DNA of 64,000 bases from the sequence record MN850580.1, one strand, 5' to 3'. The position numbers and the translations under genes were made by a program. Origin of the DNA: Escherichia phage momo. How positions within the stretch are numbered: position 1 is the first letter of the stretch; every line of letters starts with the position of its first letter. Below, piece after piece: positions 1-64,000 of this stretch. The notes beneath the pieces are model-generated. The model was not told where the DNA came from, did not search any database, and worked only from the letters and a program-made list of their open reading frames with translations.

Positions 1-526
1 CCATAATTACACCAATAGAACCAACATCTGCATCTGGTGATGCAATAATTTCTTCAGCAGAAGATGCAAGAGCGTATGCAGCGGAACAAGCGAACTCATC
101 TACATAAGCAATAATTTTCTTTTGGCCTCTTGAAGCCATGATGTGACGTGCTAATTCAAAGCAACCTGAAGCTTCACCGCCACCAGAATCAATGTGCAGA
201 ACAATAGTCTTGATTGACTCATCTGCTAAAGCTTCGTCAAAGCCTCTACGCAAACCTTCATAAGAGCTTAATCCACCTGTACACATTGCATCAATGAATG
301 TCATACGATGGGTTAAACCGCCCATAATAGGGATAATAGCAATGTCATCTTTCACTTTTAAAAGACTTCTTGCTTCACCTTTGGGTTTATCAAAGTTTAC
401 TGCTGCTTGGACATCACCCAGCAATCTGTTATTCACATAAGTTGCTGCTGAGTGAGCTAATGATTCAGTGGCTAGTAAAGGTTGGTTGAATAATCTATCA
501 GCAAGTCTGAAGATATTCGAACTCAT
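1..526 (-). CDS. S49/ClpP-like prohead (head maturation) protease, partial; C-terminus lies beyond window start
   Basis: Minus-strand translation from ATG at 526 gives MSSNIFRLADRL...IVLHIDSGGGEASGCFELARHIMAS; DSGGG motif resembles SppA/ClpP serine proteases; sits downstream of terminase and portal. Confidence 0.45.
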   Translation of the reverse strand, partial: MSSNIFRLADRLFNQPLLATESLAHSAATYVNNRLLGDVQAAVNFDKPKGEARSLLKVKDDIAIIPIMGGLTHRMTFIDAMCTGGLSSYEGLRRGFDEALADESIKTIVLHIDSGGGEASGCFELARHIMASRGQKKIIAYVDEFACSAAYALASSAEEIIASPDADVGSIGVIM

Positions 527-537
527 TTTTACTCACC

Positions 538-870
538 CTATTTGTTTAAATCTACAGAGACTGAAGAGATAACATAGATACCTTCTTCAGCAAAGAATTG
601 AGGTTTGCTAAGAGCACCAGTTGCCACGCATTTATCGTTAGCATCCCACAAGCTATAGTGTGAGACCGTTGCAGAAGCTGGGACAGTAATGTTAACTGTG
701 TCTTCTGAGGCAATTAAGCCATTATCCGGTTCAGAAAAATAAATAGCCACTGGCTGAGTAACCTTATTTGCTGTAGGGTCTGCCGTTGGGTCTACATTGT
801 GTAAAATAATAGTCGTTGGGGTTAGCGTGGCGAGGATTTTATTCTTACCATCAATAGTTAATGTTCCCAT
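538..870 (-). CDS. hypothetical protein (head/assembly module)
   Basis: 110-aa ORF abutting neighbours with no gap; position in head module. Confidence 0.4.
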   Translation of the reverse strand: MGTLTIDGKNKILATLTPTTIILHNVDPTADPTANKVTQPVAIYFSEPDNGLIASEDTVNITVPASATVSHYSLWDANDKCVATGALSKPQFFAEEGIYVISSVSVDLNK

Positions 871-1370
871 TAATTAAACCTTACTTTTTGTTTAAGGGCT
901 GTTGAATGGTTACCAGATTCATCTACCACATTTACAATCATATCATATACTTTGCCTTTGACAAGTACTTTGTAATCATTTTGTGAAAAAATGTATTCAA
1001 GTCTGTTTGTTTCTTTATTAACTGTCATTGGAGATTGAAATGCAGTGTCGAGGGTAATGAAAGCGGCTTCAATGCTATTAACATTGATACGTTTATTCTC
1101 GCAGTTATATAACTTTACACCCAAAAGGCATGAACTGTCAAATGGAATTTTAACAATTTCACTACAATTTCCTGAAATAAACGGTTTTCCACTCATTGGT
1201 GCATCAAGTAACCTACAAATAGTGAAAACGTCAGAGGCTCCACCATCACTTACATAACCTGAAAGGCTAACCCTTGAGCCAGCCTCTACAGATAATTTGT
1301 CAGTGATAATAAGAACACCTCTATACGAATGCACTCGTGTAGCATTTGAAATAGAGATAACTTCAGCCAT
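870..1370 (-). CDS. hypothetical protein (head/assembly module)
   Basis: 166-aa ORF, start overlaps stop of upstream gene. Confidence 0.4.
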   Translation of the reverse strand: MAEVISISNATRVHSYRGVLIITDKLSVEAGSRVSLSGYVSDGGASDVFTICRLLDAPMSGKPFISGNCSEIVKIPFDSSCLLGVKLYNCENKRINVNSIEAAFITLDTAFQSPMTVNKETNRLEYIFSQNDYKVLVKGKVYDMIVNVVDESGNHSTALKQKVRFN

Positions 1371-2845
1371 TATTTATTTGCCTTATTTGCTGTGCTTGGG
1401 TCTTTCGCTGAAGGTGTCTTTGCAGTACCTTCTCCAGCAGTCTTATAACCATCTCCTGAACGGCTTTGGCTATTTGGAGAAAGCTTTTCAGATACTGGTT
1501 GAGACTCATCAGCAGGAGGAAGACCAATATGCTCTCTAAGCTTGTTAGATAGCTCTTTGTCAACTTCCAAAGCACCTACTGCAACAGTCTTCTGGATATA
1601 AGAACCAATTGCTTCAAGGTCTGGAGTTTCGATATCATCATATGTGATTTGTACATGTTCTTCATCGTCCCACATATTAAGAGCATAAGTCTGTGCAACT
1701 AAATCACGGTTAATTACGTTCTTAATTTGCTTCAGCAGAATATCTACTGACATTGCTAATAAGCTTGTCTTAGAATCTGCAAGAGAGAATGAACCATATT
1801 TTGACTGACCCATAGCAAGAACATCTGACATAAATGCCATCATAATCTGCTTGGAATATCTGTCAATAATAGAACCTGTGTCGTATGCTTTAGCACCCTG
1901 TCTAGAAACTAATGAGAACTCGAAAATATCCTCTTTAGTATCTGGGTCGATATATCTAGGCCAGATTAAACCTGCTCTGTCATTTGCAATCATATCATTA
2001 ACAACAGTTTTGCAGTATTGTACGAAAGCTTTCTTTTCAGGTTCTGCATTTTCATCCAGATAGTCCGGTGGTAAACCAATCTTTGGCATACCAACCAAGT
2101 CTCTTGAAACACCAACAGCTTCATACTCTTCAATCTGTACTTTATACTTCCACGGCACATAAGCATTAAGTAATGGTGAACGACCTTCTGGGTTTCCATA
2201 TTCATCGTCATACTTAAACAGCATGAATTTAGCTCGTGGAAGTTTTCTTGTCAGTGGTCTTTCTCCGAGATTAATTGCTCCAGCAATATGTGAAACATTT
2301 CTCAGATTCTGTCTAACACCAGTAACTTTTCTAAAGTCTTCGTCAAAGTACCACTTATCAAGCGTTGACTGGTTTCTGATTGGCAATTTAGCCCATCCGA
2401 TTAAACCATCATCGAATTTTGATTGGTACTTCCCTTTCTTACCCTGACGCTTCTTATAAACTTTTTCGTTAACACAGAATCCATAAGTGCAGAATGACAT
2501 TACAGAGTTAATAAAATCTGCCCAATCATGCTCCATGTCATCCATTAAAGAATTAAAGAAGTCTGCTCTTTCAAGCATTTTAGGGTCTTGCTCTTTTCCC
2601 TTTGGAGGTACGAATCTCCAGTTGACTTTTCTGACAAACATCTTAATAATATTTACAGATGCTGCTACAGCAGGGTCACGCATCATTAATTGGAAAGTTT
2701 TAATACTTTCAGGGAACCTTAGTGCCTGACGAGGTTCTTCATAGATTCTTCCATTCTTAACCTTCAGACCCAAAGAACCTACTTCACCCATTCTAAATGG
2801 TGGTAAGCTTTCTTGTGTTTCTGTAATATCTGCCATTCTTCTCAC
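1370..2845 (-). CDS. putative portal protein
   Basis: 491-aa ORF immediately downstream of large terminase; size and synteny only, no motif recognised. Confidence 0.45.
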   Translation of the reverse strand: MRRMADITETQESLPPFRMGEVGSLGLKVKNGRIYEEPRQALRFPESIKTFQLMMRDPAVAASVNIIKMFVRKVNWRFVPPKGKEQDPKMLERADFFNSLMDDMEHDWADFINSVMSFCTYGFCVNEKVYKKRQGKKGKYQSKFDDGLIGWAKLPIRNQSTLDKWYFDEDFRKVTGVRQNLRNVSHIAGAINLGERPLTRKLPRAKFMLFKYDDEYGNPEGRSPLLNAYVPWKYKVQIEEYEAVGVSRDLVGMPKIGLPPDYLDENAEPEKKAFVQYCKTVVNDMIANDRAGLIWPRYIDPDTKEDIFEFSLVSRQGAKAYDTGSIIDRYSKQIMMAFMSDVLAMGQSKYGSFSLADSKTSLLAMSVDILLKQIKNVINRDLVAQTYALNMWDDEEHVQITYDDIETPDLEAIGSYIQKTVAVGALEVDKELSNKLREHIGLPPADESQPVSEKLSPNSQSRSGDGYKTAGEGTAKTPSAKDPSTANKANK

Positions 2846-2852
2846 CTAGCTA

Positions 2853-4454
2853 TCAACGTCTAAGCCCCTCATATGGGTTTCCTCTCACTAAGTCTGTGTG
2901 AGCACCCATTGATGGTGGCTTGAATAATTTAACTTCGTTAAGACTGTTGAAAGCATCACTGGTAGCATCCACTTGGTCATCTTTAGTTTTGCCATCACCA
3001 CAAAAGCCTTCAAGCTCTTGGAAATAAGCTTCGTTCCAACTACCTCTCAAAACTTTTACAAGTCCAGCTTCAGAAGCAGCAGAAAACCCCGCAAAGCGGG
3101 TAACTTTATCTTTATTTGTTGGTTTGGCTCTTGCTCGATAACCTTTCTCGGCAAGTTTCCTGATGAGGGATGTTGCGTAGGATTTACCAGCAGCGCCTGG
3201 GTCTTGAGGGATAAAAATACCAGTTCGCTTACCGTCACTTTCAGCAGTCAAATTAATTTGTGTTTCGACTCCAGAGGGTCTATCTCTAAATCTTACTACA
3301 TCAATGATATAATAGCAACCGTCTTTTTTAGATTTACCCATCTTAACACCTGCTGTCCAGTCTGGATTAGGGTTAATTTCAGATGGTAAAGTTGCTGCTA
3401 AGTCCCATGCCCTAACATCAAATACATCCTCTGGGAGTGAATCAACAATTTCACACCATTGTCTTTGCCAATAGTTTGAACCTTCTGCACGAGCCTTCCA
3501 GTTACCGAAACGAAGTCTTGCAACGTTTACAGGGGTGTTGTTTTCCAACTTACCGCGATACTTTGGTTCTAAGAAGTCAAGAATTGGGTTATCATCAATC
3601 GTACCAGAGATGAAGGTGTATGTTTGAGGAATCTCAAGAGGGAACATTTCAAGAATCTTGTCTCTCTCCCAATCAGAAACCATCACACCATCATTCATTA
3701 CATACCAACGAATACGACCACACTTTTCAGGGTCTGGATAACCTTCTTCATCTAAGAATGGTTCTACCCAATCATAAATAAAGTGGTCTCTGTCTGGGTT
3801 CATGGAAATCTTCATGTATGAATCACCTTCAGCACCAGAACGTAGACGGGTTTGTAGGTATGAAATCTGTGAAGCAGAGAAGTGTGTACCTTCGTCAAAG
3901 TAAATAGCTGAGTATTCAATACCCTGATGACCTTCAGCGTGCTTTTCAAGTTCTAGGTAGGTAAACTTGATAGTCGCCCCAGAAGGGAATGTGATAGTCA
4001 TTTTCTGCTCGTGAGGAATCCCACCAAACTTACCAAATAGTTTCTTTGCAGCAGGCCATAAACCACCTTGTAACTGTGTTGTATTTCGACGGAAATATAC
4101 AGCATTATAGTTAGGGTCTTCAATAAATCTTAAAGAGTCCATTAACAATGCAGCAGTTTTACCAGCACCAGCAGCACCACCATAAAGAACCAAGTCAGCA
4201 TTAGTGTTTAAAAAGACCTCTTGAGAACCCGGTTGAGGGGCTACATAGTTCTTATCAGTCATCAATTTAAAGATAAGGCGAACTTGGTCTGGTGTGTATC
4301 TTAATAAAGTCAGAATTTGAGTTGGAAGGAATTTAGAGGGGTCTTTACCGAATGATTTGATAATTTCTTTTACTTCATCAGAAAGCCCCAACTCTCCAGC
4401 TAGGACTTTCCTAACATCTTCCACTCGCTTCTGCTTAACAGCATTTAAGTCCAT
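2853..4454 (-). CDS. terL: terminase large subunit
   Basis: Walker A LYGGAAGAGKTAAL near N-terminus, ~530 aa; start set at MDLNAVKQK preceded by GGAGGTG. Confidence 0.85.
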   Translation of the reverse strand: MDLNAVKQKRVEDVRKVLAGELGLSDEVKEIIKSFGKDPSKFLPTQILTLLRYTPDQVRLIFKLMTDKNYVAPQPGSQEVFLNTNADLVLYGGAAGAGKTAALLMDSLRFIEDPNYNAVYFRRNTTQLQGGLWPAAKKLFGKFGGIPHEQKMTITFPSGATIKFTYLELEKHAEGHQGIEYSAIYFDEGTHFSASQISYLQTRLRSGAEGDSYMKISMNPDRDHFIYDWVEPFLDEEGYPDPEKCGRIRWYVMNDGVMVSDWERDKILEMFPLEIPQTYTFISGTIDDNPILDFLEPKYRGKLENNTPVNVARLRFGNWKARAEGSNYWQRQWCEIVDSLPEDVFDVRAWDLAATLPSEINPNPDWTAGVKMGKSKKDGCYYIIDVVRFRDRPSGVETQINLTAESDGKRTGIFIPQDPGAAGKSYATSLIRKLAEKGYRARAKPTNKDKVTRFAGFSAASEAGLVKVLRGSWNEAYFQELEGFCGDGKTKDDQVDATSDAFNSLNEVKLFKPPSMGAHTDLVRGNPYEGLRR

Positions 4455-4475
4455 TAAGCACCTCCGCAAATAGAA

Positions 4476-4676
4476 TTATTCAGAGTCTGTAGCAGTCTCT
4501 TCTTTCTTAACTTCGAACTTTGCATCAACAGCATCAAGAAGTGCATCCATAGAGGCTTCTTTGATATCAATACCTGTTGCTACAGATAATCTATCTGCAA
4601 TTGCCATGATAGTGTTCTGCATAAATTCTAGCTTTTTGTTAGCTTCATAAAGTTCTTTATAAACGGTCTCACTCAT
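4476..4676 (-). CDS. hypothetical small acidic protein (upstream of terL)
   Basis: 66-aa ORF with GGAGA RBS. Confidence 0.35.
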   Translation of the reverse strand: MSETVYKELYEANKKLEFMQNTIMAIADRLSVATGIDIKEASMDALLDAVDAKFEVKKEETATDSE

Positions 4677-4712
4677 TATGTTTTCTCCAAATAATTAACC
4701 ATGTTTCTCCTT

Positions 4713-4736
4713 AAAAAAGACGGCACAGAGACCGTC
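4713..4736 (-). terminator. rho-independent terminator at distal end of tRNA array
   Basis: Minus strand GACGG-loop-CCGTC followed by TTTTTT. Confidence 0.5.
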
Positions 4737-4898
4737 AAGGAGAAACCACAATGTACGTCAGAGACATACTGTATAAGCCTTCTTATAAAGTATAACTCTG
4801 TAAAAAAGCCCTGTCTAAAAATACTCTTCGGTAGCGAAAGGAAGAATACTTATAGCAGGGCATTATTATTATTTTAATTGAGAGAGAGTAAAATAACT

Positions 4899-4974
4899 TG
4901 GAGAATCCGAAGGGACTCGAACCCTTATAAACCTGTTTTGCAGACAGGCACATATCCATTTCTGTCACGGATTC
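4899..4974 (-). tRNA. tRNA-Cys(GCA): tRNA-Cys (anticodon GCA), CCA encoded
   Basis: Manual cloverleaf: acceptor GAATCCG/CGGATTC, anticodon loop CUGCAAA, T-loop. Confidence 0.65.
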
Positions 4975-4978
4975 AAAT

Positions 4979-5071
4979 TGGAGGAAGATACCAGACTTGA
5001 ACTGGTACACCGATTTCTCAGCTACTGGCAGTTTAGCAAACTGCTCCCTTACCTTTTAGGGTTAATCTTCC
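4979..5071 (-). tRNA. tRNA-Ser(GCU): tRNA-Ser (anticodon GCU), long variable arm, CCA encoded
   Basis: 93 nt; acceptor GGAAGAT/ATCTTCC; anticodon loop UUGCUAA. Confidence 0.6.
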
Positions 5072-5072
5072 A

Positions 5073-5870
5073 TTATTTCTGTAATGCGCTCTTCATTTCT
5101 GGTGTTGCAATAGTGTCAATCACACCAGTTTTACAAGCATCGTCAAACCAGTCTGGTAAGATACCTGCTAAGAACCCATTGATATTCGTTTTAAGGTACT
5201 CTGCAATAAGGGCAGCTTCTTCTTCAATCATCTGCACAACTTCATCTGCATAAGCTGTAATCTTTGAAATACCTTCATTAATCTTACTGACAGCTTGGTT
5301 AGCTAAATCAGAAACAGTATCAAGACCCTTATCAATAGCATCTTGTAAGTCACTTAACACACCATTAACACTATCTAGTGTACTGTTCATCATGTCAATA
5401 GCTTTTTGACCATACTCTGTAGCAACACCCATGATACCACTGAATGGTGTACAACCAACTTGTTCTCCTGCTGCACCCATAACATTGGAATACCCCTTTG
5501 CTACCTGCATACGTGATGAAAACTCATCAATAGATTTTTGACCGTAGTCTGTCAGAGTTTTAGTAGTTGCTGTAGTGCTTGTAAGGCTTGTTGTAAAGCT
5601 GTTTAGAAGGACTGTTGTAAGTCCAGCAGCAACAAGTTTCTCCTTCATTGTAGGGTCTGTTACAGAACTAATAGAGCTTACAAGTGATGTAGAAGCAGCT
5701 ACGGTTCCACCGAGAACTGCTGCACCAGTAATAAGCGGGTTAGAGAACCCTTTACCAGTTTTTAAGAGATTAAAAATCTCCTTACCTTGTTCTGTCATCT
5801 CTTTCATTAAGCACCTTTGAAATTGGTAGTCCAGTGGGATTTGAACCCTCTTCTCATGTTTTTCAGACAC
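5073..5870 (-). CDS. hypothetical protein embedded in tRNA array
   Basis: 265-aa ORF between tRNA genes; Ser/Thr-rich middle region. Confidence 0.4.
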   Translation of the reverse strand: MSEKHEKRVQIPLDYQFQRCLMKEMTEQGKEIFNLLKTGKGFSNPLITGAAVLGGTVAASTSLVSSISSVTDPTMKEKLVAAGLTTVLLNSFTTSLTSTTATTKTLTDYGQKSIDEFSSRMQVAKGYSNVMGAAGEQVGCTPFSGIMGVATEYGQKAIDMMNSTLDSVNGVLSDLQDAIDKGLDTVSDLANQAVSKINEGISKITAYADEVVQMIEEEAALIAEYLKTNINGFLAGILPDWFDDACKTGVIDTIATPEMKSALQK

Positions 5871-5899
5871 GCGCTTTAACCATATAAGCTACTTGGACT
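5824..5899 (-). tRNA. tRNA-Phe(GAA): tRNA-Phe (anticodon GAA)
   Basis: Anticodon loop CUGAAAA, T-loop TTCAAAT, CCA encoded. Confidence 0.6.
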
Positions 5900-5905
5900 A
5901 TAAAT

Positions 5906-5981
5906 TGGGGTGACCTACGGGATTTGAACCCGTATAGACCATGTTCACAGCATGGGTCATTACCGTTTATGATAAGGCCAC
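5906..5981 (-). tRNA. tRNA-His(GUG): tRNA-His (anticodon GUG)
   Basis: Acceptor with one G-U pair; anticodon loop CUGUGAA; CCA encoded. Confidence 0.65.
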
Positions 5982-6012
5982 ATTTAAGGACTCTCGCAAG
6001 AATCCTTAGAAG

Positions 6013-6088
6013 TGGCAGCGGCATAAGGATTTGAACCTTAATAGGACAGCTTCAGAGGCTGCTGCATTGCCAGTTATGCTATACCGCT
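6013..6088 (-). tRNA. tRNA-Gln(CUG): tRNA-Gln (anticodon CUG)
   Basis: Anticodon stem GCAGC/GCUGU, loop CUCUGAA. Confidence 0.55.
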
Positions 6089-6093
6089 AAATT

Positions 6094-6172
6094 TGGTACT
6101 CCATATCGGATTCGAACCGATACATAACACAGATTTTAAGTCTGGCCTCTCTGCCAATTGGAGTAATGGAGC
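6094..6172 (-). tRNA. tRNA-Leu(UAA)?: tRNA with anticodon UAA (Leu by anticodon) but short variable loop
   Basis: Acceptor and T-arm clear; anticodon loop CUUAAAA; no long extra arm. Confidence 0.5.
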
Positions 6173-6174
6173 AT

Positions 6175-6250
6175 TGGCGGGGGATGTTGGAATTGAACCA
6201 ACTTCTTCGATTTCAAAGACCGAGGTTTTAACCTTGTAAACTAATCCCCT
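6175..6250 (-). tRNA. tRNA-Gln(UUG): tRNA-Gln (anticodon UUG)
   Basis: Anticodon stem UCGGU/AUCGA, loop CUUUGAA; possible 1-72 mismatch. Confidence 0.55.
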
Positions 6251-6258
6251 TTAAATCT

Positions 6259-6816
6259 TTACTTTCTCAGTGGATGAATAAAGAATGCCAACATAACTCT
6301 TTCCCTTGAGAATGCTCTTTCTTCTGGGACAACACTTTTTAGTTTCCATCCAACATAAATTCTCCAGTAAAACTGTTTACCAAAGATTTTAATTGACGGA
6401 ATAAAAGCGAATAATCCCCAAGCATTGTTGTTCCACATTAGGAGATAACCTGTCTGATTATCTTCAGGGTCAGAACTTACGTTGATATTACCTTTCCACT
6501 TAGTAACATCTTTTACATCTCTTCCTAATACATGGTAAGAGAAGTTATAAGCTTTGTTTCTCCAGAGCCATCCAACTCTCTGCATATAAACACCGAGCTT
6601 GCCAATCTTTCTAATCTTAGCCCATCTTTTAATGTGACCTTCATCACCATCAATAGGGTTGTCATATGTCTCCATCCATCTGAATCCAAAAGGTAGATGC
6701 CCTTTCTTCTCACTATAGAATGGAACTACAAAAGGTGCTAAGATAACTGCTAAGGTTGCTGCCAATGGGTCTAACAAAGCTAGGAAAATCCATGAAGCAT
6801 ACTTCAAATATCTCAT
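6259..6816 (-). CDS. hypothetical membrane protein embedded in tRNA array
   Basis: 185-aa ORF with hydrophobic N-terminal segment. Confidence 0.4.
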   Translation of the reverse strand: MRYLKYASWIFLALLDPLAATLAVILAPFVVPFYSEKKGHLPFGFRWMETYDNPIDGDEGHIKRWAKIRKIGKLGVYMQRVGWLWRNKAYNFSYHVLGRDVKDVTKWKGNINVSSDPEDNQTGYLLMWNNNAWGLFAFIPSIKIFGKQFYWRIYVGWKLKSVVPEERAFSRERVMLAFFIHPLRK

Positions 6817-6835
6817 TTAAATAGCCTCTTTAAAT

Positions 6836-6911
6836 TGGCGCAGGATAAGGGATTCGAACCCCTATTAACAGCTTCGTAGACTGCTGCTCTATCCATTTGA
6901 ACTAATCCTGC
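6836..6911 (-). tRNA. tRNA-Arg(ACG): tRNA-Arg (anticodon ACG)
   Basis: Perfect acceptor GCAGGAT/ATCCTGC; anticodon loop CUACGAA. Confidence 0.65.
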
Positions 6912-6916
6912 AAAAT

Positions 6917-6994
6917 TGGTGTTCCAAGACGGATTCGAACCGTCACTAGTACAAGGTTTGAGCTTGCATCCTCTGCCAATTGGGATATTGGAAC
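6917..6994 (-). tRNA. tRNA-Leu(CAA)?: tRNA with anticodon CAA (Leu by anticodon) but short variable loop
   Basis: Acceptor GUUCCAA/UUGGAAC; anticodon loop CUCAAAC. Confidence 0.5.
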
Positions 6995-6995
6995 A

Positions 6996-7070
6996 TGGTA
7001 CTCACTAAAGGACTTGAACCTTTTTCTTCATCTTGTAAGGGTGATGTTTTACCATATAAACTAAGCGAGT
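6996..7070 (-). tRNA. tRNA-Val(UAC): tRNA-Val (anticodon UAC)
   Basis: Anticodon loop CUUACAA; T-loop TTCAAGT. Confidence 0.55.
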
Positions 7071-7165
7071 ATGAAAGAGGTCTGAAGTTGTGCCGCTAAC
7101 TCAACTCCGTGGAATTTGTTACGGTCTTCAGTTGACACCAGCGGTCTTTCACTTGACCTCTGAAT

Positions 7166-7241
7166 TGGTGCTCCCACAAGGATTCGAACCCTGATAAGTT
7201 GCTTACAAGGCAACCGTAATAGCCAATTATACGATAGGAGC
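7166..7241 (-). tRNA. tRNA-Thr(UGU): tRNA-Thr (anticodon UGU)
   Basis: Anticodon stem GUUGC/GCAAC, loop CUUGUAA. Confidence 0.65.
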
Positions 7242-7248
7242 ATTAATT

Positions 7249-7323
7249 TGGAGCATCCAGAGGGAATCGAACCCTCAACCTCAGTTTGGAAGACTGTAAT
7301 TTTCCCGTTTAAACTATGGATGC
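7249..7323 (-). tRNA. tRNA-Gly(UCC): tRNA-Gly (anticodon UCC)
   Basis: Perfect acceptor GCAUCCA/UGGAUGC; anticodon loop CUUCCAA. Confidence 0.65.
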
Positions 7324-7329
7324 ACTAAT

Positions 7330-7403
7330 TGGTGGAGTCACTGAGAATTGAACTCAGTTCCCAAGTTTGCAAAACTCGAATTTTAACCATATAAACTATG
7401 ACC
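7330..7403 (-). tRNA. tRNA-Ala(UGC): tRNA-Ala (anticodon UGC)
   Basis: Acceptor GGGGUCA with G3-U70 pair (Ala identity element); anticodon loop UUUGCAA. Confidence 0.65.
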
Positions 7404-7410
7404 CCATTGT

Positions 7411-7486
7411 TTGGTACAGGTGGAGGGAATTGAACCCATCGTCTTACTGATTAAGAGTCAGCCGCATAACCATTTTGCTACACCTG
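7411..7486 (-). tRNA. tRNA-Lys(CUU): tRNA-Lys (anticodon CUU)
   Basis: Anticodon stem GCUGA/UCAGU, loop CUCUUAA; weak T-stem. Confidence 0.5.
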
Positions 7487-7493
7487 CATTAAT

Positions 7494-7571
7494 TTGGTAG
7501 GAGACAAGGGATTCGAACCCTCAAACATCTCGTTCTAAGCGAGATAGGTTTACCAATTACCGTCAATCTCC
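7494..7571 (-). tRNA. tRNA-Leu(UAG)?: tRNA with anticodon UAG (Leu by anticodon) but short variable loop
   Basis: Perfect anticodon stem UCUCG/CGAGA, loop CUUAGAA; 5-nt variable loop. Confidence 0.55.
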
Positions 7572-7830
7572 CATTAAATCTTTTTAGAGAACTTCTAAGA
7601 ACCTAAGCAACAAGGTTCCACAACAAGCTGTAATAACCTTAGAAGCCCTCTAAAAAGACCTAAAAAGGTCTTTGCATAGTCTTGTTTAATCCGGTGACTA
7701 GAACCTTTGGAGAGCTTGATATTATCTCTTCTCCGTGACACCTACTAGGTGCTTTACTGTGCGTGTACGACAATACACTAGGGATACCAAAGCAACATCC
7801 GAATGAAGCTTGGCTTTAAATCTTATTAGG

Positions 7831-7918
7831 CGGTAAGTAAAGGAGTCGAACCCTCACCGTATCTCTACAGTGGCAACTGTTTTCAAGACAGTTTGGCTAC
7901 CATTAGCCGCTACCTACC
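7831..7918 (-). tRNA. tRNA-Ser(UGA): tRNA-Ser (anticodon UGA), long variable arm, no encoded CCA
   Basis: Perfect anticodon stem ACUGU/ACAGU, loop CUUGAAA; discriminator G. Confidence 0.6.
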
Positions 7919-7931
7919 CCTAATAAGACTT

Positions 7932-8014
7932 TGGCATGGGACGGAGGAGTTGAACCACTTTGAAACGGTTTTGGAGGCCGTTGCTCATGCCTTAGAGTCT
8001 TAACATCGTCCCAC
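7932..8014 (-). tRNA. atypical tRNA-like gene (possible anticodon CCA, Trp) with extra nucleotides between acceptor and D region
   Basis: Clear acceptor GUGGGAC/GUCCCAU, T-arm and encoded CCA, but D-region does not fold canonically in manual fold. Confidence 0.4.
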
Positions 8015-8157
8015 ACTATAATTCGAAGCTTACCGTATTTTCACAACACTGTAAAGCCCCTTCTCAGATTATTTACATGTTCTGGAAAACATGAGATACA
8101 GACCACCTCCTTACACGGAGACCCGATAAGGTCGTCTAAGTAATCTGCTAACTAAAT

Positions 8158-8239
8158 TGGTCGAGGCGGCAGGACTCGAACCCGCATACTCCACTTACTC
8201 GGTTAACGGCGGTTTAGAAGACCGCTGAGATACGCCCCG
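8158..8239 (-). tRNA. atypical tRNA-like gene; one perfect 5-bp stem with loop CUUCUAA (UCU), no canonical D-arm
   Basis: Acceptor CGGGGCG/CGCCUCG, T-arm and CCA present; body folds ambiguously. Confidence 0.35.
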
Positions 8240-8487
8240 TAATTATCTTTAAAGACTCTCTTAGAAAGCCCTTAAAGATGCCCACCTTATTAATCATACC
8301 GTGGGCTAGTACGCCAAATTCTTTGATGAGGGATTGGAAGACCTCACTGGTGTTTAGCCTATCAAGCTACTGCCAGAAAAACATTGTCGTTTGCATTTAT
8401 TTTAAATTTGCAAAATAGACGCTACGCAACGAAAACTAAGGTTACTATAAAGTAGTCGCATCTCAATGTCAACAACTTTATTGAAAT

Positions 8488-8563
8488 TGGTACTGGTAGG
8501 TGGAATCGAACCACCGATGTTCCCTTATCAGGGGAGTGTTATAACCTTCTTAACTATACCAGC
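8488..8563 (-). tRNA. tRNA-Ile(GAU): tRNA-Ile (anticodon GAU)
   Basis: Anticodon loop CUGAUAA; T-arm GGUGG/CCACC. Confidence 0.6.
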
Positions 8564-8564
8564 T

Positions 8565-8641
8565 TGGAGGTTCAGATGGGAATCGAACCCACATTCATAG
8601 GGCTTATGAGACCCTTGCATTACCTTATCTGCGACTGAACC
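8565..8641 (-). tRNA. tRNA-Met(CAU): tRNA-Met (anticodon CAU)
   Basis: Perfect acceptor GGUUCAG/CUGAACC; anticodon loop CUCAUAA. Confidence 0.6.
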
Positions 8642-8645
8642 ATAT

Positions 8646-8720
8646 TGGTAGAAGTGGAGGGATTCGAACCCATCGCCTGTCAGATTAAAAGTCTGCCGCA
8701 TCACCATTCTGCTACACTTC
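8646..8720 (-). tRNA. tRNA-Lys(UUU): tRNA-Lys (anticodon UUU)
   Basis: Anticodon stem GCAGA/UCUGA (one G-U), loop CUUUUAA. Confidence 0.6.
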
Positions 8721-8872
8721 CATTAAATTATCTTTGTAGATAAGCTACCCAGACTTGCTTAAGGTCTGTAGCGATGTGACTTTTTGGGTTTAAATCTAGA
8801 ATTTACCCTTTCACCCTTTGTGGTCGCATACTCACAGGTAAGCTTAATAACTTATCTACAAAGATAATTACC

Positions 8873-9003
8873 AGACCGTTGTTTATCATCTTAAGTGCTA
8901 CCATTACACCAACTCGACCTCTGCCGAGTGAAGGAATCGAACCTTCGCCTTTTCTTTACCGAGAAATAGATTGTTTAAGTTTTGCTGTAAACGGTCTTCT
9001 GTA
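8873..9003 (-). repeat. tRNA-spacer hairpin repeat (CCAGACC...GGTCTTCTG) enclosing a T-arm-like hairpin
   Basis: Inverted termini CCAGACCGTT / AACGGTCTTCTG; internal GAAGG-AATCGAA-CCTTC with no matching acceptor stem. Confidence 0.4.
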
Positions 9004-9013
9004 AATTTGTTGA

Positions 9014-9113
9014 GCCAGACCAAGTTTTAAATTTTTTCAAAATTGAATTGGCTTGAAAATATCATACATTCTTGCTGTATTTGGTCTTCTACTCCTTTAA
9101 AGAATACTCGTAA
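9014..9113 (-). repeat. tRNA-spacer hairpin repeat (CCAGACC...GGTCTTCT)
   Basis: Same terminal inverted repeat as 8873-9003. Confidence 0.4.
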
Positions 9114-9152
9114 GAACTCTTTAAGGGAGGGGCTAAATAGCCCTCTCAAAAT

Positions 9153-9230
9153 TGGCGGTTACGAAGGGATTTGAACCCTCATCATCTCCCGTGACAGGGG
9201 AGTATTTTAACCAAATTAAACTACATAACC
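9153..9230 (-). tRNA. tRNA-Asp(GUC): tRNA-Asp (anticodon GUC)
   Basis: Perfect anticodon stem CUCCC/GGGAG, loop CUGUCAC. Confidence 0.65.
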
Positions 9231-9235
9231 TTTAT

Positions 9236-9323
9236 TGGTGTGCCGTGTAGGAGTCGAACCTACCGAGTCTCAATGACAAGGGATTTACAGTCCCCACCGC
9301 TACCATCTACGGGATAACGACAC
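9236..9323 (-). tRNA. tRNA-Tyr(GUA): tRNA-Tyr (anticodon GUA), long variable arm
   Basis: 85-nt body; anticodon loop CUGUAAA. Confidence 0.6.
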
Positions 9324-9331
9324 ATTTAATT

Positions 9332-9408
9332 TGGCGGTTAGTCAGGGATTCGAACCCTGTGCCATTCGCTTAACAGGCGACCGCACATACCTTATGTGCT
9401 TCCTAACC
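9332..9408 (-). tRNA. tRNA-Asn(GUU): tRNA-Asn (anticodon GUU)
   Basis: Anticodon loop CUGUUAA; T-arm CAGGG/CCCUG. Confidence 0.55.
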
Positions 9409-9418
9409 TTAATACATT

Positions 9419-9481
9419 GCCAGACCGTGTTTTTTCTTTTATCCGCAAAAAAGTATTTTGTTGCTGAATACGGTCTTCTGC
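9419..9481 (-). repeat. tRNA-spacer hairpin repeat (CAGACCGT...ACGGTCTTCTG)
   Basis: Terminal inverted repeat, immediately 3' of tRNA in transcript orientation. Confidence 0.4.
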
Positions 9482-9486
9482 AAAAT

Positions 9487-9563
9487 TGGAGGCGGGTGCA
9501 GGAGTCGAACCTGCCGATACCATGCTAATGAGACATGTGAGACGCCCTTTCTCTATACCCGCA
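9487..9563 (-). tRNA. tRNA-Met/Ile2(CAU): tRNA with anticodon CAU (initiator Met, elongator Met or lysidine Ile2)
   Basis: Anticodon stem CAUGU/GCAUG, loop CUCAUUA; possible 1-72 mismatch. Confidence 0.5.
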
Positions 9564-9574
9564 ATTCTTAATGA

Positions 9575-9648
9575 CCAGACCAAATCTCTTCTTTGTCCGA
9601 TTTACCTTCAGATGAATAAGATTAAGTTTGCTGTAATTGGTCTTCTGT
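9575..9648 (-). repeat. tRNA-spacer hairpin repeat (CCAGACCAA...TTGGTCTTCTG)
   Basis: Terminal inverted repeat as in the other spacers. Confidence 0.4.
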
Positions 9649-9654
9649 CAAAAC

Positions 9655-9732
9655 TGGCGTTCCAGAAGGGATTTGAACCCTCAGATATCCACTTTGAAAG
9701 AGTGGTGACTATACCATTTTGTCTACTGGAAC
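9655..9732 (-). tRNA. tRNA-Glu(UUC): tRNA-Glu (anticodon UUC)
   Basis: Perfect acceptor GUUCCAG/CUGGAAC; anticodon loop CUUUCAA. Confidence 0.65.
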
Positions 9733-9739
9733 ATTAATT

Positions 9740-9816
9740 TGGTCTCTGTTGGAGGACTTGAACCTCCGGCCTTACCGCCCCAAACGGAACGCTCTACCAA
9801 TCTGAGCTAAACAGAG
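9740..9816 (-). tRNA. tRNA-Pro(UGG): tRNA-Pro (anticodon UGG)
   Basis: Perfect acceptor CUCUGUU/AACAGAG; D-arm GCUC/GAGC; anticodon loop UUUGGGG. Confidence 0.65.
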
Positions 9817-9934
9817 ATAAACTTTTCAAACTCTATGTAACCACTTTAACATTATTTTTTAGTGGTTGTCAAGAACTTTTTTAAAATATTTTTCAGTATC
9901 TTAGAAAAGCTCTCATTTCGTTTCTATGTAGAAC

Positions 9935-9963
9935 ATATTAAAGGGTATCAAACACATTGTCAA
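9935..9963 (-). promoter_or_regulatory. sigma70-like promoter for the tRNA array
   Basis: Minus strand TTGACA, 17-nt spacer, TAATAT, about 120 nt upstream of first tRNA. Confidence 0.5.
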
Positions 9964-9981
9964 TACCCTTTTTAAAACTTT

Positions 9982-11397
9982 TTACCAGATATAACGGTCA
10001 ATCATTACTGCTTTGAGCATTACACTGATTGGGTCAAACTTCTCACCACCAAGCAGAGCTTTTAAAGTGGCTGGAGAGAACCCTGATACCATTGCTACAC
10101 CGTTATCCTTAACAGATACTTCGCAAGTACCATTACGGTTTGCTAAGTACCAGAATACCAGTTGTGGCATCTCATATCCAGCTTTTTTGTACTTACTCTG
10201 AATTGCTTCAAAGTTTGTACGACCGTTAGCTCCATCAACCTGATTGAACTCCATATCGGAGAAGATGATAAGCTTACTTGGCATATCTTTCTGAGTCAAG
10301 TTGTTTCTTTTACCTGTTTCAAGAATGCGGTCAAAAGCTGCTTGTAAGTTAGTTGAGCCATATTCAACGTGTCGCATCACCTGACGATGACGGTTTCGTA
10401 AATCACCACTCAGTTCGATGAAGTGAGGGTTTGTTGAATAAACCATTAACTCATTCTTAAAGCAACCTGTATTGCGTTCTGCTACATACAAGGCAAGTGA
10501 TACACCAATATCCAGAGCAGTAATGGAGCCAAAATTCACCCAAGACATTGAACTTGATACATCAGACATACACAAGATGTTTTCACCTTCTGCCATCCAG
10601 TTTGGTAGTGCTTTCCACTGCTCATTAGCAACATCTGCATTACCATACTTGACAGATTTAATCACATCGTATGGGTAAACAGCACCAGCGTTAATCTTAG
10701 TCTCACCTTTTGATAAGGACTCGATGTAAGATTTGTAACGCTCTCCATCTTTACGGTTAAACAGTTTTTGGTAACGTGCAGCAGCAAGTGAAGGAATCTT
10801 ACTGTAGTCAATCTTACCAAACTCGTTAGCAGAGATTTTTTGCTCAACTGTATCAGATAGTGCAGACAACAGTGTGCGGTACTCTTTCTCACTCAAGTTG
10901 GCAAACTTGCAGAAACGTTTTACAAACTGCTTATGACGTGGTTTGACTCGTGGTAACCACTTAGCTGCCAAACCTGCTGTTGCAGGGTCTAGTAATGCTG
11001 CTTCTAAATGCTTGAAGGCATCTGTCTCGAAACGAGTACCCACGAAGATTTTGAAATCATCAAAGCGACCAAGCTCTGCAATCTTATCCATAATGCGAAG
11101 AACCTGTGTAGACTCTAGAACTTTATCTTCAATCGCTTGAAGTAAAACAGTTCGGAAAGCTTTACGCTCACCCATACCTTCTCGTACATCTCGCATATGC
11201 AGTAAAATACGAACTGCAACATCAACATCCTCATGCAAAGCTTTGTAGAACAAGTCTGGTAAGATTTCTACATTGCTACGGCTAGAACCAGCAGCTTTGT
11301 AAAAGTCCACAAGAGCAGACATTGATGAAGTATGGTTTACAGCACCATTTTCAGTTCGACCTGCATGAAGGTGCACATGTTTAAATAATTCGCTCAT
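9982..11397 (-). CDS. vWA-domain protein with helical N-terminal region (possibly Ro60/TROVE-like or DUF2828-like)
   Basis: 471 aa; C-terminal MIDAS-like motif SDVSSSM followed by GSTN and FSDME; alpha-helical N-terminal ~270 aa. Confidence 0.5.
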   Translation of the reverse strand: MSELFKHVHLHAGRTENGAVNHTSSMSALVDFYKAAGSSRSNVEILPDLFYKALHEDVDVAVRILLHMRDVREGMGERKAFRTVLLQAIEDKVLESTQVLRIMDKIAELGRFDDFKIFVGTRFETDAFKHLEAALLDPATAGLAAKWLPRVKPRHKQFVKRFCKFANLSEKEYRTLLSALSDTVEQKISANEFGKIDYSKIPSLAAARYQKLFNRKDGERYKSYIESLSKGETKINAGAVYPYDVIKSVKYGNADVANEQWKALPNWMAEGENILCMSDVSSSMSWVNFGSITALDIGVSLALYVAERNTGCFKNELMVYSTNPHFIELSGDLRNRHRQVMRHVEYGSTNLQAAFDRILETGKRNNLTQKDMPSKLIIFSDMEFNQVDGANGRTNFEAIQSKYKKAGYEMPQLVFWYLANRNGTCEVSVKDNGVAMVSGFSPATLKALLGGEKFDPISVMLKAVMIDRYIW

Positions 11398-11478
11398 ATT
11401 TTACTCTCTTCTCTCATTTGTTGTTTGATGTGACAGACTTTAGAGCAACTTTGTAGAGTCTGTCAACACCTTTTAAAA

Positions 11479-11850
11479 TTATTTTTTGAGAGTCGCTACA
11501 GCAGAGAACGTTGGTTTGTTATCTGTCTGTTGTTGACCACCACTATCAGGAGTCTTCTTAGTGTCTGCTGCAAGTGCTTTCATCTCACCTGCTGAGTGAG
11601 TAAAGATAGTTTTACCGACCTCAATCATACTCTTGATGGTTACGTCATCTGTGTTTAACCCGAACTCTGCAAGCTTAGCAGCATCCCTTGTAACAATCGC
11701 TTCAAATAACTTTGCAGCAAACTCAGCAGAATTGTCAATGGTCAGTTGAGCTTTTACAAGTGAGCTTTTGTTGCGAGAGCCTTTTGGTCTTCCAGATGGG
11801 TTTCCAGATTGGCCTTTTTTAAACTGGCCTTTGTTTGTTCTGTTTTTCAT
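11479..11850 (-). CDS. hypothetical protein with basic N-terminal motif
   Basis: 123 aa beginning MKNRTNKGQFKKGQSGNPSGRPKGSRNK. Confidence 0.45.
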   Translation of the reverse strand: MKNRTNKGQFKKGQSGNPSGRPKGSRNKSSLVKAQLTIDNSAEFAAKLFEAIVTRDAAKLAEFGLNTDDVTIKSMIEVGKTIFTHSAGEMKALAADTKKTPDSGGQQQTDNKPTFSAVATLKK

Positions 11851-12099
11851 TGGTATGCCTCTTATAAGACCTCTTAAAAGGCTTTTAAGATAAAAGATAG
11901 ATATCCAGAAAGATATCTGTTTAAATAGCCTTTTTAGAGGAACCTTTTAAGTTATCTTCTAAGTATTTATAAGCCTACACCTTGTCAAGTACTTTGTCAA
12001 CAACTTTTTTAACTTGCAATAGTTCTTGACTTGTTGTATGGATTACTGTACCATCTTACTTAAAGCTGTAGGTCTGCCTTGTTCTACAAAGGAGACTTA

Positions 12100-12261
12100 A
12101 TGAGAAAATCAAATAAACCGAAGAAAGGTAAGAATACCAATCACTGTAAGGAATCAAAAAGGGTAGAGTTAATCTACTATTCATCCTCTGAAATTGGTCT
12201 GTACCTGTTCTTTCAAAATTACAGAAGACAAGAGGATTATCTATGTGTAGTTCCCAATTAG
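12100..12261 (+). CDS. hypothetical small basic protein
   Basis: ATG at 12100 preceded by AAGGAGA; ORF track start is an upstream alternative. Confidence 0.3.
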   Translation: MRKSNKPKKGKNTNHCKESKRVELIYYSSSEIGLYLFFQNYRRQEDYLCVVPN

Positions 12262-12476
12262 AAATCGCAGATATTATAGATTTATATCAAACTGCAAAGA
12301 GTCATGGCTATATAACCTCAATTGGAAAGAATAGTCACTATGATGCTTTGACTGGAATGTATTTCAGGGCAATGGCTCAATCTAGTGAACAACACTTAAT
12401 GGTTTCTTCCAGTGAGTTTACTTCGTTTCTCTATTGCAGCAAAATTATAAATCGCAGGAGAACTGAAAAATGTTAA
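12243..12476 (+). CDS. hypothetical protein
   Basis: 77-aa ORF in plus-strand cluster. Confidence 0.3.
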   Translation: MCSSQLEIADIIDLYQTAKSHGYITSIGKNSHYDALTGMYFRAMAQSSEQHLMVSSSEFTSFLYCSKIINRRRTEKC

Positions 12477-13060
12477 CAGTAAGTTTTAATTACAATAGTG
12501 ATGGCTCTGTATCAATTAATTCACCATATGCAAATGACCTACTTAAAGAGCTAGTCAATCAGTGTGATAGAGGTCTTCACTATGTTCAAAATTCTTTTAA
12601 ACAGAAGACTATTGCTAATAACTTGATGCGTGTAACAGTGACGGCATCGAATCCAAATTATGACTTTGATAGTGAAAGTCCGTACTCATTAGTTGCGCTT
12701 GGAGAGAGCAGCCAATTCAAACTTGTTTGCCACGACTCAGAAACATTTCTTAAGGTATTTTCCAACCTTATCCATAATAATAAGTACAGCTACGTTGATA
12801 GTAGTGTAAACTTCTATCCAGCAAACTATACATGTTTGTTGGTTGATAATATGAGAAAAAGTAAGCAAGAGCCTACAGAAATTTCATTTGATGTGAACTC
12901 TAGTCCAGACGCAGAAACAAGTAAGAACTTTGATATGAGTTACGCATTGTCACTTAGTAAGAAATCCGAGTTCATTGATTATGTCAATGGATTTGGTTTT
13001 AAGTTTGATGAGAGTATGAATCTTAAAAAACTTAAGAACCTACTTAAGACCAAAGCTTAA
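12470..13060 (+). CDS. hypothetical protein
   Basis: 196-aa ORF followed by hairpin. Confidence 0.45.
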   Translation: MLTVSFNYNSDGSVSINSPYANDLLKELVNQCDRGLHYVQNSFKQKTIANNLMRVTVTASNPNYDFDSESPYSLVALGESSQFKLVCHDSETFLKVFSNLIHNNKYSYVDSSVNFYPANYTCLLVDNMRKSKQEPTEISFDVNSSPDAETSKNFDMSYALSLSKKSEFIDYVNGFGFKFDESMNLKKLKNLLKTKA

Positions 13061-13069
13061 GTGTGAATA

Positions 13070-13093
13070 GGGGCTGATGCCCCTTTAACTATT
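13070..13093 (+). terminator. putative terminator hairpin
   Basis: GGGGC-TGAT-GCCCC followed by TTTAACTATTT. Confidence 0.35.
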
Positions 13094-13107
13094 TATAAGG
13101 ATATTTA

Positions 13108-13479
13108 ATGAAAGCTAAGAGTGCAAAAGACTTTTATTGCTTCCTACAATCCTATATCAATTCCGTGCAAAATGGTGAAAGGTACAACCTTAATGATGTT
13201 ATCCCAACACCTTTGACATGGAGACTCAGTAAGTGGCCTGAAGAAGATATTACACCAACAAGCGAACAGCGTACCTACAAACCTGAAATCAATATTCCAG
13301 ATTCTGAGAATCTATTATATCCAATGTTCCATATTGTTGGTCTTGGAAGATTCCTTATGGATATCCAGTATGTAATTGGTAAAGGTTATAAGGTTAAAGG
13401 TATTGTTGTTGGTGATGTATCTCCGCATCACAAAGGTTATTTTAGACTAAACGCACATTTAGAGGCTAAAAAGAAATGA
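13108..13479 (+). CDS. hypothetical protein, paralog of N-terminal domain of next gene
   Basis: 123 aa; shared motifs with 13476-14360 (K..DF..F....I..V..G.RY, FMD(I/L)QYxI). Confidence 0.5.
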   Translation: MKAKSAKDFYCFLQSYINSVQNGERYNLNDVIPTPLTWRLSKWPEEDITPTSEQRTYKPEINIPDSENLLYPMFHIVGLGRFLMDIQYVIGKGYKVKGIVVGDVSPHHKGYFRLNAHLEAKKK

Positions 13480-14360
13480 TTAAAGCAAAGACTTACCCAG
13501 ACTTCAAAGAGTTTGTGAAGGGTTTCATTGCAAATGTAAAGGCTGGTAAGAGATATGATTTTAGAACATATCAAGAGGCTATTTTACCACTTACCTATAG
13601 TTCATATTGGCCTGAAGCTGATATTGCAGAAGTTGAGAAGTTTGACTACAAACCAGACTACAAAGTTCCATTTAGTGACGAATTGCTTTACAGTGTTGGT
13701 GCACAGATGAGAACTGCTGATTTCTTCATGGATTTGCAGTATGCAATCATCAATGGTAAAGATGTTGACACAATTTACTGTGAATGGTTGGCAAGAGTTA
13801 AGCCGTTCTCAATGTTGAATGCTAAGTTGAAGGATGCTATTAAGCCACCAGCAATTACTCAGCAACCGACAGGTCAAACAGTCAATGAGGGTGGCACACT
13901 TACTCTAAGCATTCTAGCAACTAACGCCACTGGATATCAGTGGAAGAAGGATGGTGAGGACATCCCTAGTGCCAATTCTGCAACTTACACAAAACAGTCA
14001 GTAGCACCTTCTGACGCTGGTTCATACACTTGTGTTGTATCTGGAGAGGGTGGAACAAGTGTTACTTCAGATGCAGCAACAGTTACTGTGAATGCACTTC
14101 CAGTAATCACTCAACAGCCAGCAAATCAAGAAATCACTGAAGGTGAGACCTTAACGCTGAATGTTGTGGCTACTGGTGCAACAAGTTACCAGTGGAAGAA
14201 AGGTGAGGAAGACATCCTCGATGCAACTACTGCAACTTACACCAAAGAAGGTGCAACCACCGCTGATGCAGGAAGCTACACTTGTGTAGTGACTGGCGCA
14301 GGTGGCTCTGTAACATCTAACGCAGCAACAGTTACAGTTAATCCAGCAGGGGAGGCATAA
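13476..14360 (+). CDS. paralogous N-domain fused to two tandem Ig-like (I-set type) domains
   Basis: Two repeats TLTL...ATGYQWKKDGEDI...ATYTK...DAGSYTCVV.G.GG..TS.AATVTVN. Confidence 0.6.
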   Translation: MIKAKTYPDFKEFVKGFIANVKAGKRYDFRTYQEAILPLTYSSYWPEADIAEVEKFDYKPDYKVPFSDELLYSVGAQMRTADFFMDLQYAIINGKDVDTIYCEWLARVKPFSMLNAKLKDAIKPPAITQQPTGQTVNEGGTLTLSILATNATGYQWKKDGEDIPSANSATYTKQSVAPSDAGSYTCVVSGEGGTSVTSDAATVTVNALPVITQQPANQEITEGETLTLNVVATGATSYQWKKGEEDILDATTATYTKEGATTADAGSYTCVVTGAGGSVTSNAATVTVNPAGEA

Positions 14361-14824
14361 TGCAACTCTCAAGAAAAGGTTTAGAGGCTATTAAGTTCTT
14401 TGAAGGTCTGAAGTTAGAGGCTTACGAAGACTCTGCCGGAATCCCAACAATCGGTTATGGAACAATCCGTATTGACGGAAAACCTGTTAAGATGGGTATG
14501 AAAATTACTGCTGAACAAGCTGAACAGTATCTTCTTGCAGATGTTGAAAAATTCGTTGCAGCAGTGAATAAAGCCATCAAGGTTCCAACTTCTCAGAACG
14601 AGTTTGATGCACTTGTAAGTGAAACATACAACATCGGTATCACAGCTATGCAGGATTCCACATTTATCAAGCGCCACAATGCTGGTAATAAGGTCGGTTG
14701 TGCAGAAGCTATGCAGTGGTGGAACAAGGTTACAGTCAAAGGTAAGAAGGTCACTTCAAACGGCCTGAAAAACAGACGTAGAATGGAAGCTGACATTTAT
14801 CTTGACAGTGTATACCCAAAGTAA
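14360..14824 (+). CDS. lysozyme / endolysin (GH24 muramidase family)
   Basis: N-terminal FEGLKLEAYEDSAGIPTIGYGT matches phage lysozyme catalytic region; 154 aa. Confidence 0.7.
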   Translation: MQLSRKGLEAIKFFEGLKLEAYEDSAGIPTIGYGTIRIDGKPVKMGMKITAEQAEQYLLADVEKFVAAVNKAIKVPTSQNEFDALVSETYNIGITAMQDSTFIKRHNAGNKVGCAEAMQWWNKVTVKGKKVTSNGLKNRRRMEADIYLDSVYPK

Positions 14825-14834
14825 TATCTTCATA

Positions 14835-14860
14835 GGCTCCTTCGGGAGCCTTTTTTATTT
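14835..14860 (+). terminator. rho-independent terminator after lysozyme
   Basis: GGCTCC-TTCG-GGAGCC followed by TTTTTTATTTT. Confidence 0.65.
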
Positions 14861-14875
14861 TCTAAGGAGAAAACT

Positions 14876-15274
14876 ATGAAGCTTTGGGCTAGTGACTTTG
14901 GAACTTTTAAGTACACTCGTAACGGCTCGCTTGTACGTATCATTGGAAGTAACGTTGTTACAGTTGGAGATAAGGTACATACAAGGTTTACTGTTGAGTT
15001 GGTTGAACTATCGCCTATTGAGTCTGCTAATAATGGTTTATTCAAGTTTGAAACTTACCATGTAAATGAGCATGGACAGTTTAATACTCTAGGTGAAAGT
15101 GGTCTCGATATTATTTCAGAGAACCCATTGACAAGAGAGCAACTTGCAGGTTACTATAAAACCATTCTTGAAAGAACTTTGGCGACACATGAGCATGAAG
15201 CCAGATATCACATTGAACGGTGTGAAGTTCTAAAAGCAAAAATCGAACAAGCAGAGAGAGGTTTTTATGAATAA
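14876..15274 (+). CDS. hypothetical protein
   Basis: 132-aa ORF preceded by AAGGAGA. Confidence 0.45.
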   Translation: MKLWASDFGTFKYTRNGSLVRIIGSNVVTVGDKVHTRFTVELVELSPIESANNGLFKFETYHVNEHGQFNTLGESGLDIISENPLTREQLAGYYKTILERTLATHEHEARYHIERCEVLKAKIEQAERGFYE

Positions 15275-15665
15275 AGATGTTAGAGATATCCAAGTAAAAG
15301 TTGACACGTTTGGCCATGATGGTCGAGAAGATATAGGTTTTGCCGATGCAGTAATATACAAGTGCAACGGAGATTTATTCCTTCAGTTTACAGGGTCTGG
15401 AAGCACACTTCATCGAGTACGAGATGATGAAGATGGTTGTCCTGTATTTGGTTGGTTTGACAGGGAGTTCCCTCTTTACGCAATCCACTACCCAGATGGT
15501 GGTGAAGATTGGACAACCCAATCAATCTTTGATGAGCTTAATGGTGTTCCAGTTGAGCAAGAAGAGCGAGAGCCTGTTGAACTTACCTTCACCTTTATCA
15601 AAGAAGAGAAAGTAGGTGACTTGTCAGTAACTGAAGCAATTCAAGTCTCACAGGTGATTCGTTAA
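15267..15665 (+). CDS. hypothetical protein
   Basis: 132-aa ORF overlapping upstream stop. Confidence 0.45.
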   Translation: MNKDVRDIQVKVDTFGHDGREDIGFADAVIYKCNGDLFLQFTGSGSTLHRVRDDEDGCPVFGWFDREFPLYAIHYPDGGEDWTTQSIFDELNGVPVEQEEREPVELTFTFIKEEKVGDLSVTEAIQVSQVIR

Positions 15666-15958
15666 TGAGTAAAGTACAGGTTATTTTCCCTATTTGTGAC
15701 TTCTCACTAGAGCGTGAACTTGACCTGTACGAAGAAATTACTGACGAAATTATCTGGTCTGTTGTAGAAGAGGCTATCAAGAAACTGTATGGTGGCCTCT
15801 TAAATCCATCAAGTAAAAAGCTCACTACTAAGCAAGTAGCTGATACGTACACTTCATATGATGCCTACAACAAGCCTTTTGAGAACACCTGCTTTGACCT
15901 TATGGTAGGTAATAATAAAGTCAACTATTTCTTCGTCAGAGAGTTTAACGATGAGTAA
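15665..15958 (+). CDS. hypothetical protein
   Basis: 97-aa ORF, tightly packed. Confidence 0.4.
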   Translation: MSKVQVIFPICDFSLERELDLYEEITDEIIWSVVEEAIKKLYGGLLNPSSKKLTTKQVADTYTSYDAYNKPFENTCFDLMVGNNKVNYFFVREFNDE

Positions 15959-16295
15959 GCTCCATGTCACAGTTTACAAAAACTTCTCAGATATTAAAGA
16001 GTCTTTAACAAATAAGCTTGACTTACAACGTAAAAGACTCTTCTTAATGTACGATATAGACAACTACAACCATCCTAAAGAGTTTAACTACAAAGATGGT
16101 ACAAAGGTTGTTGAGTTTGAAGATTCTGTAACGGTGTATGTCAAGTATGACTTGCCAGCAAAGTACATAGGGATGCTAGAGTACTACATATTCAAACATA
16201 CTGGTATGCGTGGTGAATCTGTCAAGATATCTTCTATAGAAGTTTTTGAGAAACCTAACACACAACTTAAAAAGTATTTAATGAGGAAACTGTAA
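15951..16295 (+). CDS. hypothetical protein
   Basis: 114-aa ORF. Confidence 0.4.
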   Translation: MSKLHVTVYKNFSDIKESLTNKLDLQRKRLFLMYDIDNYNHPKEFNYKDGTKVVEFEDSVTVYVKYDLPAKYIGMLEYYIFKHTGMRGESVKISSIEVFEKPNTQLKKYLMRKL

Positions 16296-16876
16296 TGTCC
16301 GAAGAGCAACAGAATATTACTCCACAAGTAACACTAGTCCAACATTTTGGAAACATTGAAGGGTGTGTTGCACTTTTTCAACCAAGCATCAACTCTCCTG
16401 CAAAAGTTTGTAAGTTGACTATGAATGTGAACAATATCAGTGTTTGCCTTGTTGATGAAGTTCAATATTTCAAGTTTAATGACAGAGAGGTTGATGCTGC
16501 ACTATTGAAGTACCGAGCAAGCCTCGAAAAAGACATCGACCACAAAGAACTTGTAACACTGTTTGGTGACCTTCACAAGCTTCTTGAAAAGGTTATGAAG
16601 CGCACATACTACATGAACAATGGTTCAATCATCACCACTTTGATTTCACCATGTATATCAGAGCCAATTTTAACTGATGACGGTGGATACTACGTGGTAG
16701 CATCAGCAGACTCTGATTGGTGGATGAAGAACACAGCACTTAAAACAGTGATTGAGGCTATCCGCGAACATATCCCTTCATTCAGCCCGTGGAAAGGTAA
16801 AAGTGATGATTTCATTGCACTATTGAGTGAAGAGAGTAACAAGCGCAGTGCATTGCTGCCTAAAAAATACTCTTGA
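16295..16876 (+). CDS. hypothetical protein
   Basis: 193-aa ORF. Confidence 0.45.
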   Translation: MSEEQQNITPQVTLVQHFGNIEGCVALFQPSINSPAKVCKLTMNVNNISVCLVDEVQYFKFNDREVDAALLKYRASLEKDIDHKELVTLFGDLHKLLEKVMKRTYYMNNGSIITTLISPCISEPILTDDGGYYVVASADSDWWMKNTALKTVIEAIREHIPSFSPWKGKSDDFIALLSEESNKRSALLPKKYS

Positions 16877-16959
16877 CCGAGTATACAATATTGACTATGA
16901 TGGGAGCTATCGAGAGGTAGTTCCCTTTTTAGTTTCTAGATAAGAGACATGGTAAAAGA

Positions 16960-17178
16960 ATGAAAAAGTTAACTACAGTTGAAGATTACTACAAACTTTC
17001 CCTGTTAGAACAGTATCGTAGAAGCCAGAATATCAGAAAATGCTACGGTAAACACGCTGAAGGTGACTTTTACCGTTGCTATGATGCAGATTTAAAAGGC
17101 GTAACACCTAGAGGGAAAGTCCTGCAAAGACTTGTTGACCTTGAGTGGAACAAACGATTGAGAGGGGTTGGAAAATGA
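16960..17178 (+). CDS. hypothetical protein
   Basis: 72-aa ORF. Confidence 0.35.
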   Translation: MKKLTTVEDYYKLSLLEQYRRSQNIRKCYGKHAEGDFYRCYDADLKGVTPRGKVLQRLVDLEWNKRLRGVGK

Positions 17179-17678
17179 TTTACGAAGAAAGATACAAGAT
17201 AGATTTTCAGGATACTTGCCATCATACTTCTTTAAGAGTGACGAAACCAAATGGAGAGGTTGGTATCATAGCACATTTTGGTGGTGATTATTGGTATGGT
17301 ACAGGTTGCTTTGAAGGCTACACTCAAGAATACCTGAAAGCTTTCTACAGAGACTTTGCAAATGACTACAACAGAGTTGTTGACGAAAAGAATAAGTGTA
17401 TTAAGCATGAACACCATGCCAGAGGTTGCCTAAGTATTGTTATGGTACTGGCGTTCTTCTTAGCAATGCTACTGGCAGTATCAGCAATTAGCTGCATAGC
17501 TCAAGATTTGACCATTACACAGATTACTACAAAGATACATGATATCTGGTACTTGTATGCTGTTCCTTTAGCTGGTATTATCATCTCACTAATAAGGTTC
17601 AGAGTTCATAAGAAACGACTTAAGGACTCAGAGATTAAACTTGAAGAGGTAAGTAAAGAATGCAACCTACAATTATAG
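17175..17678 (+). CDS. hypothetical membrane protein
   Basis: Start at MIYEERYK after GAGGGG; two hydrophobic segments in C-terminal half. Confidence 0.4.
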   Translation: MIYEERYKIDFQDTCHHTSLRVTKPNGEVGIIAHFGGDYWYGTGCFEGYTQEYLKAFYRDFANDYNRVVDEKNKCIKHEHHARGCLSIVMVLAFFLAMLLAVSAISCIAQDLTITQITTKIHDIWYLYAVPLAGIIISLIRFRVHKKRLKDSEIKLEEVSKECNLQL

Positions 17679-17754
17679 CTGTATGTGTTCGTTTTGCAAT
17701 CGCTGAAATGATTAACAAGGCAATCTTAAAAGATGCCTATGGAGAGACTAAGCA

Positions 17755-17979
17755 ATGATTAAGACACCTGTACCAATTTTTGGATTTCCTTCTATAGAAG
17801 AGTTCAAAGTTTATCTTGACAAAAACTTCTACAACGAGCAGCCTGTTACTTTGCTGAAGAGTGACTTATCAGAGCTTCTTGATATGGTTATTAAGGCAAC
17901 TTCTGAGAAGGAGCCTGAACAGAAAGCTGAGAAGAAGACTAGTAAGAAATCCGATAAGAAGACTGAAAAGTCTGAGTAA
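17755..17979 (+). CDS. hypothetical protein
   Basis: 74 aa with lysine-rich C-terminus. Confidence 0.4.
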   Translation: MIKTPVPIFGFPSIEEFKVYLDKNFYNEQPVTLLKSDLSELLDMVIKATSEKEPEQKAEKKTSKKSDKKTEKSE

Positions 17980-18031
17980 TAACTTAGGGGTTACTTGATA
18001 GCCCCTTTGTAGAAGCTTAGAAGGTAGCGAA

Positions 18032-18496
18032 ATGAAAATTAAAGAAGTCGTTCAAAAAGCAATGCTTGACAACTCAACTAAAGATGAAATGTACAAAGAG
18101 ATTTGTGATAAGTTGAATTGTTCAAGACATGCTGCTAAGGCTCTTGTACATTGTTTTATCTGGGAATGCTCAGAGGCTTATATGCAATATGTAGCTTTTG
18201 AAAGTTCTCACTTGCTAGGTGATGTAGAAGCTGGTGATAAGCTAAAAGAGCCTGAGATGAAAACAGTCCCTAGAGTCGGTAATACATACCCTCTTAAAGA
18301 TTTCAAGACTGGAAAGATTGTTGCAAAAGGTGTAGTAGAATCTGTCTATCATGATGGTAAATACTTACTTAAAATATTTGAGTATGACAGCCACTATACG
18401 CACTTATGTGGGATTACATTCTTAGTAACAGAAGAAGACCTTATTAAGCACAACAGCAACAAGTTTGCAGTACCAGCCTACCAAGTTTTACGATAA
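18032..18496 (+). CDS. hypothetical protein
   Basis: 154-aa ORF. Confidence 0.4.
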   Translation: MKIKEVVQKAMLDNSTKDEMYKEICDKLNCSRHAAKALVHCFIWECSEAYMQYVAFESSHLLGDVEAGDKLKEPEMKTVPRVGNTYPLKDFKTGKIVAKGVVESVYHDGKYLLKIFEYDSHYTHLCGITFLVTEEDLIKHNSNKFAVPAYQVLR

Positions 18497-19058
18497 TGTT
18501 GTGATAGCTATGGAAAAAGATAACTTAAAAGAAGTTGAAGGTAACTACCTAGTCCTTGACTGGAGTGATGTTCGTGAAGCACTCTCCGAAGAAAATCTTG
18601 ACTGGTTCCAACAAATTATCTTTGCAGTACGACATACCAGAGAAGTTGAAAATGGTAAAGAGCCACTTGAAGGAATCTTTGTAGAGAAGTCTTATCCGTT
18701 CTATGAAGACACTTTACAGAAAGTTAAAATGTACTTTAAACAGAAGAACCGTAAAGTGGTCACTATGGTATCTCTTGGTGGACAGAGTATGTCTGTGATG
18801 GAAGATATCAACCCTAAGAGACCGAGCAAAGGTGTCTGTATAAAAATCACAGGGCATGAAGAGTATATCTCAGTGGACGATTTTAGTGTGTTCTGTAATG
18901 GTTCTGCTGTCTTTAATGGGTTTCACTATGATATCCGAGTGTACCCAATCAAGGGAGATGATATCATGATGCAGATATTCGATAACAACAATGGATTTAC
19001 TCATTTTTATCAGACAACCAAGTCATCATTAAAAACAGTTCTGGAAACACTGATTTAA
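18465..19058 (+). CDS. hypothetical protein
   Basis: 197-aa ORF; true start may be internal MEKDNLKEV. Confidence 0.4.
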   Translation: MQYQPTKFYDNVVIAMEKDNLKEVEGNYLVLDWSDVREALSEENLDWFQQIIFAVRHTREVENGKEPLEGIFVEKSYPFYEDTLQKVKMYFKQKNRKVVTMVSLGGQSMSVMEDINPKRPSKGVCIKITGHEEYISVDDFSVFCNGSAVFNGFHYDIRVYPIKGDDIMMQIFDNNNGFTHFYQTTKSSLKTVLETLI

Positions 19059-19068
19059 AATATCTTAA

Positions 19069-19100
19069 GAGCCTCCTTAATTGGGGGCTTTTTAATTTTT
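19069..19100 (+). terminator. rho-independent terminator closing plus-strand cluster
   Basis: AGCCTCC-loop-GGGGGCT followed by TTTTTAATTTTT. Confidence 0.5.
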
Positions 19101-19105
19101 ATAAA

Positions 19106-20700
19106 ATTTTATCGGTTGTCCCAACCTCTGGGTCACCATCATATGTGAATAAAATATCTACCCTTCTTAACAACCTTCTTAAGCTTACTCTCTATATATA
19201 GTTATATAGTACTATATAGTATCTTAGTATCTATCTAGTGGTCTTAATAGCCCCTCTGTATAGCCCTTCTAAATAGCCTTCTAAACACTCTTCTAACAAG
19301 CCTTCTTAATAACCTATACAATCACCTTAACCATTCCTCTACACACTCTTAGAAGCTCCTATACACCTCTTAATCTCTATGTCAGCTATGATACCCTCTA
19401 TAGGTGTTCACTAGGTACTACTAAGCCTCTATATAGACTGTTTTAACAAACTTAACAGGAATATCTTCACAGACTTTATCTCACAAGGTCTAACACGGCA
19501 CTAACAAGGTATCTTATAAGCCTGTTTCTACCTGTATTTTTAAAAGACTGTATAGGTAATTATTCAGAATCTTAAAATTTTTATAAAATAGAGCTATCAA
19601 GTCATTTTTTAGGGTCTTTGAAGGAACTGAAAAATATCTGTAGAAGATGTATATCTGCTTGGTAGCCCTTAACAGCCCCCTTACAAGTACTTTGCAAAAT
19701 TTTAAAATATCCTTAACAATCTCTTAACAGTTCTCACACCTTCTTAACAACTCTTCAAAGGTCTTAACAGATTCTTAACAGAACTAACAAGGATGTAACA
19801 GTTTTCTAACAAGTGCTGAATAGGCTTTACAGAATCTTAACAGATGACTAACAAGAGCTAAGTAGTTAAATGTTAAGAGTTATTTTGTTAAGATAATTAA
19901 CAAGTTTCTAACAAGTGTTTAATCTTTTTAACAAGCTATTAACATGGTCACTACTCTTTTCTTATCGTTCCCTTTGCTTCTTAGTGATTCTTTAAACATA
20001 CCTCTTAAAAGCCCTCTATAGCTCCTTGTAAGCTCTTTTAAGTCTCTTCCTAGTATTTACCCCCAACTATACAGACACCTCTTTATAAGGCTTTACAGAA
20101 GCTTTAAAGGCTATGTCAAAGGCTCTTACAAGGCTTTTACATGGTCTTAACAGAGATTTAACAAGGGGCTAACAAGTTGCTAACAAGTGCCTTAAAAGCA
20201 TAACTATGTAGGGTTTGTTAAGAAATTGTTAAGAAAATGTTAAGGGGGCTAGCATTTACGTAACTTTTAAGCTACTTCAAAATAACTTTTAAACTACTTC
20301 AAAATAACTTTATAGCCCCCTTCTTAGATATTCACAAGATAGCTAACGAGATAATAAAGCTTACACCCTTATAAGATTCTTTTAAGTCTCTGGGAAGCTT
20401 TATAAAGGGCTTTTTAGGGTGAGTTAATGCAATCCCTTAAGTTAGGTTGATAAGGCTGTTATAGAGCTTTATAGAGCGTTTAAACGGTTGCCCTTCCCTT
20501 TCGGGTTATGGGCTTATATTTAAGTTGATTTGATAAAAGGCTATAGAGTAGACTATAGAGTTATTGCTTTTTAAGGTCTGATAAGATTCTGGAAAGGAAA
20601 GGGAAAGGGCTGTATAAGGGATTTGATAAGACGTAAAAAAGCCCCTATGAGATAGACTCTATCGAATCTATATGGGAAAGGGGCTGTAAAGGTATCTGGG
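19106..20700. promoter_or_regulatory. 1.6-kb non-coding region dense in short direct repeats; candidate origin / regulatory hub
   Basis: No ORF over 60 aa; more than 20 copies of (T/C)TAACA(G/A)G, TATATAGT repeats at 19195-19245, 21-nt tandem duplication at 20281-20322. Confidence 0.5.
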
Positions 20701-20723
20701 GCTATTTAGCCCCGTTGCGGCGT

Positions 20724-20972
20724 TTAGTTAGTGCCTTTTTTGTCGTAGTACAGGGAGACAATTTTTTCACCCCAGTAGTGGTATGTATAACCCTCTTTGA
20801 GAACTTCCTGTTTTGTTTCTTTCCAGAATTCATCAGAGGGGTTGTAGTCACTGATGGTCTGGCTGATGAGGCCTTTCACCATTTCAAAGGTGTTATCAGT
20901 ACCTACAAGGTCAAATTTAACGTCCAGAGAGTAGAAGCCGAATTCGTTAACAGTTGCGCGGATAGTAGCCAT
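20724..20972 (-). CDS. hypothetical small protein (cassette array)
   Basis: 82-aa ORF directly preceded by conserved leader ending AAACTGGAGATTCTAAAATG. Confidence 0.5.
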   Translation of the reverse strand: MATIRATVNEFGFYSLDVKFDLVGTDNTFEMVKGLISQTISDYNPSDEFWKETKQEVLKEGYTYHYWGEKIVSLYYDKKGTN

Positions 20973-21051
20973 TTTAGAATCTCCAGTTTAGGAAGTTGAT
21001 TAAGGGTTTTATTTAGTGGGGAAGGTCATTCCCTCCCCGTTGATTGACAAT
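20973..21051 (-). repeat. conserved stem-loop plus leader cassette, variant A
   Basis: GGGGAGGGAATGACCTTCCCC hairpin then CTAAACTGGAGATTCTAAA leader. Confidence 0.6.
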
Positions 21052-21582
21052 TTACAGACTTTTGATTGTCTCGTCAATATCTTTTTCAATATCTTTTAAA
21101 GTTTTTTCTAAGTTCTTGATATTGAAAGATAAGCCCTCTCCTAGTGTCTTAGAGTAACCGCTAGGACGTGAGTTATATAGTTCGATTTCTTCCACTTCGA
21201 AGAGACTAACCAACTCACCGCTTACACTGTAAGCCATTGAAACAGTATTTACAGGGGCTTTATAAAACTTGTTTAAGGACTTGATAGAACGTTCATAAGC
21301 CATTTTATAACCGTTTAAAAGGTTTTTAACGTGGTTACGAACGTTTTTGCACTCATCTAAGTAAATCTCTAAGAATAACGGTAATAATTCCGCTACAGCT
21401 TGCATAAAGTGAGAGACTACAACAGTAGAAACATTACGGCGATGAATGTAATAAGCCCCGTTTTCTGACTTAGTGATGGTTGCAAAGTGTACCCCATTGC
21501 AGCGAAATTCGTATGTGTCTTTTACAGGTTTTGACATTACAGCATTTGAACGAATGAAGTTGATAGCTTTAAACTTGTTCAT
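21052..21582 (-). CDS. hypothetical protein (cassette array)
   Basis: 176-aa ORF preceded by cassette. Confidence 0.5.
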   Translation of the reverse strand: MNKFKAINFIRSNAVMSKPVKDTYEFRCNGVHFATITKSENGAYYIHRRNVSTVVVSHFMQAVAELLPLFLEIYLDECKNVRNHVKNLLNGYKMAYERSIKSLNKFYKAPVNTVSMAYSVSGELVSLFEVEEIELYNSRPSGYSKTLGEGLSFNIKNLEKTLKDIEKDIDETIKSL

Positions 21583-21665
21583 TTTGACTCTCCTAGTTTA
21601 AGGATTTTATTTAGTGAGGAAGGTCATCCCTCCCGTTGATTAGTAATTTACTTGTTTTGATAGCT
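21583..21665 (-). repeat. conserved stem-loop plus leader cassette, variant A, degenerate
   Basis: Hairpin and leader with SD GGAG. Confidence 0.5.
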
Positions 21666-21801
21666 GATTGCAAGCAATTTTTTAAGCTTATCTATAAAGA
21701 ATCTTTTAAGTGAATCCCTTTTAGATAAACCCCCTCGAACAAAGTTACCAATGTCAAGGGGTATTGTCAACACTTTTTAAAAGTTTTTTGTAAGTTATTG
21801 A

Positions 21802-22143
21802 TTAACTGATGAATATTTTTTCAGGCTTTACATAGCTGATACGTTGACTTTTTAGAAGGTCATCCCAGATTATCGCGGCAATGTGACCATATCCGGCCTC
21901 ACGTAAGAGCTTCATTGCTTTACTTCTCGTTTCAAAACGGCTTGCGTAGTACTCACTATTCAGAGTTGTTTTCTTCCCTTCATTGTCTACATGAATAATC
22001 TGCATTACGTGAAAGGGGCTTGTGTCCTCGCCTTTGTTCCACTGTTCAAAGTATTTTAGGCACTGCATAGGCGACATCTTATCACTAACCTGAGTTGACC
22101 AAGATGCGCCAGCTTTATCGGTAATTACGGTTACATAAGCCAT
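21802..22143 (-). CDS. hypothetical protein (cassette array)
   Basis: 113-aa ORF preceded by cassette. Confidence 0.5.
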   Translation of the reverse strand: MAYVTVITDKAGASWSTQVSDKMSPMQCLKYFEQWNKGEDTSPFHVMQIIHVDNEGKKTTLNSEYYASRFETRSKAMKLLREAGYGHIAAIIWDDLLKSQRISYVKPEKIFIS

Positions 22144-22233
22144 TTTTAGAATCTCCAGTTTAGGACTTTACTTAGTGGGGAAGGTCATTCCCTCCCCGTT
22201 GATTGACAATTTACAGACTTTTATCAGGCTTGT
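22144..22233 (-). repeat. conserved stem-loop plus leader cassette, variant A
   Basis: Near-identical to 20973-21051. Confidence 0.6.
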
Positions 22234-22467
22234 CTAGTCTTTTTCAATGATAATTTCATATTGACCGTCAACGCTGTCAAAATAGATGCCGTCTTTATCT
22301 TCTGTCTTAAAGTAGCATTGTATATCATCACTTGCGGGATAGTCTTGCCGTGCTATCTGGCAAACTTGAATAGCATTTTCTTTACTTCCTGTAAACTCTT
22401 CAAGCCCTTTAAAATCGCATGAATGACCATTACAGATGGAAAGGATGAGGTAAACGGTTGTAAGCAT
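22234..22467 (-). CDS. hypothetical small protein
   Basis: 77-aa ORF; upstream hairpin AGCCCCT-ACAA-GGGGCT instead of the standard cassette. Confidence 0.45.
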   Translation of the reverse strand: MLTTVYLILSICNGHSCDFKGLEEFTGSKENAIQVCQIARQDYPASDDIQCYFKTEDKDGIYFDSVDGQYEIIIEKD

Positions 22468-22510
22468 GATTTAAGCCCCCTAAAAGCCCCTACAAGGGGC
22501 TGATTAGTGT

Positions 22511-23077
22511 TTATAAGGTGATTGCATAGGTTTTTAAAAAAAAGCTCTTTAAATCCTCTTCTGCGATGTTTCCTGCCAGTGTATCCATGATGTCACAAAA
22601 AACCTGAATGCTGTCCGACTGTTGAACGCTTTTAGCAAGAAGCTCCAGAGACTCATCAAGATAGTTTAAATTTGGGTTATCCAATGAAGGAAGACAAAAA
22701 GGCGAAAACATCGCATTAAACTCGGTTACGTAAACCTTTTTAATCCAATTTAAATCGAAGTATTCTGTAAAACTTGCTACGCCAGACATATTATCACAAG
22801 AATAATCATCATTTAATTCGTCCTCTGGAATATCAAGTTCCAAGATAACAATGTTTTGGGTTTTCATCTGGAAAGCTGCCGTGATAGTGGCATTTCCTAA
22901 CGCCTGTTGAATACCTTCGGATACTATCTCTTCCTCATCGTCACCATAGATTTTATTTTCTGGGTATACGTAAAAATTGCCATCCATATCCGAACAATTC
23001 CATGCACCTGATGGCTTATCACCATTATTAATCAGGTTGATAAAGTTTTCTTGAGTAGTACCGTGAAAGCATTTCAT
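22511..23077 (-). CDS. hypothetical protein (cassette array)
   Basis: 188-aa ORF preceded by variant B cassette. Confidence 0.5.
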   Translation of the reverse strand: MKCFHGTTQENFINLINNGDKPSGAWNCSDMDGNFYVYPENKIYGDDEEEIVSEGIQQALGNATITAAFQMKTQNIVILELDIPEDELNDDYSCDNMSGVASFTEYFDLNWIKKVYVTEFNAMFSPFCLPSLDNPNLNYLDESLELLAKSVQQSDSIQVFCDIMDTLAGNIAEEDLKSFFLKTYAITL

Positions 23078-23163
23078 TTTTTGAATCTCCAGTTTAGGAT
23101 TTAGTGGTAAAGCTCTTTATCTGGGGCTTACTTTATCGAACTATAAGCCCCTTGTAAAGTACT
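23078..23163 (-). repeat. conserved stem-loop plus leader cassette, variant B
   Basis: GGGGCTTA-13 nt-TAAGCCCC hairpin; minus strand TTTACA-17 nt-TAAAGT promoter-like; leader with SD GGAG. Confidence 0.6.
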
Positions 23164-23367
23164 TTATTTGTTATTTTTGACAACTTTTAAGACTGCAAGA
23201 TACCCTAAGCAATAAGAATCACCGAAGAGAGTCCTACCCATGAAAGAATCCTCTTTGATATCCTTTGTAGTGACAGTTTTTTCTACGCCGTGGGAAAGGA
23301 CTATATCGCCAACTTTGATATCTTTGATGTGTGTAGTTTCAATGTTTAAGCCGTTAATAATAGCCAT
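23164..23367 (-). CDS. hypothetical small protein (cassette array)
   Basis: 67-aa ORF preceded by variant A cassette. Confidence 0.5.
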   Translation of the reverse strand: MAIINGLNIETTHIKDIKVGDIVLSHGVEKTVTTKDIKEDSFMGRTLFGDSYCLGYLAVLKVVKNNK

Positions 23368-23467
23368 TTTAGAATCTCCAGTTTAGGACTTTACTTAGTG
23401 GGGAAGGTCATTCCCTCCCCGTTGATGTGTAATTTAATCTATCTAAAAACCGGTGTCAACAAAATTT
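23368..23467 (-). repeat. conserved stem-loop plus leader cassette, variant A
   Basis: Same hairpin and leader. Confidence 0.6.
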
Positions 23468-23872
23468 TTAGAGTTCTGCATAAATTGCATCACAGACATC
23501 ACGAAAATCGTGATTTGTCAAATTACGTTGTAACCAAGTGGCAAAGAAATCAGCGATTGCAAAATTAGCGTCATACTCGACGGATAGCCATACTTTAACA
23601 GCAAATCGAAACATTTTTAAATCAAGCTCTTTATTCATTATCTTTGATTTGCCTAACATGTCAGCCATTTCATATTGTGCGCCGTCTAGCGTGATACCTG
23701 ATGCAACGTCAGCCAATGATTTTTTTACGTTTTCAACGTCTAAGATAACGCTTTGAATCTTCCCGATAATGTTGTGCAATGTCTCATCAGGCGCTGATGA
23801 CGTGATAACATTAATCCGGTTAACGGTCAAACGTGCTTTTAAGATTGATAATTCACGGTTATTAATAGCCAT
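23468..23872 (-). CDS. hypothetical protein (cassette array)
   Basis: 134-aa ORF preceded by variant B cassette. Confidence 0.5.
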   Translation of the reverse strand: MAINNRELSILKARLTVNRINVITSSAPDETLHNIIGKIQSVILDVENVKKSLADVASGITLDGAQYEMADMLGKSKIMNKELDLKMFRFAVKVWLSVEYDANFAIADFFATWLQRNLTNHDFRDVCDAIYAEL

Positions 23873-23958
23873 TTTTAAGTTCTCCAGTTTAGGATTTAGT
23901 GGTAAAGCTCTTTATCTGGGGCTTACTTTATCGAACTATAAGCCCCCTGTAAAGTACT
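23873..23958 (-). repeat. conserved stem-loop plus leader cassette, variant B
   Basis: Near-identical to 23078-23163. Confidence 0.6.
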
Positions 23959-24231
23959 TTACACTAAATGCAGCTTTTTACCTTTTACTATGATGTAACT
24001 CGATGCGCTATTGCTTTGCACATCCTGATAAATTCTGCGCAAACGGCCTTCGTAGTATACTTTCCAACTGGTTGGAATCTTTTTCCCGTATCCTGTAGCA
24101 GTTTTTTGTAGTCCTGCAAGTTGCCAATCTAAGATATGTTGTTCGGCTTGTAAATCTTCGAAGTGCATTACACCGTTCACATAGTGACGAATGGTTACGT
24201 TTAAGGTGCGACCGTTGTTAGTAGTGTACAT
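23959..24231 (-). CDS. hypothetical protein (cassette array)
   Basis: 90-aa ORF preceded by cassette. Confidence 0.5.
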   Translation of the reverse strand: MYTTNNGRTLNVTIRHYVNGVMHFEDLQAEQHILDWQLAGLQKTATGYGKKIPTSWKVYYEGRLRRIYQDVQSNSASSYIIVKGKKLHLV

Positions 24232-24318
24232 TTTGAATCTCCTAGTTTAAGGACTTTACTTAGTGGGGAGGTTATTACCTCCCGTTGATTAGTAATTTAC
24301 TTGTTTTAAAAACCAAAA
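24232..24318 (-). repeat. conserved stem-loop plus leader cassette, variant A, diverged
   Basis: GGGGAGGTTATTACCTCCC hairpin and leader. Confidence 0.55.
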
Positions 24319-24651
24319 TCAAGAGGAATTTTTTCGTTTGCTCAATTCTTGAACAATTACAGCGTAGTAGTCTTTTAAGTCACTGACATTTAAAGCATTT
24401 ATCAGAGAATTATAATCATCGACTAACTGAAAATCATCTTTGAAAATGTCGCTGATTTGATAAGTTTTTGATTGAAATCTGAAGCTCATTTCTAACCGTT
24501 TTATTTGTTCATCACTTAAACGCTCCAGAAAGCTCATTACAAGGCTATTATTGACCTGTTGCGTGATTGCCTTATTTGCTAGATTATAGGCTTTATATGC
24601 CTTATATAGCGCGAAAATGGCAAGGATTGCGGTGATGCCAGTCATTAACAT
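24319..24651 (-). CDS. hypothetical membrane protein
   Basis: 110 aa with N-terminal hydrophobic segment; overlaps upstream gene by 7 nt. Confidence 0.45.
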   Translation of the reverse strand: MLMTGITAILAIFALYKAYKAYNLANKAITQQVNNSLVMSFLERLSDEQIKRLEMSFRFQSKTYQISDIFKDDFQLVDDYNSLINALNVSDLKDYYAVIVQELSKRKNSS

Positions 24652-24941
24652 GGTGTTTCCTCTTTACGTGATACTTTGCCATTTACAGTTATCTCATAGG
24701 ATTCTAATAAGTCACTTTTAGACTTTACTGGACTTTTAAAAGTATCATCATAAATATTTACTTGCAATACAGGTTTTTTATACTCCCTGCAACTATTCCA
24801 TAAGCAAATCACTACGCGACGGCCTTTTATTTTGCCGTGCAACCATTCCATAACATCATGATTATTTCTTGATGTCTCGATAAAATCAATTTTGTTGAGT
24901 AATTTGCTCAGATTTTCACGCACTTGATTTGATAATTTCAT
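24645..24941 (-). CDS. hypothetical protein (cassette array)
   Basis: 98-aa ORF preceded by cassette. Confidence 0.5.
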   Translation of the reverse strand: MKLSNQVRENLSKLLNKIDFIETSRNNHDVMEWLHGKIKGRRVVICLWNSCREYKKPVLQVNIYDDTFKSPVKSKSDLLESYEITVNGKVSRKEETPC

Positions 24942-25033
24942 TTTAGAATCTCCTAGTTTAAGGGCTTTATTTGATAAATCTCTTTATCTGGGGCTATCTT
25001 ACCAGCTTGATAACCCCGTGTAAAGAAATCTAT
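24942..25033 (-). repeat. conserved stem-loop plus leader cassette, variant B, diverged
   Basis: GGGGCTATCTTACCAGCTTGATAACCCC hairpin and leader. Confidence 0.55.
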
Positions 25034-25546
25034 TTAGTTCTTAAAGATATTCATCACTGAGTCTTTCAACGATTCCAAACGTTCTAATACTTCAGTTTCT
25101 GCGTCTGAATTGTTCACCTCTTCTTTTAGTCTATCTTCTAAATCCTCACCGTCACTATAGCACCAATCGAAAGCGTAACCAATATAAAAGCTGTCTAAAA
25201 CCGTTTTACCGTTTGCATCTACAACTTTCGCGGCAATGTTATACTCTGAAGCTTCTAAATCTCTTTCTAGTTCTTTTTGTAAGCTGATGTAAGCCTCTTT
25301 TGATGGATTTTCCCGGCCTTGTTTTGCATAGTCACTTGAAAGCTGTTTAAGGCTGTAATGCAAAGGGATTGCATATTTAAATGCATTATGCTGATAGTTA
25401 GGATTTTTAACAGTCACGCCGCCTTGATGGTCATCTGTAAACTTCCAATTATCAAGGTTATGGCTTGCTTCGTAGCAATTTACCGCTTCATAGATAATGG
25501 TGAATTTTTCTTTTACAACTTCAAAAGTAGCGTCTACAGTTTTCAT
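25034..25546 (-). CDS. hypothetical acidic protein (cassette array)
   Basis: 170-aa ORF preceded by cassette. Confidence 0.5.
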   Translation of the reverse strand: MKTVDATFEVVKEKFTIIYEAVNCYEASHNLDNWKFTDDHQGGVTVKNPNYQHNAFKYAIPLHYSLKQLSSDYAKQGRENPSKEAYISLQKELERDLEASEYNIAAKVVDANGKTVLDSFYIGYAFDWCYSDGEDLEDRLKEEVNNSDAETEVLERLESLKDSVMNIFKN

Positions 25547-25634
25547 TTTTGAATCTCCAGTTTAGGATTTAGTGGTAAAGCTCTTTATCTGGGGCTTAAG
25601 ATATCAACTTTTAAGCCCCTTGTAAAGTACTTTA
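25547..25634 (-). repeat. conserved stem-loop plus leader cassette, variant B
   Basis: GGGGCTTAAGATATCAACTTTTAAGCCCC hairpin and leader. Confidence 0.6.
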
Positions 25635-25892
25635 TCAGATTAAATTGCCAGTTAATGATAAGTGCATTTTATAGCCTTTTTTGGTAAAGACGTTCACTTT
25701 ACCGAGTGATTTTACACCTTTAAAAAGGTTGTTTGAACTGCGTTTTAAGGTTAGTTGTTTATCAGCCTTTACTCCCCATCTTACAGCGGATTGTTTTCCG
25801 TTGTCAACCACTTTCCCGCATAACTTTTTAGCCATAACGCGAGCGTCATCACGAGTTTTTGCAGCAATTACAACGTTTTTGATAATAGCCAT
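25635..25892 (-). CDS. hypothetical basic protein (cassette array)
   Basis: Start placed at MAIIKNVV directly after cassette; ORF track start is an upstream alternative. Confidence 0.45.
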   Translation of the reverse strand: MAIIKNVVIAAKTRDDARVMAKKLCGKVVDNGKQSAVRWGVKADKQLTLKRSSNNLFKGVKSLGKVNVFTKKGYKMHLSLTGNLI

Positions 25893-25981
25893 TTTTAAGT
25901 TCTCCAATTTAGGATTTAGTGGTAAAGCTCTTTATCTGGGGCTTACTTTATCGAACTATAAGCCCCTTGTAAAGTACTTTA
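25893..25981 (-). repeat. conserved stem-loop plus leader cassette, variant B
   Basis: Near-identical to 23078-23163. Confidence 0.6.
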
Positions 25982-26362
25982 TCAGTTAATTTTGAAAATT
26001 GTCACATAGCCGTCACTGCCGATTATTTGAGACACTCCAGCTTTTTCCACTGAATAGTCCATATTTTCAAGATGATAAACAGCATCATCATAACCATATG
26101 CGCCACCCTGATAACGTCTCTTATCGCATCTTATCAGGTTTTTACCACGTCCTGCAAGTGCATTCAGTACAGCTTTTTCACTTGATAGCGTACCATCTAA
26201 CATGGTTGCCGTGTAATGGTTGATTTTATTCCCGTTAATATCATACTTAAAATTGAATGCGTGAATAACAATCAATTTGCCGTTAAATTTTTCATCAAGT
26301 GACTTCTCCAGTGCGTTGCGGAAGTTGTCTTTGTTGATGAATTTCGGTGCACGATAAGCCAT
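25982..26362 (-). CDS. hypothetical protein (cassette array)
   Basis: 126-aa ORF preceded by cassette. Confidence 0.5.
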   Translation of the reverse strand: MAYRAPKFINKDNFRNALEKSLDEKFNGKLIVIHAFNFKYDINGNKINHYTATMLDGTLSSEKAVLNALAGRGKNLIRCDKRRYQGGAYGYDDAVYHLENMDYSVEKAGVSQIIGSDGYVTIFKIN

Positions 26363-26450
26363 TTTTGAATCTCCTAGTTTAAGGTTAATGTAGTAAAGCT
26401 CTTTATCTGGGGCTTACTTTATCGAACTATAAGCCCCTTGTAAAGTACTT
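26363..26450 (-). repeat. conserved stem-loop plus leader cassette, variant B
   Basis: Near-identical hairpin and leader. Confidence 0.6.
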
Positions 26451-26672
26451 TTATCTATCGTAATAGTAAACCGCTGTCTGTTTTATATGTCGCTTTGTAT
26501 TCTTCGTAAGGTAGCAATTAGAGTTGATTGCCGTTTCTACATAGTTGCAATAATCAGCTTCTGATATTCTACGCCATGCGCCGCACACTTGCATGTAAAA
26601 ACGTTTTACCTTTGTATTAACGTTGGTTGTAACCATCAATTCACGGCTGTAAATCATTATTTCGCGCTCCAT
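26451..26672 (-). CDS. hypothetical small protein
   Basis: 73-aa ORF overlapping upstream gene by 16 nt. Confidence 0.4.
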   Translation of the reverse strand: MEREIMIYSRELMVTTNVNTKVKRFYMQVCGAWRRISEADYCNYVETAINSNCYLTKNTKRHIKQTAVYYYDR

Positions 26673-26845
26673 TTCTCAAAGAGTTCAGCAGGGAAACGTT
26701 CGCTATAACCTTTTAAGGAAAAAGTGTTATCTTTGTGGATAGCTTCCACCTGATAAACCTTATAAGAACGTATAGTTAGCATTTTGTAAGAGTATTCGTG
26801 CTTAATGTTAACCTCATCGCCAACTTTAATTTTTCTTGATGCCAT
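26657..26845 (-). CDS. hypothetical small protein (first gene of cassette array)
   Basis: 62-aa ORF preceded by leader CTAAACTGGAGAATCTAAGAAATG. Confidence 0.45.
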   Translation of the reverse strand: MASRKIKVGDEVNIKHEYSYKMLTIRSYKVYQVEAIHKDNTFSLKGYSERFPAELFEKWSAK

Positions 26846-26890
26846 TTCTTAGATTCTCCAGTTTAGGAAGTGGGCTTGATTGCCCGTCTG
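26846..26890 (-). repeat. leader half of cassette, no hairpin
   Basis: Leader motif with SD GGAG only. Confidence 0.45.
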
Positions 26891-27096
26891 ATGCAGATAT
26901 TAGATAACCATACTCAAAGAGTCAATAGGAATTTTAAAAATATTTTTTTTTTTTTTGCAAAGATTGTAATGAAACGGGTGCGCGCGACTACCATAAAACA
27001 GAACTACAATCAAGAATTATTTTTCAATCCGCTACAAATTTTTCTGTTGACTTTTATTTCCAGATGTGGTAGCCTTGTGAGAAATGGCGACATCCC

Positions 27097-27295
27097 CACC
27101 TGCACCCACCTACCTGCACAATTCTAAAATGATTTTTCTTGCCCGACCTGATTTTTCTCTGCACGTTTTGAAAATGAAAAAGCTCTTTGGAGATTACCTG
27201 CACAGTTTGAAAATGAATTTTCCCTTTGGAGTTCAAAATTTTCTCTACAGATTTCTCTACAGAACTCTACCTGCACAATCCTGAAATGAAAAAGC
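27097..27295. repeat. direct repeats (A/T)CCTGCACA...GAAAATGA, 5-6 copies
   Basis: Copies at about 27098, 27114, 27168, 27196, 27269; adjacent poly-T run at 26944-26958. Confidence 0.5.
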
Positions 27296-27362
27296 CCCCC
27301 TTACCTGAAAAATTTACCAGATAAGAAAGGCTTAGTCTATTGTGAATACTATACAGAATTTC

Positions 27363-28148
27363 TTAGTTCTTTGCGTCTAAGAAGGTTACTTCCGGTGAAG
27401 AGAAAACCGTCTCGATATCCTCATCATTTCTTGCATAGATGTAAGCATCTGCATCACTGCCAAATGTTACTGCAATTCTGTGATTGCTCTTCGACAGGTG
27501 GGTAACTAGAGCGTTACTTAGAGACATCTTCTCAACCGGAGGGTTACTTTGATGTATCTTACCTTTTCTTCGTCTGAAGAGGGTAACTGTATCATCTGTG
27601 AACATTACTACACCTGCAAAGTATTCTGGTTCACAGTAGTTATTCCAACCTGAGCGTAACTTGTGGTACATCTCTCCTTCGTAGACATACAGATAAACAT
27701 CTACACTCTTCATCACCTGATTAATGATAACTGTGACGGCTTGAGGGTCTAGCCCACCGATACCTGCACCAATCATAGGTAGACCAACTTTCTTCAACTG
27801 ATTGACTTCACAGTATCTGTTAAGCTGTTTCAAAGATGATTCTAAAGCACTGTATCGGGCATCTTTACCAGTCTTAAGCTGAGTGTAAAGGTTAGCTATT
27901 CGACCTTGTTTTAAACGTGCTACAGAGAAATTACCCAGTAAATTTTCACAGGGTTTGTGTCCTATACCACCTGCATATAGATAAACTTCTGTATCGGTCT
28001 CATATGCTTTTGGGTAAAGTTTAGAAATCTTGTCAGCGATACCTGCACCCATTAAATTCATACAGTTGCAACCGTGACCGATGATGTCAAACTTACCTTT
28101 ATCAAATGCGGCAAAGATATCACCATTGATTATTTTTACAATACCCAT
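27363..28148 (-). CDS. putative macro-domain-like protein (ADP-ribose binding/processing) with C-terminal extension
   Basis: N-terminal INGDIF...DIIGHGCNCMNLMGAGIA resembles the macro-domain N(A)AN and GGGV(A) motifs; assignment tentative. Confidence 0.35.
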   Translation of the reverse strand: MGIVKIINGDIFAAFDKGKFDIIGHGCNCMNLMGAGIADKISKLYPKAYETDTEVYLYAGGIGHKPCENLLGNFSVARLKQGRIANLYTQLKTGKDARYSALESSLKQLNRYCEVNQLKKVGLPMIGAGIGGLDPQAVTVIINQVMKSVDVYLYVYEGEMYHKLRSGWNNYCEPEYFAGVVMFTDDTVTLFRRRKGKIHQSNPPVEKMSLSNALVTHLSKSNHRIAVTFGSDADAYIYARNDEDIETVFSSPEVTFLDAKN

Positions 28149-28349
28149 TTAACATCTCTCCCAAGATTCTTTATCTTCTGAAGGTTTTACACGTTGTCCT
28201 TCGTGGTCTACCCAGATACATCCACAACCTTCACAGATTACTGGCATTGCATAGCCAGCTTTAAAGTCATCTTCAGTGATAAGACCTTTTAAGTCACCTG
28301 TATCACGTCCGAACATTTCGATAGAACAGTCTTTGCAGAAGTCAGCCAT
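28149..28349 (-). CDS. hypothetical Cys-rich small protein
   Basis: Start set at MADFCKDCSIEMF; C-terminal CEGCGC cluster. Confidence 0.35.
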   Translation of the reverse strand: MADFCKDCSIEMFGRDTGDLKGLITEDDFKAGYAMPVICEGCGCIWVDHEGQRVKPSEDKESWERC

Positions 28350-28569
28350 GAATAATTGCCTCTTGAATGATGATGCCTTTACCACAACGACTTTTAAAGT
28401 CTTCCAACGGTTGGGAGATGAAGCCGCGCAAGCAATCACTAAATACTAAGTTTTTCCTGTAAGCTATCACAAAGTTTGTTGTAAACGGGATGACTTCATT
28501 TCTTCCAATGAATACTGCTGACCGGATGAGTTTCCGTGTCTTTTTATCTCTGGCTAGAATTACTCTCAT
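28342..28569 (-). CDS. hypothetical protein
   Basis: 75-aa ORF filling gap, overlaps both neighbours. Confidence 0.25.
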   Translation of the reverse strand: MRVILARDKKTRKLIRSAVFIGRNEVIPFTTNFVIAYRKNLVFSDCLRGFISQPLEDFKSRCGKGIIIQEAIIHG

Positions 28570-28909
28570 AATTTACCTTCTCAGTTAGCTCATATAAATC
28601 AACATGCTCAATACTATCAATGTTGATATCAATCTTTTTGAAACGTTCCATCACTTCATTGTCAGTCATCCATATCAGACACCAATGATTGTGGATGGAT
28701 TCTTCAAGAAGGTCAACACAATCTTTAAAAGTTTTTGTATCACTTCTTGTTCCTACTACTGCGATTGTTCCATATAGCCACTTACCATTGCCATAGGTTA
28801 CCTGTGCTACACCAACTTCTTTATCGTTCTCGTAGTAAACGGCTACAAAGTCTCTTCCATTAATCTGCATTTGTAAGTTCCTCTGTTGGTAATTCACCAT
28901 TTTCAGCAA
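28544..28909 (-). CDS. hypothetical protein
   Basis: 121-aa ORF. Confidence 0.4.
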   Translation of the reverse strand: MLKMVNYQQRNLQMQINGRDFVAVYYENDKEVGVAQVTYGNGKWLYGTIAVVGTRSDTKTFKDCVDLLEESIHNHWCLIWMTDNEVMERFKKIDINIDSIEHVDLYELTEKVNYESNSSQR

Positions 28910-29174
28910 AGTATTGAAGGTACGGCAACAGTTCTTTTACCTGTTCTTGATTGAGTTTCATTCTTTGGTTACCTACAAAATCTTTGCCTACTAATGCTGG
29001 GATATCAAGTGTTTTCCAGCCACCATCTAGGTACTGAACAGAGACCTCTTTAGCACCTAACCAGATACATGGTTCATATGATGAACTCTCTTGTAAAGTA
29101 CAAATTTCCCCTTTAGCATCTTTAAATTCTGCATAAGAAAATCCACGATTTGTTGGCTGGAATTGCATAATCAT
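28860..29174 (-). CDS. hypothetical protein
   Basis: 104-aa ORF. Confidence 0.4.
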   Translation of the reverse strand: MIMQFQPTNRGFSYAEFKDAKGEICTLQESSSYEPCIWLGAKEVSVQYLDGGWKTLDIPALVGKDFVGNQRMKLNQEQVKELLPYLQYFAENGELPTEELTNAD

Positions 29175-29440
29175 TTCCTCGTTTTAAGAACTGCTAAGAT
29201 TTCTTTAGAGTCTGGTAAGAACCATGTGTAGTGATTCTCTTTGATTTCTGGATGAGTGTCAACCTTTATTTTGCACTCTTTACCAACATGCTTAAGCTGT
29301 GCTGTGACACCTTGCATAAAGATATGACACATCACGTTGTCCATAATGGTTGGTGAGAAATCAACACGCATATAAGTTTCTTTTGGTCGTGGTAGTAGTA
29401 AGTACCCTTCTACATAGAAAGTGTCTTCATTCTCTGTCAT
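29171..29440 (-). CDS. hypothetical protein
   Basis: 89-aa ORF with 4-nt start/stop overlap. Confidence 0.4.
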   Translation of the reverse strand: MTENEDTFYVEGYLLLPRPKETYMRVDFSPTIMDNVMCHIFMQGVTAQLKHVGKECKIKVDTHPEIKENHYTWFLPDSKEILAVLKTRK

Positions 29441-29706
29441 TGCTGTTTGTTTCCTAATAAAATCATATCAATAAGGTTATTAGCTTTGATTGTGCACTGG
29501 TAAAAACCATCACGATAAAACTCAAGGGCTGCTGCCACATTACTACCAGTATTACCTTTGACAGTGAATCTTGACTCTTCTTGAGTGTACTTGTCACTCT
29601 CACTTACTTGGGAGTTTTTGAATGTACTGTTCACTTTGTTCGTTGAACACCCTGACATAATTATCAGTAACACAAACATTATAAAACTCTGGCTTAGTCT
29701 TTTCAT
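29437..29706 (-). CDS. putative o-spanin (outer-membrane lipoprotein, Rz1-like)
   Basis: Signal peptide with lipobox LIIMSGC; starts inside 3' end of preceding gene in another frame. Confidence 0.5.
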   Translation of the reverse strand: MKRLSQSFIMFVLLIIMSGCSTNKVNSTFKNSQVSESDKYTQEESRFTVKGNTGSNVAAALEFYRDGFYQCTIKANNLIDMILLGNKQQ

Positions 29707-29947
29707 ATGTTAGTACCTCTTTTGTGTGCTTATTCTTAGCAAGCACGTCTTTCAAATCATTTTTGTAATTGGTGCTGAGTGTGGCTAAACCTTCCTGATA
29801 AGCATCTTTAGCAACACTTATTAGTTTCTCATTATTTAGCTCAGCTTCAGCAACTTGGTAGTCTCTGTAAGAGTATCCTCCCCAGACACCTGCCCCAACT
29901 AAGAAAACAATTATGAAAGTAGCTTGACAGAACTCTTTAAATGTCAT
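29600..29947 (-). CDS. putative i-spanin (Rz-like)
   Basis: N-terminal transmembrane helix then charged periplasmic domain; 3' end overlaps the lipoprotein gene. Confidence 0.5.
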   Translation of the reverse strand: MTFKEFCQATFIIVFLVGAGVWGGYSYRDYQVAEAELNNEKLISVAKDAYQEGLATLSTNYKNDLKDVLAKNKHTKEVLTYEKTKPEFYNVCVTDNYVRVFNEQSEQYIQKLPSK

Positions 29948-29963
29948 TTAACAATCTCCTGAA

Positions 29964-29987
29964 ATGAAAAAGGCTCCAGAAGGAGCC
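29964..29987 (-). terminator. rho-independent terminator / attenuator
   Basis: Minus strand GGCTCC-TTCT-GGAGCC followed by TTTTTC. Confidence 0.5.
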
Positions 29988-29999
29988 TGTATCTTAACC

Positions 30000-30464
30000 T
30001 TAACCGAGGACTTTAGCAAGGACATTTGCAGCCATCGAAGAAGCTTTTGCAGCAGCAGCTACCCCAGCTTTGACAGTGCTATCCTTGATAGCAGATACCG
30101 TTGCAGCATCAGTAAAGAGATAAGTAGTTGTTTTAGAACCACTTGTAAAGGAAAGCATGAGAGCAGTTTCCAGATTGAAAGAGCGATACGGAGCACCTTC
30201 TTTAACGATACCTTCAGCACCTAATTCTGAAGCCATCCCCATATCATAGATAGTCATCAGGTTTTCTTTGTGTGCAGTCGTTGAACCAGCACCTTTGACG
30301 TGTTTCTTAACATTTAAAAGAGCACGATACTCCCGAATGTTACCGTCTGCTTTTACATTGACAGCACGGAAGATTTTACCCTCAAAGTTGCTCTTGATAA
30401 TGTTACGAACTACTTCAGATTTGTTTGCTGTAACGTCCAGTGCTACCGTGATAATGTTGTTCAT
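30000..30464 (-). CDS. hypothetical protein
   Basis: 154-aa ORF, Ala-rich C-terminus. Confidence 0.4.
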   Translation of the reverse strand: MNNIITVALDVTANKSEVVRNIIKSNFEGKIFRAVNVKADGNIREYRALLNVKKHVKGAGSTTAHKENLMTIYDMGMASELGAEGIVKEGAPYRSFNLETALMLSFTSGSKTTTYLFTDAATVSAIKDSTVKAGVAAAAKASSMAANVLAKVLG

Positions 30465-30474
30465 AAGTTTTCTC

Positions 30475-31170
30475 TCAATGTTTAACTAACATGGTTTTGA
30501 TGTGTGGAAGGATTCTGTTCACCTTCTGCACATTCTTCTCTGTATCTTCTATAAAACATACTATATTAAAGTAAGGTAGAATGCAAGACTGAATCATCCT
30601 CACTTTCAAACTTTCTGCACTTATAGAGTTAGTCCCAAAACCACGCATAAAAAGCATGTAGTCATGCTCTGTGTTATGCCTTAAAAACATCTCAGTAGGT
30701 ATTCTCTGAGATTCGCCTCTCGCTGTCAAGAGTCCAACGGCAGCATGATTAGCAATTGCATCAATGATATTGAAAACATACGTTGGTTTTGCTCTTACAG
30801 AGTCAAGAAGATTAGTGTACTGTGAAAATGAACCATCAGTCAGTTCCGTTGAACAATCTTCGTGATTAAAATTTGTAAGAACACCATCAATATCTGCTAA
30901 GATGAGATTCCCTTTTTCTATAAGGTCTTTATTGACTATGACTAAACTATCACGTTTTACACCTATGGATTGTCCAGTCTTTTTGTCCACAACGTTCACA
31001 ATTGGTTCTGATGTGTGGAACTCTTCAAGTGAACATACAACTTCTCTTGCGGTGTCTTCAAAATCCCTGCACTGTTCTGGAGTCCATACACAGGAGTCAA
31101 GACCTAACTCATGAGGATGTAAGTCATAAGCGTGGCACAATACTTCATCAGACTTTCTTAATTTTTTCAT
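30475..31170 (-). CDS. putative HAD-superfamily phosphatase (nucleotidase-like)
   Basis: Motif I-like LILADIDGVLT, LLTARGES, FIEDTEKN; N-terminal extension unusual. Confidence 0.35.
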   Translation of the reverse strand: MKKLRKSDEVLCHAYDLHPHELGLDSCVWTPEQCRDFEDTAREVVCSLEEFHTSEPIVNVVDKKTGQSIGVKRDSLVIVNKDLIEKGNLILADIDGVLTNFNHEDCSTELTDGSFSQYTNLLDSVRAKPTYVFNIIDAIANHAAVGLLTARGESQRIPTEMFLRHNTEHDYMLFMRGFGTNSISAESLKVRMIQSCILPYFNIVCFIEDTEKNVQKVNRILPHIKTMLVKH

Positions 31171-31696
31171 GGTTTACCTTAGAAATGTTTGTTGCAAATT
31201 CACATTGAGCAATTACTTTCATGTTGTTATAGACATCTTGAGAATACTTCTTAGCTTTAGGGATTCTGTACGAATACCCAGCATTATATGATGCTAAGAC
31301 TTTTTGTAAAGTCTTCTTTGACTTTGGCTGACCATGTACCTTTGTCCAAAACTCAAGTTCTTTGTGCGTTTCCTTCGCAGCATAATCAAAGTCTTTTAAG
31401 AGTTTCTTTTTAGCCACATTAGGACTAATTTTGTTACGCTTTACAACAGTCTTCAAGTGATTCTGGAAGATACCATAATCATGTGTCTTTTTATTCTCTA
31501 CCTTCAGACCTAACTCTGACTCTTGTAAGGCTATAGCAGCTAGAGTGATACCCCAACCTTTACCCATGTTATTCTCACCATACTGGTAAGCTTTTAACAT
31601 GTTTACTTTTTGGCTAATTGATAGCTCTGGGCAGTCAACTGCATAAGATAAGTGTGCTGTAAACATTAAGCACAAACCTAGAATCAATTTCTTCAT
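31148..31696 (-). CDS. putative secreted lytic transglycosylase (SLT/lysozyme-like fold)
   Basis: Signal peptide MKKLILGLCLMFTAHLSYA; LQESELG and DYGIFQNH resemble SLT catalytic motifs. Confidence 0.45.
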   Translation of the reverse strand: MKKLILGLCLMFTAHLSYAVDCPELSISQKVNMLKAYQYGENNMGKGWGITLAAIALQESELGLKVENKKTHDYGIFQNHLKTVVKRNKISPNVAKKKLLKDFDYAAKETHKELEFWTKVHGQPKSKKTLQKVLASYNAGYSYRIPKAKKYSQDVYNNMKVIAQCEFATNISKVNHEKIKKV

Positions 31697-31754
31697 TGGT
31701 TCTCCTGTTTAGTTTATCGTGACAACAATTATACAGCACTCTGCACAAAATACA

Positions 31755-31779
31755 AATAAAAAAGGCTGCCGAAGCAGCC
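31755..31779 (-). terminator. rho-independent terminator after rIIB
   Basis: GGCTGC-CGAA-GCAGCC flanked by A-run and T-run. Confidence 0.6.
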
Positions 31780-31796
31780 TTTTAAGAAATTACTTA

Positions 31797-32906
31797 TTAG
31801 ATTTCACGTTTACGTTGGGAGATTAGTTCACCAGCAGTGCCAACGATGACATGCAAAGCTTCAGTCTTGCCATCCCATTCTTTCAGCACTTTACGTTGAT
31901 TATCAACGATTGCTGCAACTTCATAACGAGACGAACGCATCTTCATATCGTTGTAATCAGTTGGAACAGATACAACATCTCGTGGATGGACACGAACCTT
32001 CAGGATTGTATCACCTGAGAAGCAACGAACATAATCCCAAGCACCAACGTGAAGACCCTGAGAGCAAGTCACGTTACGGTTATTATCAACCATCCAACGT
32101 GGCATTTCTACAATGTTACCCAAATCATTAGGTACTCTGTAGGTGTGGGAGTCAACCAGCTTGCCTTCATGAGTAGAGACTTTCTTCCAACCAATGATGT
32201 AGCCTTCTTCATCAATTTCAACATCAAGGTGAGATACGAATCCCCAAAGTTGTTCTACAGAGTCTTTAGATGGGTTTTCCATCAGTTTTTCGAAGAACAT
32301 CACAAGGCGTTCAAAACCCTTATCGCCAGTTTTCATCATGTGAAGAATACGGTCAACCAGAGTAGAACGCATCTCAACAGCACCGTAGAATAGCTTGTCT
32401 CCTTTGATTGTGATAGCACCCTGAGTGAAGTTTTCGATAGACTTACGAATGTTCATCAGTTCAAATGCTTTCTTGAACTCACCTTTCACAACATGAACTA
32501 CAATCTCTTGATAGTTCGGATGGGTAGACTCAACAATTTCAGATTCTGAACCATAAGTCATGATTACAGAATCACCAGTAATCATGTACTCAATCTTGTC
32601 ATCTTTCTGCATAGCTTCATGCAGTTTATTTACTGGAGCTTTCTGTACAGCATCTTTAACGGCCTTTTCAACTTGTTTGCCAGATTTCTTTTTAACTGAT
32701 TTAGCAACTTGCTTCAAAGTCTTCGTAGCTGGTTTAGAAGCTACCTTTTTCTTACCTTTTAAGGTTGCTTCATGACGCTCTACAGCACGACCAACTGAAC
32801 GGGTTGAAGTATTGAACTTCTGTGCAATAGCTGTTTTAGTCAGCTTACCTTCTTTAACCAGTTCGTAAATTTCTGCGTCAATCTGTGCTTTAGTTTTAGT
32901 AGTCAT
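31797..32906 (-). CDS. rIIB: rIIB-like protein
   Basis: N-terminal HTH-like region; ITGDSV...THPNYQEI resembles T4 rIIB as recalled; immediately downstream of rIIA-like gene. Confidence 0.6.
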   Translation of the reverse strand: MTTKTKAQIDAEIYELVKEGKLTKTAIAQKFNTSTRSVGRAVERHEATLKGKKKVASKPATKTLKQVAKSVKKKSGKQVEKAVKDAVQKAPVNKLHEAMQKDDKIEYMITGDSVIMTYGSESEIVESTHPNYQEIVVHVVKGEFKKAFELMNIRKSIENFTQGAITIKGDKLFYGAVEMRSTLVDRILHMMKTGDKGFERLVMFFEKLMENPSKDSVEQLWGFVSHLDVEIDEEGYIIGWKKVSTHEGKLVDSHTYRVPNDLGNIVEMPRWMVDNNRNVTCSQGLHVGAWDYVRCFSGDTILKVRVHPRDVVSVPTDYNDMKMRSSRYEVAAIVDNQRKVLKEWDGKTEALHVIVGTAGELISQRKREI

Positions 32907-32985
32907 CTTATTACTCTCTCTTGTTAGTTAATAAATCATTTTGTAAGGCTATTCTAAGGGGCTTCGAAGCCCCTTGTCAAACACT

Positions 32986-35352
32986 TTAATCGTAAATTGT
33001 AGTTCCTTCTGGAACACACTTCACATCAAAGCCTAAGAACTTACTTACTTCGACGGGTGACACTTTATTCCAATCTAGATGAGAAAGCAAGAAGTTTTCT
33101 TGTTTTCTTTTTGAGAAGTAGTTTGTTACCTTAATAAACATACGGTCACCAGCTTTCTTAATTTTCTTGTAAAGTTTTGTATCATTATCAAGACACCTTT
33201 TCAAATCTTGCAACACACTAATAGTGTAAGTGTATGCAAATTGTGCAGCAATGTATTGGATTTTACCGAACATTGCCTCAACAGCATCTTCATTACCTTC
33301 TAGGAAGATAGTTTTGTTTGTATCCCGTGAATAGCAATAACCATCAGAAATCTTCCTGTTATTGAACGTAAAGTTTCTGGTAATAATCCAACAGCTTGTA
33401 AGGTCTAGGACACCACGCATACAGACGCGTGTCATATACCTGTTATGATTAATCCAATGAACATCAGTTAAGCTGTCGTTCAAGAGCTTCTCATCTACTT
33501 CAATCCAGTCTTCTGGTATCTTTTTCCAATTTGCTTTTCGGAAAACATAGACTGTCTTTCCAATGACATTGGCAACTGACTTAGCTACATCATCTGGAGA
33601 TGAGCAAAAACATTCGCCATCAACTGTGTCACCTACTGCCTTAATATAAAGCTGAGGCTCTTCAATCGTGTCTAAGTCTTCTGACACCTCTGTGTATGAG
33701 GCTACACCTTCTGCTGGAACAGCTTTCCAGAGTTTTACAACACCTCTCACAGCTTCTTTACGCTGATAATGGTGTTCCTTATCAGACATCTTCACAATCT
33801 TTAACAAGCTCTTATCAAGTTTGTGCAGATTGATTAAGTCATCTAACTCTTTCTCTGTAGAGAATACAAAGACAATACCGTTGTATCTGTGAAACAGACT
33901 TGACTCACTGGCATAGTCTCGACATGCACCACGCAAGATTTGATTGCGTCCTACAGTCTTCTCAGTACCATTTTTATTGCGACGGTCATTGATAACAAAC
34001 AAAAACTGTTCAATTTGGCTTTTACGCATTGCGCCAAAAATATTGAACATACTTGCCTCTTGAGTGTAGGAAAGTGATGTCGCACGAATCTTACTCTCTA
34101 AAGAGTTGAACTTAACATAAGCAACTGGGTCATAAAGATAATCTACTTTAGGGATGTTGTTTCCGTTTCTATCAACCTTAATATTACCTTTACCGTCACG
34201 TTCATAGATGACTGACCCGTCTTCTGCATAGATAATTCCACGACGAATATTTAGTAATTCTTCTTCCAGAGAATCAAGCTTAACACCTCCCCACTCTAGC
34301 TTTGGACACACAGCATTAAACATCTCTCGTGAGTTCAAACGTAACTCAGCATAAGCCTGTGCAGCATCCATGAGTGTAGGTTGGCTGTTAACTTTCTTGA
34401 TAACATCCTTTGTAATTGCTTCAGTTATCTTTTTAGTAGCCTCAATGATAACATTTTTTGTCGTGTCATTCATCTGCAATGCTTCACGAGAAGCTGCAAT
34501 AGCAACTGAACCAATAGGCATGTAGATGTTTACAAGGTCTACACTCCTACGGAAAAATTCTGGCAAGATTTTGAAGAAATCATCACCAAGTAATGCTTCC
34601 ATGTTAACAGGGTAGGCAATGTTACCCATCACCACATTAAACTCTGTCCTGTTACCACTAGAACGCCAGCTTTGCTTATGAATCATGGCATCATAAACAC
34701 CCTCTTCACGGGCAATGACGTTCATATCTGCTAACACGTCATCATATACAATATTACTTTCTGGTTTCACAGCAAAGTATGAGTATACGTGACCAGCCTC
34801 TTCAAAGAACTTTGAAATACGATGGTCAGCAACTGCTACACGTACAGCTAAACCATTAGGTTCTTTTGTTGGGTTAGTGGTTAGCTTAGTCACTTGAGGA
34901 ATACCATTCTCAAGATAAACAGAGTATTTATTAACAACACCATCAACGTAGCTCGATACTGTGAATGACTGAGCAATTGCAAACGGTGACTTTGAGCCGA
35001 TACCCATTGCACCAATGTAGTCATTAGAGTCATTCTTTGTAGAAGCCCCGTAGTTCAGATACAGACTCATAACTTTGTCATGAGTTAATCCAGTTCCAAA
35101 ATCACGAACTTCAAAGTAAGGCTCAAAACGAGTAGGTAAATGCACATGGAACGGGATGTTCTCTTTTCCAGCTTCTTTCTGAGCATCTACTGCGTTACAT
35201 GACAGTTCACGAATAACTGCCCTTTCTTTAAAGGTATATACACCAGAACTCAAAAGACTGAACATTTCAGGTGTCATTGTAATCTGTGCTTGAGATGTCT
35301 CCAAAGAAGTTGAACTCTTAATCACTTCTGCGTGGTCGTTTACCATGCGCAT
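32986..35352 (-). CDS. rIIA: rIIA-like protein with N-terminal GHKL ATPase fold
   Basis: Bergerat motifs ELSCNAVDA, DFGTG, GAMGIGSKS; 788 aa; followed by rIIB-like gene. Confidence 0.6.
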   Translation of the reverse strand: MRMVNDHAEVIKSSTSLETSQAQITMTPEMFSLLSSGVYTFKERAVIRELSCNAVDAQKEAGKENIPFHVHLPTRFEPYFEVRDFGTGLTHDKVMSLYLNYGASTKNDSNDYIGAMGIGSKSPFAIAQSFTVSSYVDGVVNKYSVYLENGIPQVTKLTTNPTKEPNGLAVRVAVADHRISKFFEEAGHVYSYFAVKPESNIVYDDVLADMNVIAREEGVYDAMIHKQSWRSSGNRTEFNVVMGNIAYPVNMEALLGDDFFKILPEFFRRSVDLVNIYMPIGSVAIAASREALQMNDTTKNVIIEATKKITEAITKDVIKKVNSQPTLMDAAQAYAELRLNSREMFNAVCPKLEWGGVKLDSLEEELLNIRRGIIYAEDGSVIYERDGKGNIKVDRNGNNIPKVDYLYDPVAYVKFNSLESKIRATSLSYTQEASMFNIFGAMRKSQIEQFLFVINDRRNKNGTEKTVGRNQILRGACRDYASESSLFHRYNGIVFVFSTEKELDDLINLHKLDKSLLKIVKMSDKEHHYQRKEAVRGVVKLWKAVPAEGVASYTEVSEDLDTIEEPQLYIKAVGDTVDGECFCSSPDDVAKSVANVIGKTVYVFRKANWKKIPEDWIEVDEKLLNDSLTDVHWINHNRYMTRVCMRGVLDLTSCWIITRNFTFNNRKISDGYCYSRDTNKTIFLEGNEDAVEAMFGKIQYIAAQFAYTYTISVLQDLKRCLDNDTKLYKKIKKAGDRMFIKVTNYFSKRKQENFLLSHLDWNKVSPVEVSKFLGFDVKCVPEGTTIYD

Positions 35353-35538
35353 AATACTTTCCTCTTAGTTTACTGTTAAATTACTTATTAAACATTTTAC
35401 CAGAACCACCACAAATAGGGCAACAACCTGCTCTTGTGTACCCTTCCCCGTTGCAGTAATCACACTTCTTGTGCTCTGCATAGTACTTGCAAAGAAGGTA
35501 AACAAATACTGCTACACTACCAAGTGACAGTAAAATTT

Positions 35539-35874
35539 CTATCCAATATGCTTGCATGACTCACCTCTCATATTCTTGTAAAGGATAAAGCTTCTGTCAT
35601 GGACGATACTTGTAGACACTGCAAAGTTACTTTCAAGCATCTGTTTGTTTGGATTGTAGAAGCTTTCTTTAAACTCGTCAAGTGCAAATTGGTGATGTTG
35701 TGGAAGACCTTTTACACAGATTTTTATTGTGATTGCTGCTGCAATCTTGCCAGTCAGTTCTTCTTTAGCTGCTACTAAAATTTTGTTAAGGAACTTTTTA
35801 CCATCTTCAGGTTGCTTAATGTTCTCCCAACGTTCTTCTAGGACAACGTTAATGTTCATTTCTTTGATTTTCAT
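35539..35874 (-). CDS. hypothetical protein
   Basis: 111-aa ORF. Confidence 0.4.
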   Translation of the reverse strand: MKIKEMNINVVLEERWENIKQPEDGKKFLNKILVAAKEELTGKIAAAITIKICVKGLPQHHQFALDEFKESFYNPNKQMLESNFAVSTSIVHDRSFILYKNMRGESCKHIG

Positions 35875-35889
35875 AATCTTCTCCAGAAA

Positions 35890-35912
35890 TTAAAAAGGCT
35901 CCCGTAGGAGCC
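35890..35912 (-). terminator. rho-independent terminator after NAMPT-like gene
   Basis: GGCTCC-TACG-GGAGCC followed by TTTTTAATTT. Confidence 0.55.
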
Positions 35913-35927
35913 TCTTATCATATACTT

Positions 35928-37709
35928 TTAAAGCTGCTTGTCAATATTATTTCGAATATCTCCAAGAGTTGTATAACCGAACTGCTCAGAGTCGCTAAAG
36001 ACTAAACGTAAAGCACAAGCTTGGTGGTCAAGTACATCTGCAAAACTCTGGAATCCATAGCCATCTACAGCTTTCAGCTTATCACCATCCCACATAGGTG
36101 CTACACCACCAAAGGCAGATTTCTTAACACCACTATCTGTTTTAGGGTCTTTTGCAAGCATAATCTCTTTACCACCAATGCTTGCAAGAGTTGCTTTGAC
36201 AGCAAATGCGAAGGTGTCACGAGTCATGTACTGGTAAGTGTAAGAGCCTACACCAAACACTACGTTAGAGCTTGCAAAACCCATTTCATACAGACGCTTC
36301 AGGATTTCGTTTGCACGTTCCAGCGTGATAGAGTCACCATAGATAAGGCCGATGTGCTCATCCAGTACCTTAAACCCTTTAGAGTTAATAGTCCCTCCGA
36401 AGATGTTGTACAGGGTCTTAATAGCTCCATCAATCTCAGCTACAGGACGTGTTACAACGTTTGCAGAACCAACCATATAAGCGTTTTTCAACAGCACTGT
36501 ATCAGCAACTTCAAAGTCTTCTCTGTCAACAACCATTTCGTAGCCTTCTGACAGTAGCCATCCAGCAATACCATAATTGATGTTTTCAAGCTTCATGTTC
36601 AGAACAGCATTCAACATTGTGTCGCTGGCTTCAAGCTTGCTTAAGTGTTTGTAATAAGCCTTTTTAGCACATTCTAAGTGGATTGCTTTATAACCTGTGA
36701 CAATATGTACAGGGTCTCCAGAGTCAGGACGAATTACCAGTTTGCCATCACGTTCCATAATTTCTTTACGAAGTGCTGGTAAAATTTCTGACACAGTTCT
36801 CCAGAAGTTATAAGTGTCTGAAACAACACTTGCAATACCAGTTGGGTAAGTTTCTGTTAAGAAACGACGGAAGGTTTGTAACTCACCTTTAAAGCGTCTT
36901 TCTTCTTCAATCAACTCATTACCACCTTCCCAAGCAATGTTTGCACACATTACAGAGTGCTCAGTGGCTGGTACAGAGCTACCAATATCAGAGATTGGGT
37001 AGGACTGTCCATAGATTCGTTTAGCCGTATACACAGCAGGGAAGCTATCAGTTCCTTTAAAGCTGGTTAAGTGGCCTACAGCGTTAAATGCGTCATCAGT
37101 AAAGCCGGACATACCACGCATAGCAAAGTCATGGCACTGATAAGGCAAATGCAAGTCGTTGTCACAAGTAAGGTCAGCCCACTTCTTACAGATACGTTTG
37201 TAGTGCAATGCAATAGTTGCAATGGTACAAGCCTTCCAAATCTCAGCAGAGAAAGCATCTTCCAGATACCCCGCTACCCAATGGAAGCCTGAAACAGTGT
37301 TCTGGAAGACAATCATTGGGACGCGCATAGGGACAACTGTACCTTCTTCTACAGCGTATACTTCAACTGGTAGATAACCTAAGTCGTGAAGTGCTTCCCA
37401 GTGCTCTCGACCGATAGCATCTTTACCCAGAACACCATTCATGACTTCTAAGATTTCATCAATGGCTTCTTTTTTATCACGTTCAAAGAAAGTGGCGTTC
37501 CAGTGGTCTATCAAGTAATCTTTAACGAAACGTTGAATACCAAAAGCCACTACACCGTCAATTGCCAAAGGGCTGTTAAACCATTTATCACTACGTGGTG
37601 TCAGGTTCAACATAAGATATTGCGTAGCATCTGGATACTGATATATATGTGATGCCTTGTAAGCATCTGCATTAAGACCTGCTGGTACTGCGTAAAGTGA
37701 TTTAGTCAT
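35928..37709 (-). CDS. nicotinamide phosphoribosyltransferase (NAMPT/NadV) family protein; candidate Namat-like enzyme
   Basis: AYKASHIYQYP, HDFAMRG, LTSFKGTD, PATEHS, RPDSGDP match NAMPT motifs as recalled; 593 aa. Confidence 0.75.
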   Translation of the reverse strand: MTKSLYAVPAGLNADAYKASHIYQYPDATQYLMLNLTPRSDKWFNSPLAIDGVVAFGIQRFVKDYLIDHWNATFFERDKKEAIDEILEVMNGVLGKDAIGREHWEALHDLGYLPVEVYAVEEGTVVPMRVPMIVFQNTVSGFHWVAGYLEDAFSAEIWKACTIATIALHYKRICKKWADLTCDNDLHLPYQCHDFAMRGMSGFTDDAFNAVGHLTSFKGTDSFPAVYTAKRIYGQSYPISDIGSSVPATEHSVMCANIAWEGGNELIEEERRFKGELQTFRRFLTETYPTGIASVVSDTYNFWRTVSEILPALRKEIMERDGKLVIRPDSGDPVHIVTGYKAIHLECAKKAYYKHLSKLEASDTMLNAVLNMKLENINYGIAGWLLSEGYEMVVDREDFEVADTVLLKNAYMVGSANVVTRPVAEIDGAIKTLYNIFGGTINSKGFKVLDEHIGLIYGDSITLERANEILKRLYEMGFASSNVVFGVGSYTYQYMTRDTFAFAVKATLASIGGKEIMLAKDPKTDSGVKKSAFGGVAPMWDGDKLKAVDGYGFQSFADVLDHQACALRLVFSDSEQFGYTTLGDIRNNIDKQL

Positions 37710-37754
37710 CTTTTAATCTCTCTCAAAGTGGGGCTTTCAAGCCCCTATAAAGTT

Positions 37755-38651
37755 TCAATCAATGGTTGCTACAGTAACTTGGGCGTAATGTGTTAAGCCA
37801 CGGTCTTTAGCTTCACCTAAAGTGTTTGTAGTGTAGATATGGTCAATACCGTTGTCAAGTAAGTTTTCAACACCTTTAGAGAAAATACCATGAGTTACAT
37901 AGAGTTCCACACGTTTTGCACCTGCTTCACGTAGGTGTTTAGCTGCCTCTACGAAGGTTCGACCACCATCACAGATATCATCAAGAATCATGACAGTTTT
38001 ATCGGTCAAATCAACATCGTCAAGGATTCGCATACCAGTGATTTCTCCAGTCTTAAGATTGCGCACCTTAGACATTGTGATATACGGTTTATCCACCTCT
38101 TTAGCGGTATCTTCAGTCTTCTTAGCTGCACCTGCATCTGGGGCTACCAAGAAATCAATGCGTGGGTCACTTGCAAAGTGTACTGCCACATCTTTTTGCT
38201 TCATGCTTTGAAAGCACTTAAATAAGTTTTCTGCAACATTACTGTGAGGGTCAAGAGCACATACTGCATCAAAACCCATTGCATTAACTAGGTTGGCAAA
38301 GACTTTCAGTGCTGCTGCATCACCTTTGAACATGTGGCGGTCATATCGAGCATTTGGTAAGAACCCGAAAACAACGGTTTTCATCGCTGATTTCTGGGGA
38401 ACAAGACTGTCAACGGCATCCTTAGCCAAAGCTAATGCAAACAGTGTATCTTTGTCATATCCCTGTACAGTAATTATAACATTATCAATCTTACCAGCAT
38501 TACGCTCAGTAAACTTAACAAAATCTTCAGAGAAGTTTCCACCAATTTCTCCAGATGGGAATTGAATGATATTAAATTTTTCTGTGTGGAAGAATTTCTC
38601 TTGAGCGGTGACGACGGCTTCAATAACAGTTTTCATAGTTTTCTCTCTCAA
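37755..38651 (-). CDS. ribose-phosphate pyrophosphokinase (Prs) family protein; candidate Adps-like enzyme
   Basis: LDPHSNVAENLF, VAPDAGAAKK and ILDDICDGGRTFVEAAKHLREAGAKRVELYVTHGIFS match Prs PRPP-binding region. Confidence 0.75.
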   Translation of the reverse strand: MREKTMKTVIEAVVTAQEKFFHTEKFNIIQFPSGEIGGNFSEDFVKFTERNAGKIDNVIITVQGYDKDTLFALALAKDAVDSLVPQKSAMKTVVFGFLPNARYDRHMFKGDAAALKVFANLVNAMGFDAVCALDPHSNVAENLFKCFQSMKQKDVAVHFASDPRIDFLVAPDAGAAKKTEDTAKEVDKPYITMSKVRNLKTGEITGMRILDDVDLTDKTVMILDDICDGGRTFVEAAKHLREAGAKRVELYVTHGIFSKGVENLLDNGIDHIYTTNTLGEAKDRGLTHYAQVTVATID

Positions 38652-38926
38652 TCAAAAGTTACGTTTGTTACTGCCATTGCAGATTTGCATTTTGCAGGGT
38701 CTACAACGTGATAAAGTACACTACAGTTACCTGTGCTGTCTGGTACAGGCTTTACCCATTGCTGCTTTATATTTGGCTCCCCTAAGTCTTTGTAAGAGCC
38801 ATCTGTAAAGTTGTTTACCATCTCAAGTGCAATTGGTTCTGGAACATGCCCACGTATCATGTACATTTCACAACCATTACCGCCTTCACTGACTAATGGT
38901 AAAATCTCCCACTTCTCTTTAGCCAT
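38648..38926 (-). CDS. hypothetical protein
   Basis: 92-aa ORF. Confidence 0.4.
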   Translation of the reverse strand: MAKEKWEILPLVSEGGNGCEMYMIRGHVPEPIALEMVNNFTDGSYKDLGEPNIKQQWVKPVPDSTGNCSVLYHVVDPAKCKSAMAVTNVTFD

Positions 38927-39434
38927 TGTAAGTTGCCCTATAAACTGTCTCGAACTTCAACAGGAGAGATATTGCCAAATCTGTATAGTTGTTGTCAAGC
39001 ACATCTGGCATATTATTTTTGATATATTTCTCTTGCTCTTCATAGGTCATCTTAGGTGTGCTTAGAAGGTTATCTCCCTGCTTCTGGTTATCAAGTTTAG
39101 TCTGGATAAACCAGTTTGCACAGTGATGCTCACCACCCTTTGTAACAGGTTTGTGGTGGCCTAATGTGAAGGATTGACTACCTGTGTATCTACAAAGCTT
39201 ATTGAGCACTGCAATGGTGTTCTTCACAACAAAACATTCATACAGGTTATCTATAGTGTAGTGTGGGTAATAACGGAATAGTACTCTTTCACGAGTACTT
39301 TCACGATTCCAGAGAATCATGTGATTGGAGTTTGAGGGGTCGTATTGGTGGGAGTCAATGAACTCTTGACGTTCCTCAAAGCTAAGTCTTAACACTGACA
39401 TTGCAGCAGAACGTTTTAGGTTTGACAGATACAT
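38919..39434 (-). CDS. putative HNH endonuclease
   Basis: GHHKPVTKGGEHHCANW...N motif typical of HNH nucleases. Confidence 0.5.
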   Translation of the reverse strand: MYLSNLKRSAAMSVLRLSFEERQEFIDSHQYDPSNSNHMILWNRESTRERVLFRYYPHYTIDNLYECFVVKNTIAVLNKLCRYTGSQSFTLGHHKPVTKGGEHHCANWFIQTKLDNQKQGDNLLSTPKMTYEEQEKYIKNNMPDVLDNNYTDLAISLLLKFETVYRATYNG

Positions 39435-39485
39435 ATCATCTCCAAAATAAAAAGGGAACTGTAAAGGTTCCCTTATAGTATCTGT

Positions 39486-39806
39486 TTACTGAGCTACTTT
39501 CAAGATGCTTGTGAATGAAATCTCACTCTCATCCATAAACTCTTTTGCTTCTCCAGTAACTTTTACAAAGTTATCTAGGCAGATAATCTTCTTATCTTTC
39601 TTGCTATAGGTTAGCTTGACCTTTTCAATATCTTTCTTAGAGTTTTTCTCTTCATTAAAGAGCTTCACAGCTTCTTTAAATGGTAGGTATGAACCATCAT
39701 CATCGCTAATAAAACCTGTGCCGCAATAGTAGAAGTTATATTCTTTAGCCATAAACTGGCACAGTACGAAAATCTGTAATTTGCGAGTGTTATATACTTT
39801 GCTCAT
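39486..39806 (-). CDS. hypothetical protein
   Basis: 106-aa ORF. Confidence 0.4.
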   Translation of the reverse strand: MSKVYNTRKLQIFVLCQFMAKEYNFYYCGTGFISDDDGSYLPFKEAVKLFNEEKNSKKDIEKVKLTYSKKDKKIICLDNFVKVTGEAKEFMDESEISFTSILKVAQ

Positions 39807-39808
39807 GA

Positions 39809-40075
39809 TTATTTAACCTTCTTATTACGTTTACGGTTACGAGCTTTCTTAGCTGCTCGTTTAATAGCTGCTGCACCAGACTGGTGGTGAGCTTGTTTCT
39901 TACCACCTTTACCACGTCCTACGTAGATGTAAGGCTGCTGTTCAATTTGGCTTGTAAGAACCTGTGCAACCGCTGAAGCATCTACACCGACCTGCTTTCC
40001 AGTCATAGAAATGATTGCTGCTGCTTTTGCCAGTGCCTTCAAGAAGCCAGCCTTCATATTACCTAAAATTCCCAT
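39809..40075 (-). CDS. hypothetical small basic protein
   Basis: 88 aa, Lys/Arg-rich C-terminus. Confidence 0.4.
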   Translation of the reverse strand: MGILGNMKAGFLKALAKAAAIISMTGKQVGVDASAVAQVLTSQIEQQPYIYVGRGKGGKKQAHHQSGAAAIKRAAKKARNRKRNKKVK

Positions 40076-40090
40076 TTTTAGTCTCTCTCA

Positions 40091-40447
40091 TTAAAGTTTA
40101 ATACAGAACTTATGGAGTTCTTCTTCAGTGATACCGATTGAAGTTACACCTTCTCTGATGTTTTGAATCCTGTAGAAGTCTCCAAATTTATCTGACTCGT
40201 GTATGGCAAAGGTGACATTCTTTACAATCGTTGCAAGAGCACATAATGAATGTGCACCAAATTTTTCTCTTGTATAAATAATCCAGGCATCTAACTTGTT
40301 GATGTCATAAGTCCACTTGCCAGAATAATCATTCTGCTCGCCATTGACAATCGCCTTGCCATCCATACTCTTTTCTCCAGAGGTTTTGGTTATCAGAACC
40401 ACGATATGGTTTAACTGTTGGTTTAGACGAATCATACTTACCATCAA
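40091..40447 (-). CDS. hypothetical protein
   Basis: 118-aa ORF; 5' end overlaps nrdG, true start probably internal. Confidence 0.3.
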   Translation of the reverse strand: MMVSMIRLNQQLNHIVVLITKTSGEKSMDGKAIVNGEQNDYSGKWTYDINKLDAWIIYTREKFGAHSLCALATIVKNVTFAIHESDKFGDFYRIQNIREGVTSIGITEEELHKFCIKL

Positions 40448-40814
40448 TCACCACGTCAACATATTTCATCACATCTAAGTGGATTTTTTCGTGCAGTTGA
40501 AAACCTGTCCAGAGCCATATAGTCTTCTCTGGGTAAACAGTTTTAACACGTTTGCATATGTCGGTAACCTCTTGAATATTTCTATCATCCAGAGGTTCTC
40601 CACCAAGTATTGACAGCCCACTGACAGCATCGTCACCCATTAACTGGATGACTCCGTATAGGTTTGCATAAGTAAATACTTTACCAGCATTAAACTTCCA
40701 AGACTCCCTGTTAAAGCAGCCTTCACAGTGATGTTTACAGCCAGCTACGAAGAGGCTTACACGAACCCCTTCACCATTAGCTGTGTCAAATGGTCTAATC
40801 TCCATGTAATTCAT
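40329..40814 (-). CDS. nrdG: anaerobic ribonucleotide reductase activating protein (radical SAM)
   Basis: CKHHCEGC radical-SAM cysteine motif near N-terminus; 161 aa. Confidence 0.75.
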   Translation of the reverse strand: MNYMEIRPFDTANGEGVRVSLFVAGCKHHCEGCFNRESWKFNAGKVFTYANLYGVIQLMGDDAVSGLSILGGEPLDDRNIQEVTDICKRVKTVYPEKTIWLWTGFQLHEKIHLDVMKYVDVVIDGKYDSSKPTVKPYRGSDNQNLWRKEYGWQGDCQWRAE

Positions 40815-40823
40815 CTAGTTACC

Positions 40824-41123
40824 TCACCAATACATATAAGTGCTCTGAGCAGCTTTCTTTGGAGACTTGCTGTCAATGTCAAAGTATTCATCTAAGAAAG
40901 ATGTCTTAGAAAGCTGCCTTATTTGTGTTCTTGTAAGACGTTTAGTAGCCTTCTTAATCTCTCTACAAGGTTGGCTTGTAAAGTCATAAGAGCCACCTTT
41001 TCTGGACATCATATCAGAATGGAAGTAGACATCTGAAGCGTTTTCTCTGTTACGTACCTCATTTCTCCACTCATAAAGCCCATGAACGTTCTTTAAACCT
41101 TTTCTTCGAATTGTTTTACTCAT
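40824..41123 (-). CDS. hypothetical protein
   Basis: 99-aa ORF. Confidence 0.4.
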   Translation of the reverse strand: MSKTIRRKGLKNVHGLYEWRNEVRNRENASDVYFHSDMMSRKGGSYDFTSQPCREIKKATKRLTRTQIRQLSKTSFLDEYFDIDSKSPKKAAQSTYMYW

Positions 41124-41515
41124 TCAAACACCACCTGACAAGGAACCTGTTTAGTAATAAATTCTTCACAGTGCTCTTTAATGAAGTTTTGTAATGGTAC
41201 ACAATCTTGTGCGCAAGTCATTAGCATAATGTACTCTGGATTCATGATGTTTTCAAGGGTGTAGAAGATAACATCGTCAGATAGCTCATGACCATCCTCT
41301 TCAGACCAAGTTCCAGAGACTACAGCCAGTTTATCAAGTAATTCATTAGGTAATGCTACACCATCTTCTACAGAATCACTTAGAACGTTGTCGCTGATGT
41401 ACAATGTGAAGACCGTGTGGAATGTTGAGTATCTTACGTGATTCTTTTCGCAAGAGCCACACTCTGAGGCGTAATCTTTAATCCACTCTAACTGTTTTTG
41501 GTTTAACTTAATCAT
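41120..41515 (-). CDS. hypothetical protein
   Basis: 131-aa ORF. Confidence 0.4.
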   Translation of the reverse strand: MIKLNQKQLEWIKDYASECGSCEKNHVRYSTFHTVFTLYISDNVLSDSVEDGVALPNELLDKLAVVSGTWSEEDGHELSDDVIFYTLENIMNPEYIMLMTCAQDCVPLQNFIKEHCEEFITKQVPCQVVFE

Positions 41516-41727
41516 AATTTCACCTTAGTTGGTAATGCACTGAATGCTATAGCTAACCCTAAAAATGGTTTGAAGCATGACCATAAATCCATCTTACCAT
41601 GATATGAGAAATTCCATTGTGGGTCTGAAAAACCCCATACCATAACACTAACACCAAAGAAGAAGATTACTATGTGTAGTATGGGTGTCAATACCTTTAA
41701 GATTGTTGTCATTGTTAATTCCACCAT
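41512..41727 (-). CDS. hypothetical membrane protein
   Basis: 71 aa with two hydrophobic segments. Confidence 0.35.
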   Translation of the reverse strand: MVELTMTTILKVLTPILHIVIFFFGVSVMVWGFSDPQWNFSYHGKMDLWSCFKPFLGLAIAFSALPTKVKL

Positions 41728-42101
41728 ATAGTTTTACCATTATCACATGTGTAAAGATACTCTACAGAAGTTTGTGGGACAAGTATAGTGGTGCTACCAC
41801 TAAGTACACTCACAAAATGAGTAACCTCACGATGCTGATGAGTTTTTACACAATTGTTTGCCTCCATCCATATCACAGTTTTGTATGAATAGAACACTGC
41901 CAAGACACAAAGGGCAATAACCCCAACTATCATGGCAAACTCAGGCAAAAAATCTGACTGTATTATGTCTCTAAATCGCATTATTCCAAGAATAAATAAG
42001 ATTATCAGACATACAATCCCACAAGCTGCTACATAAAGCCACAAGTCCATAATGTAACTCCAAATAAAAAGGTGATGTAAGCCTATCAAGACCCACATCA
42101 C
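41715..42101 (-). CDS. hypothetical membrane protein
   Basis: 128 aa, several hydrophobic segments. Confidence 0.35.
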   Translation of the reverse strand: MMWVLIGLHHLFIWSYIMDLWLYVAACGIVCLIILFILGIMRFRDIIQSDFLPEFAMIVGVIALCVLAVFYSYKTVIWMEANNCVKTHQHREVTHFVSVLSGSTTILVPQTSVEYLYTCDNGKTIWWN

Positions 42102-42112
42102 CTTGTCAAGTT

Positions 42113-43060
42113 TTACATAGAAATTCTGTCACGAATCTCAGCGATTTTTGCATCATTCATTCGGGATTCACCTTTAATCTTAGTCCATCCCAAATATCCG
42201 CACACCCTGTTAATCACAGAGATATCGTGTGAATGACAAACCTCACATTCTTCAACATCAGCCTTTGGTCTGTTACCACAATGTTCACAGATTGCTAAGT
42301 CAAAGTTAAGTCCCTGATAGAAACCTTTCAACATCCCTCTTGTAATACAACTTTTAAGTGCTGTTAAGTTTTCTGGGTTAGCTACTCTTACATACTGGAT
42401 TCTACCACCTCTACAGATATGGAAGAATGGCTCTTCTAAGTCCTGCTTCTCAAATGGTGAGATGTCTGCTGCAACATTCATATGGAAACTGTTTGTAAAG
42501 TATTCCTTGTCAGAGACACCTTTAATAACGCCAAACATATCTCTGAACTGTTTTAACTGAGTTCCACAAAGTGATTCTGCTGGAGTGCCATATACCGCAT
42601 ACAAGAAGCCATCTTCGTTCTTAAACTCTTCAGTTTTCATGTTGATGTATGCCAGAACATCATATGCAAAACTATAGCTTCCAACTTCATGAAGTCGTTT
42701 ACCTTCAGCAAGAACAGATAGCTCATCAAGCGCAGTAACCCCAAAAGAAGCTGTGAAGGACTTCACAATATCCCAACCAACCCTGTCAGTAGGCTTCTTA
42801 GTTCCTTTGTACAGACCACCTTGCGTGAATGCAAGAGGGTTAGAACTTGCTGGCATATTAGCAATCATTTCGTAGCGTTTCTTGTGGAAGCTGCGAATCA
42901 TCTCTAGGTACTTATCAAGCTCTTTCCAGAAATCTAAACCATTCTCTTTAGAATACTGGTAAATCATTGGTAAGTTCAAAGATACAGCACCAATGTTAGC
43001 ACGACCTACATAAAACTCTTCACCATGTTCGTTATGGTATGGTGATAAAAATGCTCTACA
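42113..43060 (-). CDS. nrdD: anaerobic ribonucleoside-triphosphate reductase NrdD, exon 2 (C-terminal glycyl-radical domain)
   Basis: C-terminal zinc-ribbon CEHCG...CEVCHSHD and glycyl-radical RVCGYLG; reading frame is open upstream to 43081; proposed exon start at codon TGT gives junction SPMG|CRAFLSP. Confidence 0.6.
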   Translation of the reverse strand, partial: CRAFLSPYHNEHGEEFYVGRANIGAVSLNLPMIYQYSKENGLDFWKELDKYLEMIRSFHKKRYEMIANMPASSNPLAFTQGGLYKGTKKPTDRVGWDIVKSFTASFGVTALDELSVLAEGKRLHEVGSYSFAYDVLAYINMKTEEFKNEDGFLYAVYGTPAESLCGTQLKQFRDMFGVIKGVSDKEYFTNSFHMNVAADISPFEKQDLEEPFFHICRGGRIQYVRVANPENLTALKSCITRGMLKGFYQGLNFDLAICEHCGNRPKADVEECEVCHSHDISVINRVCGYLGWTKIKGESRMNDAKIAEIRDRISM

Positions 43061-43376
43061 CTTGTTGTTCAGGTAAGTTCGCTAAGCTTACCCCGCTTTA
43101 TTCAAGCTGCTTACTGTCGCCAGTAAGTCCAGACTATATCTTCTACTTATTTCTAAGTAGCGTACCATTTCGAGTCGCTTGACCCTACACCGCTACATTC
43201 ATCACGGTTAGTCGTTCGGCATTTAGATGTACTCAAACTCATATTCGAAGTTATTCGGTATGTAAGACTCCTATGTTGTATAGTTTCTTACATCGTACAT
43301 CATTTAGCACAGGATTGTCTACATCTGTAGAGTTTCCCTGTTTAGGCACGTTTTAGATGAGCTATAGAGCTTGTTA
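43061..43376 (-). other. putative self-splicing group I intron in nrdD (no ORF)
   Basis: Interrupts nrdD; starts with in-frame TAA after exon-terminal U; R-like GACTAA and S-like AGATATAGTC elements, GNRA-capped hairpin CTTACTG-GCGA-CAGTAAG, ends in G. Confidence 0.6.
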
Positions 43377-44573
43377 ACCCATCGGTGAAATTACCTTACC
43401 AGAACGCTCAAAAGCCTCTGCTACAGCACCATGTCCAGTTACACTTAAGAAATCTGGATACATCGCTTTAGAGCAACACTCAATAGCTTTTTCAAACAAC
43501 CTTGCTTGGCATACATCAAGCTTATGTCTCGTTTCTTCATAGATATACACAAGTTTAGGGAACACAACAGGTTTTTTGCTTTTTCCTTGCCCGTTCATCC
43601 TTACGTTAAGGATTGTATTGGCAATCATAAACTGAAGACGGTTATCTTCATTGTGCATATCTGGTTCCAACAGACCAAATGTCAGAGTAGTAAATGCAAA
43701 ATCACCGCGACTGCAAGGAACAGTGTTAAGTTTCATTTCAAGAGATTGGAAACCTTGTGTTAACTCATTCTGTAATTGCTCCATTACGTAATTATAGTGT
43801 TGCTCTTTAGGGATTCCGTACTCTTCAGCTTTCTCTGAGTGGTACACTAAAGACTTCTTAGCATACGGTACAAGTACCTTATCAATCTCTGCTAAAGTAA
43901 AGCCACCAAATTGCTGTGCAGTTGCTGAAAGAACTACATCACCAATAACCTGTAAGGCTGACAGCACAGACTTCGGTTCACAGTATTCAATGCCAGACAT
44001 TTCAAAGCCACCTTTCAGCACTTTACCAATGTCAAACAGGCAACAGTTGATACCACCAAAAATTAGGTCTCTTAAATCATGGATATAGATAAACCCTTTT
44101 TCAATGGCTTCAAGTTCCTCTGGTGTTAAATGGTACTGTTTAAAGATTTCTTTAGTCAGGTAACCACGGATAATTGAACCTTTCGTAGAAATTAAACTGC
44201 TGTCAAAGTTAGCATTTTCACGGTCACCTAAGAAGAGTGTATCTTTAGTCTTCTGGTAGAGTTCATCCCAATTTTGAGCAACCTCTTTACGGTAATTTCT
44301 GTATGTTGAGTAAGACTCATAAATCTCGTGATTAACTTCTGCCAAAGCACCTTCAACAATACTGTGAATATCATTTACCGAGATAAGCAAATTATTCTGC
44401 TTAGTGGACTTTACCAAAATCCTCATGAATGCTGACTCAAGAGCTTGGGTAACATCTGGTGGAAGTTCTTTATATCCAACCCTGTTAGCTGACTTAGCTA
44501 CTGCTGCTAAAACTTTTTTTATATCAGGTTCTTCAAGTGAGCCGTTCTTTTTAATAATCTGTACTTTGTTCAT
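43377..44573 (-). CDS. nrdD: anaerobic ribonucleoside-triphosphate reductase NrdD, exon 1 (N-terminal ATP-cone and core)
   Basis: ATP-cone-like N-terminus (IIKKNGSLEEPDIKKV); spliced product about 714 aa, matching class III RNR size. Confidence 0.65.
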
Positions 44574-44590
44574 TATTGCCCCTTTACATG

Positions 44591-44613
44591 CTAAAAAGGT
44601 CTCCGAAGAGACC
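44591..44613 (-). terminator. terminator / attenuator upstream of nrdD
   Basis: Minus strand GGTCTC-TTCG-GAGACC followed by TTTTT. Confidence 0.5.
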
Positions 44614-44621
44614 CTTTCATT

Positions 44622-44828
44622 TTAAATCTTTTTAGAAAACTTTGAAACGAGTTTTCTTAGTTTTTCAGTGATGCCTAGCTGTATCTCTAATATTTCAAAG
44701 ATAACCCATAGTAACATGGCTCCAAACAATGAACCTTGTTCAAAATCAGTAAATAGGTTAACGATAAGCATACCAATCACAATAGCTGGTGCATCAACAA
44801 CCAAACCTTCCCAAATGCGTTTAAGCAT
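44622..44828 (-). CDS. hypothetical small membrane protein
   Basis: 68 aa, hydrophobic. Confidence 0.35.
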   Translation of the reverse strand: MLKRIWEGLVVDAPAIVIGMLIVNLFTDFEQGSLFGAMLLWVIFEILEIQLGITEKLRKLVSKFSKKI

Positions 44829-45063
44829 TATTCACCTCTGCCATAAAATTCTGTAGCATACCAACAGGTTTTAGGTTTTGCCCATCAGTTTTCATGATGA
44901 ATGGCATCTGACGAACTGGCATCTGTGCAATAGCAATCAGGTCTGACAGTTCATAGTCCTGCCCTAACATTCTCACAACATGGTCAATACCACGAGCTTT
45001 TGCAAAATTCTTTGCAGTCTCGCACTGAGGGCATCCAGTTTTGGAGTAAATTACATAAGTCAT
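44821..45063 (-). CDS. glutaredoxin/thioredoxin-like protein
   Basis: CPQC redox motif near N-terminus; 80 aa; adjacent to nrdB. Confidence 0.6.
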   Translation of the reverse strand: MTYVIYSKTGCPQCETAKNFAKARGIDHVVRMLGQDYELSDLIAIAQMPVRQMPFIMKTDGQNLKPVGMLQNFMAEVNNA

Positions 45064-46136
45064 TAAGGAACCTCTAAAAATCCACTATTCAAATCATCTA
45101 CAACAGTATTCAATAGGTACGCACCGTTCTGTTGCTCCTGATTAGCATTCTGCTCTTTATCAATTTCCATCTTCTTAATCATGTACTTCAAAGGTGGTTC
45201 TTTAGGAGCTACAAAATCTCTGGGAATGCCAAACATATCATACAGTGGGGCAGCATTATAGTAAACCCACTCATGAAGAAGCTTTGTATTTAAGCCAACT
45301 ACAGCACGTCCTTCGGAGAAGATATAATACGACCATTTCTCTTCACTTTCAACTACTTCATCTAAGATTACTTTAATCTCTGGAAGAATTTGTTGAAAAG
45401 CTTTCTGCCACTCATCATCTCTTAAAGTTTCTTTTAAAACTTCAATATCAATTTTAGTGTGAAGGATTTCGTCAAGCATAATTTTCTGGACAGCTTGAGC
45501 AATACCTTGAAATTTATCTTGAGCATCAAGTGCAAAAGTACATGCAAAGGATGCCATAAAAGATATTCCTTCCAGTGCAGTCACTGCAAATAGACCTTTC
45601 AGAATCACTTTATGGAAGTGTAAAGGGTCTTTGTCCAGAAGTGAGTCACGCACATAACTCAGACGATAGTTTATACCTTCATCCAGTAATTCTTCAAGAA
45701 CACGATTCACAGTTTTTAATCGGTCTTGCACAGCAACATTCTGGTTAATCTCATCTAAGATTGTTTCAGGATTTTTAATACATTGCCTTACAATCTCTGA
45801 GTAAGTAAGAGCATGTAGGTTTTCAATCTCAGACTGCTTCATAATTGCAGTTGCATAAATGTCATCAGAGATGAATGGTGCAAAGGCAAACGCTAAACTC
45901 TTAGCAACTTGGGTATCTGCTTCCCACTGCCACTTAAGAATCTCAAGCATTACACCTGACATTGATGCTGGCACACTCTCAAAATCAAGACGTGATTGTT
46001 CAAAAGGGAACTCATCTTCTGACCAGTCTTGTGCTTTTTGTTGTTTATATAACTCAAAGATTTTTGGGTAGTGCTTGTTAAGTGAGTCAAATGTCTTTCT
46101 CTCACCACCTAAAAAGATTGGGTGTTGGTTAATCAT
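45063..46136 (-). CDS. nrdB: ribonucleotide reductase class I beta subunit
   Basis: EIENLHALTYSEIV and DEILHTKID resemble R2 di-iron ligand motifs; start set at MINQHPIF. Confidence 0.7.
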   Translation of the reverse strand: MINQHPIFLGGERKTFDSLNKHYPKIFELYKQQKAQDWSEDEFPFEQSRLDFESVPASMSGVMLEILKWQWEADTQVAKSLAFAFAPFISDDIYATAIMKQSEIENLHALTYSEIVRQCIKNPETILDEINQNVAVQDRLKTVNRVLEELLDEGINYRLSYVRDSLLDKDPLHFHKVILKGLFAVTALEGISFMASFACTFALDAQDKFQGIAQAVQKIMLDEILHTKIDIEVLKETLRDDEWQKAFQQILPEIKVILDEVVESEEKWSYYIFSEGRAVVGLNTKLLHEWVYYNAAPLYDMFGIPRDFVAPKEPPLKYMIKKMEIDKEQNANQEQQNGAYLLNTVVDDLNSGFLEVP

Positions 46137-46390
46137 AGTGTGATTTCTCCTTTCTTTATCATCTCTAAGGCTTGTTTTCTGTCTAAAACTTCCCAATTTT
46201 CTTTGTTAAACATGTCATAAGGTCTTGCATAGATTTTACCATCTGCTGTAGAGATGTAAGAGACACCATCGACCCATGAGTCATCATTTTGTTTTATCAT
46301 CATATCTGTGCTACTCACATAGTACAGCGTTTTCCGAGGTTTGTGGAGCAAGTATATGGGATGCTCGTGATTTGCTATTAAGTCTTTCAT
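46133..46390 (-). CDS. hypothetical protein between nrdA and nrdB
   Basis: Start set at internal MKDLIANHEHP to avoid overlap with nrdA. Confidence 0.35.
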   Translation of the reverse strand: MKDLIANHEHPIYLLHKPRKTLYYVSSTDMMIKQNDDSWVDGVSYISTADGKIYARPYDMFNKENWEVLDRKQALEMIKKGEITL

Positions 46391-46445
46391 AGTCTCTCCA
46401 AAGTTAATTTTAGAGGGTCTTTTACGACCCTCATAGTTATTAAAA

Positions 46446-48680
46446 CTAAACACCACAACCCTCGCAATAAGCATCTTGCAGTGCAGATTTACCTACACCA
46501 ATGCGGCTGTTAAGGTAGTACATGGTTTTCATACCTACCGAGTTGGCATAAATCATGTACTTCAGAGCTTGAGCCAATGATACCTTCTTAGACTTTGCAT
46601 AGTCAACATAGAAGTCTGAAGAGATAGCCTGACCAGTGAACTTTTGAACAATTGCATAACAATCAATCATATCAAAGGTGTCAATATCCCAAGCAATCTC
46701 ATAGACATACTTCAACTCTTCATAATCTGGAACAATAAACAGTACGTTACCAGTTGCAGACTTTTTAGTTAAAATAAAGTCACGAATTGGGTACAAGCCA
46801 TTTGTCGTATTAGTTGCCAGTGAAGAACTCTCATTAGGCATATAAGCCTCAAGTACAGAGTTTCGGATTCCACCATTTTCTTTGATACGTTGTGCTAAGT
46901 CGTCCCAATCATATCGTAGTTTTGCATCATGCTTTTCATCAATCTTCTTGTTAGCTGTCTTTGGAGGAACCCATCCTTCAGGATACTTAGTGAACTTCAT
47001 GTACTCTGGAACGCCACGCTCTTTAGCAAGTCTCAGAGAGGCTTCATGCAGATAGTAAGAGTGCATCTCTGCAAGTTCATGAAGCTTCGTCTTACCTGCT
47101 CGTGAAGAGTAGTTCACGTAGTTCTTCGCAAGGTAATGAGCCACATTTGTAAGGCCAATCCCAACAGAACGACGCTTCTGAACATGGTTACGCATCGACG
47201 GATACGGATAATCCATAAGGTCAATAACGGAGTCAACCATTGCAAGAGCATAATAAGCAACGTCAGCGTATTCATCTTCTGAAATTCTCCCTGCAACCAA
47301 ACTAGCTAGGAAGCAAAGAGCCACCTCACCATCCTCTTTCACAGCATCGTCTCTGTAAAGGTCTGTCTCTTTCTCAAAACCATACACTGGCAACACAATT
47401 TCCATACAAAGATTTGACATCTTCAAAGGCTCTTTAAATGGTGTATGTGTGTTCGCATTATTTGTGAAGAATGGATACACACGGCCTGTTGCGTAACGCT
47501 GCTGAATAAACAGTTTAGCAATTTCACGAGCCTTTACTCGTCTGTGCTTAACTCCTGAATGTACTGCGTGACCAACTGCCATAGCAAACTCATCAGCAGA
47601 TGCTGTGTAGAACATGTCATAGAGTTTTGGTGCATCTTTGTAAGAGAATAGCAACCAATCTGTATCATACTGGACACACTGCCAGAAATAATCGTTTGTG
47701 CCGAATGAGTAGTCCATCTCATTAATACGTTTAGAAGGAACCGTTGTAGGGTGCTTCAAACGCAGTAAATCTTCAATCTGCGGGTCTAGAGCAGTGTAAA
47801 AGTTATTAGCTGAACCACCACGGCTCTTCTGTTTGTTTGCCTCTACAGATGAACGTACAAGCTTGTAATAAGGTAGCTTACCCATGTGCTCAATAGTATT
47901 TTGACGGATACCATCACCAATAGTGCGAGTCTCCATCAGCATACCAATACCAGCTTGCTTTGTAGTCATATCATAAGCAACCTTTGCAGCAATACCAAGT
48001 GATTCAGCAGTATCATTTGCCTTAATCAAACAGCATGACGCATAGCCTGACTTGGTGGCTCTTAAACCGTTTAAATAAGGTGTAGGAGCATTAATCTTCA
48101 GGTCAGACAGGTAAGTGTACAGCTTGATAACATCTTGCAGTCTACGGTGCTTTGGTTGCTTCTCAAAGGCTTTCATAGCCATACCCATAAACATAAACTG
48201 TGGTGACTCAAAAAGTCTTCCAGTTTTAATATCACGGATACCGTACTTGTCTCTGAACTGTTTCAAGACTGCATAACCGTAAGAGATATCTTTTGAGTGT
48301 ACGATGTAACCTTGCAGGTATTCAAGCTCTTCCTGTGAATAGTCCATCTTCTCCCAAAGTCCTGCTCTCTCCATATTTTTAACGAAGGTAATCAGTGTAG
48401 GAACCTTAGTAAAGCCTCCAAAGGCTTCTTTGTAGATAATACCCAAAAGTAGCCGTCCAGCCATGTCTGAGTACTCTTGAGTTTGTTTATCAACACAAAC
48501 ATCAATCATGGCTTGGTGCATCTCTTTTGTAGTGCATCCTTCATAGACACGTTTCATGGCTTCCATAGTGACTTCTGACCAGATAATTCCACGCTTATCT
48601 GCCCATGATGCCCACTTGTTCAGTCTTTCTGGGTCAAAGCTTACTACTGTACCGTTTGATTTTTTAATTGTCTTAATCAT
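46446..48680 (-). CDS. nrdA: ribonucleotide reductase class I alpha subunit
   Basis: 744 aa; N-terminal ATP-cone (IKKSNGTVVSFDPERLNKW); adjacent nrdB. Confidence 0.8.
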   Translation of the reverse strand: MIKTIKKSNGTVVSFDPERLNKWASWADKRGIIWSEVTMEAMKRVYEGCTTKEMHQAMIDVCVDKQTQEYSDMAGRLLLGIIYKEAFGGFTKVPTLITFVKNMERAGLWEKMDYSQEELEYLQGYIVHSKDISYGYAVLKQFRDKYGIRDIKTGRLFESPQFMFMGMAMKAFEKQPKHRRLQDVIKLYTYLSDLKINAPTPYLNGLRATKSGYASCCLIKANDTAESLGIAAKVAYDMTTKQAGIGMLMETRTIGDGIRQNTIEHMGKLPYYKLVRSSVEANKQKSRGGSANNFYTALDPQIEDLLRLKHPTTVPSKRINEMDYSFGTNDYFWQCVQYDTDWLLFSYKDAPKLYDMFYTASADEFAMAVGHAVHSGVKHRRVKAREIAKLFIQQRYATGRVYPFFTNNANTHTPFKEPLKMSNLCMEIVLPVYGFEKETDLYRDDAVKEDGEVALCFLASLVAGRISEDEYADVAYYALAMVDSVIDLMDYPYPSMRNHVQKRRSVGIGLTNVAHYLAKNYVNYSSRAGKTKLHELAEMHSYYLHEASLRLAKERGVPEYMKFTKYPEGWVPPKTANKKIDEKHDAKLRYDWDDLAQRIKENGGIRNSVLEAYMPNESSSLATNTTNGLYPIRDFILTKKSATGNVLFIVPDYEELKYVYEIAWDIDTFDMIDCYAIVQKFTGQAISSDFYVDYAKSKKVSLAQALKYMIYANSVGMKTMYYLNSRIGVGKSALQDAYCEGCGV

Positions 48681-48696
48681 TTTTGAATCCTACAGA

Positions 48697-48720
48697 TGAA
48701 AAGAGCCTCCGAAGAGGCTC
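48697..48720 (-). terminator. terminator / attenuator upstream of nrdA
   Basis: GAGCCTC-CGAA-GAGGCTC; minus strand followed by TTTTCATC. Confidence 0.5.
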
Positions 48721-48726
48721 CATAGT

Positions 48727-49062
48727 TTAAATCTTGAAAATTTGCTCATTCTGCCACATATCGTAAAACTTATCACTTACTTTTGTGACTGAAGAAGTGT
48801 GCATACAATTTAGGAACCATGATGGTGCGCTAGCATCCATAATTGTTTCAAGTTTTTGTGTAACGTTCACATCCATGTCTGCAACAACGTAATTACCTCT
48901 CATCTTGCAAACAATTCTTCCAAACAAGATTGCACTTCTGCCTCTTCGGTCATCACAGTACATAACTGTGTCTCCGTGCTTGATATCTTGTCCGATACTG
49001 TCAACACCTAACTTAGCACCTGAGATGATGTCATCATAAGATAGCTTTTTTGCTTTAGACAC
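48727..49062 (-). CDS. hypothetical protein
   Basis: 111-aa ORF. Confidence 0.4.
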   Translation of the reverse strand: MSKAKKLSYDDIISGAKLGVDSIGQDIKHGDTVMYCDDRRGRSAILFGRIVCKMRGNYVVADMDVNVTQKLETIMDASAPSWFLNCMHTSSVTKVSDKFYDMWQNEQIFKI

Positions 49063-49387
49063 GGTATTTCTCCAAGTTTCTTTTTAGATACAACCAACCA
49101 TAGTCAGTCCTTTCTACACCCATAAAGAGTGGAGCCATCACAACTTTACCGAAAGTATTCCTGTGTTGGCAGATTTCAAAGGAATACTCTTTCTCAATAT
49201 CAATCCCGTATTTGTACAGGACTGCTTTTAAAACTTGTTCATTGTCCAGAAGTGTATCTGGAGTCTCACCATATTTTTCTAGTAACGGGTCATTCATAAA
49301 CACCGTCATAGAAATATTGTAGTTTGAGAAGTGGCTCTTCTGAGCCACACCCTCTTTATTAATGTTCTGTGAATCCATTATAACCAA
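49055..49387 (-). CDS. hypothetical protein
   Basis: 110-aa ORF. Confidence 0.4.
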   Translation of the reverse strand: MVIMDSQNINKEGVAQKSHFSNYNISMTVFMNDPLLEKYGETPDTLLDNEQVLKAVLYKYGIDIEKEYSFEICQHRNTFGKVVMAPLFMGVERTDYGWLYLKRNLEKYRV

Positions 49388-50114
49388 CCCCTTTTAACCA
49401 GCACTTCAGGTTATTAGCATCATAATTCAGTTTCGGGTATGAAGTTACATGGAACTGCTCACCATCATAGTAGACAATATCTGCAATCCATAGTCCGTTC
49501 TCTTTACAGAAGTCTTTATCTGCTTTAGAGGTAATTGGATTAACTTCTACAAAACCATCTACACCCAAATCCTTTAAGCTACCTACAATACCTTTGCAGA
49601 TAACGCATGTCTCAGATACTACCACAAAAAGTTCTTGGCTTTCAAGTTCTACAATGTATTCACCAAGCTGTACTTTAGGGAGATTTGATTGCTTCATAAT
49701 CTTCCCATCGGCTGCACGAACAATAGCATACCACTCTTTACCATCAACTACTGACATTCTGATAATACACTCTTGACCAGTACGCTTTTCAATGTCTGCA
49801 AGACGTTTTAAAGCTTCTTCATAGTCATCTGTGTACTTCAGGTCATTATTACGGCAAACAGCTTTCATAGCACCGTTATGGTCATGTTGTGACAGATAAA
49901 TCAAGCCGTCAAGAACATATTGCAAATCTGCCTGAGCATCCAGTGTCTCAATGGGGTCTTTCTCTTCAATTGCTTTTACAAGCTCTTTTGCTTCTTCAAG
50001 CATACACAGAGATTGAGATTTTAAAGATTCCCAATACTCATCACTGTAAGGTTGCTTTTGAGTGTTTCCACAACGAAGGTTCCAGTTTTTTACTGATTCT
50101 CTTGAGTTAAACAT
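49359..50114 (-). CDS. hypothetical protein, possible MazG-like NTP pyrophosphohydrolase N-domain
   Basis: EEAKELVKAIEEKDPIETLDAQAD resembles MazG EExxE...D pattern; weak. Confidence 0.3.
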   Translation of the reverse strand: MFNSRESVKNWNLRCGNTQKQPYSDEYWESLKSQSLCMLEEAKELVKAIEEKDPIETLDAQADLQYVLDGLIYLSQHDHNGAMKAVCRNNDLKYTDDYEEALKRLADIEKRTGQECIIRMSVVDGKEWYAIVRAADGKIMKQSNLPKVQLGEYIVELESQELFVVVSETCVICKGIVGSLKDLGVDGFVEVNPITSKADKDFCKENGLWIADIVYYDGEQFHVTSYPKLNYDANNLKCWLKGVGYNGFTEH

Positions 50115-50353
50115 TCGGACTCCTTAAAATATTTGTTAACCTTTAGCTCTCGTGTTTCAATATATTCTAGATGTTCACGTAGCTCTTGACGTTTAAGCAT
50201 TAGGTGCTGCATTTGAGACTCAACAGCTTCAACTTCTTTAATTATTGACTCTCTAGCATTTGCAAGGATGCGCTCAAGTTCTTCAATTTTGCTGTCAACT
50301 TTTGCTACATGACTCACAGCTTTACTTTTGTTAAACATTTTATTCTCTCTCAA
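50090..50353 (-). CDS. hypothetical coiled-coil protein
   Basis: 87-aa ORF. Confidence 0.35.
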   Translation of the reverse strand: MRENKMFNKSKAVSHVAKVDSKIEELERILANARESIIKEVEAVESQMQHLMLKRQELREHLEYIETRELKVNKYFKESECLTQENQ

Positions 50354-50359
50354 TAGTTA

Positions 50360-50857
50360 TCAAGCACAATTTGCTTTCATTACCTTATGGATTCTTTTTT
50401 CAGCATCTTCATAAGTTTCTTTAGTGATAAACTTAATTGCTGCAATATTGGCATTGTAGAAGAGTCTGAGCTTAGAGTCAATCCTTTTTGTCATTACATC
50501 GAATTTATGTTGAAGGTTTGCTTCACCATAGACTAGGCCACCTTTTGTGTAGTAGGTCTGAATAATGTAAAAGTCAAAAAATTCTTTTCCAAAACTCTCA
50601 ATATCTTTTTTAATATACTCAGAAGAAGTCTCATAAGTCATCCAATCACTTTCCTTAGTGACTATCTTCTTCCGAGTCTTCCCAGCAACTTTTCTTTTGG
50701 TCACACTGTTAAACTGTTTCTTTCCGATATAATACTGTCCAGTCTTCTTACAGTGTACTAAATAGACAAAGCCAAAATGTTTAGTGGGGTCAACTTCCCC
50801 ACATAAAGATACCCAATGACCATAGGTAGGGCAATTACCAAAACCTTTAATCTTCAT
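50360..50857 (-). CDS. putative GIY-YIG domain endonuclease
   Basis: GFVYLVHCKKTGQYYIGKK resembles GIY-(10 aa)-YIG motif. Confidence 0.4.
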   Translation of the reverse strand: MKIKGFGNCPTYGHWVSLCGEVDPTKHFGFVYLVHCKKTGQYYIGKKQFNSVTKRKVAGKTRKKIVTKESDWMTYETSSEYIKKDIESFGKEFFDFYIIQTYYTKGGLVYGEANLQHKFDVMTKRIDSKLRLFYNANIAAIKFITKETYEDAEKRIHKVMKANCA

Positions 50858-51887
50858 TCATACACGGCTCCCAATTATATTTCTTAAAAGAGAAATTATC
50901 TTTTGGATTTCTCTCTTGATATGCTATCCAGAAATGCTGTTCCATTAACTCTAACGGTGTCTTTGTAACAGTCTGTCCATCCCATGACACGTAGGTATAA
51001 GAGTCTTTTTTAGCATAGAGTTCATAGATAGCATCAAGACACTCTTTGTAAGTCTCTTTACCATCCAAAGCATTCATCACAGCCACTTTACCAGCACCTT
51101 TTAGGCCGAAGTAGTTGTCTGCATTATCTCCAGCAACAGCCTGATAACACAAGAATTTAAAACCTACACCAACTGTTTTTGCAGCTTTTGGTTTTGATTT
51201 GATAGGACAATCCCAGATATCACCAACATTATTGTCAGCAATAAAGATTAGTGGTGATTTTTCATAAGTCATATCAATACAATAAGTCCCTTCAGCTTGT
51301 CGAAGGTCTTTGTCAATACTCATAAGAGCAGCTTTCTTACCCATCTTTTCAGCTTTAGCAATTACGATTGAATCGGCTTCGAAGCCTCCCCTTAAGAGTT
51401 TGAACTCTGGTCTTGACAGAAGATATTCACGACAAGCAACTAAGTGTGTTGGTGTGACAGCATCTTTACGGTTACCTTGATATTGGTGCTCAAGACCTTT
51501 AATGTCTTTATGTTTATGCACACCTTTCTCTGTTAAGTAACCTACCCAAGTTCTCTCTTTACCAACAACCTTAAGCCATTCCTGAAGAACCTGTTGAGTA
51601 GCCATGATAGCTTCTTTTTCACTCTTAGCTTCTTTCCAAGTCTGTCTTTCCCATTCATCTTCATCAAATGCTAGGCCAAGTTCTTCCACAAGGATTCTCT
51701 GGTCTGCTAACCATCTTGCAGCATCTTTAGCATTATCAAATGGCTCAGATTCTTCTGCTGTGAGTTTATTGACATATTTATATTTTGCTTTCTCAACTAC
51801 ACAAGCACCTTTATAGGCAATACTATCAGAGTCAATAAAAACATGTGTAACTGAATCGGGAAGTTTTGTTAATGTGTACTTCTCCAT
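50847..51887 (-). CDS. 5'-3' exonuclease / flap endonuclease (T7 gp6-like)
   Basis: H3TH-like motif AGDNADNYFGLKGAGKVAV; N-terminal acidic VFIDSDSIAY. Confidence 0.65.
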   Translation of the reverse strand: MEKYTLTKLPDSVTHVFIDSDSIAYKGACVVEKAKYKYVNKLTAEESEPFDNAKDAARWLADQRILVEELGLAFDEDEWERQTWKEAKSEKEAIMATQQVLQEWLKVVGKERTWVGYLTEKGVHKHKDIKGLEHQYQGNRKDAVTPTHLVACREYLLSRPEFKLLRGGFEADSIVIAKAEKMGKKAALMSIDKDLRQAEGTYCIDMTYEKSPLIFIADNNVGDIWDCPIKSKPKAAKTVGVGFKFLCYQAVAGDNADNYFGLKGAGKVAVMNALDGKETYKECLDAIYELYAKKDSYTYVSWDGQTVTKTPLELMEQHFWIAYQERNPKDNFSFKKYNWEPCMNED

Positions 51888-51949
51888 TATGGCTCTCCAT
51901 ATGAAAAAGCCCCATACTAAGTACAGGGCTTTAAAGTAACTTTTAGAGA

Positions 51950-52807
51950 TTAGTCTTCTGTATCGAAGTCTTCATCTTCTTCGTCATCTGGGTCTGGCAA
52001 ATCTTCATCATCACCATCATCAGAAGCATTCGAAGGTTTATGGTCTGTTGCGTCTTCTTCAGTGATTTCACCGTTATCTTCAACACCATCAAGACCAAGC
52101 ATAGCCAGTTCATCTTCATCAAGTTCAGGTTCACCGTTAGCACCGTTACCACCAGTGTAAGGTACAAGAGTATCAATGATAAACTGTTCCTGAATAGGTT
52201 TTGTCAGAACATTGTTCTCAAAAGTGTAGAAGTGAGTAGAAAGAATCACACTACCAAAAGAACCGTTACCGACTGCAATATCTGGATGAATTACATCATA
52301 GTTCTTGTCATCTTCATGTTTATCAGATGCTTGAGCTTTGATTTTCTTCATCGGCTGTTTAACAGCTACACGCTTACCATTTACTTCTTCAATCAGCATC
52401 ACAGGGAATGACTGTTTAGCTGTCCATACAGCACCATCTTTATAAGCTGCTGCACGACTTACTTTCAAGATGTAGTAAGTGTCTGCTTCAAAAGGTGGTT
52501 TACAACCAAACTTCTCTTCGAAGTCATCTGCATCAACTGCTTCAGTAGTGACTTTATCCCAGCCTTCTGGATTTTTCTTAGACTTAGTAAACTCTTTAAA
52601 CAGTTTGTTACCGTCTTCTGCCAGAATTGATACGCTGTAGTTACAGTCTTTGCCTGGGAATTTCTTATCAATAGACTTACCTTTTCCCGGACGTGGTGAA
52701 GTGTTCAGGTAATAAAACCAGACATCTTTCAGCAGGTATCGCAGAGTTTGGCGTTCAGTACCATTGTATTTCTCTACCGGAGCTTTCATTTTAACAACTT
52801 TAGACAT
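51950..52807 (-). CDS. putative single-stranded DNA-binding protein (T7 gp2.5-like)
   Basis: 285 aa with strongly acidic C-terminal tail ending DEEDEDFDTED. Confidence 0.45.
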   Translation of the reverse strand: MSKVVKMKAPVEKYNGTERQTLRYLLKDVWFYYLNTSPRPGKGKSIDKKFPGKDCNYSVSILAEDGNKLFKEFTKSKKNPEGWDKVTTEAVDADDFEEKFGCKPPFEADTYYILKVSRAAAYKDGAVWTAKQSFPVMLIEEVNGKRVAVKQPMKKIKAQASDKHEDDKNYDVIHPDIAVGNGSFGSVILSTHFYTFENNVLTKPIQEQFIIDTLVPYTGGNGANGEPELDEDELAMLGLDGVEDNGEITEEDATDHKPSNASDDGDDEDLPDPDDEEDEDFDTED

Positions 52808-53025
52808 TATTTAAACCTCTATCTCAATTTATGAAGAGTACCAATTCTAGTTTGTTGATACTCTATTGTCAAATACTAATTACTGGAAGTTGTGCTTATC
52901 TTTAGAAGCTGCTTTACGTGCAGTTTTTCCAGTTCTTACACGTTTTTCTTCATAGTATTTTGCTGGTTTTCCAGCAGTGGCTTTTAAGGAATCCCCAAAA
53001 ACTTTTTCAAATGCTTTAGAGTGTT

Positions 53026-53319
53026 TCATGATATTCTCCGATATACTTGATATTCAAACACATTTTCTTTAATTATAAACAGCCAACTAATATTATGCTG
53101 AGGCAGCGCAATGATGACTGTAATCATGCTCTGGTGAAAATCTTCTTTTATCTCAACCTCTCCATCGCATTTCATGAGGAGCATTCTATAGAATCTATCA
53201 ATCTTTGTCAAACACTCTTCCTGAAATTTATTTAAACTTTTTTCTTCAAAGAAGGGTGTGAACCCCTCTCTTTTATAACTATCACTCAGTTTCGAATGGG
53301 CAGTCATCTGCATCCTCAC
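53026..53319 (-). CDS. hypothetical protein
   Basis: 97-aa ORF. Confidence 0.35.
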   Translation of the reverse strand: MRMQMTAHSKLSDSYKREGFTPFFEEKSLNKFQEECLTKIDRFYRMLLMKCDGEVEIKEDFHQSMITVIIALPQHNISWLFIIKENVFEYQVYRRIS

Positions 53320-55273
53320 TTAATACAGGTGGAATCGTTGAGCTTTGGCGCTGCTCTTCAGTATAGACTTCACCAGTCTCACGGTCAAACACTTCATCCT
53401 CATAATGTGGCAAAGAGTCATCGTAATGGTCTTCAGCTTCACCAATACCAAACTGTTGGCGAATATTTTCTGCTGCACCATCAATGTCAACTCCGCAACC
53501 AGATGCTTTGATGAGGCGTCCTGTATCTGGATTGTACCAAGTATGACCAGCAATACCCGTTGACTTACCGTGACGACGACATTTAGTTAGCTTGATTTTT
53601 GTCAAGTTTTTCTTAACAGGGTCTGGGTCAACCTTGTTACGCATTAACAGAATGTTGTTCATAGAAATCTGGAAATACGCACCAGAGCCTTTAATATCCT
53701 CTTCAGAGATATCCCCACCTTCAGAGTTAGCCTTCTGACCACCTGCACTCTTACGAACGTGACAGACGTTCACTTGTGCATACTGGTAGCGTTTGCAACG
53801 ACGCAATAGCTCAGACAAAACTTCCTCTTCATCCGTATCTGAACGTGACAGAGCCAACGTAATAGGGTCAAGAATAATAATCTTACAGTCTAAGCTATTA
53901 ACAAGATAGTCAACAAACTCCAGTAAGTTATCTTGGTCAATTGCCCCTTGATGGTCTACGATGTGGATACGACGACCTTTAGATAGTTCTGCGTGCGCTC
54001 CCTTCAATTCATCCCAATCACGTTCGTCATAAGGAATCTCAGAAATCTGCTTGCTCAGGTGGATTGCACAGAGCATCTCCATCAACTCTTCATAGGTATC
54101 TTCTACAGGAATTACACCAATATTGTAATCGGTTTCTTTCCAAGCTGTGTAAATCATTTCACGAGTGTATGCTGATTTACCCACTGAAGATGGTGCTGCC
54201 AGAGTTGTAATCTCACCTAGTCCATAACCACCATAAGTCAGTCTGTTCAAATCTCCGAATGATTCTGGGAAAGGAATCAATGGAATCTGACCACGATTCT
54301 TCATTGCCTCAAAACCATCTGCGAAGTTCTTGATACCAGCAGGACAGTAACGAGGTGCATTGTAGATACGCTGCTTAAATCCTTCCAGAACTGTATCTTT
54401 CTCTTTATAGAACTTTGTCCACCATTCGTTAAGGTCTTTTACACCTTCTGGATACTGGAATAAACGAACCTTCTCGATAGGGAGAATGCCAGCAGCCTCT
54501 TTGGTAGCTTTAGCACCTGCTTCATCGTTATCAAAGCACAAGTAAATCTCATCAAATGATGTGATGTACTGATAGTTGTCTTTGATAGACTTAATGTTTG
54601 CACCTGATGGGACAGATACGTGACAGTAATTCTTACGACGAGACTTATCTTTAATCGCCAAAGAGGTCATGTAGATTGCTGTCGCACATTCCATCTCACC
54701 TTCCCAGATGAATAGACGGTTACCACCTTCTGGAGCAATCCATGAACCAAACATTGCCAGTTCACCTTTAATGTCTCCAACACCACCAGAAAAGTCTTTT
54801 AGCTTACCACGTAGGTGCTCTTTTGGATGGTCTTCTGGGTAACGGTGACGAACACGGTAGCCAACATGTTCTAGCTTACCATCTTCATTACGTTTGTAAG
54901 TTGGGTAGAAATGTGCGTCAATTTCACCATCACTGTCAATGTCAACCTTAATACCCAAACGCTCAAGAACTTTTGCAGGAATCTTCCTGTCTTTCAAGTC
55001 CATTGCTTCTAGGTTTTCTTTTACATCGTCTAAATCCATTCCACGGAAAGTACGGTTTTTATTGTCTGAACCAGTAGAATAAGTGCTCACGATTTGTCCT
55101 TTATCAAAATCCCACTCTGGGAAACCTTTCTTACAACTAAAGCAAGTCATCGAATAAGAATCATCGTCATGATGATAGATTGAACCAGCATCTGATGAAC
55201 CACAACGTGGACATGCACAATGACCAACAAACTGACCAGCCTCTTTCAATTTACGACCTTTAGACATTAGCAC
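53282..55273 (-). CDS. bifunctional DNA primase-helicase (T7 gp4-like)
   Basis: N-terminal zinc finger CACPRCG...CFSCKKG, TOPRIM LCFDNDEAG, Walker A APSSVGKSAYT. Confidence 0.85.
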   Translation of the reverse strand: MLMSKGRKLKEAGQFVGHCACPRCGSSDAGSIYHHDDDSYSMTCFSCKKGFPEWDFDKGQIVSTYSTGSDNKNRTFRGMDLDDVKENLEAMDLKDRKIPAKVLERLGIKVDIDSDGEIDAHFYPTYKRNEDGKLEHVGYRVRHRYPEDHPKEHLRGKLKDFSGGVGDIKGELAMFGSWIAPEGGNRLFIWEGEMECATAIYMTSLAIKDKSRRKNYCHVSVPSGANIKSIKDNYQYITSFDEIYLCFDNDEAGAKATKEAAGILPIEKVRLFQYPEGVKDLNEWWTKFYKEKDTVLEGFKQRIYNAPRYCPAGIKNFADGFEAMKNRGQIPLIPFPESFGDLNRLTYGGYGLGEITTLAAPSSVGKSAYTREMIYTAWKETDYNIGVIPVEDTYEELMEMLCAIHLSKQISEIPYDERDWDELKGAHAELSKGRRIHIVDHQGAIDQDNLLEFVDYLVNSLDCKIIILDPITLALSRSDTDEEEVLSELLRRCKRYQYAQVNVCHVRKSAGGQKANSEGGDISEEDIKGSGAYFQISMNNILLMRNKVDPDPVKKNLTKIKLTKCRRHGKSTGIAGHTWYNPDTGRLIKASGCGVDIDGAAENIRQQFGIGEAEDHYDDSLPHYEDEVFDRETGEVYTEEQRQSSTIPPVLSEDADDCPFETE

Positions 55274-55460
55274 CTCTTCGTTGTAGTTCTGCCTTCAATC
55301 CATTTTCAATCTTGTCCAGTTCATGAATTTCATCTGCAATCTCTTTCCTTCGTGATTCAACTCTCTTAAGACGTTCAATCATTACCTCATTGGAAAGAGA
55401 TGAGAGTTCCACTAAACGGTGGTCAATAACTTTAAAATTGTCTTTTACTCTCATCTTCAT
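55260..55460 (-). CDS. hypothetical small protein
   Basis: 66-aa ORF. Confidence 0.35.
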   Translation of the reverse strand: MKMRVKDNFKVIDHRLVELSSLSNEVMIERLKRVESRRKEIADEIHELDKIENGLKAELQRRGANV

Positions 55461-55468
55461 TCTCTCTT

Positions 55469-56212
55469 TTAAACTTTAATGATGGCTCTTAGCTTGTTCT
55501 CAAGGTCTGCAAGAGTACCATTATTATGAATAATGTCACGCTCATATTTTGTAGAAATCCCATTTTCTGAAACATGTGATGAAACTTTGTCCACATTGTC
55601 TCTTTTTACTTCAATAGTTTGGTGTGCAAATCTACTCAGCCATTCAGCTTCAGAGTCAAATCTTAAATCACTGATTAATACAAAACCATATTGATTTCTA
55701 AGTGAGCACATTTCATGGAATCTAACCATTCTTTTTTCAAGGTCTTTAGACCAGAACTTGTCGCCCATTACTTTACGGACAACTTCAGTGCCCCAAACCT
55801 GTTGAATTTGTCTTGATGAGAATTTATACTTTTTGCTAAACCCCAGACGTGTCAATAGAGTCGGTTTAGCAACCTTCTTAAGCTCCATGATTAATCGTCC
55901 GGTTAACTCTGACATAAGCTTGAAGTCCATATGGTAACGTTCATCTCTGAAGGTGAACTCCATAGCTTCCGTAACTTTAAACATCAGTTCAGGATATGAT
56001 AAGTTAAATACCTGTGGAGTCTCTTTAGTTTCACCATACAGGTCATTCCAAGTCAGGTCAAATATCTTTGATGCAGACAGTTTAAGGTTGTCTGCAAAGG
56101 CCATTACAGCAACATTGTAGCCGTACTCATCCTCTAAGATGTTCTTCACAATAGAACATGAGGTGTCTTTTCCAGAACGTGCCTTTCCAGTAAATGCGAT
56201 AATATTACTCAT
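55469..56212 (-). CDS. deoxynucleoside monophosphate kinase (T4 gp1-like)
   Basis: P-loop FTGKARSGKDT at N-terminus; 247 aa. Confidence 0.65.
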   Translation of the reverse strand: MSNIIAFTGKARSGKDTSCSIVKNILEDEYGYNVAVMAFADNLKLSASKIFDLTWNDLYGETKETPQVFNLSYPELMFKVTEAMEFTFRDERYHMDFKLMSELTGRLIMELKKVAKPTLLTRLGFSKKYKFSSRQIQQVWGTEVVRKVMGDKFWSKDLEKRMVRFHEMCSLRNQYGFVLISDLRFDSEAEWLSRFAHQTIEVKRDNVDKVSSHVSENGISTKYERDIIHNNGTLADLENKLRAIIKV

Positions 56213-56273
56213 TTTATCTCCCTTAATTACTAAAAAGCCCCCAACTAAGGAGGCTTTTAAGATTTATAAAGAT

Positions 56274-57074
56274 TTAGTGCAGTTGCTCAGCAGACTCTTT
56301 TTCAGCCATAGCTGAGATTTGCTTCACAAAATCATCACCGAAGTTAATGCGTAGTTTTTCTTCAATGATTGAAGCGCCAATGTTCACCAAAACATCATTG
56401 ATTGCTTGCAGACTGACACCACCAGTCATCTCCTCAATGAACTCAATACTCATACCCATCATCTGTGAAAGTTGGATTAGTGCAACGATATTCATCATCG
56501 TAGAGATAGCTGGAATCATCAGTGCAACTTTCACCTGAAGTGGTTCTATATCAGCTACAGAGTCATTTTCAACAGCTTCTTCCAAAGACTCTTTAGTTTG
56601 CTGGATAATTTCTTGGATTCGTGGGTTTAGTTCTTCTACCCCCCAATCAAGTTTTTCATATCGTGACAGCTTCTCTTCCATTCGCTTCTCAAGAGCAGCC
56701 ATAACAGCACTTGTTGATGAAATTATCATGGAAATTAACTCATTATTACCTAATGACAGTAATAAGTCCTTTTCTTCAGAGTTAAGGGAGATATAGTCAT
56801 TTTTCTGCATCTCCTTAAAAATGAACTCTGCAAGAGCATCAACACCTACGACTATAGATGCTAAAGCAAGTGTAGTGTCTGTCAACATCATGTTAACCTG
56901 TTCTGCAAAAGCACCGTTATCAGACTTGTCTTCAGGCAAGTTATAGCTTGAAGGCATAAACTGTTCTGTGTAGTTGTTCCCACGAAGAATCATAGCCATG
57001 CTTTCTACGGCATTGATTAAAAATGCTTCGTCAATACCTTTTTCTTCAAGCATCTTTTCTACATCGATATTCAT
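56274..57074 (-). CDS. hypothetical protein
   Basis: 266-aa ORF. Confidence 0.4.
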   Translation of the reverse strand: MNIDVEKMLEEKGIDEAFLINAVESMAMILRGNNYTEQFMPSSYNLPEDKSDNGAFAEQVNMMLTDTTLALASIVVGVDALAEFIFKEMQKNDYISLNSEEKDLLLSLGNNELISMIISSTSAVMAALEKRMEEKLSRYEKLDWGVEELNPRIQEIIQQTKESLEEAVENDSVADIEPLQVKVALMIPAISTMMNIVALIQLSQMMGMSIEFIEEMTGGVSLQAINDVLVNIGASIIEEKLRINFGDDFVKQISAMAEKESAEQLH

Positions 57075-57075
57075 A

Positions 57076-57498
57076 TTATTTCTCTCTCAGTTGGTTAAGT
57101 TTCTTTCTAGAACATTTTAAGTTTTCGGATGAAGAAAAGTCAAGTGTCTTTTCAGAACGTGGATAATAGTGCCTATCCCAAGAAGTTTCAACATCGTTAA
57201 TCAGTGACGCTAGATTACACAGGTCTGTACCACTTTGCAACCTCTTTTTAAGAGAATCTAGTAAAGCAACTGTGTCTTTAGCTTTACGTCTCGCTGTAGC
57301 AACATCTTTCATATGCTCAAATACAGAGCATTTTAAGTCATCTTCATAGTTTTCAGATAACTCTATTTCATGTTGTATATCAACCATTCTCCTGTGATGG
57401 TGAGCATATTCCCGTTGAGCAGCAATGTCAAGTTCTTCCAACTTCTGCAAAGCTCTAACAAAGTCAGCTATGTCTGGGTGAACAAACATTTTCTGCAT
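57076..57498 (-). CDS. hypothetical protein
   Basis: 140-aa ORF, first gene of minus-strand replication block. Confidence 0.4.
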   Translation of the reverse strand: MQKMFVHPDIADFVRALQKLEELDIAAQREYAHHHRRMVDIQHEIELSENYEDDLKCSVFEHMKDVATARRKAKDTVALLDSLKKRLQSGTDLCNLASLINDVETSWDRHYYPRSEKTLDFSSSENLKCSRKKLNQLREK

Positions 57499-57755
57499 GT
57501 AAGCCTCTTTTAAGTAACTATTAAGTTTTAATCTTTTATCTTAACGTATTCTATACGTTATACTTTAAAGCTTTTTAAAAGCTATTAAATAATCTTTTAA
57601 GAGTTTTAAAGTATCTGTATAGTTAAACTGTTAAGTAACCTTTTAAGTAAAAACCCACTTCGCAAAGATTAACACCTTGTCAAGTACATTGTCAACTTGC
57701 TTTTTATAATTTTTTGCAGTAATGTATGAGGTTAATGATTTTAGAGGGAGTAAAA

Positions 57756-60455
57756 ATGGAAAACGTAGATTTTAAAAACTTACATTTGGTTGGTGATACA
57801 GAAACTGATGGTTTACTCCTTGAGTTCACTAAAGTTCACGTAATGGCCTTTGCAGACTATAAATCTGACGATGAAGAGCCACCTGTATGGGTCTTTACAG
57901 ATGAGCCTATCCTCGGTCACAAGTACACTAAGTACATCAAAGGTGGTTTACGTGAAGGTGTTGAATTTGCGTTAAAGGCAAAACGTCTTTGCATCCATAA
58001 CGGTCTCGGTTATGACTGGTGGGTTTTTAATCACATTGCACCTGATTTATGGAACTTTGATAATCCAAAGTGTAAACCGTGGAGTAATTTCTTTCAGGAT
58101 TCTCTTATCCAGTCCCGTGTTCAGTGGATGGATAGACCAACTCCAAAGGGCTATAAAGGTGCTCATGGTTTGGCTGCATGGGGTGCTCGTGTTGGTGTCC
58201 GTAAACCAGAGATTGAACATTGGGGTGTGTGGAATGCAGAAATCTTCACTCGTGTTGTAGAAGATATCCGTATTAATGCCAAAACTAAACGGGCACTTGA
58301 TAACGAGTATCTCAAGCTTAAGAAGTGTGGTATAGACACTTATGAAACTTACATGCGAGCTAAAGAAACATCTTTCTGGATGAGTCAACAAGCTATCAAT
58401 GGTTGGAAAGCTGATAAAGAGCTTATGGAGTTCCATGTAAAGGAGCTTGACAAGTTGACTAATGAGCTTGCTTCAGAGGTTGAACCACATCTACCTCCAA
58501 CTATTAAGACCAAAGGTAAAGTCACTGGAGAAGAGTTTGCAAAAGCTTGGAATGAGTATGTTGAAACATTTGGTCATGCAGATGGACTGAAAAGAATTAC
58601 CAAGTACCCTAAGACAAAGTATCGTCAGCAGGTGCGTAACGGTGAGATGCAAACATATGAAATCAAACCATTTGGTAAGCCAACTACAAAGATTTTTAAC
58701 ATTGAAAAGAGAAATTGCTATACACCAACCAACTCTGTAACTGGTGAAGAGTACAAAGAGGGTTTTGTAGCGATGAAGGATGCTCGTGCAATCTGCAACG
58801 AGTTGAATGCAAAGATTGGCAAAAAATGCAAAGACTGGAAACCAGTAAAAACAGTCAAGACTGTGAAGTACTATAACAGTCACGTTGTCAATCACTTTGA
58901 ACTTGAGTCAAGTCGCTACACAGGTTTGATTGATGCACCATATACACCAATTGAGTTTGAAGTTTCTCGTATGACTCAGGTAGCAGTTGTTAAAGACTAC
59001 TTGAAATCAGTTGGTTGGATTCCAGATGACTGGAATTACAAGAAAGACTCAGATGGTCGCCCTATCAAAGTTTGTCGTTTCAAAGACAATAAAAAGATGA
59101 TTACAAAGCATCCTAAGTGGCAGGAAATGGTTGAGCGGTGTGGTTTGAGTTATGTTGAACATGAAGGTGTACAGTACATTGAGCATAACTGGTCTGTGAA
59201 GAAATACACAGATTTGCTTGAACCTTGCTTAATCCGTACTTCACCAAAACTTACTGAATCATCTTATGATACGATTGAAGGTGAGCTTGGACAGAAGATT
59301 GCTAAGTACTATACTTTGATGCACCGACGCAGAACTATTGAGAACTCAAAGGATGATGAAAAAGGTTGGTTGAACCAGATTCGTCCTGATGGTCGCCTTA
59401 GTGCTGGCGCAATGGTGTTTGGTACTTCAACTGGACGTATGACACAATATGGTATTGTAAACGTACCGTCTGGTGCTGCTGTCTATGGAGCACCTATGAG
59501 GGAAGTTTGGACTTGTGAAGATGGTACAGATATCATCTCCGTAGACCAAAACTCAGCCCAGCTAGTTCTTCTTTGTAACTTTATGGGTGATGAAGACTTC
59601 ACTAAAGCGGTAACTGAGGGTAAAGAGTCAGTAGAGTTCACTAAGCAAGATGATGGTAGGTACTACTGTAAGCATCTTGACAAGTATCTTAACCCAGAAA
59701 CTGACAAGTATCTGCGTTATGATGCTGAAAATGACCTCTATGAAGTCTACACAGGGACTGATGCGCATACACTGAACAGTATTTACTTTGGTCTGAACAA
59801 GGAAGAAGATATTGTTCGTTGTAGGGAGACACAGGATGAGGAACTTCTTCACGAGATTACAAAAGGTCGTAAGAAGAGCAAAAATGGCATCTACGCCCTG
59901 TTATTTGGAGCCGGAGACGAGAAGTTTGCAAAAACTATCAAGGCATCATCTACGGAAGAAGGTGCATTGACTAAACAAACTTACTTTGTTCGTCTACCTA
60001 AGATTAAAAAGCTGCTTGATAGACTAGAGGAAGACTTCAAAGCAACTAAGAAAGCACTTGAAGAGGTTTTTGGAAAAACTTCTGCAATTGCCAAAGGTGG
60101 TTATATCAAAGTTGCTGGAGCGTGGTTATGGTGTAAATCTCCACATAAGCTATTGAATTACACACTTATGGGCAGTGAGGCGCAGGTGCAGAATGAGGGT
60201 ATTAACTTGGCAAACAGGGAACTCACAGAGCGCAAGCTTACAGTTCTAAATGGTAGGAAGCCCGCTATTGGTGCTAGGTGGGTCTGTAGTTACCACGATG
60301 AGGTCTCTTTAGAGGTTCCAACCAAAGATGTACCTGATGTTAAGGAGATTATTGATAGAATGTATGGCCAAGCATCAAAAAATCTTGGATTAAAGAGTAA
60401 GACGCTTGTTACAGGCACTGGTAAGGTAGGTAAGACATGGTACGCCGTACACTAA
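57756..60455 (+). CDS. DNA polymerase, family A, with 3'-5' exonuclease domain
   Basis: Exo I GDTETDG; motif B RKKSKNGIYALLFGAG; motif C YHDE; C-terminus KTWYAVH; start at MENVDF after GAGGGAG. Confidence 0.85.
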   Translation: MENVDFKNLHLVGDTETDGLLLEFTKVHVMAFADYKSDDEEPPVWVFTDEPILGHKYTKYIKGGLREGVEFALKAKRLCIHNGLGYDWWVFNHIAPDLWNFDNPKCKPWSNFFQDSLIQSRVQWMDRPTPKGYKGAHGLAAWGARVGVRKPEIEHWGVWNAEIFTRVVEDIRINAKTKRALDNEYLKLKKCGIDTYETYMRAKETSFWMSQQAINGWKADKELMEFHVKELDKLTNELASEVEPHLPPTIKTKGKVTGEEFAKAWNEYVETFGHADGLKRITKYPKTKYRQQVRNGEMQTYEIKPFGKPTTKIFNIEKRNCYTPTNSVTGEEYKEGFVAMKDARAICNELNAKIGKKCKDWKPVKTVKTVKYYNSHVVNHFELESSRYTGLIDAPYTPIEFEVSRMTQVAVVKDYLKSVGWIPDDWNYKKDSDGRPIKVCRFKDNKKMITKHPKWQEMVERCGLSYVEHEGVQYIEHNWSVKKYTDLLEPCLIRTSPKLTESSYDTIEGELGQKIAKYYTLMHRRRTIENSKDDEKGWLNQIRPDGRLSAGAMVFGTSTGRMTQYGIVNVPSGAAVYGAPMREVWTCEDGTDIISVDQNSAQLVLLCNFMGDEDFTKAVTEGKESVEFTKQDDGRYYCKHLDKYLNPETDKYLRYDAENDLYEVYTGTDAHTLNSIYFGLNKEEDIVRCRETQDEELLHEITKGRKKSKNGIYALLFGAGDEKFAKTIKASSTEEGALTKQTYFVRLPKIKKLLDRLEEDFKATKKALEEVFGKTSAIAKGGYIKVAGAWLWCKSPHKLLNYTLMGSEAQVQNEGINLANRELTERKLTVLNGRKPAIGARWVCSYHDEVSLEVPTKDVPDVKEIIDRMYGQASKNLGLKSKTLVTGTGKVGKTWYAVH

Positions 60456-60940
60456 CACTTCAAGACTACAAGGATAATTTTATTTACGACCCCGACAAAG
60501 GGGTCTTCTACAACAAGTATGACAGGAATAGACAAGCTAAAGCTGGGCAGATTGCAGGAGGTGCTGATGCTTACGGTTACAAAGTACTTAAATTCAAAGA
60601 TGTCGTAATAAAAATTCATCACCTCGTTTGGTGGTTCGAACATGGTTACAAACCCACTAAGATGATAGACCACATTGATGGTAACAGAAGTAATAATCAC
60701 ATTTCTAATCTTAGGGAGACTGATAAATACGGAAATGCTCAAAATAGAGTAAAGCAGACGACTAACAAATCAGGTTACAAGGGTGTGTATTACTTTAAAG
60801 ACTGCAATAAGTGGAGGGCAGCTATAACATGTAGAGGTAAAAGGACATCACTTGGTTTATTTGACACACCTGAAGAAGCCCATAAAGCTTACTGTGAAGC
60901 TGCTATTAAACTTCACGGAGAGTTTGCAAAACTAAGTTGA
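60437..60940 (+). CDS. HNH endonuclease with AP2 DNA-binding domain (putative homing endonuclease)
   Basis: HNH motif IDHIDGNRSNNHISNLR; AP2-like SGYKGVYYFKDCNKWRAAI...LGLFDTPEEAHKAY; start overlaps polymerase stop. Confidence 0.7.
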   Translation: MVRRTLTLQDYKDNFIYDPDKGVFYNKYDRNRQAKAGQIAGGADAYGYKVLKFKDVVIKIHHLVWWFEHGYKPTKMIDHIDGNRSNNHISNLRETDKYGNAQNRVKQTTNKSGYKGVYYFKDCNKWRAAITCRGKRTSLGLFDTPEEAHKAYCEAAIKLHGEFAKLS

Positions 60941-60991
60941 CAAGGTGCTCATGGAAGAGTACCTTATACTATATCTTGTATAGGAGGACTT

Positions 60992-61201
60992 ATGAGTCAC
61001 CGTGGAAGAACCCATGCAGCAATGATGAAAGGTGCTTCAAAGGAGACTATCAAAAATCGTAAGCAGAAGCTGTTTGAGAGAATGAACAGGTTAATTGACA
61101 ATTCATCTCTTTCATGTTCTGAGAAGGTTTTCTTGAAAGGTAATCTGAAAAGCATTGCACAAGAACTTATTGACATTGAGTATTGGAGACATCAAAAATG
61201 A
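60992..61201 (+). CDS. hypothetical protein
   Basis: 69-aa ORF. Confidence 0.4.
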   Translation: MSHRGRTHAAMMKGASKETIKNRKQKLFERMNRLIDNSSLSCSEKVFLKGNLKSIAQELIDIEYWRHQK

Positions 61202-61410
61202 CACTTGCAGACGTTATTCAGCAACTTCACAACAATTGCTATACTCCAGAGTTGATTCAGGAGATGTCCATTGTAGTGATGCCTAGTAAGTTCGTAAAAG
61301 CTTTTAATGGTGACTCTTTAAGGGCTGCACATATCCTTATTGTTGACGGTAAGATTGCAAGAGACCGTACAGGAGTCCTTAAGGGTGAGCGTATTAATAT
61401 TGACATCTGA
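61183..61410 (+). CDS. hypothetical protein
   Basis: 75-aa ORF. Confidence 0.4.
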   Translation: METSKMTLADVIQQLHNNCYTPELIQEMSIVVMPSKFVKAFNGDSLRAAHILIVDGKIARDRTGVLKGERINIDI

Positions 61411-61427
61411 GTATTGGAGATACCAAA

Positions 61428-61583
61428 ATGAAACGCAAAGTAAAATTATTTAATTTATATGGAAGAGTTGCTAAAGGTTTTGACTGGCAACTGTTACGTT
61501 CAAATGTTAAAAGCAATGAATTAGCACCTCTTATCATAAACTACCGACGCACATACAGAGAAGTAGAACATCGTGAACAGTAA
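61428..61583 (+). CDS. hypothetical small protein (not in ORF track)
   Basis: ATG at 61428 after GGAGATACC; 51 codons read by eye. Confidence 0.3.
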   Translation: MKRKVKLFNLYGRVAKGFDWQLLRSNVKSNELAPLIINYRRTYREVEHREQ

Positions 61584-61833
61584 TAGGATGAGTATTATGT
61601 GGAAAGCAGTAATTGCACTTGGTGTTATTTTTCTATCTGGCTGCAACCCTTCTTATGAAGATAAAAATGCTTCTTACAGTCTCCCACCAGAGATGCAAGA
61701 TTGCAGAGTATACAAGTTACATGGTGATGCTATAAGTAGGGATATTGTTGTTGTCAGATGTCCAAACTCTCAAACAACAACATCTTATAGCTACGGAAAA
61801 AATGGTCAATCACATACTACGGTTATTGAGTGA
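61573..61833 (+). CDS. putative lipoprotein
   Basis: Signal peptide with lipobox FLSGC. Confidence 0.4.
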   Translation: MNSNRMSIMWKAVIALGVIFLSGCNPSYEDKNASYSLPPEMQDCRVYKLHGDAISRDIVVVRCPNSQTTTSYSYGKNGQSHTTVIE

Positions 61834-61843
61834 GGTTTTCACG

Positions 61844-62050
61844 ATGGAAGTCCTAGTAAACTATGTCTATCGTTATGACGTTGTTCACTCCACTACAACC
61901 GTAGCTCAACGTAATCCAATCGTCCCACGAGAAGGTGAGTTGGTTCGCATTGAGGGTTGGACTTACACTGTGGAAAGCATCATTCATAAGTTTGATGTTG
62001 CTGGCGATGTTCAAGTTATCGACGTAGAGATTGGTGGTAAAAGAAAATGA
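61844..62050 (+). CDS. hypothetical protein
   Basis: Start set at MEVLVNYVYRYD after GAGTGAGG. Confidence 0.35.
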   Translation: MEVLVNYVYRYDVVHSTTTVAQRNPIVPREGELVRIEGWTYTVESIIHKFDVAGDVQVIDVEIGGKRK

Positions 62051-62265
62051 CTGTAGAAGATAAATTTAAGAACGCAGTTCTTACAGAAGATGGTGAGCTT
62101 GAAACATTCATTCTTCGTGTTGATGGTAAGTTATTCCGGTGTCGTTGTGGGTCAAACTGTTTCCATAAACCAGATAAAAATGACTTAGAGCTTTACGCAT
62201 GTAATGCTTGCAATACTTGGTATCACTCAGAGGTTAAAAATGACAATTCTGTACAAACAAAATAA
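62047..62265 (+). CDS. hypothetical zinc-finger-like protein
   Basis: CRCGSNCFHK...CNACNTWYH. Confidence 0.4.
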   Translation: MTVEDKFKNAVLTEDGELETFILRVDGKLFRCRCGSNCFHKPDKNDLELYACNACNTWYHSEVKNDNSVQTK

Positions 62266-63343
62266 AGACGGTTCCTTCAACGTCTGGTCATGCGTTGCTG
62301 TAGGTGACAAAGTTATCACAACCTATGGTAAAGAAAATGGCAAGATGATGTTTGAAGAGTATACAGCAGAACCTAAAAACATCGGTAAAAAGAATGAGCG
62401 TAACGCTGAACAGCAAGCTCTCTTTGAAGTTGCTGCTAAGTATAAAAAGCAAGTTGACCGTAAAGGCTACGCTTACACAAAAGAGTCTGCAAAGAATACT
62501 GAGAAAGTAGGTGTACAGCTTGCTCATGATGCTGCAAAGGTTAGTCATGCAAAGTATCTGAAGTTCCCTGCTGATGCTCAACCAAAACTTGATGGTGTAC
62601 GTTGTAGAATTTCAAGACACTTAAGTATTGGCAGTGTATTTACAGCATATTCTCGTGAGAATACTGTTTACAAAATCCCTACTGAACTAATACCTGACAT
62701 TATGGCAATGTTAAGGCTCCACAAAGATGTTGATGAATTTGATGGAGAGATTTATGCTCATGGGTGGGACTTAGAAGATATTGTCTCCATGATTAAAAAT
62801 GAAGACAATCCTGACAGACACTTACTTAAGTTCTACTGGTATGATATCTGTGACAGTACTAAAACGTGGCCTGAGCGTAGAGATATTATTGAGACTTCAC
62901 CATTGAATGACTTTAGAGACGGCTGTAAAGTTGTCCCTGTTAAATCTCGTCGTGTAAATTCTTGGGAAGAGTTTGATGAAGCTCATGATAAGTGGGTTGA
63001 AGCTAAGTTTGAAGGTGCAATGTACCGTTCAATCTCTGAAGACTCCTTCTATGAGTGTTGTCACCGTTCATACTTCTTGATTAAGCACAAGAAGATGCAC
63101 ACTGAAGAGTTTAAAGTGACTGGTGTCAAGACCGATAAACGTGGTCACGGTAAGTTCGTTGTAGAGACTCTTCCTAACGTCTTTGTAGATGTCTCATGGA
63201 AGACTACTCATGAGAAGAAACAGTATCTTGCTGAGCATCCTGAAGAGTTTATCGGGAAACCTTTAACGGTTCAGTTCCAGAAGATGACTCGTAAGGGTTC
63301 TTTACAGTTTCCTGTTGGGCTAGTTATTAGGGATTATGAGTAA
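62240..63343 (+). CDS. ATP-dependent DNA ligase
   Basis: Adenylation motif I PKLDGVRCR; start set at MTILYKQNKDG. Confidence 0.8.
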   Translation: MTILYKQNKDGSFNVWSCVAVGDKVITTYGKENGKMMFEEYTAEPKNIGKKNERNAEQQALFEVAAKYKKQVDRKGYAYTKESAKNTEKVGVQLAHDAAKVSHAKYLKFPADAQPKLDGVRCRISRHLSIGSVFTAYSRENTVYKIPTELIPDIMAMLRLHKDVDEFDGEIYAHGWDLEDIVSMIKNEDNPDRHLLKFYWYDICDSTKTWPERRDIIETSPLNDFRDGCKVVPVKSRRVNSWEEFDEAHDKWVEAKFEGAMYRSISEDSFYECCHRSYFLIKHKKMHTEEFKVTGVKTDKRGHGKFVVETLPNVFVDVSWKTTHEKKQYLAEHPEEFIGKPLTVQFQKMTRKGSLQFPVGLVIRDYE

Positions 63344-63346
63344 ACT

Positions 63347-63493
63347 ATGTTCAGTACAGTCATTATGTTTATACTGGTTGTCTTTGTATTGTCATATGTT
63401 GCAAGTAAGCTTTTGGACACATCTTTTGCAATGGGTGTCTTGTTTACAATCTTTTGTTTCGTGACGCATATAGCTATCAGAACTTTTTTATAA
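63347..63493 (+). CDS. hypothetical small membrane protein (not in ORF track)
   Basis: 48-codon ORF MFSTVIMFILVVFVLSYVASK... read by eye. Confidence 0.25.
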   Translation: MFSTVIMFILVVFVLSYVASKLLDTSFAMGVLFTIFCFVTHIAIRTFL

Positions 63494-63499
63494 AAGTTG

Positions 63500-63527
63500 T
63501 TGACATAGAAAATTTGGTGAGTATACT
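63500..63527 (+). promoter_or_regulatory. sigma70-like promoter
   Basis: TTGACA-16 nt-TATACT. Confidence 0.5.
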
Positions 63528-63880
63528 GAGCAGCATAAACCAACGGGTACTCACCAGCATCACTTAAGAGTCTTCTAAAAAGGGTTTTTAAGTGATGTAA
63601 TGCGTGGCTCGGTGCAGTGAAGTATGGTGGGGTAGGGTATAATATGGTGCGGTAATGTATGGGTAGTTAGTCTCAGCTACATTAAAATGAGACTTACCTT
63701 TTTAAAAGGTCTTTAAAGAGGGTCTTTTAATAAGGTCTGGTGTAGTAGGGTTGGGCATGGTACTGTCCGGTGTGGTGTGGCACGGTATGGGTGGATGGTA
63801 GTATCCACGTTAAAAATCTACCAAGTTTCTAAAGAGTCTTCTGTTGAGGGTTCTTTACAAACAACTTAACAATCAACTAA

Positions 63881-64000
<120 letters not shown>

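What the first reader, a model, noticed from the sequence alone, without database searches (positions are those of the whole stretch)
27363..28148. Possible macro-domain protein near the NAD-related genes
The N-terminal ~110 aa (INGDIF...DIIGHGCNCMNLMGAGIA) resembles the macro-domain ADP-ribose-binding motifs. Macro domains bind or hydrolyse ADP-ribose derivatives, which would fit with the Prs-like/NAMPT-like pair about 8 kb away. Low-confidence motif call.
Basis: inference. Interest (0 to 1): 0.35.

Follow-up and report, generated by a model that had tools for sequence, protein, structure and literature searches.

The report
Phage macro-domain ADP-ribose hydrolase gene
This Felix-O1-like phage gene really does encode a macro-domain (ADP-ribose-handling) enzyme; relatives in other phages disarm bacterial NAD+/ADP-ribose-based immunity, and this one carries an extra fast-evolving tail domain of unknown role, so it is a sound but largely already-annotated call.

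Summary
The ORF at 27363..28148 (minus strand, 261 aa) is real. The window is a Felixounavirus. The protein is 100% identical to allfine_75, annotated "putative phosphatase".

**Macro domain.** Residues 1-157 are a genuine macro domain: Pfam PF01661 above its cut-off, PHROG 335 at E=8e-113, and an AlphaFold model (pLDDT 90) matching TARG1, DarG and Poa1p at TM 0.75-0.84.

**Family.** It belongs to the phage Tk.4/Adpp family, with motifs HGCNC, NLYTQ and PxIGAGIGG. Two members have been tested:
- T4 Tk.4 ("AdfM") protects T4 from DarTG2.
- Vibrio phage Gary Adpp dephosphorylates ADPR-1''-phosphate, so that the Adps/Namat pair (NARP1) can rebuild NAD+ despite aRES defence.

The two residues essential in Adpp (H24, N27) are invariant here (H25, N28). 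The Prs-like/NAMPT-like pair 7.8 kb away is NARP1, which was discovered in the sibling phage Bas63.

**Function.** It is unproven here because the gene is not in the NARP1 operon, and a tree does not resolve whether it is nearer Tk.4 or Adpp.

**C-terminal domain.** Residues 158-261 form an orphan β-rich domain. It occurs only in these Ounavirinae proteins and evolves about twice as fast as the macro domain.

Verdict: a new member of a known kind, of modest interest.

The parts
27363..28148 (-). Complete CDS, 261 aa plus TAA stop. Two-domain macro protein, identical to allfine_75 / QHR74029.1 'putative phosphatase'.
27678..28148 (-). N-terminal macro domain, residues 1-157.
   Evidence: Pfam PF01661. 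PDB profile hits cover residues 7-156. AF2 model plus Foldseek matches to TARG1, DarG and Poa1p.
28035..28076 (-). Loop-1 motif H25-G-C-N28-C-M-N-L-M-G-A-G-I-A38, the phosphate/ribose-binding loop. H25 and N28 correspond to H24 and N27 of Vibrio phage Gary Adpp, whose alanine mutants lose function.
   Evidence: Read from the sequence. Invariant columns. Alignment. Mutant list.
27879..27893 (-). N86-L-Y-T-Q90 motif. Q90 sits where TARG1 K84 and DarG K80 (the catalytic lysines) sit. SCO6735 also has Gln at this position.
   Evidence: PMC9411070
27747..27779 (-). Loop-2 motif P124-M-I-G-A-G-I-G-G-L-D134, the diphosphate-binding loop. G131 sits at the TARG1 D125 position.
27366..27677 (-). C-terminal orphan domain, residues 158-261: one helix, then 6-7 beta strands, then a C-terminal helix. 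Found only fused to this macro clade.
28156..28162 (-). Shine-Dalgarno-like GGGAGAG, 7 nt upstream of the ATG and inside the 3' end of the upstream ORF. That ORF's TAA stop abuts the macro ATG.
   Evidence: Read from the sequence.
27292..27333 (-). Terminator-like hairpin plus T-run, 30 nt after the stop codon. The macro gene looks like the last gene of its transcription unit.
   Evidence: a consensus scan only
35928..37709 (-). Namat (NAMPT-like) of NARP1. Inferred pathway partner, not part of the gene.
   Evidence: Bas63 work
37755..38651 (-). Adps (Prs-like ADPR pyrophosphokinase) of NARP1. Inferred pathway partner. The listed ORF starts at a TTG, so the true start may be internal.

Best explanation
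The gene encodes an active macro-domain hydrolase of the phage Tk.4/Adpp family that serves as a counter-defence enzyme. The macro domain binds an ADP-ribose derivative and removes the group attached to C1'' of the distal ribose. In this phage the most likely job is to dephosphorylate ADPR-1''-phosphate to ADPR. ADPR-1''-phosphate is the product of RES-type NAD+ phosphorylases such as the aRES defence system. The phage's own Adps and Namat (NARP1, 7.8 kb upstream) would then turn the ADPR back into NAD+. That would be an 'NARP1-AP' pathway with the phosphatase encoded in trans. Shown here: macro fold, family membership, conservation of the residues required in Adpp, and co-residence with NARP1. 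Inferred: the substrate, the activity and the physiological coupling. The C-terminal domain is probably a non-catalytic, fast-evolving binding or targeting module; its partner is unknown. This reading does not exclude the DarT2 reading below, because one enzyme could do both.
For: Macro fold and ADPR-binding loops. Same PHROG (335) as Gary Adpp and T4 Tk.4. BLASTP to NARP1-linked Adpp proteins gives 52-76 bits at 27-33% identity. Gary Adpp converts ADPR-1''P to ADPR in vitro and is needed for NARP1 to beat aRES, and 15% of NARP1 operons carry such a macro gene. The Adpp H24A and N27A mutants were engineered, and mutations in Adpp abolish anti-defence; these residues equal H25 and N28, which are invariant in 31 homologues. 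The H-x-C-N-C motif is shared with the yeast ADPR-1''P phosphatase Poa1p. NARP1 is present in the window and was functionally defined in the congeneric phage Bas63. The order NARP1 - rIIA - rIIB - ... - macro, all on one strand, is conserved in distant Ounavirinae.
Against: The gene is 7.8 kb and 12 genes from NARP1. It therefore fails the operon criterion used to define Adpp, and no Escherichia or Salmonella phage appears in that paper's table. The tested Adpp (Gary) is a weaker match (52 bits) than T4 Tk.4 (82 bits). The NJ tree does not place the Ounavirinae clade with Adpp. About 2,800 phage genomes carry the family, mostly T4-like phages; T4 has no NARP1 (my own knowledge), so the family has an NARP1-independent role. 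The Erwinia Kolesnikvirus orthologue has Q in place of H25. No assay exists for any Ounavirinae member.
Confidence: 0.45

Rival explanations
1. AdfM-like orphan antitoxin. The macro domain removes ADP-ribose that DarT2 places on thymidine in single-stranded phage DNA, restoring replication. It acts independently of NARP1.
For: The closest experimentally tested homologue is T4 Tk.4 (35% identity, 82 bits). Deleting it sensitises T4 to DarTG2. The only PADLOC hit is DarG (E=3.8e-13) and the only NCBIfam hit is DarG (E=1.3e-12). DarG macro domains are top structural matches. Q90 at the catalytic-lysine position is compatible with this chemistry: SCO6735 has Gln85 there, Q85A is inactive, and SCO6735 removes dT-ADPr and rescues cells from DarT. 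Like tk.4, the gene stands alone rather than sitting in a NARP1 operon.
Against: The DarG/TARG1 catalytic Lys is absent (Q90) and the TARG1 Asp is absent (G131). The NCBIfam DarG score of 47.7 is far below the 250-bit cut-off and covers the macro part only. The biochemically proven phage dT-ADPr hydrolase, PhiKZ gp104, is a true DarG-type macro (FPTK motif) and only 23% identical, 25.8 bits. The Tk.4 effect is genetic only, and enzymatic removal was assumed rather than shown. No DarTG data were found for any Felixounavirus.
Confidence: 0.35
2. It acts on another ADP-ribose conjugate. Candidates are degrading or sequestering ADPR-based immune signals (for example His-ADPR or cyclic ADPR isomers from Thoeris), reversing protein or RNA ADP-ribosylation, or recycling ADPR-cyclic-phosphate, a breakdown product of the NARP1 intermediate ADPR-PP.
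For: Macro domains are generic ADPR-derivative binders and hydrolases (established knowledge). ADPR-cyclic phosphate was observed as a likely ADPR-PP hydrolysis product in Bas63 infection. P0026 groups with the Ounavirinae clade at 100% bootstrap and fuses the macro domain to a 'cyclic-phosphate processing' cREC domain.
Against: No direct evidence for any of these. The C-terminal domain here shows no similarity to cREC. Both tested family members point to the other two substrates.
Confidence: 0.12
3. It is a catalytically dead or purely structural macro fold with no ADP-ribose-related role, or the two-domain ORF is an annotation artefact.
For: The classical catalytic Lys/Asp of TARG1 are absent.
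Against: All ligand-binding loops and the H/N/Q residues are invariant across about 30 homologues down to 30% identity. The two-domain ORF is intact in more than 250 phage genomes. The model is confident across both domains.
Confidence: 0.05

Closest known systems
T4 Tk.4, named AdfM in the HIDEN-SEQ preprint (10.1101/2025.11.20.689424)
   Same: Same PHROG 335. 35% identity over the whole macro domain. Identical HGCNC and NLYTQ motifs and the PxIGAGIG loop. A stand-alone gene in a lytic myovirus.
   Different: Tk.4 is macro-only (155 aa) with no C-terminal domain. T4 has no NARP1. Its role against DarTG2 is known from genetics only.
Adpp, the NARP1-associated ADPR-1''-phosphate phosphatase of Vibrio phage Gary (10.64898/2026.01.28.702374)
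   Same: Same PHROG 335. The essential H24 and N27 are conserved as H25 and N28. The Q of N-x-Y-x-Q is conserved. The genome also encodes Adps and Namat.
   Different: 27% identity to Gary Adpp (30-33% to Pseudomonas Adpp proteins). Adpp lies inside the NARP1 operon and is macro-only (about 158 aa). Here the gene is 12 genes away and carries an extra domain.
Yeast Poa1p (PDB 6LFQ), ADP-ribose-1''-phosphate phosphatase
   Same: Macro fold (TMt 0.75). Shares the H-x-C-N-C...G-x-G-I-A loop.
   Different: Weak overall similarity (32 bits). Poa1p has Ser where this protein has Q90, and a long insertion before loop 2. It is a eukaryotic tRNA-splicing by-product enzyme.
DarG / TARG1 (ALC1-like macro class; PDB 5M31, 5M3I, 4J5S) and Streptomyces SCO6735
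   Same: Best structural and profile matches (TMt about 0.8). MGAGIA loop. As in SCO6735, Gln occupies the catalytic-Lys position.
   Different: No catalytic Lys or Asp. No DarT partner. The C-terminal domain is unrelated to DarG's DarT-binding domain. Fails the NCBIfam DarG cut-off.
PhiKZ gp104, also named AdfM (PMC13309987)
   Same: A phage macro protein in PHROG 335 with a counter-defence role.
   Different: A true DarG-type macro (VNVVGVMG, FPTK). Only 23% identical, 25.8 bits. A different clade, despite the shared name with T4 Tk.4.

Membership tests
Macro domain superfamily (Pfam PF01661) | Profile match above the curated gathering score | tested here: met
   32.3 bits against a cut-off of 22, E=1.1e-7, residues 25-141 covering profile positions 2-117 of 118.
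Macro domain superfamily (Pfam PF01661) | Three-layer alpha/beta/alpha macro fold superposable on solved macro domains | tested here: met
   AF2 pLDDT 90.2. Foldseek: TARG1 E=3e-10, TMt 0.81-0.84; DarG 0.79-0.82; Poa1p 0.75; 241 PDB hits at E<=1e-3.
Macro domain superfamily (Pfam PF01661) | Glycine-rich ADPR-binding loops 1 and 2 | tested here: met
   MGAGIA (residues 33-38) and PMIGAGIGG (124-132) align with the corresponding loops of TARG1, DarG and Poa1p, and are invariant or nearly invariant in the family.
Macro domain superfamily (Pfam PF01661) | Binds ADP-ribose or a derivative | not testable with these tools
   Needs ITC, a thermal-shift assay or a co-crystal.
Phage Tk.4/Adpp family (PHROG 335) | Strong profile match shared with the tested members | tested here: met
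   phrog_335 E=7.6e-113 for this protein. T4 Tk.4 scores 1.3e-65 and Gary Adpp 1.3e-49 against the same PHROG.
Phage Tk.4/Adpp family (PHROG 335) | Signature motifs H-x-C/A-N-C and N-x-Y/H-x-Q, including the His and Asn required in Gary Adpp | tested here: met
   H25, N28 and Q90 are present and invariant. H24A and N27A are the Adpp mutants.
Adpp as defined by Osterman et al. (NARP1-AP) | Encoded within two genes of Adps/Namat | tested here: not met
   7.8 kb away. In allfine, 12 annotated genes (allfine_76-87) lie between. The criterion is given. No Escherichia or Salmonella phage is in their Table S1.
Adpp as defined by Osterman et al. (NARP1-AP) | Same genome encodes a NARP1 pair | tested here: met
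   Namat at 35928-37709 and Adps at 37755-38651, with NAPRTase/NAMPT_N and Pribosyltran/Pribosyl_synth Pfam hits. At least 90% nucleotide identity in about 215 Felixounavirus records. NARP1 was defined in the Felixounavirus Bas63.
Adpp as defined by Osterman et al. (NARP1-AP) | ADPR-1''P phosphatase activity and anti-aRES phenotype | not testable with these tools
   Requires enzymology and phage genetics.
Orthology to Tk.4 versus Adpp subgroups | Supported phylogenetic placement in one subgroup | tested here: inconclusive
   NJ tree with 100 bootstraps: the Ounavirinae two-domain clade has 99% support, but its relation to the Tk.4 clade (90%) and the Adpp clades is below 50%. Bit scores form a continuum: 82 to Tk.4, 52-76 to Adpp proteins.
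DarG antitoxin (DarTG2) / TARG1 | Catalytic lysine (DarG K80, TARG1 K84), and Asp125 in TARG1 | tested here: not met
   Q90 and G131 occupy these positions.
DarG antitoxin (DarTG2) / TARG1 | Full-length equivalog score and the C-terminal DarT-binding domain | tested here: not met
   NCBIfam NF048014 scores 47.7 bits against a cut-off of 250, covering profile positions 4-153 of 338 only. PADLOC DarG covers 18-146 of 329 only. Foldseek of the C-terminal domain against the PDB gives no hit with E<0.1.
DarG antitoxin (DarTG2) / TARG1 | Adjacent DarT toxin gene | tested here: not met
   This is a lytic phage gene block. The eight neighbouring ORFs scanned have no Pfam match above threshold, and no DarT is annotated in allfine.
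SCO6735-type (Gln-dependent) ALC1-like macro hydrolases | Gln at the catalytic-Lys position | tested here: met
   Q90 is invariant. The role of SCO6735 Gln85 is described. Overall similarity to SCO6735 (5e3b) is weak, E=0.18-0.52, so this is a mechanistic analogy and not membership.

The most novel reading that the evidence does not exclude
The Ounavirinae protein is a bipartite, dual-purpose counter-defence factor. The Tk.4/Adpp-type macro domain handles both ADPR-1''-phosphate (making the unlinked NARP1 of Felix-O1-like phages, including Bas63, resistant to aRES) and DarT2-modified DNA. The orphan, rapidly diverging C-terminal domain is a binding module that docks onto a host defence protein or onto the phage's own Adps/Namat. 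That architecture would be analogous to, but unrelated in fold to, DarG's macro plus toxin-binding arrangement.
Probability: 0.15. Interest if true: 0.6.

Novelty: new member of a known kind. Interest (0 to 1): 0.35.

Why it matters
Macro-domain enzymes of this phage family were shown to be anti-defence factors only in 2025-2026. If the Felixounavirus copy works with NARP1 in trans, the operon-based census (15% of NARP1 systems carrying a phosphatase) undercounts aRES-resistant phages. Bas63, the phage in which NARP1 was discovered, would already carry the extended pathway. Felix-O1-like phages are widely used for Salmonella and E. coli typing and biocontrol, so knowing which NAD+/ADP-ribose defences they evade has practical value. 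The family also poses a clean biochemical question: can one active site (His/Asn/Gln, no Lys) serve both as an ADPR-1''P phosphatase and as a thymidine-ADPr glycohydrolase? The orphan C-terminal domain is a small, tractable unknown.

Tried and rejected
**Identity of the C-terminal domain.** None of these gave a usable match:
- Pfam, PADLOC and NCBIfam on residues 157-261 gave nothing. The only Pfam line was NAC at E=0.12, treated as noise.
- The PDB sequence profile never extends past about residue 170.
- Foldseek against the PDB: best hit E=0.18, TM 0.34, a bacterial PH-like DUF1696. I reject this as insignificant.
- Foldseek against BFVD returned only the SUSP2 orthologue.
- An HMM search of 1.84 billion representative proteins returned only the two-domain proteins, their fragments (P0032, P0036), and repeat-rich giants (reverse-transcriptase, PQQ and sortilin-type repeats). 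The giants score through multiple short stretches, so I reject them as spurious.

**Other ideas tested and dropped.**
- A DarG-like toxin-binding or ssDNA-mimic C-terminal domain: no fold hit, and net charge is not conserved (-4 to +5).
- A cREC-like C-terminal domain as in P0026: hhalign probability 0.4%.
- A conserved partner gene upstream: the translationally coupled 66-aa Cys-rich ORF is not conserved in the distant relative L004. Neighbouring ORFs have no Pfam match above threshold.
- An RNA gene in the 500-bp gap downstream: no Rfam or tRNA hit there.

**Limits.**
- I tried to fetch the Bas63 record by guessing BASEL accessions and failed. I relied on taxonomy and genus-wide nucleotide identity instead.
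- I could not inspect the domain interface, because model coordinates are not exposed.

Full report
**1. The observation**

The window holds an uninterrupted ORF at 27363..28148 on the minus strand: ATG start, TAA stop, 261 aa.

A GGGAGAG Shine-Dalgarno-like element lies 7 nt upstream of the ATG. The ATG directly abuts the TAA of the upstream 66-aa ORF. A hairpin plus T-run follows the stop codon at 27333-27292 (a consensus scan only).

The DNA belongs to a Felix-O1-like phage. A 3-kb stretch around the gene matches 242 phage records, nearly all Felixounavirus, at 90-99% identity. The protein is 100% identical to allfine_75 (QHR74029.1, "putative phosphatase") of Escherichia phage allfine. Depositors of sibling genomes already label the orthologue "macro domain protein", "phosphatase" or "ymdB: O-acetyl-ADP-ribose deacetylase".

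**2. It is a macro domain**

- Pfam PF01661 matches residues 25-141 across essentially the whole profile, above the curated cut-off (32.3 against 22 bits, E=1.1e-7).
- Sequence search of the PDB finds TARG1/OARD1, DarG, the coronavirus Mac1 domain and Poa1p.
- With a profile of 18 full-length homologues, these sharpen to TARG1 3.7e-11, M. tuberculosis DarG 3.4e-9 and T. aquaticus DarG 1.5e-7.
- An AlphaFold2 model built on 31 homologues is confident (pLDDT 90.2, pTM 0.89).
- Foldseek places its N-terminal part on TARG1 (TMt 0.81-0.84), DarG (0.79-0.82) and Poa1p (0.75). There are 241 PDB hits at E<=1e-3, the 50 best of which are almost all macro domains.

The domain is about 157 residues long, not about 110.

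**3. Which macro family**

PHROG 335 ("phosphatase") matches at E=7.6e-113. T4 Tk.4, Vibrio phage Gary Adpp and PhiKZ gp104 fall in the same PHROG.

tblastn finds relatives of the N-terminal 157 residues in about 2,800 phage genomes, most of them T4-like.

Alignment shows three invariant motifs shared with T4 Tk.4 and with the NARP1-associated Adpp proteins:
- H25-G-C-N28-C...M-G-A-G-I-A
- N86-L-Y-T-Q90
- P124-x-I-G-A-G-I-G-G

The first motif is shared with yeast Poa1p (HSCNC...GGGIA). I confirmed my recalled Poa1p and DarG sequences as exact PDB matches.

The catalytic lysine of TARG1 (K84) and DarG (K80) is replaced by the invariant Q90. TARG1 D125 is replaced by G131. The protein is therefore not a DarG or TARG1 orthologue. 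The NCBIfam DarG equivalog model gives 47.7 bits against a 250-bit cut-off, over the macro part only. PADLOC's DarG model likewise covers only the macro part.

A Gln at this position does not mean the enzyme is inactive. In Streptomyces SCO6735 the equivalent Gln85 is essential, and that enzyme removes thymidine-linked ADP-ribose from DNA (PMC9411070).

**4. What tested relatives do**

(a) T4 Tk.4 is 35% identical (82 bits). A transposon screen and a clean knockout showed tk.4 is needed for T4 to plate on DarTG2-expressing E. coli, and the authors named it AdfM. They assumed, but did not show, enzymatic removal of ADP-ribose from DNA (10.1101/2025.11.20.689424).

(b) Gary Adpp is 27% identical to this protein; other Adpp proteins reach 33% identity and 76 bits.
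- Osterman et al. found that RES-domain defence proteins (aRES) phosphorolyse NAD+ to nicotinamide plus ADPR-1''-phosphate, which NARP1 cannot use.
- A macro gene embedded in 15% of NARP1 operons encodes a phosphatase that converts ADPR-1''P to ADPR in vitro and restores counter-defence.
- Mutations in Adpp abolish the effect. The engineered mutants are H24A and N27A (10.64898/2026.01.28.702374).
- These residues are H25 and N28 here, both invariant.

(c) PhiKZ gp104 is also called AdfM and is biochemically shown to de-ADP-ribosylate DarT2-modified DNA (PMC13309987). It is a true DarG-type macro (VNVVGVMG, FPTK) and only 23% identical, 25.8 bits. The name AdfM therefore currently covers two different macro clades.

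**5. The NAD genes**

The Prs-like and NAMPT-like ORFs lie at 37755..38651 and 35928..37709 on the minus strand. This pair is conserved at 90% identity or more in about 215 Felixounavirus records.

This two-gene operon is NARP1 (Adps + Namat). It was discovered by deleting genes 79-80 of phage Bas63, and Bas63 is a Felixounavirus.

The macro gene lies 7.8 kb downstream on the same strand, with 12 annotated genes between them in allfine, including rIIA, rIIB, a lysin, a PNK-like gene and spanins. The same order is kept in a distant metagenomic relative (L004) and in Pectobacterium phage Wc4.

Osterman et al. looked only within two genes of NARP1. Their table contains no Escherichia or Salmonella phage. 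This possible in-trans phosphatase is therefore not covered by their census.

**6. Can the two candidate functions be separated?**

Not with sequence data.
- Bit scores form a continuum: 82 to Tk.4 and 52-76 to Adpp proteins. T4 Tk.4 itself scores 84 bits to the Acinetobacter phiAbaA1 Adpp.
- In an NJ tree with 100 bootstraps, the two-domain Ounavirinae proteins form a 99% clade. Its position relative to the Tk.4 clade and the Adpp clades is unsupported. All the phage proteins together group at only 61%.
- All active-site residues are shared among the three groups.

The most economical view is one enzyme chemistry, cleavage at C1'' of the distal ribose, put to use against whichever defence the phage meets.

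I rank ADPR-1''P to ADPR for NARP1 first (0.45). My reasons are that this genome invests in NARP1, the His/Asn pair required for that activity is conserved, and the motif set is Poa1p-like. DarT2 reversal is a close second (0.35). The two are not mutually exclusive.

**7. The C-terminal domain (residues 158-261)**

- It is modelled confidently in the full-length prediction (block pLDDT 83-94) and moderately when modelled alone (75).
- The predicted layout is a helix, then six to seven beta strands, then a C-terminal helix.
- Nothing significant matches it. Pfam, PADLOC and NCBIfam are empty. The best Foldseek PDB hit has E=0.18 (a PH-like fold, TM 0.34). BFVD returns only its own orthologue.
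- A profile search of 1.84 billion representative proteins finds it only in these macro fusions. The other hits are gene-call fragments and spurious repeat proteins.
- It diverges about twice as fast as the macro domain. Against P0012 the macro domain is 43% identical and the C-terminal domain 15%.
- It has no invariant polar residue; only N170, P174, F177, G179 and Y236 are conserved. Net charge varies from -4 to +5.
- In the Erwinia Kolesnikvirus orthologue (260 aa), the C-terminal 100 residues are no longer recognisably related (hhalign probability 0.1%).

This pattern fits a non-catalytic binding or targeting module under diversifying pressure. Its partner is unknown.

**8. Verdict**

The gene is a previously uncharacterised member of a known family that has recently become interesting. 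Its architecture is a variant (an added orphan domain), and it has a testable, plausible link to NARP1. The macro-domain call itself is already in public annotations, so overall interest is modest (0.35).

Noticed in passing
window 27111-27304 (intergenic gap 26846-27362): The 500-bp gap downstream of the macro gene holds 3-4 copies of a 28-34-nt direct repeat (TACCTGCAC[A/G]nTTnnAAAATGA...) at 27111, 27159, 27195 and 27268. It also holds a perfect 12-nt tandem, TTTCTCTACAGA x2, at 27240-27263. No Rfam or tRNA hit lies there. These could be regulatory or promoter repeats for the next transcription unit.
   Followed up: partly
window 28149-28349 (-): A 66-aa Cys-rich ORF (CxxC ... CEGCGC, zinc-ribbon-like) has a TAA stop that abuts the macro ATG, which suggests translational coupling. 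It has no Pfam hit and is not conserved upstream of the macro gene in the distant relative L004.
   Followed up: partly
window 43110-43437 (-): Group I catalytic intron match (RF00028, 54.4 bits against a gathering score of 50).
   Followed up: no
window 4899-9816 (-): A cluster of 25 tRNA genes, typical of Felix-O1-like phages.
   Followed up: no
window 27363-28148 versus 35600-38400: Mosaicism. The macro protein is 100% identical to phage allfine, but the NARP1 region is only 93% identical to allfine and 98.4% identical to phage garuso.
   Followed up: no
L009:1498-2280 (Erwinia phage vEam_W_25, Kolesnikvirus): The orthologue has Q in place of the His that is essential in Adpp (GQGCNC instead of GHGCNC). 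Its C-terminal 100 aa have no detectable similarity to the Felixounavirus C-terminal domain.
   Followed up: partly
P0026 (339 aa, metagenomic): P0026 groups with the Ounavirinae clade at 100% bootstrap. It fuses the macro domain to PF20274 cREC_REC, a 'cyclic-phosphate processing receiver' domain. This hints at ADPR-cyclic-phosphate chemistry in a sister lineage.
   Followed up: partly
literature; L002:1498-1965 (T4 tk.4) and L005:12518-13006 (PhiKZ gp104): Two 2025-2026 papers both use the name AdfM, for T4 Tk.4 and for PhiKZ gp104. These are different macro clades: NLYTQ without Lys versus DarG-type FPTK with Lys, scoring only 21 bits to each other.
   Followed up: yes
GenBank GU169904.1 'Staphylococcus phage SA1' (hits H6, H125): A record labelled as a Staphylococcus phage carries Felix-O1-like sequence at 92-95% identity across both queried regions. 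It is probably a chimeric or contaminated assembly.
   Followed up: no

What the first reader, a model, noticed from the sequence alone, without database searches (positions are those of the whole stretch)
35928..38651. Adjacent PRPP-synthetase-like and NAMPT-like genes: candidate NAD+ reconstitution (NARP1-type) counter-defence module
Two co-oriented genes separated by 45 bp. The upstream one (298 aa) carries the Prs PRPP-binding signature (ILDDICDGGRTF...THGIFS, LDPHSNVAENLF). The downstream one (593 aa) carries NAMPT motifs (AYKASHIYQYP, HDFAMRG, FKGTD, PATEHS, RPDSGDP). From memory of recent literature, a phage pair of a Prs homolog (Adps) and a NAMPT homolog (Namat) rebuilds NAD+ from ADP-ribose and nicotinamide to counter NAD-depleting defences such as Thoeris or DSR. 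No NMNAT partner is visible nearby, which favours that pathway over simple salvage. A macro-domain-like gene at 27363-28148 may be related.
Basis: partly seen in the sequence, partly recalled or inferred. Interest (0 to 1): 0.8.

Follow-up and report, generated by a model that had tools for sequence, protein, structure and literature searches.

The report
Known phage NAD+ rebuilding gene pair

Summary
Two co-oriented minus-strand genes lie 45 bp apart. One is a Prs-like gene at 37755-38636 (293 aa from its ATG; the mechanical ORF of 298 aa starts at a TTG). The other is a NAMPT-like gene at 35928-37709 (593 aa). All the quoted motifs are present.

The window is a Felixounavirus. The two proteins are 99% (291/293) and 98% (579/593) identical to bas63_0079 and bas63_0080 of Escherichia phage JohannRWettstein (Bas63). 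NARP1 (Adps + Namat) was discovered in that operon by deletion, NAD+ measurement and detection of ADPR-PP.

Every catalytic residue and "selectivity clamp" residue tested is identical to Bas63. These include the Namat signature GSYTYQYMTRD, the K42-W43 loop and Adps K190. No NMNAT or Nudix signature occurs anywhere in the window.

Three side findings are less well covered in the literature:
- The macro-domain gene at 27363-28148 is a two-domain, Poa1p-like homologue of the recently described NARP1-associated ADPR-1''-phosphate phosphatase Adpp. It keeps both residues that were mutated in that study, but it lies 7.8 kb from the operon.
- No Escherichia or Salmonella phage appears in that study's table of Adpp genes.
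- Namat carries an ~85-aa folded insertion found only in Ounavirinae-like phages.

The parts
37755..38636 (-). adps: ADP-ribose pyrophosphate (ADPR-PP) synthetase, a Prs-family enzyme of 293 aa. The mechanical ORF extends to a TTG at 38651.
   Evidence: It is 291/293 identical to bas63_0079. TIGR01251 scores 138.8 bits (cut-off 113), but every equivalog-level Prs model falls far below its cut-off. It matches phrog_619 at 2e-99. K190 aligns with K192 of Vibrio phage Gary Adps, which was mutated in the 2026 preprint. GAGAGAG precedes the ATG.
37710..37754 (-). 45-bp spacer between adps and namat. It holds a GC-rich hairpin, GGGGCTTGAAAGCCCC (37730-37745), and a GAGAGAG ribosome-binding site (37718-37724).
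   Evidence: Read directly from the sequence. The hairpin was not called as a terminator by the scan. Its role was not tested; transcript stabilisation or attenuation are possibilities.
35928..37709 (-). namat: nicotinamide ADP-ribose transferase, a NAMPT-family enzyme of 593 aa.
   Evidence: It is 579/593 identical to bas63_0080. The best solved relatives are the SpbetaL1 Namat crystal structures 9w5w/9w5x: sequence E 5e-129, Foldseek E 2e-54 with TM 0.95 on the target. The AF2 model has pLDDT 92.6. All 26 key residues are identical to Bas63.
36216..36248 (-). Codons for the Namat 'selectivity clamp helix' signature G488-S-Y-T-Y-Q-Y-M-T-R-D498.
   Evidence: [quoted passage not shown] The mapping is.
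36429..36692 (-). Codons for the ~85-aa insertion in Namat (residues ~340-427), absent from SpbetaL1 Namat and from NAMPT.
   Evidence: The gap shows in the HMMER alignment to 9w5w and in alignment A2. AF2 predicts a compact alpha/beta subdomain there with pLDDT above 90. tblastn finds this segment in only 253 phage records, nearly all named as Escherichia, Salmonella, Shigella or Citrobacter phages or Felixounavirus; the listed records are mostly 82-90 kb. There is no Pfam match.
35893..35916 (-). Terminator-like hairpin 12 nt downstream of the namat stop codon.
   Evidence: Found by the consensus scan: 10-bp stem followed by a T run.
38648..38926 (-). Upstream 92-aa ORF of unknown function (bas63_0078 orthologue). 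Its stop codon lies 11 nt before the adps ATG.
   Evidence: phrog_4726, unknown function. It lies in the same apparent transcription unit as adps and namat. No link to NAD+ metabolism is shown.
38919..39434 (-). Upstream 171-aa ORF (bas63_0077 orthologue), weakly HNH-like. It overlaps the 92-aa ORF by 8 nt.
   Evidence: phrog_3500; weak match to an HNH endonuclease PHROG at 2.7e-4. A terminator-like hairpin at 39452-39474 (-) lies just upstream.
27363..28148 (-). Two-domain macro protein (261 aa, bas63_0095 orthologue). It is a candidate unlinked ADPR-1''-phosphate phosphatase (Adpp-like), 7.8 kb downstream of namat on the same strand. It is not shown to belong to the module.
   Evidence: Pfam Macro 1.1e-7; phrog_335 7.6e-113; 253/261 identical to bas63_0095. 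It is 27-29% identical to Adpp of phages Gary and phiAbaA1 by BLASTP (E 2e-13 and 2e-18), and 25-36% identical to ten Adpp sequences in the MAFFT alignment. H25 and N28 correspond to Gary Adpp H24 and N27. The AF2 model has pLDDT 89.9. Foldseek hits are TARG1, DarG and Poa1p.

Best explanation
The two genes are the NARP1 counter-defence pathway of a Felixounavirus.

Many bacterial defence systems (SIR2-HerA, type I Thoeris, DSR1/2, SEFIR and others) cleave NAD+ into ADP-ribose and nicotinamide. Adps, a divergent member of the PRPP-synthetase family, uses ATP to add a pyrophosphate to the terminal ribose of ADP-ribose, which gives ADPR-PP. Namat, a NAMPT-family enzyme, has an extra adenine-binding 'selectivity clamp'. 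It replaces that pyrophosphate with nicotinamide and so regenerates NAD+ in one step, without NMN and without an NMN adenylyltransferase. The phage thereby recycles the defence system's own cleavage products and keeps replicating.

What is shown here: gene structure, family membership, near-identity to the Bas63 prototype, and conservation of every residue tested. What is shown in the literature for the 98-99% identical Bas63 proteins: the anti-defence phenotype, independence from host PncC and NadR, and ADPR-PP in vivo. What is inferred by homology: the individual enzyme reactions, which were measured in vitro on the SpbetaL1, Gary, DyoEdafos and Paenibacillus homologues, not on Bas63.
For: 1. 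Identity to the prototype. The window region is 96-98.5% identical in DNA to Felixounaviruses, including JohannRWettstein/Bas63. The proteins are 291/293 and 579/593 identical to bas63_0079 and bas63_0080.

2. Experiments on Bas63 (bioRxiv 10.1101/2024.02.11.579819). Deleting genes 79-80 gave about 20-fold fewer plaques on SIR2-HerA. NAD+ was partly maintained. [quoted passage not shown] ADPR-PP (m/z 720.010) was seen only with the wild-type phage plus the defence system.

3. Namat residues. The NAM/NMN-site residues D15, Y17, F195, R198, D221, A248, H251, R327, D329, G458 and D459 are present. So are the clamp helix G488-SYTYQYMTRD-498 and the clamp loop K42-W43. All are identical to Bas63, and none of the 14 substitutions touches them.

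4. Structure. The AF2 model (pLDDT 92.6) matches the Namat crystal structures best: E 2e-54, ahead of HdNadV at 7e-47 and human NAMPT at 5e-39.

5. Adps. It belongs to the Prs family but fails every equivalog-level Prs model (for example 101 bits against a cut-off of 297). The catalytic-loop lysine K190 is kept. It lies directly next to Namat, as do 97% of Adps-clade genes.

6. No NMNAT (HxGH) or Nudix-box motif occurs in any of the six frames of the 64-kb window. Nothing of that kind is annotated in Bas63.
Against: No experiment was done on this particular phage, and none can be done with these tools. [quoted passage not shown] The reaction chemistry for this lineage therefore rests on in-vivo metabolites plus homologues that are 37-40% identical (Gary), or for Namat about 38% (SpbetaL1, Foldseek alignment).

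Namat homologues can also make NMN from PRPP in vitro when ADPR-PP is absent. Some ordinary salvage activity is therefore not excluded.

The Ounavirinae Namat carries an ~85-aa insertion of unknown role that the biochemically and structurally characterised SpbetaL1 enzyme lacks.
Confidence: 0.93

Rival explanations
1. Ordinary nucleotide and NAD+ salvage, as the GenBank annotations say. In this reading the upstream enzyme is a true PRPP synthetase and the downstream one a true nicotinamide phosphoribosyltransferase that makes NMN. Host enzymes (NadR, or PncC then NadD/NadE) would convert the NMN to NAD+ and so boost NAD+ supply during infection.
For: Both proteins hit the Prs and NAMPT families. 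Relatives are annotated as 'ribose-phosphate pyrophosphokinase' and 'nicotinamide phosphoribosyltransferase' in nearly all of the 258 matching phage records. Namat can make NMN from PRPP in vitro when ADPR-PP is absent.
Against: [quoted passage not shown] The SpbetaL1 Adps gave no measurable product in the Prs-type assay, but made ADPR-PP from ADPR. Namat given both substrates made only NAD+. The protein fails every equivalog-level Prs model. The Namat-specific clamp motif is present.
Confidence: 0.04
2. A NARP2-type pathway. Here the NAMPT homologue would make NMN from PRPP, and a phage NMN adenylyltransferase/Nudix enzyme encoded elsewhere in the genome would complete NAD+ synthesis.
For: The NAMPT-family fold is shared between Namat and the NARP2 Nampt. 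About 20% of phage Namat/Nampt homologues belong to NARP2-type phages.
Against: No HxGH nucleotidyltransferase motif or Nudix box occurs in any frame of the window. No such gene is annotated in the complete Bas63 genome. An Adps gene sits immediately upstream, which defines the NARP1 clade. The clamp motif that Nampt lacks is present.
Confidence: 0.01
3. An extended, split NARP1-AP. This is an addition to the best explanation, not an alternative. The macro-domain protein at 27363-28148 would dephosphorylate ADPR-1''-phosphate, the product of RES-domain NAD+ phosphorylases such as aRES. The resulting ADPR would feed Adps, even though the macro gene is not in the operon.
For: The macro domain is homologous to the NARP1-associated Adpp proteins: E 2e-13 to 2e-18 and 27-29% identity by BLASTP, and 25-36% identity to ten Adpp sequences by MAFFT. 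It keeps H25 and N28, which correspond to H24 and N27 of Gary Adpp. Plasmids carrying alanine substitutions at those positions were built for that study, and its Fig. 3B legend says mutations in Adpp abolished anti-defence. Among solved structures Poa1p is a strong match (E 8e-9, rmsd 2.3-2.5). The catalytic Lys and Asp of TARG1/DarG are replaced by Q90 and G131. NARP1-linked Adpp sequences are scattered through this phage macro family and are not a separate clade. The order NARP1 ... macro is conserved in a distant Ounavirinae genus.
Against: The gene is 7.8 kb away, with rIIA/rIIB, a polynucleotide kinase and spanins in between. The same macro family occurs in a T4-like phage; that T4-like phages lack NARP1 is my recollection and was not checked here. 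If it is right, the family is not tied to NARP1. The window protein is as close to the T4-like homologue (38%) as to any Adpp. The Kolesnikvirus orthologue has Q in place of the histidine. No Escherichia or Salmonella phage is listed in the preprint's Table S1. The C-terminal beta-rich domain has no known function.
Confidence: 0.35

Closest known systems
NARP1 of Escherichia phage JohannRWettstein (Bas63), genes bas63_0079 (Adps) and bas63_0080 (Namat); Osterman et al., bioRxiv 10.1101/2024.02.11.579819. From memory, it was later published in Nature in 2024.
   Same: The gene order, strand, spacing and neighbours are the same (NrdG upstream; rIIA/rIIB downstream). Identity is 99% and 98% at the amino-acid level, and all functional residues tested are identical.
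   Different: There are 2 and 14 amino-acid substitutions, none at a tested functional position. The window lacks the small gene bas63_0081, which sits just downstream of namat in Bas63.
NARP1 of Bacillus phage SpbetaL1, the biochemically and structurally characterised Adps/Namat pair; PDB 9w5w and 9w5x; PMC12774641.
   Same: The two-gene arrangement and the Namat catalytic core are the same. The clamp helix motif is GSYTYQYMTRD here and GSFTYQYNTRD in SpbetaL1. The fold matches with TM 0.95 on the target.
   Different: In the clamp loop, SpbetaL1 R40 corresponds to K42 here, and the next residue, W43, is predicted to do the stacking, as the paper describes for Bas63. The window Namat is about 100 aa longer. 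It has an ~85-aa insertion after RPDSGDP and a ~15-aa insertion after PATEHSVMCAN.
NARP1-AP of Vibrio phage Gary (Adps - Adpp - Namat); bioRxiv 10.64898/2026.01.28.702374.
   Same: Adps is 40% identical and Namat 37% identical. The residues mutated in Gary are kept here: Adps K192 corresponds to K190, Namat H243 to H251, and Adpp H24/N27 to H25/N28.
   Different: In Gary the macro phosphatase lies between adps and namat and has a single domain of 158 aa. Here the macro gene is 7.8 kb downstream and has an extra C-terminal domain of about 100 aa.
NARP2 of Vibrio phage KVP40 (Nampt plus a bifunctional NMNAT/Nudix enzyme).
   Same: It uses a NAMPT-family enzyme, and its purpose is to restore NAD+ under NAD+-depleting defence.
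   Different: NARP2 starts from PRPP and needs an NMNAT. The window has an Adps instead, no NMNAT or Nudix motif, and the Namat clamp motif.
Cellular Prs (PRPP synthetase) and NAMPT/NadV.
   Same: The folds and catalytic-core residues are shared.
   Different: Adps fails all equivalog-level Prs models. Pfam detects only the C-terminal PRT half. Namat has the adenine clamp, which Nampt lacks.

Membership tests
NARP1 / Adps | Member of the PRPP-synthetase (Prs) protein family | tested here: met
   Pfam Pribosyltran 7.4e-12 and Pribosyl_synth 2.3e-10. TIGR01251 scores 138.8 bits against a cut-off of 113.
NARP1 / Adps | Belongs to the phage Adps clade, separate from cellular Prs | tested here: met
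   It is 291/293 identical to Bas63 Adps, one of the query sequences that defined the clade. All equivalog-level Prs models score far below their cut-offs. It matches phrog_619 at 2e-99. No formal phylogeny was run here.
NARP1 / Adps | Catalytic flexible-loop lysine (SpbetaL1 K162, Gary K192, B. subtilis Prs K197) | tested here: met
   K190 in MSKVRN aligns with Gary K192 and with the loop lysine of the Prs in PDB 4twb. It is identical in Bas63.
NARP1 / Adps | A Namat gene immediately adjacent (true of 97% of the clade) | tested here: met
   namat starts 45 bp downstream on the same strand.
NARP1 / Adps | ATP-dependent pyrophosphorylation of ADP-ribose to ADPR-PP, with no PRPP synthesis | not testable with these tools
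   This was shown in vitro for the SpbetaL1 homologue. ADPR-PP was detected in vivo for Bas63.
NARP1 / Namat | NAMPT-like catalytic core (NAM and NMN contacts, catalytic histidine) | tested here: met
   D15, Y17, F195, R198, D221, A248, H251, R327, D329, G458 and D459 are all present.
NARP1 / Namat | [quoted passage not shown] | tested here: met
   G488-S-Y-T-Y-Q-Y-M-T-R-D498.
NARP1 / Namat | Selectivity-clamp loop with Arg, Lys or Tyr at its third position and a stacking residue | tested here: met
   K42-W43, identical to Bas63, for which the paper describes the fourth residue as the stacking one. The geometry itself was not examined here.
NARP1 / Namat | Preference for ADPR-PP over PRPP, giving NAD+ directly | not testable with these tools
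   This was shown for SpbetaL1 Namat.
NARP1 (pathway) | Counteracts NAD+-depleting defence during infection | not testable with these tools
   This was shown for Bas63 by deleting genes 79-80. It is inferred for this phage from 98-99% identity.
NARP2 | A phage-encoded NMN adenylyltransferase/Nudix partner, and no Adps | tested here: not met
   No HxGH or Nudix-box motif occurs in six-frame translations of the window. None is annotated in Bas63. An Adps gene is present.
Canonical PRPP synthetase (Prs) | Reaches the curated equivalog score of a Prs model | tested here: not met
   NF002095 scores 113.8 against 296. NF002320 (a subfamily-level model) scores 101.4 against 297. NF002844 scores 81 against 438.
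NARP1-AP / Adpp (macro gene 27363-28148) | Poa1p-like macro domain with the His and Asn that were targeted by mutation in Gary Adpp (H24, N27) | tested here: met
   Pfam Macro 1.1e-7. H25 and N28 align with H24 and N27 and are invariant in alignment A1. Poa1p is a Foldseek hit at E 8e-9.
NARP1-AP / Adpp (macro gene 27363-28148) | Encoded within or next to the NARP1 operon | tested here: not met
   The gene lies 7.8 kb downstream of namat with unrelated genes between them. No Escherichia or Salmonella phage appears in the preprint's Table S1.
NARP1-AP / Adpp (macro gene 27363-28148) | Converts ADPR-1''-phosphate to ADPR | not testable with these tools
   This was shown only for Gary Adpp.
TARG1 / DarG-type ADP-ribosyl glycohydrolase macrodomains (macro gene) | Catalytic lysine (TARG1 K84) and aspartate (D125) | tested here: not met
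   In the HMMER alignment to 4j5r these positions are Q90 and G131. The residue numbering of TARG1 comes from my own count of the sequence. The fold is nevertheless the top Foldseek hit.

The most novel reading that the evidence does not exclude
Felixounaviruses, including the NARP1 prototype Bas63, may run a 'split' NARP1-AP. In this reading the two-domain macro protein (27363-28148, the bas63_0095 orthologue) is an unlinked ADPR-1''-phosphate phosphatase. It would let NARP1 also rebuild NAD+ after cleavage by RES-type NAD+ phosphorylases such as aRES. Its extra C-terminal beta-rich domain, and the ~85-aa Ounavirinae-specific insertion in Namat, would be lineage-specific adaptations of the pathway that nobody has studied.
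Probability: 0.3. Interest if true: 0.4.

Novelty: already known. Interest (0 to 1): 0.15.

Why it matters
The NARP1 assignment itself adds nothing new. It confirms that a reader working from raw sequence can recognise a recently discovered counter-defence module.

It has some practical value. GenBank records of this phage group still label the genes 'ribose-phosphate pyrophosphokinase' and 'nicotinamide phosphoribosyltransferase'. That mislabels a counter-defence pathway as housekeeping metabolism. The error matters when Felix O1-like phages are chosen for therapy or biocontrol against hosts with SIR2, TIR or SEFIR defences.

The side observations could matter modestly. If the unlinked macro protein is an Adpp, counting only operon-linked genes (15% of NARP1 phages) underestimates how many phages can counter aRES. 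In that case the prototype phage Bas63 would already be such a phage.

Tried and rejected
1. Ordinary Prs + NAMPT salvage: rejected, on the Bas63 delta-pncC delta-nadR result and the in-vitro data and on failure of all Prs equivalog models.

2. NARP2: rejected, because a regex scan of all six frames for the NMNAT HxGH motif, the ISSTxxR motif and the Nudix box found nothing. This is a motif-level test only. A full HMM scan of every ORF in the window was not done.

3. I looked for a solved Adps structure or a paper defining Adps-specific residues. None is in the PDB copy (the best hit is a Prs, PDB 4twb, at 1.5e-18) or in the paper library. Adps membership therefore rests on identity to Bas63, the catalytic-loop lysine and adjacency to Namat.

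4. [quoted passage not shown] Only noise came back. Foldseek searches of the whole models are dominated by the NAMPT and macro cores. No structure-prediction jobs remained to model the pieces alone.

5. I considered that the macro protein might be a DarG2- or TARG1-like eraser of DNA or protein ADP-ribosylation. I judged this less likely because the catalytic Lys and Asp are replaced. The papers I checked on phage anti-DarT factors concern NADAR or small binding proteins, not this family.

6. I checked whether the RyDEP (RyR-domain) accessory gene of some NARP1 operons applies here. The preprint does not mention Bas63 or Felix-type phages. The small neighbouring ORFs have no annotated PHROG function. 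They were not compared with RyDEP directly.


Full report
OBSERVATION. The ORF listing shows two minus-strand ORFs: 37755..38651 (298 aa, TTG start) and 35928..37709 (593 aa). They are separated by 45 bp (37710-37754).

The upstream gene most likely starts at the ATG at 38636, which gives 293 aa. That ATG follows a GAGAGAG ribosome-binding site. The TTG overlaps the stop codon of the preceding ORF. The orthologue in Bas63 is annotated from the same ATG.

Family assignments are unambiguous. The upstream protein hits Pfam Pribosyltran and Pribosyl_synth, and TIGR01251 at 1.7e-40. The downstream protein hits Pfam NAPRTase and NAMPT_N, and NF006629 at 3e-141. PHROG matches are phrog_619 at 2e-99 and phrog_448 at 4e-202.

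WHAT THE WINDOW IS. A megablast of 35500-39100 against phage genomes finds 258 records, nearly all Felix O1-like phages of Escherichia, Salmonella, Shigella and Citrobacter. The best is Escherichia phage garuso at 98.5%. Escherichia phage JohannRWettstein, which is Bas63 of the BASEL collection (genus Felixounavirus), matches at 96.3%. Its annotation places bas63_0079 ('ribose-phosphate pyrophosphokinase') and bas63_0080 ('nicotinamide phosphoribosyltransferase') at the homologous position. NrdD/NrdG lie upstream and rIIA/rIIB downstream, exactly as in the window. The window proteins are 291/293 and 579/593 identical to these two.

WHAT IS KNOWN ABOUT THAT OPERON. Osterman et al. (bioRxiv 10.1101/2024.02.11.579819) discovered NARP1 by deleting exactly these two genes from Bas63. 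Their findings were:
- The deletion mutant formed about 20-fold fewer plaques on cells with SIR2-HerA.
- Wild-type phage partly maintained NAD+.
- ADPR-pyrophosphate (m/z 720.010) and its cyclic-phosphate breakdown product appeared only with wild-type phage plus the defence system.

The Bas63 protein purified poorly, so the reactions were demonstrated with the SpbetaL1 homologues. Adps converts ADPR + ATP to ADPR-PP and gave no product in the Prs-type assay. Namat converts ADPR-PP + nicotinamide to NAD+ and prefers ADPR-PP over PRPP.

The pathway neutralised type I Thoeris, DSR1, DSR2, SEFIR and SIR2-HerA. It was found in 4.3% of sequenced phages, and 97% of Adps-clade genes lie next to a Namat gene.

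RESIDUE-LEVEL TESTS. The crystal-structure paper on SpbetaL1 Namat (PMC12774641) defines a conserved NAMPT-like core. It also defines a Namat-specific adenine 'selectivity clamp', made of a helix motif GSX-Phi-X-Phi-X-Phi-TRD and a variable loop.

I mapped these positions through the HMMER alignment to PDB 9w5w. The core residues D15, Y17, F195, R198, D221, A248, H251, R327, D329, G458 and D459 are all present. The clamp helix is G488-SYTYQYMTRD-498. The clamp loop has K42-W43, the arrangement the paper describes for Bas63. All 26 positions are identical between the window and Bas63. None of the 14 Namat substitutions or the 2 Adps substitutions touches them.

Adps K190 aligns with K192 of Vibrio phage Gary Adps, the residue mutated in the 2026 preprint. 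Adps passes only the broad Prs-family model and fails every equivalog-level Prs model by a wide margin.

An AlphaFold2 model of the window Namat (pLDDT 92.6) matches the Namat crystal structures best. Foldseek gives E 2e-54 with TM 0.95 on the target, ahead of HdNadV and mammalian NAMPT.

RIVALS. Plain Prs + NAMPT salvage is contradicted by the Bas63 host-knockout experiment, by the in-vitro data and by the clamp motif.

NARP2 requires an NMN adenylyltransferase. A six-frame scan of the whole window for the HxGH and ISSTxxR nucleotidyltransferase motifs and the Nudix box found nothing. The complete Bas63 annotation has no such gene.

The remaining uncertainty is that no enzyme of this lineage has been assayed in vitro.

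SURROUNDINGS. Terminator-like hairpins lie at 39452-39474 and at 35893-35916, the latter 12 nt after the namat stop codon. They bracket an apparent four-gene unit. The unit holds a 171-aa weakly HNH-like ORF, a 92-aa ORF of unknown function whose stop codon is 11 nt from the adps start, then adps and namat. The 45-bp adps-namat spacer contains a GC-rich hairpin, GGGGCTTGAAAGCCCC, and a second GAGAGAG ribosome-binding site. None of the small neighbours has a known function.

THE MACRO-DOMAIN GENE. According to that preprint:
- The defence protein aRES cleaves NAD+ to nicotinamide and ADPR-1''-phosphate, which Adps cannot use.
- About 15% of NARP1 phages carry a Poa1p-like macro-domain phosphatase (Adpp) in the operon that restores ADPR. 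The authors call this NARP1-AP.

The window gene 27363-28148 encodes a 261-aa protein that is 253/261 identical to bas63_0095, annotated 'putative phosphatase'. It matches Pfam Macro at 1.1e-7 and phrog_335 at 7.6e-113. Its N-terminal ~160 residues align over their full length with Adpp proteins from the preprint's Table S1. Identity is 27-29% by BLASTP with E 2e-13 to 2e-18, and 25-36% to ten Adpp sequences in the MAFFT alignment.

H25 and N28 correspond to H24 and N27 of Gary Adpp. Plasmids with alanine substitutions at those two positions are listed in the preprint's supplement, and the Fig. 3B legend states that mutations in Adpp abolish anti-defence. Both residues are invariant among 29 homologues.

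The AF2 model (pLDDT 89.9) shows a macro domain plus a separate beta-rich C-terminal domain (residues ~175-255). Foldseek ranks TARG1 at 3e-10, the DarG macrodomain at 1e-9 and Poa1p at 8e-9. However, the catalytic lysine and aspartate of TARG1 align with Q90 and G131. The HxCNC motif is of the Poa1p/Adpp type.

A rough neighbour-joining tree shows the NARP1-linked Adpp sequences scattered in at least four groups across this phage macro family. They are interleaved with the window's clade and with the homologue from a T4-like phage. That T4-like phages lack NARP1 is my recollection and was not checked here.

The gene order adps-namat ... rIIA-rIIB ... polynucleotide kinase ... spanin ... macro is kept in the distant Ounavirinae genus Kolesnikvirus. 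In that genus, though, the histidine is replaced by glutamine.

No Escherichia or Salmonella phage is listed in the preprint's Table S1. So the gene is a credible candidate for an unlinked Adpp, at roughly 0.3-0.35. The macro family is apparently broader than NARP1, the gene is not in the operon, and nothing here tests activity.

THE NAMAT INSERTION. Window Namat is about 100 aa longer than SpbetaL1 Namat. Most of the difference is an ~85-aa segment (residues ~340-427) between the RPDSGDP strand and the following helix. AF2 predicts it as a compact alpha/beta subdomain with pLDDT above 90.

tblastn finds the segment in only 253 phage records, nearly all named as Escherichia, Salmonella, Shigella or Citrobacter phages or Felixounavirus. 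The listed records are mostly 82-90 kb, and identity falls to about 49%. The protein search also found long-form Namat homologues (about 590-610 aa), some in phages named as Yersinia, Pectobacterium or Salmonella phages, on contigs of roughly 85-92 kb. Gary Namat has a shorter insertion at the same site. The segment has no Pfam match, and the structure paper's text does not discuss it. Its role is unknown.

COMPARISON AND NOVELTY. The pair is a member of NARP1 by every defining feature that can be tested in silico, and it is orthologous to the prototype. It differs from SpbetaL1 NARP1 in the clamp-loop solution and the Namat insertions. It differs from Gary NARP1-AP in lacking an operon-encoded phosphatase. 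It differs from NARP2 in having Adps and no NMNAT.

Novelty: already known. Interest: low (0.15). The residual interest lies in the candidate split NARP1-AP and in the uncharacterised insertion and C-terminal domain.

Noticed in passing
window 27363-28148 (-): This two-domain macro protein is the bas63_0095 orthologue. Its N-terminal domain is Poa1p/Adpp-like, with an HGCNC motif and the TARG1 catalytic Lys and Asp replaced by Q90 and G131. Its C-terminal domain (residues ~175-255) is beta-rich and has no detectable family. The two-domain form is seen in the Ounavirinae phages examined (Felixounavirus, Kolesnikvirus) and in unnamed metagenomic homologues down to about 33% identity.
   Followed up: partly
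window 36429-36692 (-), Namat residues ~340-427: An ~85-aa insertion is confidently predicted as a compact alpha/beta subdomain. It is absent from SpbetaL1 Namat and from NAMPT. It is restricted to 253 phage records, mostly phages of Escherichia, Salmonella, Shigella and Citrobacter. A second insertion of about 15 aa follows PATEHSVMCAN (residues ~258-277). The function of both is unknown.
   Followed up: partly
window 37730-37745 (-): A perfect 6-bp GC-rich hairpin, GGGGCTTGAAAGCCCC, sits in the 45-bp spacer between adps and namat, followed by a GAGAGAG ribosome-binding site. The scan did not call it a terminator. It might set the relative expression or stability of the two cistrons.
   Followed up: no
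window 38648-39434 (-): Two small ORFs lie in the same apparent transcription unit as adps and namat and are tightly packed with them: the two ORFs overlap by 8 nt, and there is an 11-nt gap to the adps ATG. One is 171 aa and weakly HNH-like (phrog_3500). The other is 92 aa and of unknown function (phrog_4726). Whether they act with NARP1 is unknown.
   Followed up: partly
window 35875-35927, compared with L001 6381-6725: Bas63 has an extra 115-aa hypothetical gene (bas63_0081) immediately downstream of namat, and the window lacks it. Other relatives (phages LinBro and ekra) carry an HNH homing endonuclease within the matched region (35500-39100 equivalent), so this region is an indel hot spot.
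   Followed up: no
proteins P0099-P0150: Namat/NadV homologues of 496 aa and 45-48% identity are encoded on megabase-sized chromosomal contigs of Klebsiella, Cronobacter, Kluyvera, Phytobacter and Kosakonia. They could be cellular NadV or the bacterial NARP1 copies mentioned in PMC12774641. Their neighbours were not examined.
   Followed up: no
window 30475-31170 (-): A 231-aa protein annotated 'polynucleotide kinase' (phrog_3970) has no Pfam hit at E 0.01. It lies between NARP1 and the macro gene. Together with a possible ADPR-1''-phosphate phosphatase, this is reminiscent of RNA-repair chemistry. That link is only a thought and was not tested.
   Followed up: no
L006 11998-12780 (Erwinia phage vEam_PM_21, Kolesnikvirus): The orthologous two-domain macro protein in this distant Ounavirinae genus has glutamine (GQGCNC) in place of the histidine that corresponds to the H24 position mutated in Gary Adpp. 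The residue may therefore not be essential in this clade, or that copy may have a different or lost activity.
   Followed up: no

What the first reader, a model, noticed from the sequence alone, without database searches (positions are those of the whole stretch)
42113..44573. nrdD interrupted by a probable ORF-less group I intron
The class III RNR gene is split into two ORFs. The upstream one ends ...KVISPMG followed directly by TAA; the downstream frame is open from 43081. The 316-nt gap contains GACTAA (R-like), AGATATAGTC (S-like), a GNRA-capped hairpin CTTACTG-GCGA-CAGTAAG, and ends in G. Splicing after the U of ...ATGGGT and before TGT AGA GCA would give a continuous ~714-aa protein with junction SPMG|CRAFLSP. 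T4 nrdD carries a group I intron, so the arrangement is precedented, but here the intron has no endonuclease ORF.
Basis: partly seen in the sequence, partly recalled or inferred. Interest (0 to 1): 0.7.

Follow-up and report, generated by a model that had tools for sequence, protein, structure and literature searches.

The report
ORF-less group I intron in nrdD

Summary

- **The gene.** The window is a Felixounavirus. Its nrdD lies on the minus strand: exon 1 at 44573..43377, intron at 43376..43061 (316 nt), exon 2 at 43060..42113.
- **Boundaries.** Felix O1 itself has an uninterrupted nrdD that aligns with a clean 316-nt gap at exactly these boundaries.
- **The protein.** The spliced 714-aa protein aligns without a gap to T4 NrdD. 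The first exon-2 codon is the catalytic Cys (T4 C290).
- **Intron identity.** Rfam's group I model scores above its gathering threshold. A P1-P10 model with the U·G pair, the terminal G (ωG), P7.1/P7.2 and no P2 is 98.9% paired across 10 homologous introns, with double changes in 35 of 61 pairs.
- **Family.** It belongs to the T4 td-like IA2 family.
- **Lost endonuclease gene.** About 59 related phage records carry the same intron with a 154-aa HNH gene in P6. The window keeps only its ends, with ATG changed to ATA, so it is a 426-nt in-frame deletion derivative.
- **Same site elsewhere.** Homologous introns sit at the same Gly|Cys site in four other phages, from three named genera plus an unclassified Vibrio phage. 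T4's own nrdD intron sits elsewhere.
- **Not tested.** Splicing has not been tested experimentally.

It is a new member of a known kind, of low to moderate interest.

The parts
43377..44573 (-). nrdD exon 1 (codons 1-399: ATP-cone and the N-terminal part of the NRDD domain). It ends ...CCG ATG GGT.
   Evidence: ORF list, Pfam ATP-cone and NRDD matches, alignment to Felix O1 nrdD.
43061..43376 (-). Group I (IA2, td-like) intron, 316 nt. It starts with an in-frame UAA and ends with the terminal G (ωG) at 43061.
   Evidence: Clean 316-nt gap against the intron-less Felix O1 allele; Rfam RF00028 at 54.4 bits; covariation; fold z = -3.9.
42113..43060 (-). nrdD exon 2 (codons 400-714). The first codon, UGU, encodes the catalytic Cys (T4 C290 equivalent). 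The exon also holds the C-terminal glycyl-radical domain.
   Evidence: phmmer alignment to T4 NrdD structure 1H78; Pfam NRDD and Gly_radical.
43356..43383 (-). P1: the last 7 exon-1 nt, GAUGGGU (43383..43377), pair with the internal guide GCUCAUC (43362..43356). A U·G wobble sits at the 5' splice site.
   Evidence: Seen directly in the sequence; U·G is present in 10 of 10 homologous introns and 3 P1 pairs show double changes.
43363..43370 (-). P10 guide strand GCUCUAUA. It pairs with the first 8 nt of exon 2, UGUAGAGC (43060..43053).
   Evidence: Seen directly in the sequence. It covaries with the exon: Vibrio phage F100 has GAUUGGCA pairing with UGCCGAUC.
43161..43350 (-). P3 (CGUGCC 43350..43345 with GGUACG 43166..43161). 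It encloses P4-P6, the P7 5' strand, P7.1 and P7.2.
   Evidence: 5 of 6 pairs have compensatory changes and 100% of cells are paired (helix 2).
43309..43341 (-). P4 (ACAGGG/UCCUGU) and P5 (UCUAC/GUAGA, loop AGAU).
   Evidence: helices 3 and 4; the minimum-free-energy fold.
43219..43308 (-). P6 (GC/GC), P6a (GAUGUAC/GUACAUC) and the P6b hairpin (AUGUAAGA/UCUUACAU). This arm carries the HNH gene in relatives.
   Evidence: All 5 tested P6a pairs covary (helix 6); fold; the position of the 426-nt insert in Alf5 and Bas63.
43223..43261 (-). Remnant of the HNH homing-endonuclease ORF: AUA CCG followed by the last 10 codons and UAA (IPNNFEYEFEYI*). The start codon is mutated from AUG to AUA.
   Evidence: Alignment with the HNH+ introns of Alf5 and Bas63 and with JLBYU28, which retains the AUG; the Alf5 ORF matches Pfam HNH_3.
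43132..43213 (-). P7 (GACUA 43213..43209 with UAGUC 43136..43132, the G-binding helix), forming a pseudoknot with P3. J8/7 together with the P7 3' strand reads AGAUAUAGUC.
   Evidence: Invariant in all 10 introns; this is the R/S consensus region of the Rfam alignment.
43172..43208 (-). P7.1 (ACCG/CGGU) and P7.2 (GGGUC/GACUC), the extra helices that mark subgroup IA.
   Evidence: All 4 P7.1 pairs covary (helices 8 and 9); fold.
43143..43160 (-). P8 (CUACUUA-GAAA-UAAGUAG).
   Evidence: 5 of 6 pairs covary (helix 10).
43072..43127 (-). P9 (CUUACUG-GCGA-CAGUAAG), P9.1 (GCUU/AAGC) and P9.2 (GGUAAG/CUUACC).
   Evidence: helices 11 and 12; the centroid fold. P9.1 was compared by eye only (PD06 has GCAC/GUGC).

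Best explanation

**Proposed mechanism (inferred from the structure, not tested).**
- In the pre-mRNA, the last exon-1 bases GAUGGGU pair with the intron's internal guide GCUCAUC (P1, with a U·G wobble at the splice site).
- An exogenous guanosine bound in P7 attacks after that U.
- The adjacent guide bases GCUCUAUA hold the first 8 nt of exon 2 (P10).
- The freed exon-1 3'-OH attacks after the terminal G at 43061.
- This joins GGU (Gly399) to UGU (Cys400, the thiyl-radical cysteine) and gives a 714-aa class III ribonucleotide reductase.

**Consequence of not splicing.** Unspliced RNA ends translation at the in-frame UAA that forms the first three intron bases. It cannot yield a C-terminal fragment containing the catalytic Cys.

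**Origin (shown by comparison).** The intron descends from a mobile intron that carried a 154-aa HNH homing endonuclease gene in the P6 arm. In this lineage 426 nt of that gene were deleted in frame and the start codon has since mutated.

**Mobility (inferred).** The intron can no longer home by itself. It still occupies, and so presumably protects, the endonuclease's target site.
For: **Exact excision site**
- Felix O1 nrdD (2145 nt, uninterrupted) aligns with a single 316-nt gap at ...CCGATGGGT|TGY AGA GC.
- About 115 Felixounavirus records are intron-less across this junction.

**Covariance model**
- RF00028 scores 54.4 bits against a gathering score of 50, with E = 4.8e-11 for the window and 5e-13 locally.

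**Structure and covariation**
- The test set was 10 homologous introns: 3 Felixounavirus, PD06, nepoznato, JEP1, Vibrio phage F100, T4 td and 2 Aeromonas terminase introns.
- 98.9% of 609 pair cells form standard pairs, against 33-42% when the 3' partners are slid.
- 35 of 61 pairs change on both sides, and 0 of 500 shuffles reach any of the five measures.
- The U·G at the 5' splice site is present in 10 of 10 introns.
- P10 covaries with exon 2: window GCUCUAUA/UGUAGAGC, F100 GAUUGGCA/UGCCGAUC.
- The thermodynamic fold alone recovers P3-P9.2, with z = -3.9.

**The spliced product makes sense**
- There is no gap against T4 NrdD (1H78) across ISPMGCRAFLSP/VSPMGCRSFLS, and the Cys corresponds to T4 C290.
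- Pfam NRDD matches residues 119-712 as a single stretch.

**Splicing is needed**
- No in-frame start codon lies between the TAG at 43084..43082 and the TTG at 42979.

**The gene stays under purifying selection while interrupted**
- Window against JLBYU28, both intron-bearing, shows 114 synonymous and 36 non-synonymous codon differences and no stops.

**The endonuclease gene was lost by deletion**
- Alf5 and Bas63 have the same intron plus 426 nt, which is the interior of an HNH_3 ORF.
- That interior occurs in 59 records, while the intron occurs in 94.

**Annotation precedent**
- The GenBank record of phage Bas63 annotates nrdD as a two-piece joined CDS across this intron.
Against: - There is no experimental evidence of splicing for this intron or for any Felixounavirus nrdD intron in the literature I could search.
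- The Rfam score is only 4 bits above the gathering threshold.
- Rfam's own alignment misplaces the model's P1/P2 region in exon 1 (43437..43377). The intron has no P2.
- The covariation set has only 10 sequences, three of them nearly identical, and I derived the structure from these same sequences.
- P9.1 and P10 could not be scored with the tool because MAFFT put them out of register. They were checked by eye.
Confidence: 0.93

Rival explanations
1. This is a genes-in-pieces reductase. The two ORFs would be translated separately and assemble into an active NrdD without RNA splicing, as in the Aeromonas phage Aeh1 NrdA that is split by mobE.
For: - Many GenBank records annotate two separate nrdD CDSs.
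- Functional split ribonucleotide reductases exist in phages (reviewed in PMC3653736).
Against: - The downstream frame has no ATG/GTG/TTG between 43081 and 42979, so the 27 codons CRAFLSPYHNEHGEEFYVGRANIGAVS could not be translated. These include the catalytic Cys and are conserved with T4.
- The spacer has a complete, covarying group I core.
- Its boundaries obey the U·G and terminal-G rules.
Confidence: 0.03
2. The intron is a decayed, splicing-dead relic, and nrdD is a pseudogene in this phage.
For: - The homing endonuclease gene has already degenerated by deletion and an AUG-to-AUA change.
- nrdD is dispensable under aerobic laboratory growth (general knowledge).
Against: - Every core helix of the window's intron is fully paired.
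- The invariant P7 and J8/7 sequences are intact.
- Both exons are open, and their differences from other intron-bearing alleles are mostly synonymous.
- The ORF-less form persists at 95% identity or more in about 35 phage records.
Confidence: 0.04

Closest known systems
Same intron, HNH-encoding form, in other Felixounaviruses (Alf5, UAB_Phi87, JH2, Bas63/JohannRWettstein)
   Same: - Same insertion site.
- 96-99% identical intron sequence outside the ORF.
- Same structure.
   Different: - They carry 426 more nt, which complete a 154-aa HNH_3 endonuclease gene in the P6 arm. The window retains only two N-terminal codons, the last 10 codons and the stop, with AUG changed to AUA.
- Only the Bas63 record annotates a spliced CDS.
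- The UAB_Phi87 paper describes the gene merely as 'split by a homing endonuclease gene' (PMC4837284).
nrdD introns at the same Gly|Cys site in Vequintavirus JEP1, Phapecoctavirus nepoznato, Justusliebigvirus PD06 and Vibrio phage F100
   Same: - Identical insertion point (…MG|CR…).
- Homologous cores, 67-71% identical.
- No P2.
- Homologous HNH proteins, 54% and 40% identical to the Alf5 protein.
- PD06 is also ORF-less (290 nt).
   Different: - The host phage lineages differ.
- PD06 lost its ORF by a deletion with different end points that also removes the start codon, so this was an independent loss.
- P10 is shorter in the PD06 group (5 bp).
Phage T4 td intron (group IA2, 1016 nt, encodes I-TevI)
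   Same: - 68.5% identity over the alignable core.
- Same helices P3-P9.2, including P7.1 and P7.2.
- ORF looped out of P6.
- In-frame UAA as the first intron codon.
   Different: - The host gene is different (thymidylate synthase).
- It has a P2 hairpin.
- Its endonuclease is GIY-YIG, not HNH.
Phage T4 nrdD (sunY) intron with I-TevII
   Same: - Same host gene.
- Homologous IA2 core: 76% identity over intron nt 144-262 and 82% over nt 14-75.
   Different: - It is inserted about 119 codons upstream, between the window's residues 280 and 281.
- Its ORF (GIY-YIG I-TevII) lies 3' of the catalytic core, not in P6.

Membership tests
Group I self-splicing intron | Conserved core of paired regions P3-P9, with the P3/P7 pseudoknot | tested here: met
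   The Rfam RF00028 hit is above its gathering score. All core helices are 95-100% paired across 10 homologs, with compensatory changes.
Group I self-splicing intron | P1 formed by the 5' exon end and the internal guide sequence, with a U·G wobble at the 5' splice site | tested here: met
   GAUGGGU pairs with GCUCAUC. U·G is present in 10 of 10 aligned introns.
Group I self-splicing intron | Terminal guanosine (ωG) at the intron 3' end, and P10 pairing with the 3' exon | tested here: met
   The intron ends in G at 43061. P10 is 8 bp and covaries with the exon sequence in Vibrio phage F100.
Group I self-splicing intron | Conserved G-binding helix P7 and J8/7 sequence | tested here: met
   GACUA...AGAUAUAGUC is invariant in all 10 introns, including T4 td. 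Binding of guanosine itself was not tested.
Group I self-splicing intron | Precise excision restores a continuous, functional reading frame | tested here: met
   The intron-less Felix O1 allele has exactly the predicted ligated sequence. The spliced protein aligns without a gap to T4 NrdD.
Group I self-splicing intron | Guanosine-dependent self-splicing of the RNA in vitro or in vivo | not testable with these tools
   This needs RT-PCR or GTP-labelling. No published data were found.
Subgroup IA2 (T4 td / nrdB / nrdD type) | Extra helices P7.1 and P7.2 between the P7 5' strand and the P3 3' strand, and sequence homology to the T4 introns | tested here: met
   P7.1 and P7.2 are present and covary (helices 8 and 9). 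The core is 68.5% identical to T4 td and has 76-82% local matches to the T4 nrdD intron. P2 is absent, unlike in td.
Mobile (homing) group I intron | An intact intron-encoded homing endonuclease gene | tested here: not met
   Only a 12-codon remnant without a start codon remains, and no sense ORF is longer than 32 aa. The window's intron is therefore a non-autonomous derivative. Relatives carry the intact HNH gene.

The most novel reading that the evidence does not exclude
One lineage of IA2 intron plus HNH gene may use the Gly|Cys junction directly 5' of the NrdD thiyl-radical cysteine codon as a shared homing site.

- It occurs there in Felixounavirus, Vequintavirus, Phapecoctavirus, Justusliebigvirus and an unclassified Vibrio phage.
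- It has lost its endonuclease gene independently at least twice.
- Felixounaviruses then hold all three stages of the homing cycle side by side: about 115 empty, 59 with the endonuclease gene and 35 without it.
- The form without the endonuclease gene might be retained because it shields nrdD from cleavage by endonuclease-bearing co-infecting relatives.
Probability: 0.5. Interest if true: 0.35.

Novelty: new member of a known kind. Interest (0 to 1): 0.25.

Why it matters
**Annotation.** Most of the roughly 94 GenBank records with this intron list nrdD as two genes. One even calls an antisense ORF inside the intron a protein. The correct product is a single 714-aa NrdD.

**Biology.**
- It adds a clear case to the rule that phage group I introns sit at the most conserved, catalytically essential codons of nucleotide-metabolism genes.
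- Felixounaviruses are easy-to-grow coliphages and Salmonella phages, and they carry empty, endonuclease-bearing and endonuclease-less alleles of one site.
- That makes them a convenient natural system for studying intron homing, endonuclease decay and intron-mediated competition between co-infecting phages.

None of this changes current understanding.

Tried and rejected
**Misleading tool output**
- Rfam's alignment extends 61 nt into exon 1 (to 43437) to fill the model's P1/P2. I rejected this, because the intron-less alleles and the U·G/P1 pairing put the 5' splice site at 43377|43376 and the intron has no P2.
- A 1-nt boundary ambiguity (T|T) remains from the alignment alone. It is resolved by the terminal-G rule.

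**Script errors, later fixed**
- My first helix mapping picked the wrong occurrences of GATGT and TCTA, giving false mismatches in P6a and P5. This was corrected.

**Helices left out of the tool count**
- P10 and P9.1 are out of register in the MAFFT alignment. I excluded them from the count and compared them by eye.

**Hypotheses tested and dropped**
- T4 nrdD intron at the same site: no, it lies at the window's residues 280/281.
- Divergent exon-1 patch as a co-conversion tract of this intron: rejected. The patch ends about 100 nt before the junction. ESCO56 has the same intron without the patch.

**Literature**
- Searches for a described or experimentally spliced Felixounavirus nrdD intron found only three items.
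- One is a 'split gene' remark for UAB_Phi87 (PMC4837284).
- One is a generic statement that intron boundaries were annotated in the BASEL phage collection (PMC8594841).
- One is 'two introns' listed among the non-coding RNAs found in phage SPJ41 (PMC9951933).
- The Felix O1 genome paper's 'introns absent' is correct for Felix O1 itself.
Full report
**Context.** The 2.46-kb region is 92-97% identical to nrdD of many Felixounavirus phages (Felix O1-like myoviruses of E. coli and Salmonella), so the window comes from such a phage. The gene lies on the minus strand within the nrdB - glutaredoxin - nrdD - nrdG cluster.

**Checking the observation.** I read the sequence on the minus strand.
- The 399-codon upstream ORF (44573..43374) ends ...KVISPMG, with GGT at 43379..43377 followed directly by TAA.
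- The downstream reading frame opens after a TAG at 43084..43082, that is from 43081.
- It has no in-frame ATG, GTG or TTG before 42979.
- The 316 nt between GGT and TGT (43376..43061) end in G.
- They contain GACTAA, AGATATAGTC and the hairpin CTTACTG-GCGA-CAGTAAG, as described.
- Joining the exons gives a 714-aa ORF.

**Are the boundaries real?** Felix O1 itself and many relatives have an uninterrupted nrdD.
- In a five-way alignment, the Felix O1 gene (2145 nt) matches the window's two exons with one clean 316-nt gap...CCGATGGGT|TGCAGAGC....
- A 300-nt synthetic 'spliced junction' query matches many Felixounavirus records, Felix O1 among them, as one uninterrupted piece.
- The 1-nt T|T ambiguity is resolved by the rule that a group I intron follows a U and ends in G.

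**Is the spliced protein sensible?**
- The 714-aa product has an ATP-cone domain and a single uninterrupted NRDD domain match over residues 119-712.
- It aligns to the crystallised T4 NrdD (1H78) with no gap across the junction: ISPMGCRAFLSPY against VSPMGCRSFLSVW.
- Counting along that alignment, the Cys encoded by the first exon-2 codon is T4 Cys290. From published work on T4 NrdD, this is the thiyl-radical cysteine at the tip of the active-site finger loop.
- The intron therefore sits immediately 5' of the catalytic codon.

**Is it a group I intron?**
- Rfam RF00028 is the only non-tRNA hit in the window: 54.4 bits against a gathering score of 50, E = 4.8e-11, or 5e-13 when only 700 nt are searched.
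- Rfam's alignment wrongly extends into exon 1 to fill the model's P1/P2. The rest maps P3-P9 correctly.
- By inspection, P1 is exon GAUGGGU paired with the guide GCUCAUC, with a U·G wobble at the splice site.
- The adjacent guide bases GCUCUAUA pair with the first 8 exon-2 bases, UGUAGAGC (P10).
- P3, P4, P5, P6/P6a/P6b, P7, P7.1, P7.2, P8, P9, P9.1 and P9.2 can all be drawn. Coordinates are in the parts list.
- There is no P2.
- An unconstrained thermodynamic fold recovers P3-P6b, P7.1, P7.2, P8, P9, P9.1 (in the centroid structure) and P9.2. The energy is -82.9 kcal/mol, z = -3.9, and none of 100 shuffles folds as well.

**Covariation.** The intron alone finds homologs at 67-75% identity in many phages. 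I fetched several of them.
- I trimmed the variable P6 interior and aligned 10 introns, each with 8 nt of flanking exon (alignment A1).
- Scoring my structure on A1 gave 98.9% of 609 cells as standard pairs, against 33-42% when the 3' partners are slid by 1-3 columns.
- 35 of 61 pairs change on both sides, and 0 of 500 shuffles reach any of the five measures.
- P3 (5 of 6 pairs), P6a (5 of 5), P7.1 (4 of 4), P8 (5 of 6) and P9.2 (4 of 6) are rich in compensatory changes.
- P7 and J8/7 are invariant, and the splice-site U·G is present in all ten.
- MAFFT put P10 out of register, so I compared it by eye. In Vibrio phage F100, exon 2 starts UGCCGAUC and the guide reads GAUUGGCA. The guide thus tracks the exon.
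- As a check on my boundary calls, the T4 td intron came out at 1016 nt, the length I recall from the literature.

**Family.** The intron has P7.1 and P7.2. Its alignable core is 68.5% identical to the T4 td intron. It has 76-82% local matches to the T4 nrdD intron core. It is therefore a td-like subgroup IA2 intron. Like td, it begins with an in-frame UAA.

**The missing ORF.**
- The closest relatives by exon identity (LNA6 and Alf5, 97.4%) span 2887 nt rather than 2461 nt.
- The extra 426 nt lie in the P6 arm and complete a 154-aa ORF with a Pfam HNH_3 domain.
- In the ORF-less phage JLBYU28 the remnant still reads AUG CCA followed by the last 10 codons and UAA (MPNNFEYEFEYI*). The change is therefore an in-frame internal deletion, not an ancestral ORF-free state.
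- In the window, and in ESCO56 whose intron differs by 2 nt, the AUG has become AUA.
- No sense-strand ORF longer than 32 aa remains.

Approximate counts in the phage collection, which includes some duplicate GenBank/RefSeq records:

| Allele state | Records | Basis |
|---|---|---|
| Intron present (80% or more covered) | 94 | |
| HNH interior present | 59 | |
| ORF-less intron | about 35 | 94 minus 59 |
| Intron-less | about 115 | |

**Same site in other phages.** tblastn of the spliced protein shows homologous introns at exactly the same ...MG|CR... position in four other phages.

| Phage | Lineage | State |
|---|---|---|
| PD06 | Justusliebigvirus | ORF-less, 290 nt |
| nepoznato | Phapecoctavirus | HNH+ |
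| JEP1 | Vequintavirus | HNH+ |
| F100 | unclassified Vibrio phage | HNH+ |

- The HNH proteins of nepoznato and F100 are 54% and 40% identical to the Felixounavirus one. Intron and endonuclease gene have therefore travelled together.
- PD06's deletion has different end points from the one in the window, so it is a second, independent loss.
- T4's own nrdD intron interrupts the gene between the window's residues 280 and 281, about 119 codons upstream. It carries GIY-YIG I-TevII 3' of the core. It is a precedent in kind, not the same element.

**Rival explanations.**
- *Two separately translated polypeptides.* This is very unlikely. The 27 codons after the junction include the catalytic Cys and have no start codon upstream of them in frame.
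- *A dead intron in a pseudogene.* This is unlikely. All helices are intact in the window's copy. Both exons are open. Differences between two intron-bearing alleles are mostly synonymous: 114 synonymous against 36 non-synonymous codons between the window and JLBYU28.

**Prior knowledge.**
- The Felix O1 genome paper reported no introns, which is true for that phage (PMC3185647).
- The UAB_Phi87 paper noted nrdD 'split' by a homing endonuclease gene, citing Moreno Switt et al. 2013 for other members of the genus (PMC4837284).
- The BASEL collection paper says intron boundaries were annotated (PMC8594841). Its Bas63 GenBank record does join the two nrdD exons.
- I found no structural description of this intron and no splicing experiment.

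**Verdict.** This is a real, almost certainly splicing-competent, td-like group I intron that has lost its HNH gene. It is inserted before the catalytic Cys codon of nrdD. It is a new member of a well-known kind, and the interest is modest. Splicing itself remains inferred.

Noticed in passing
window 43473..43873 (nrdD exon 1, CDS nt ~700-1100): This is a sharply divergent patch. It has 17-30 differences per 100 nt against Felix O1, JLBYU28, Bas63 and ESCO56, but none against Alf5. Only 17 phage records share it at 95% identity or more, and all others are at 78% or less. It covers the position homologous to the T4 nrdD intron site, but it is not contiguous with the window's intron. Its origin is unknown; it may be a recombination import.
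   Followed up: partly
window 42113..44573 compared with L001 (Alf5) and L005 (ESCO56): The window combines Alf5-like exons (an HNH+ phage, 97% identical) with an ORF-less intron that differs by only 2 nt from that of ESCO56, whose exons are 91% identical. This indicates recombination within nrdD among Felixounaviruses.
   Followed up: partly
window 43039..43182 (+); L002 2427..2570 (+): A 47-aa plus-strand ORF lies antisense to the intron's 3' part. Its equivalent is annotated as hypothetical protein JLBYU28_46 in GenBank, which is almost certainly a spurious gene call.
   Followed up: no
GenBank records MG065664, MG065668, MG065684, MG065644 ('Campylobacter phage' A132, A126, A138, A147): A126 and A132, labelled as Campylobacter jejuni phages, carry a Felixounavirus-type nrdD with this intron (92.7% identical over the gene). 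A138 and A147 match only the 3' part of the intron, at 71-75%, like the large coliphages JEP1 and nepoznato. The records look mislabelled or mixed.
   Followed up: no
L001/L004 intron P6b hairpin (equivalent to window 43260..43293): In the HNH+ relatives, the AUG start codon of the endonuclease gene overlaps the 3' strand of the P6b hairpin (AUGUAAGA/UCUUACAU), and the AGGAG Shine-Dalgarno sequence lies just inside the hairpin. This suggests structure-based translational control, as I recall has been proposed for T4 I-TevI. It is an inference only.
   Followed up: no
window 4902..9816 (-): A cluster of 24 tRNA genes, typical of Felix O1-like genomes.
   Followed up: no
L006 (Vibrio phage F100) 50..4184: This phage's nrdD is annotated in five pieces with two HNH genes. 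There is a second interruption upstream (HNH gene at 827..1756) in addition to the intron at the Gly|Cys site, and an apparent further break at 3803/3804.
   Followed up: no
L011 1685..1927 and L012 1677..1917 (Aeromonas Plateaulakevirus phages): ORF-less introns about 70% identical to the window's intron interrupt other genes. In 4L372D the gene is the large terminase; in phiA047 both flanking ORFs are annotated only as hypothetical proteins. Rfam scores are 85 and 68 bits. The same intron lineage therefore occupies different genes.
   Followed up: partly
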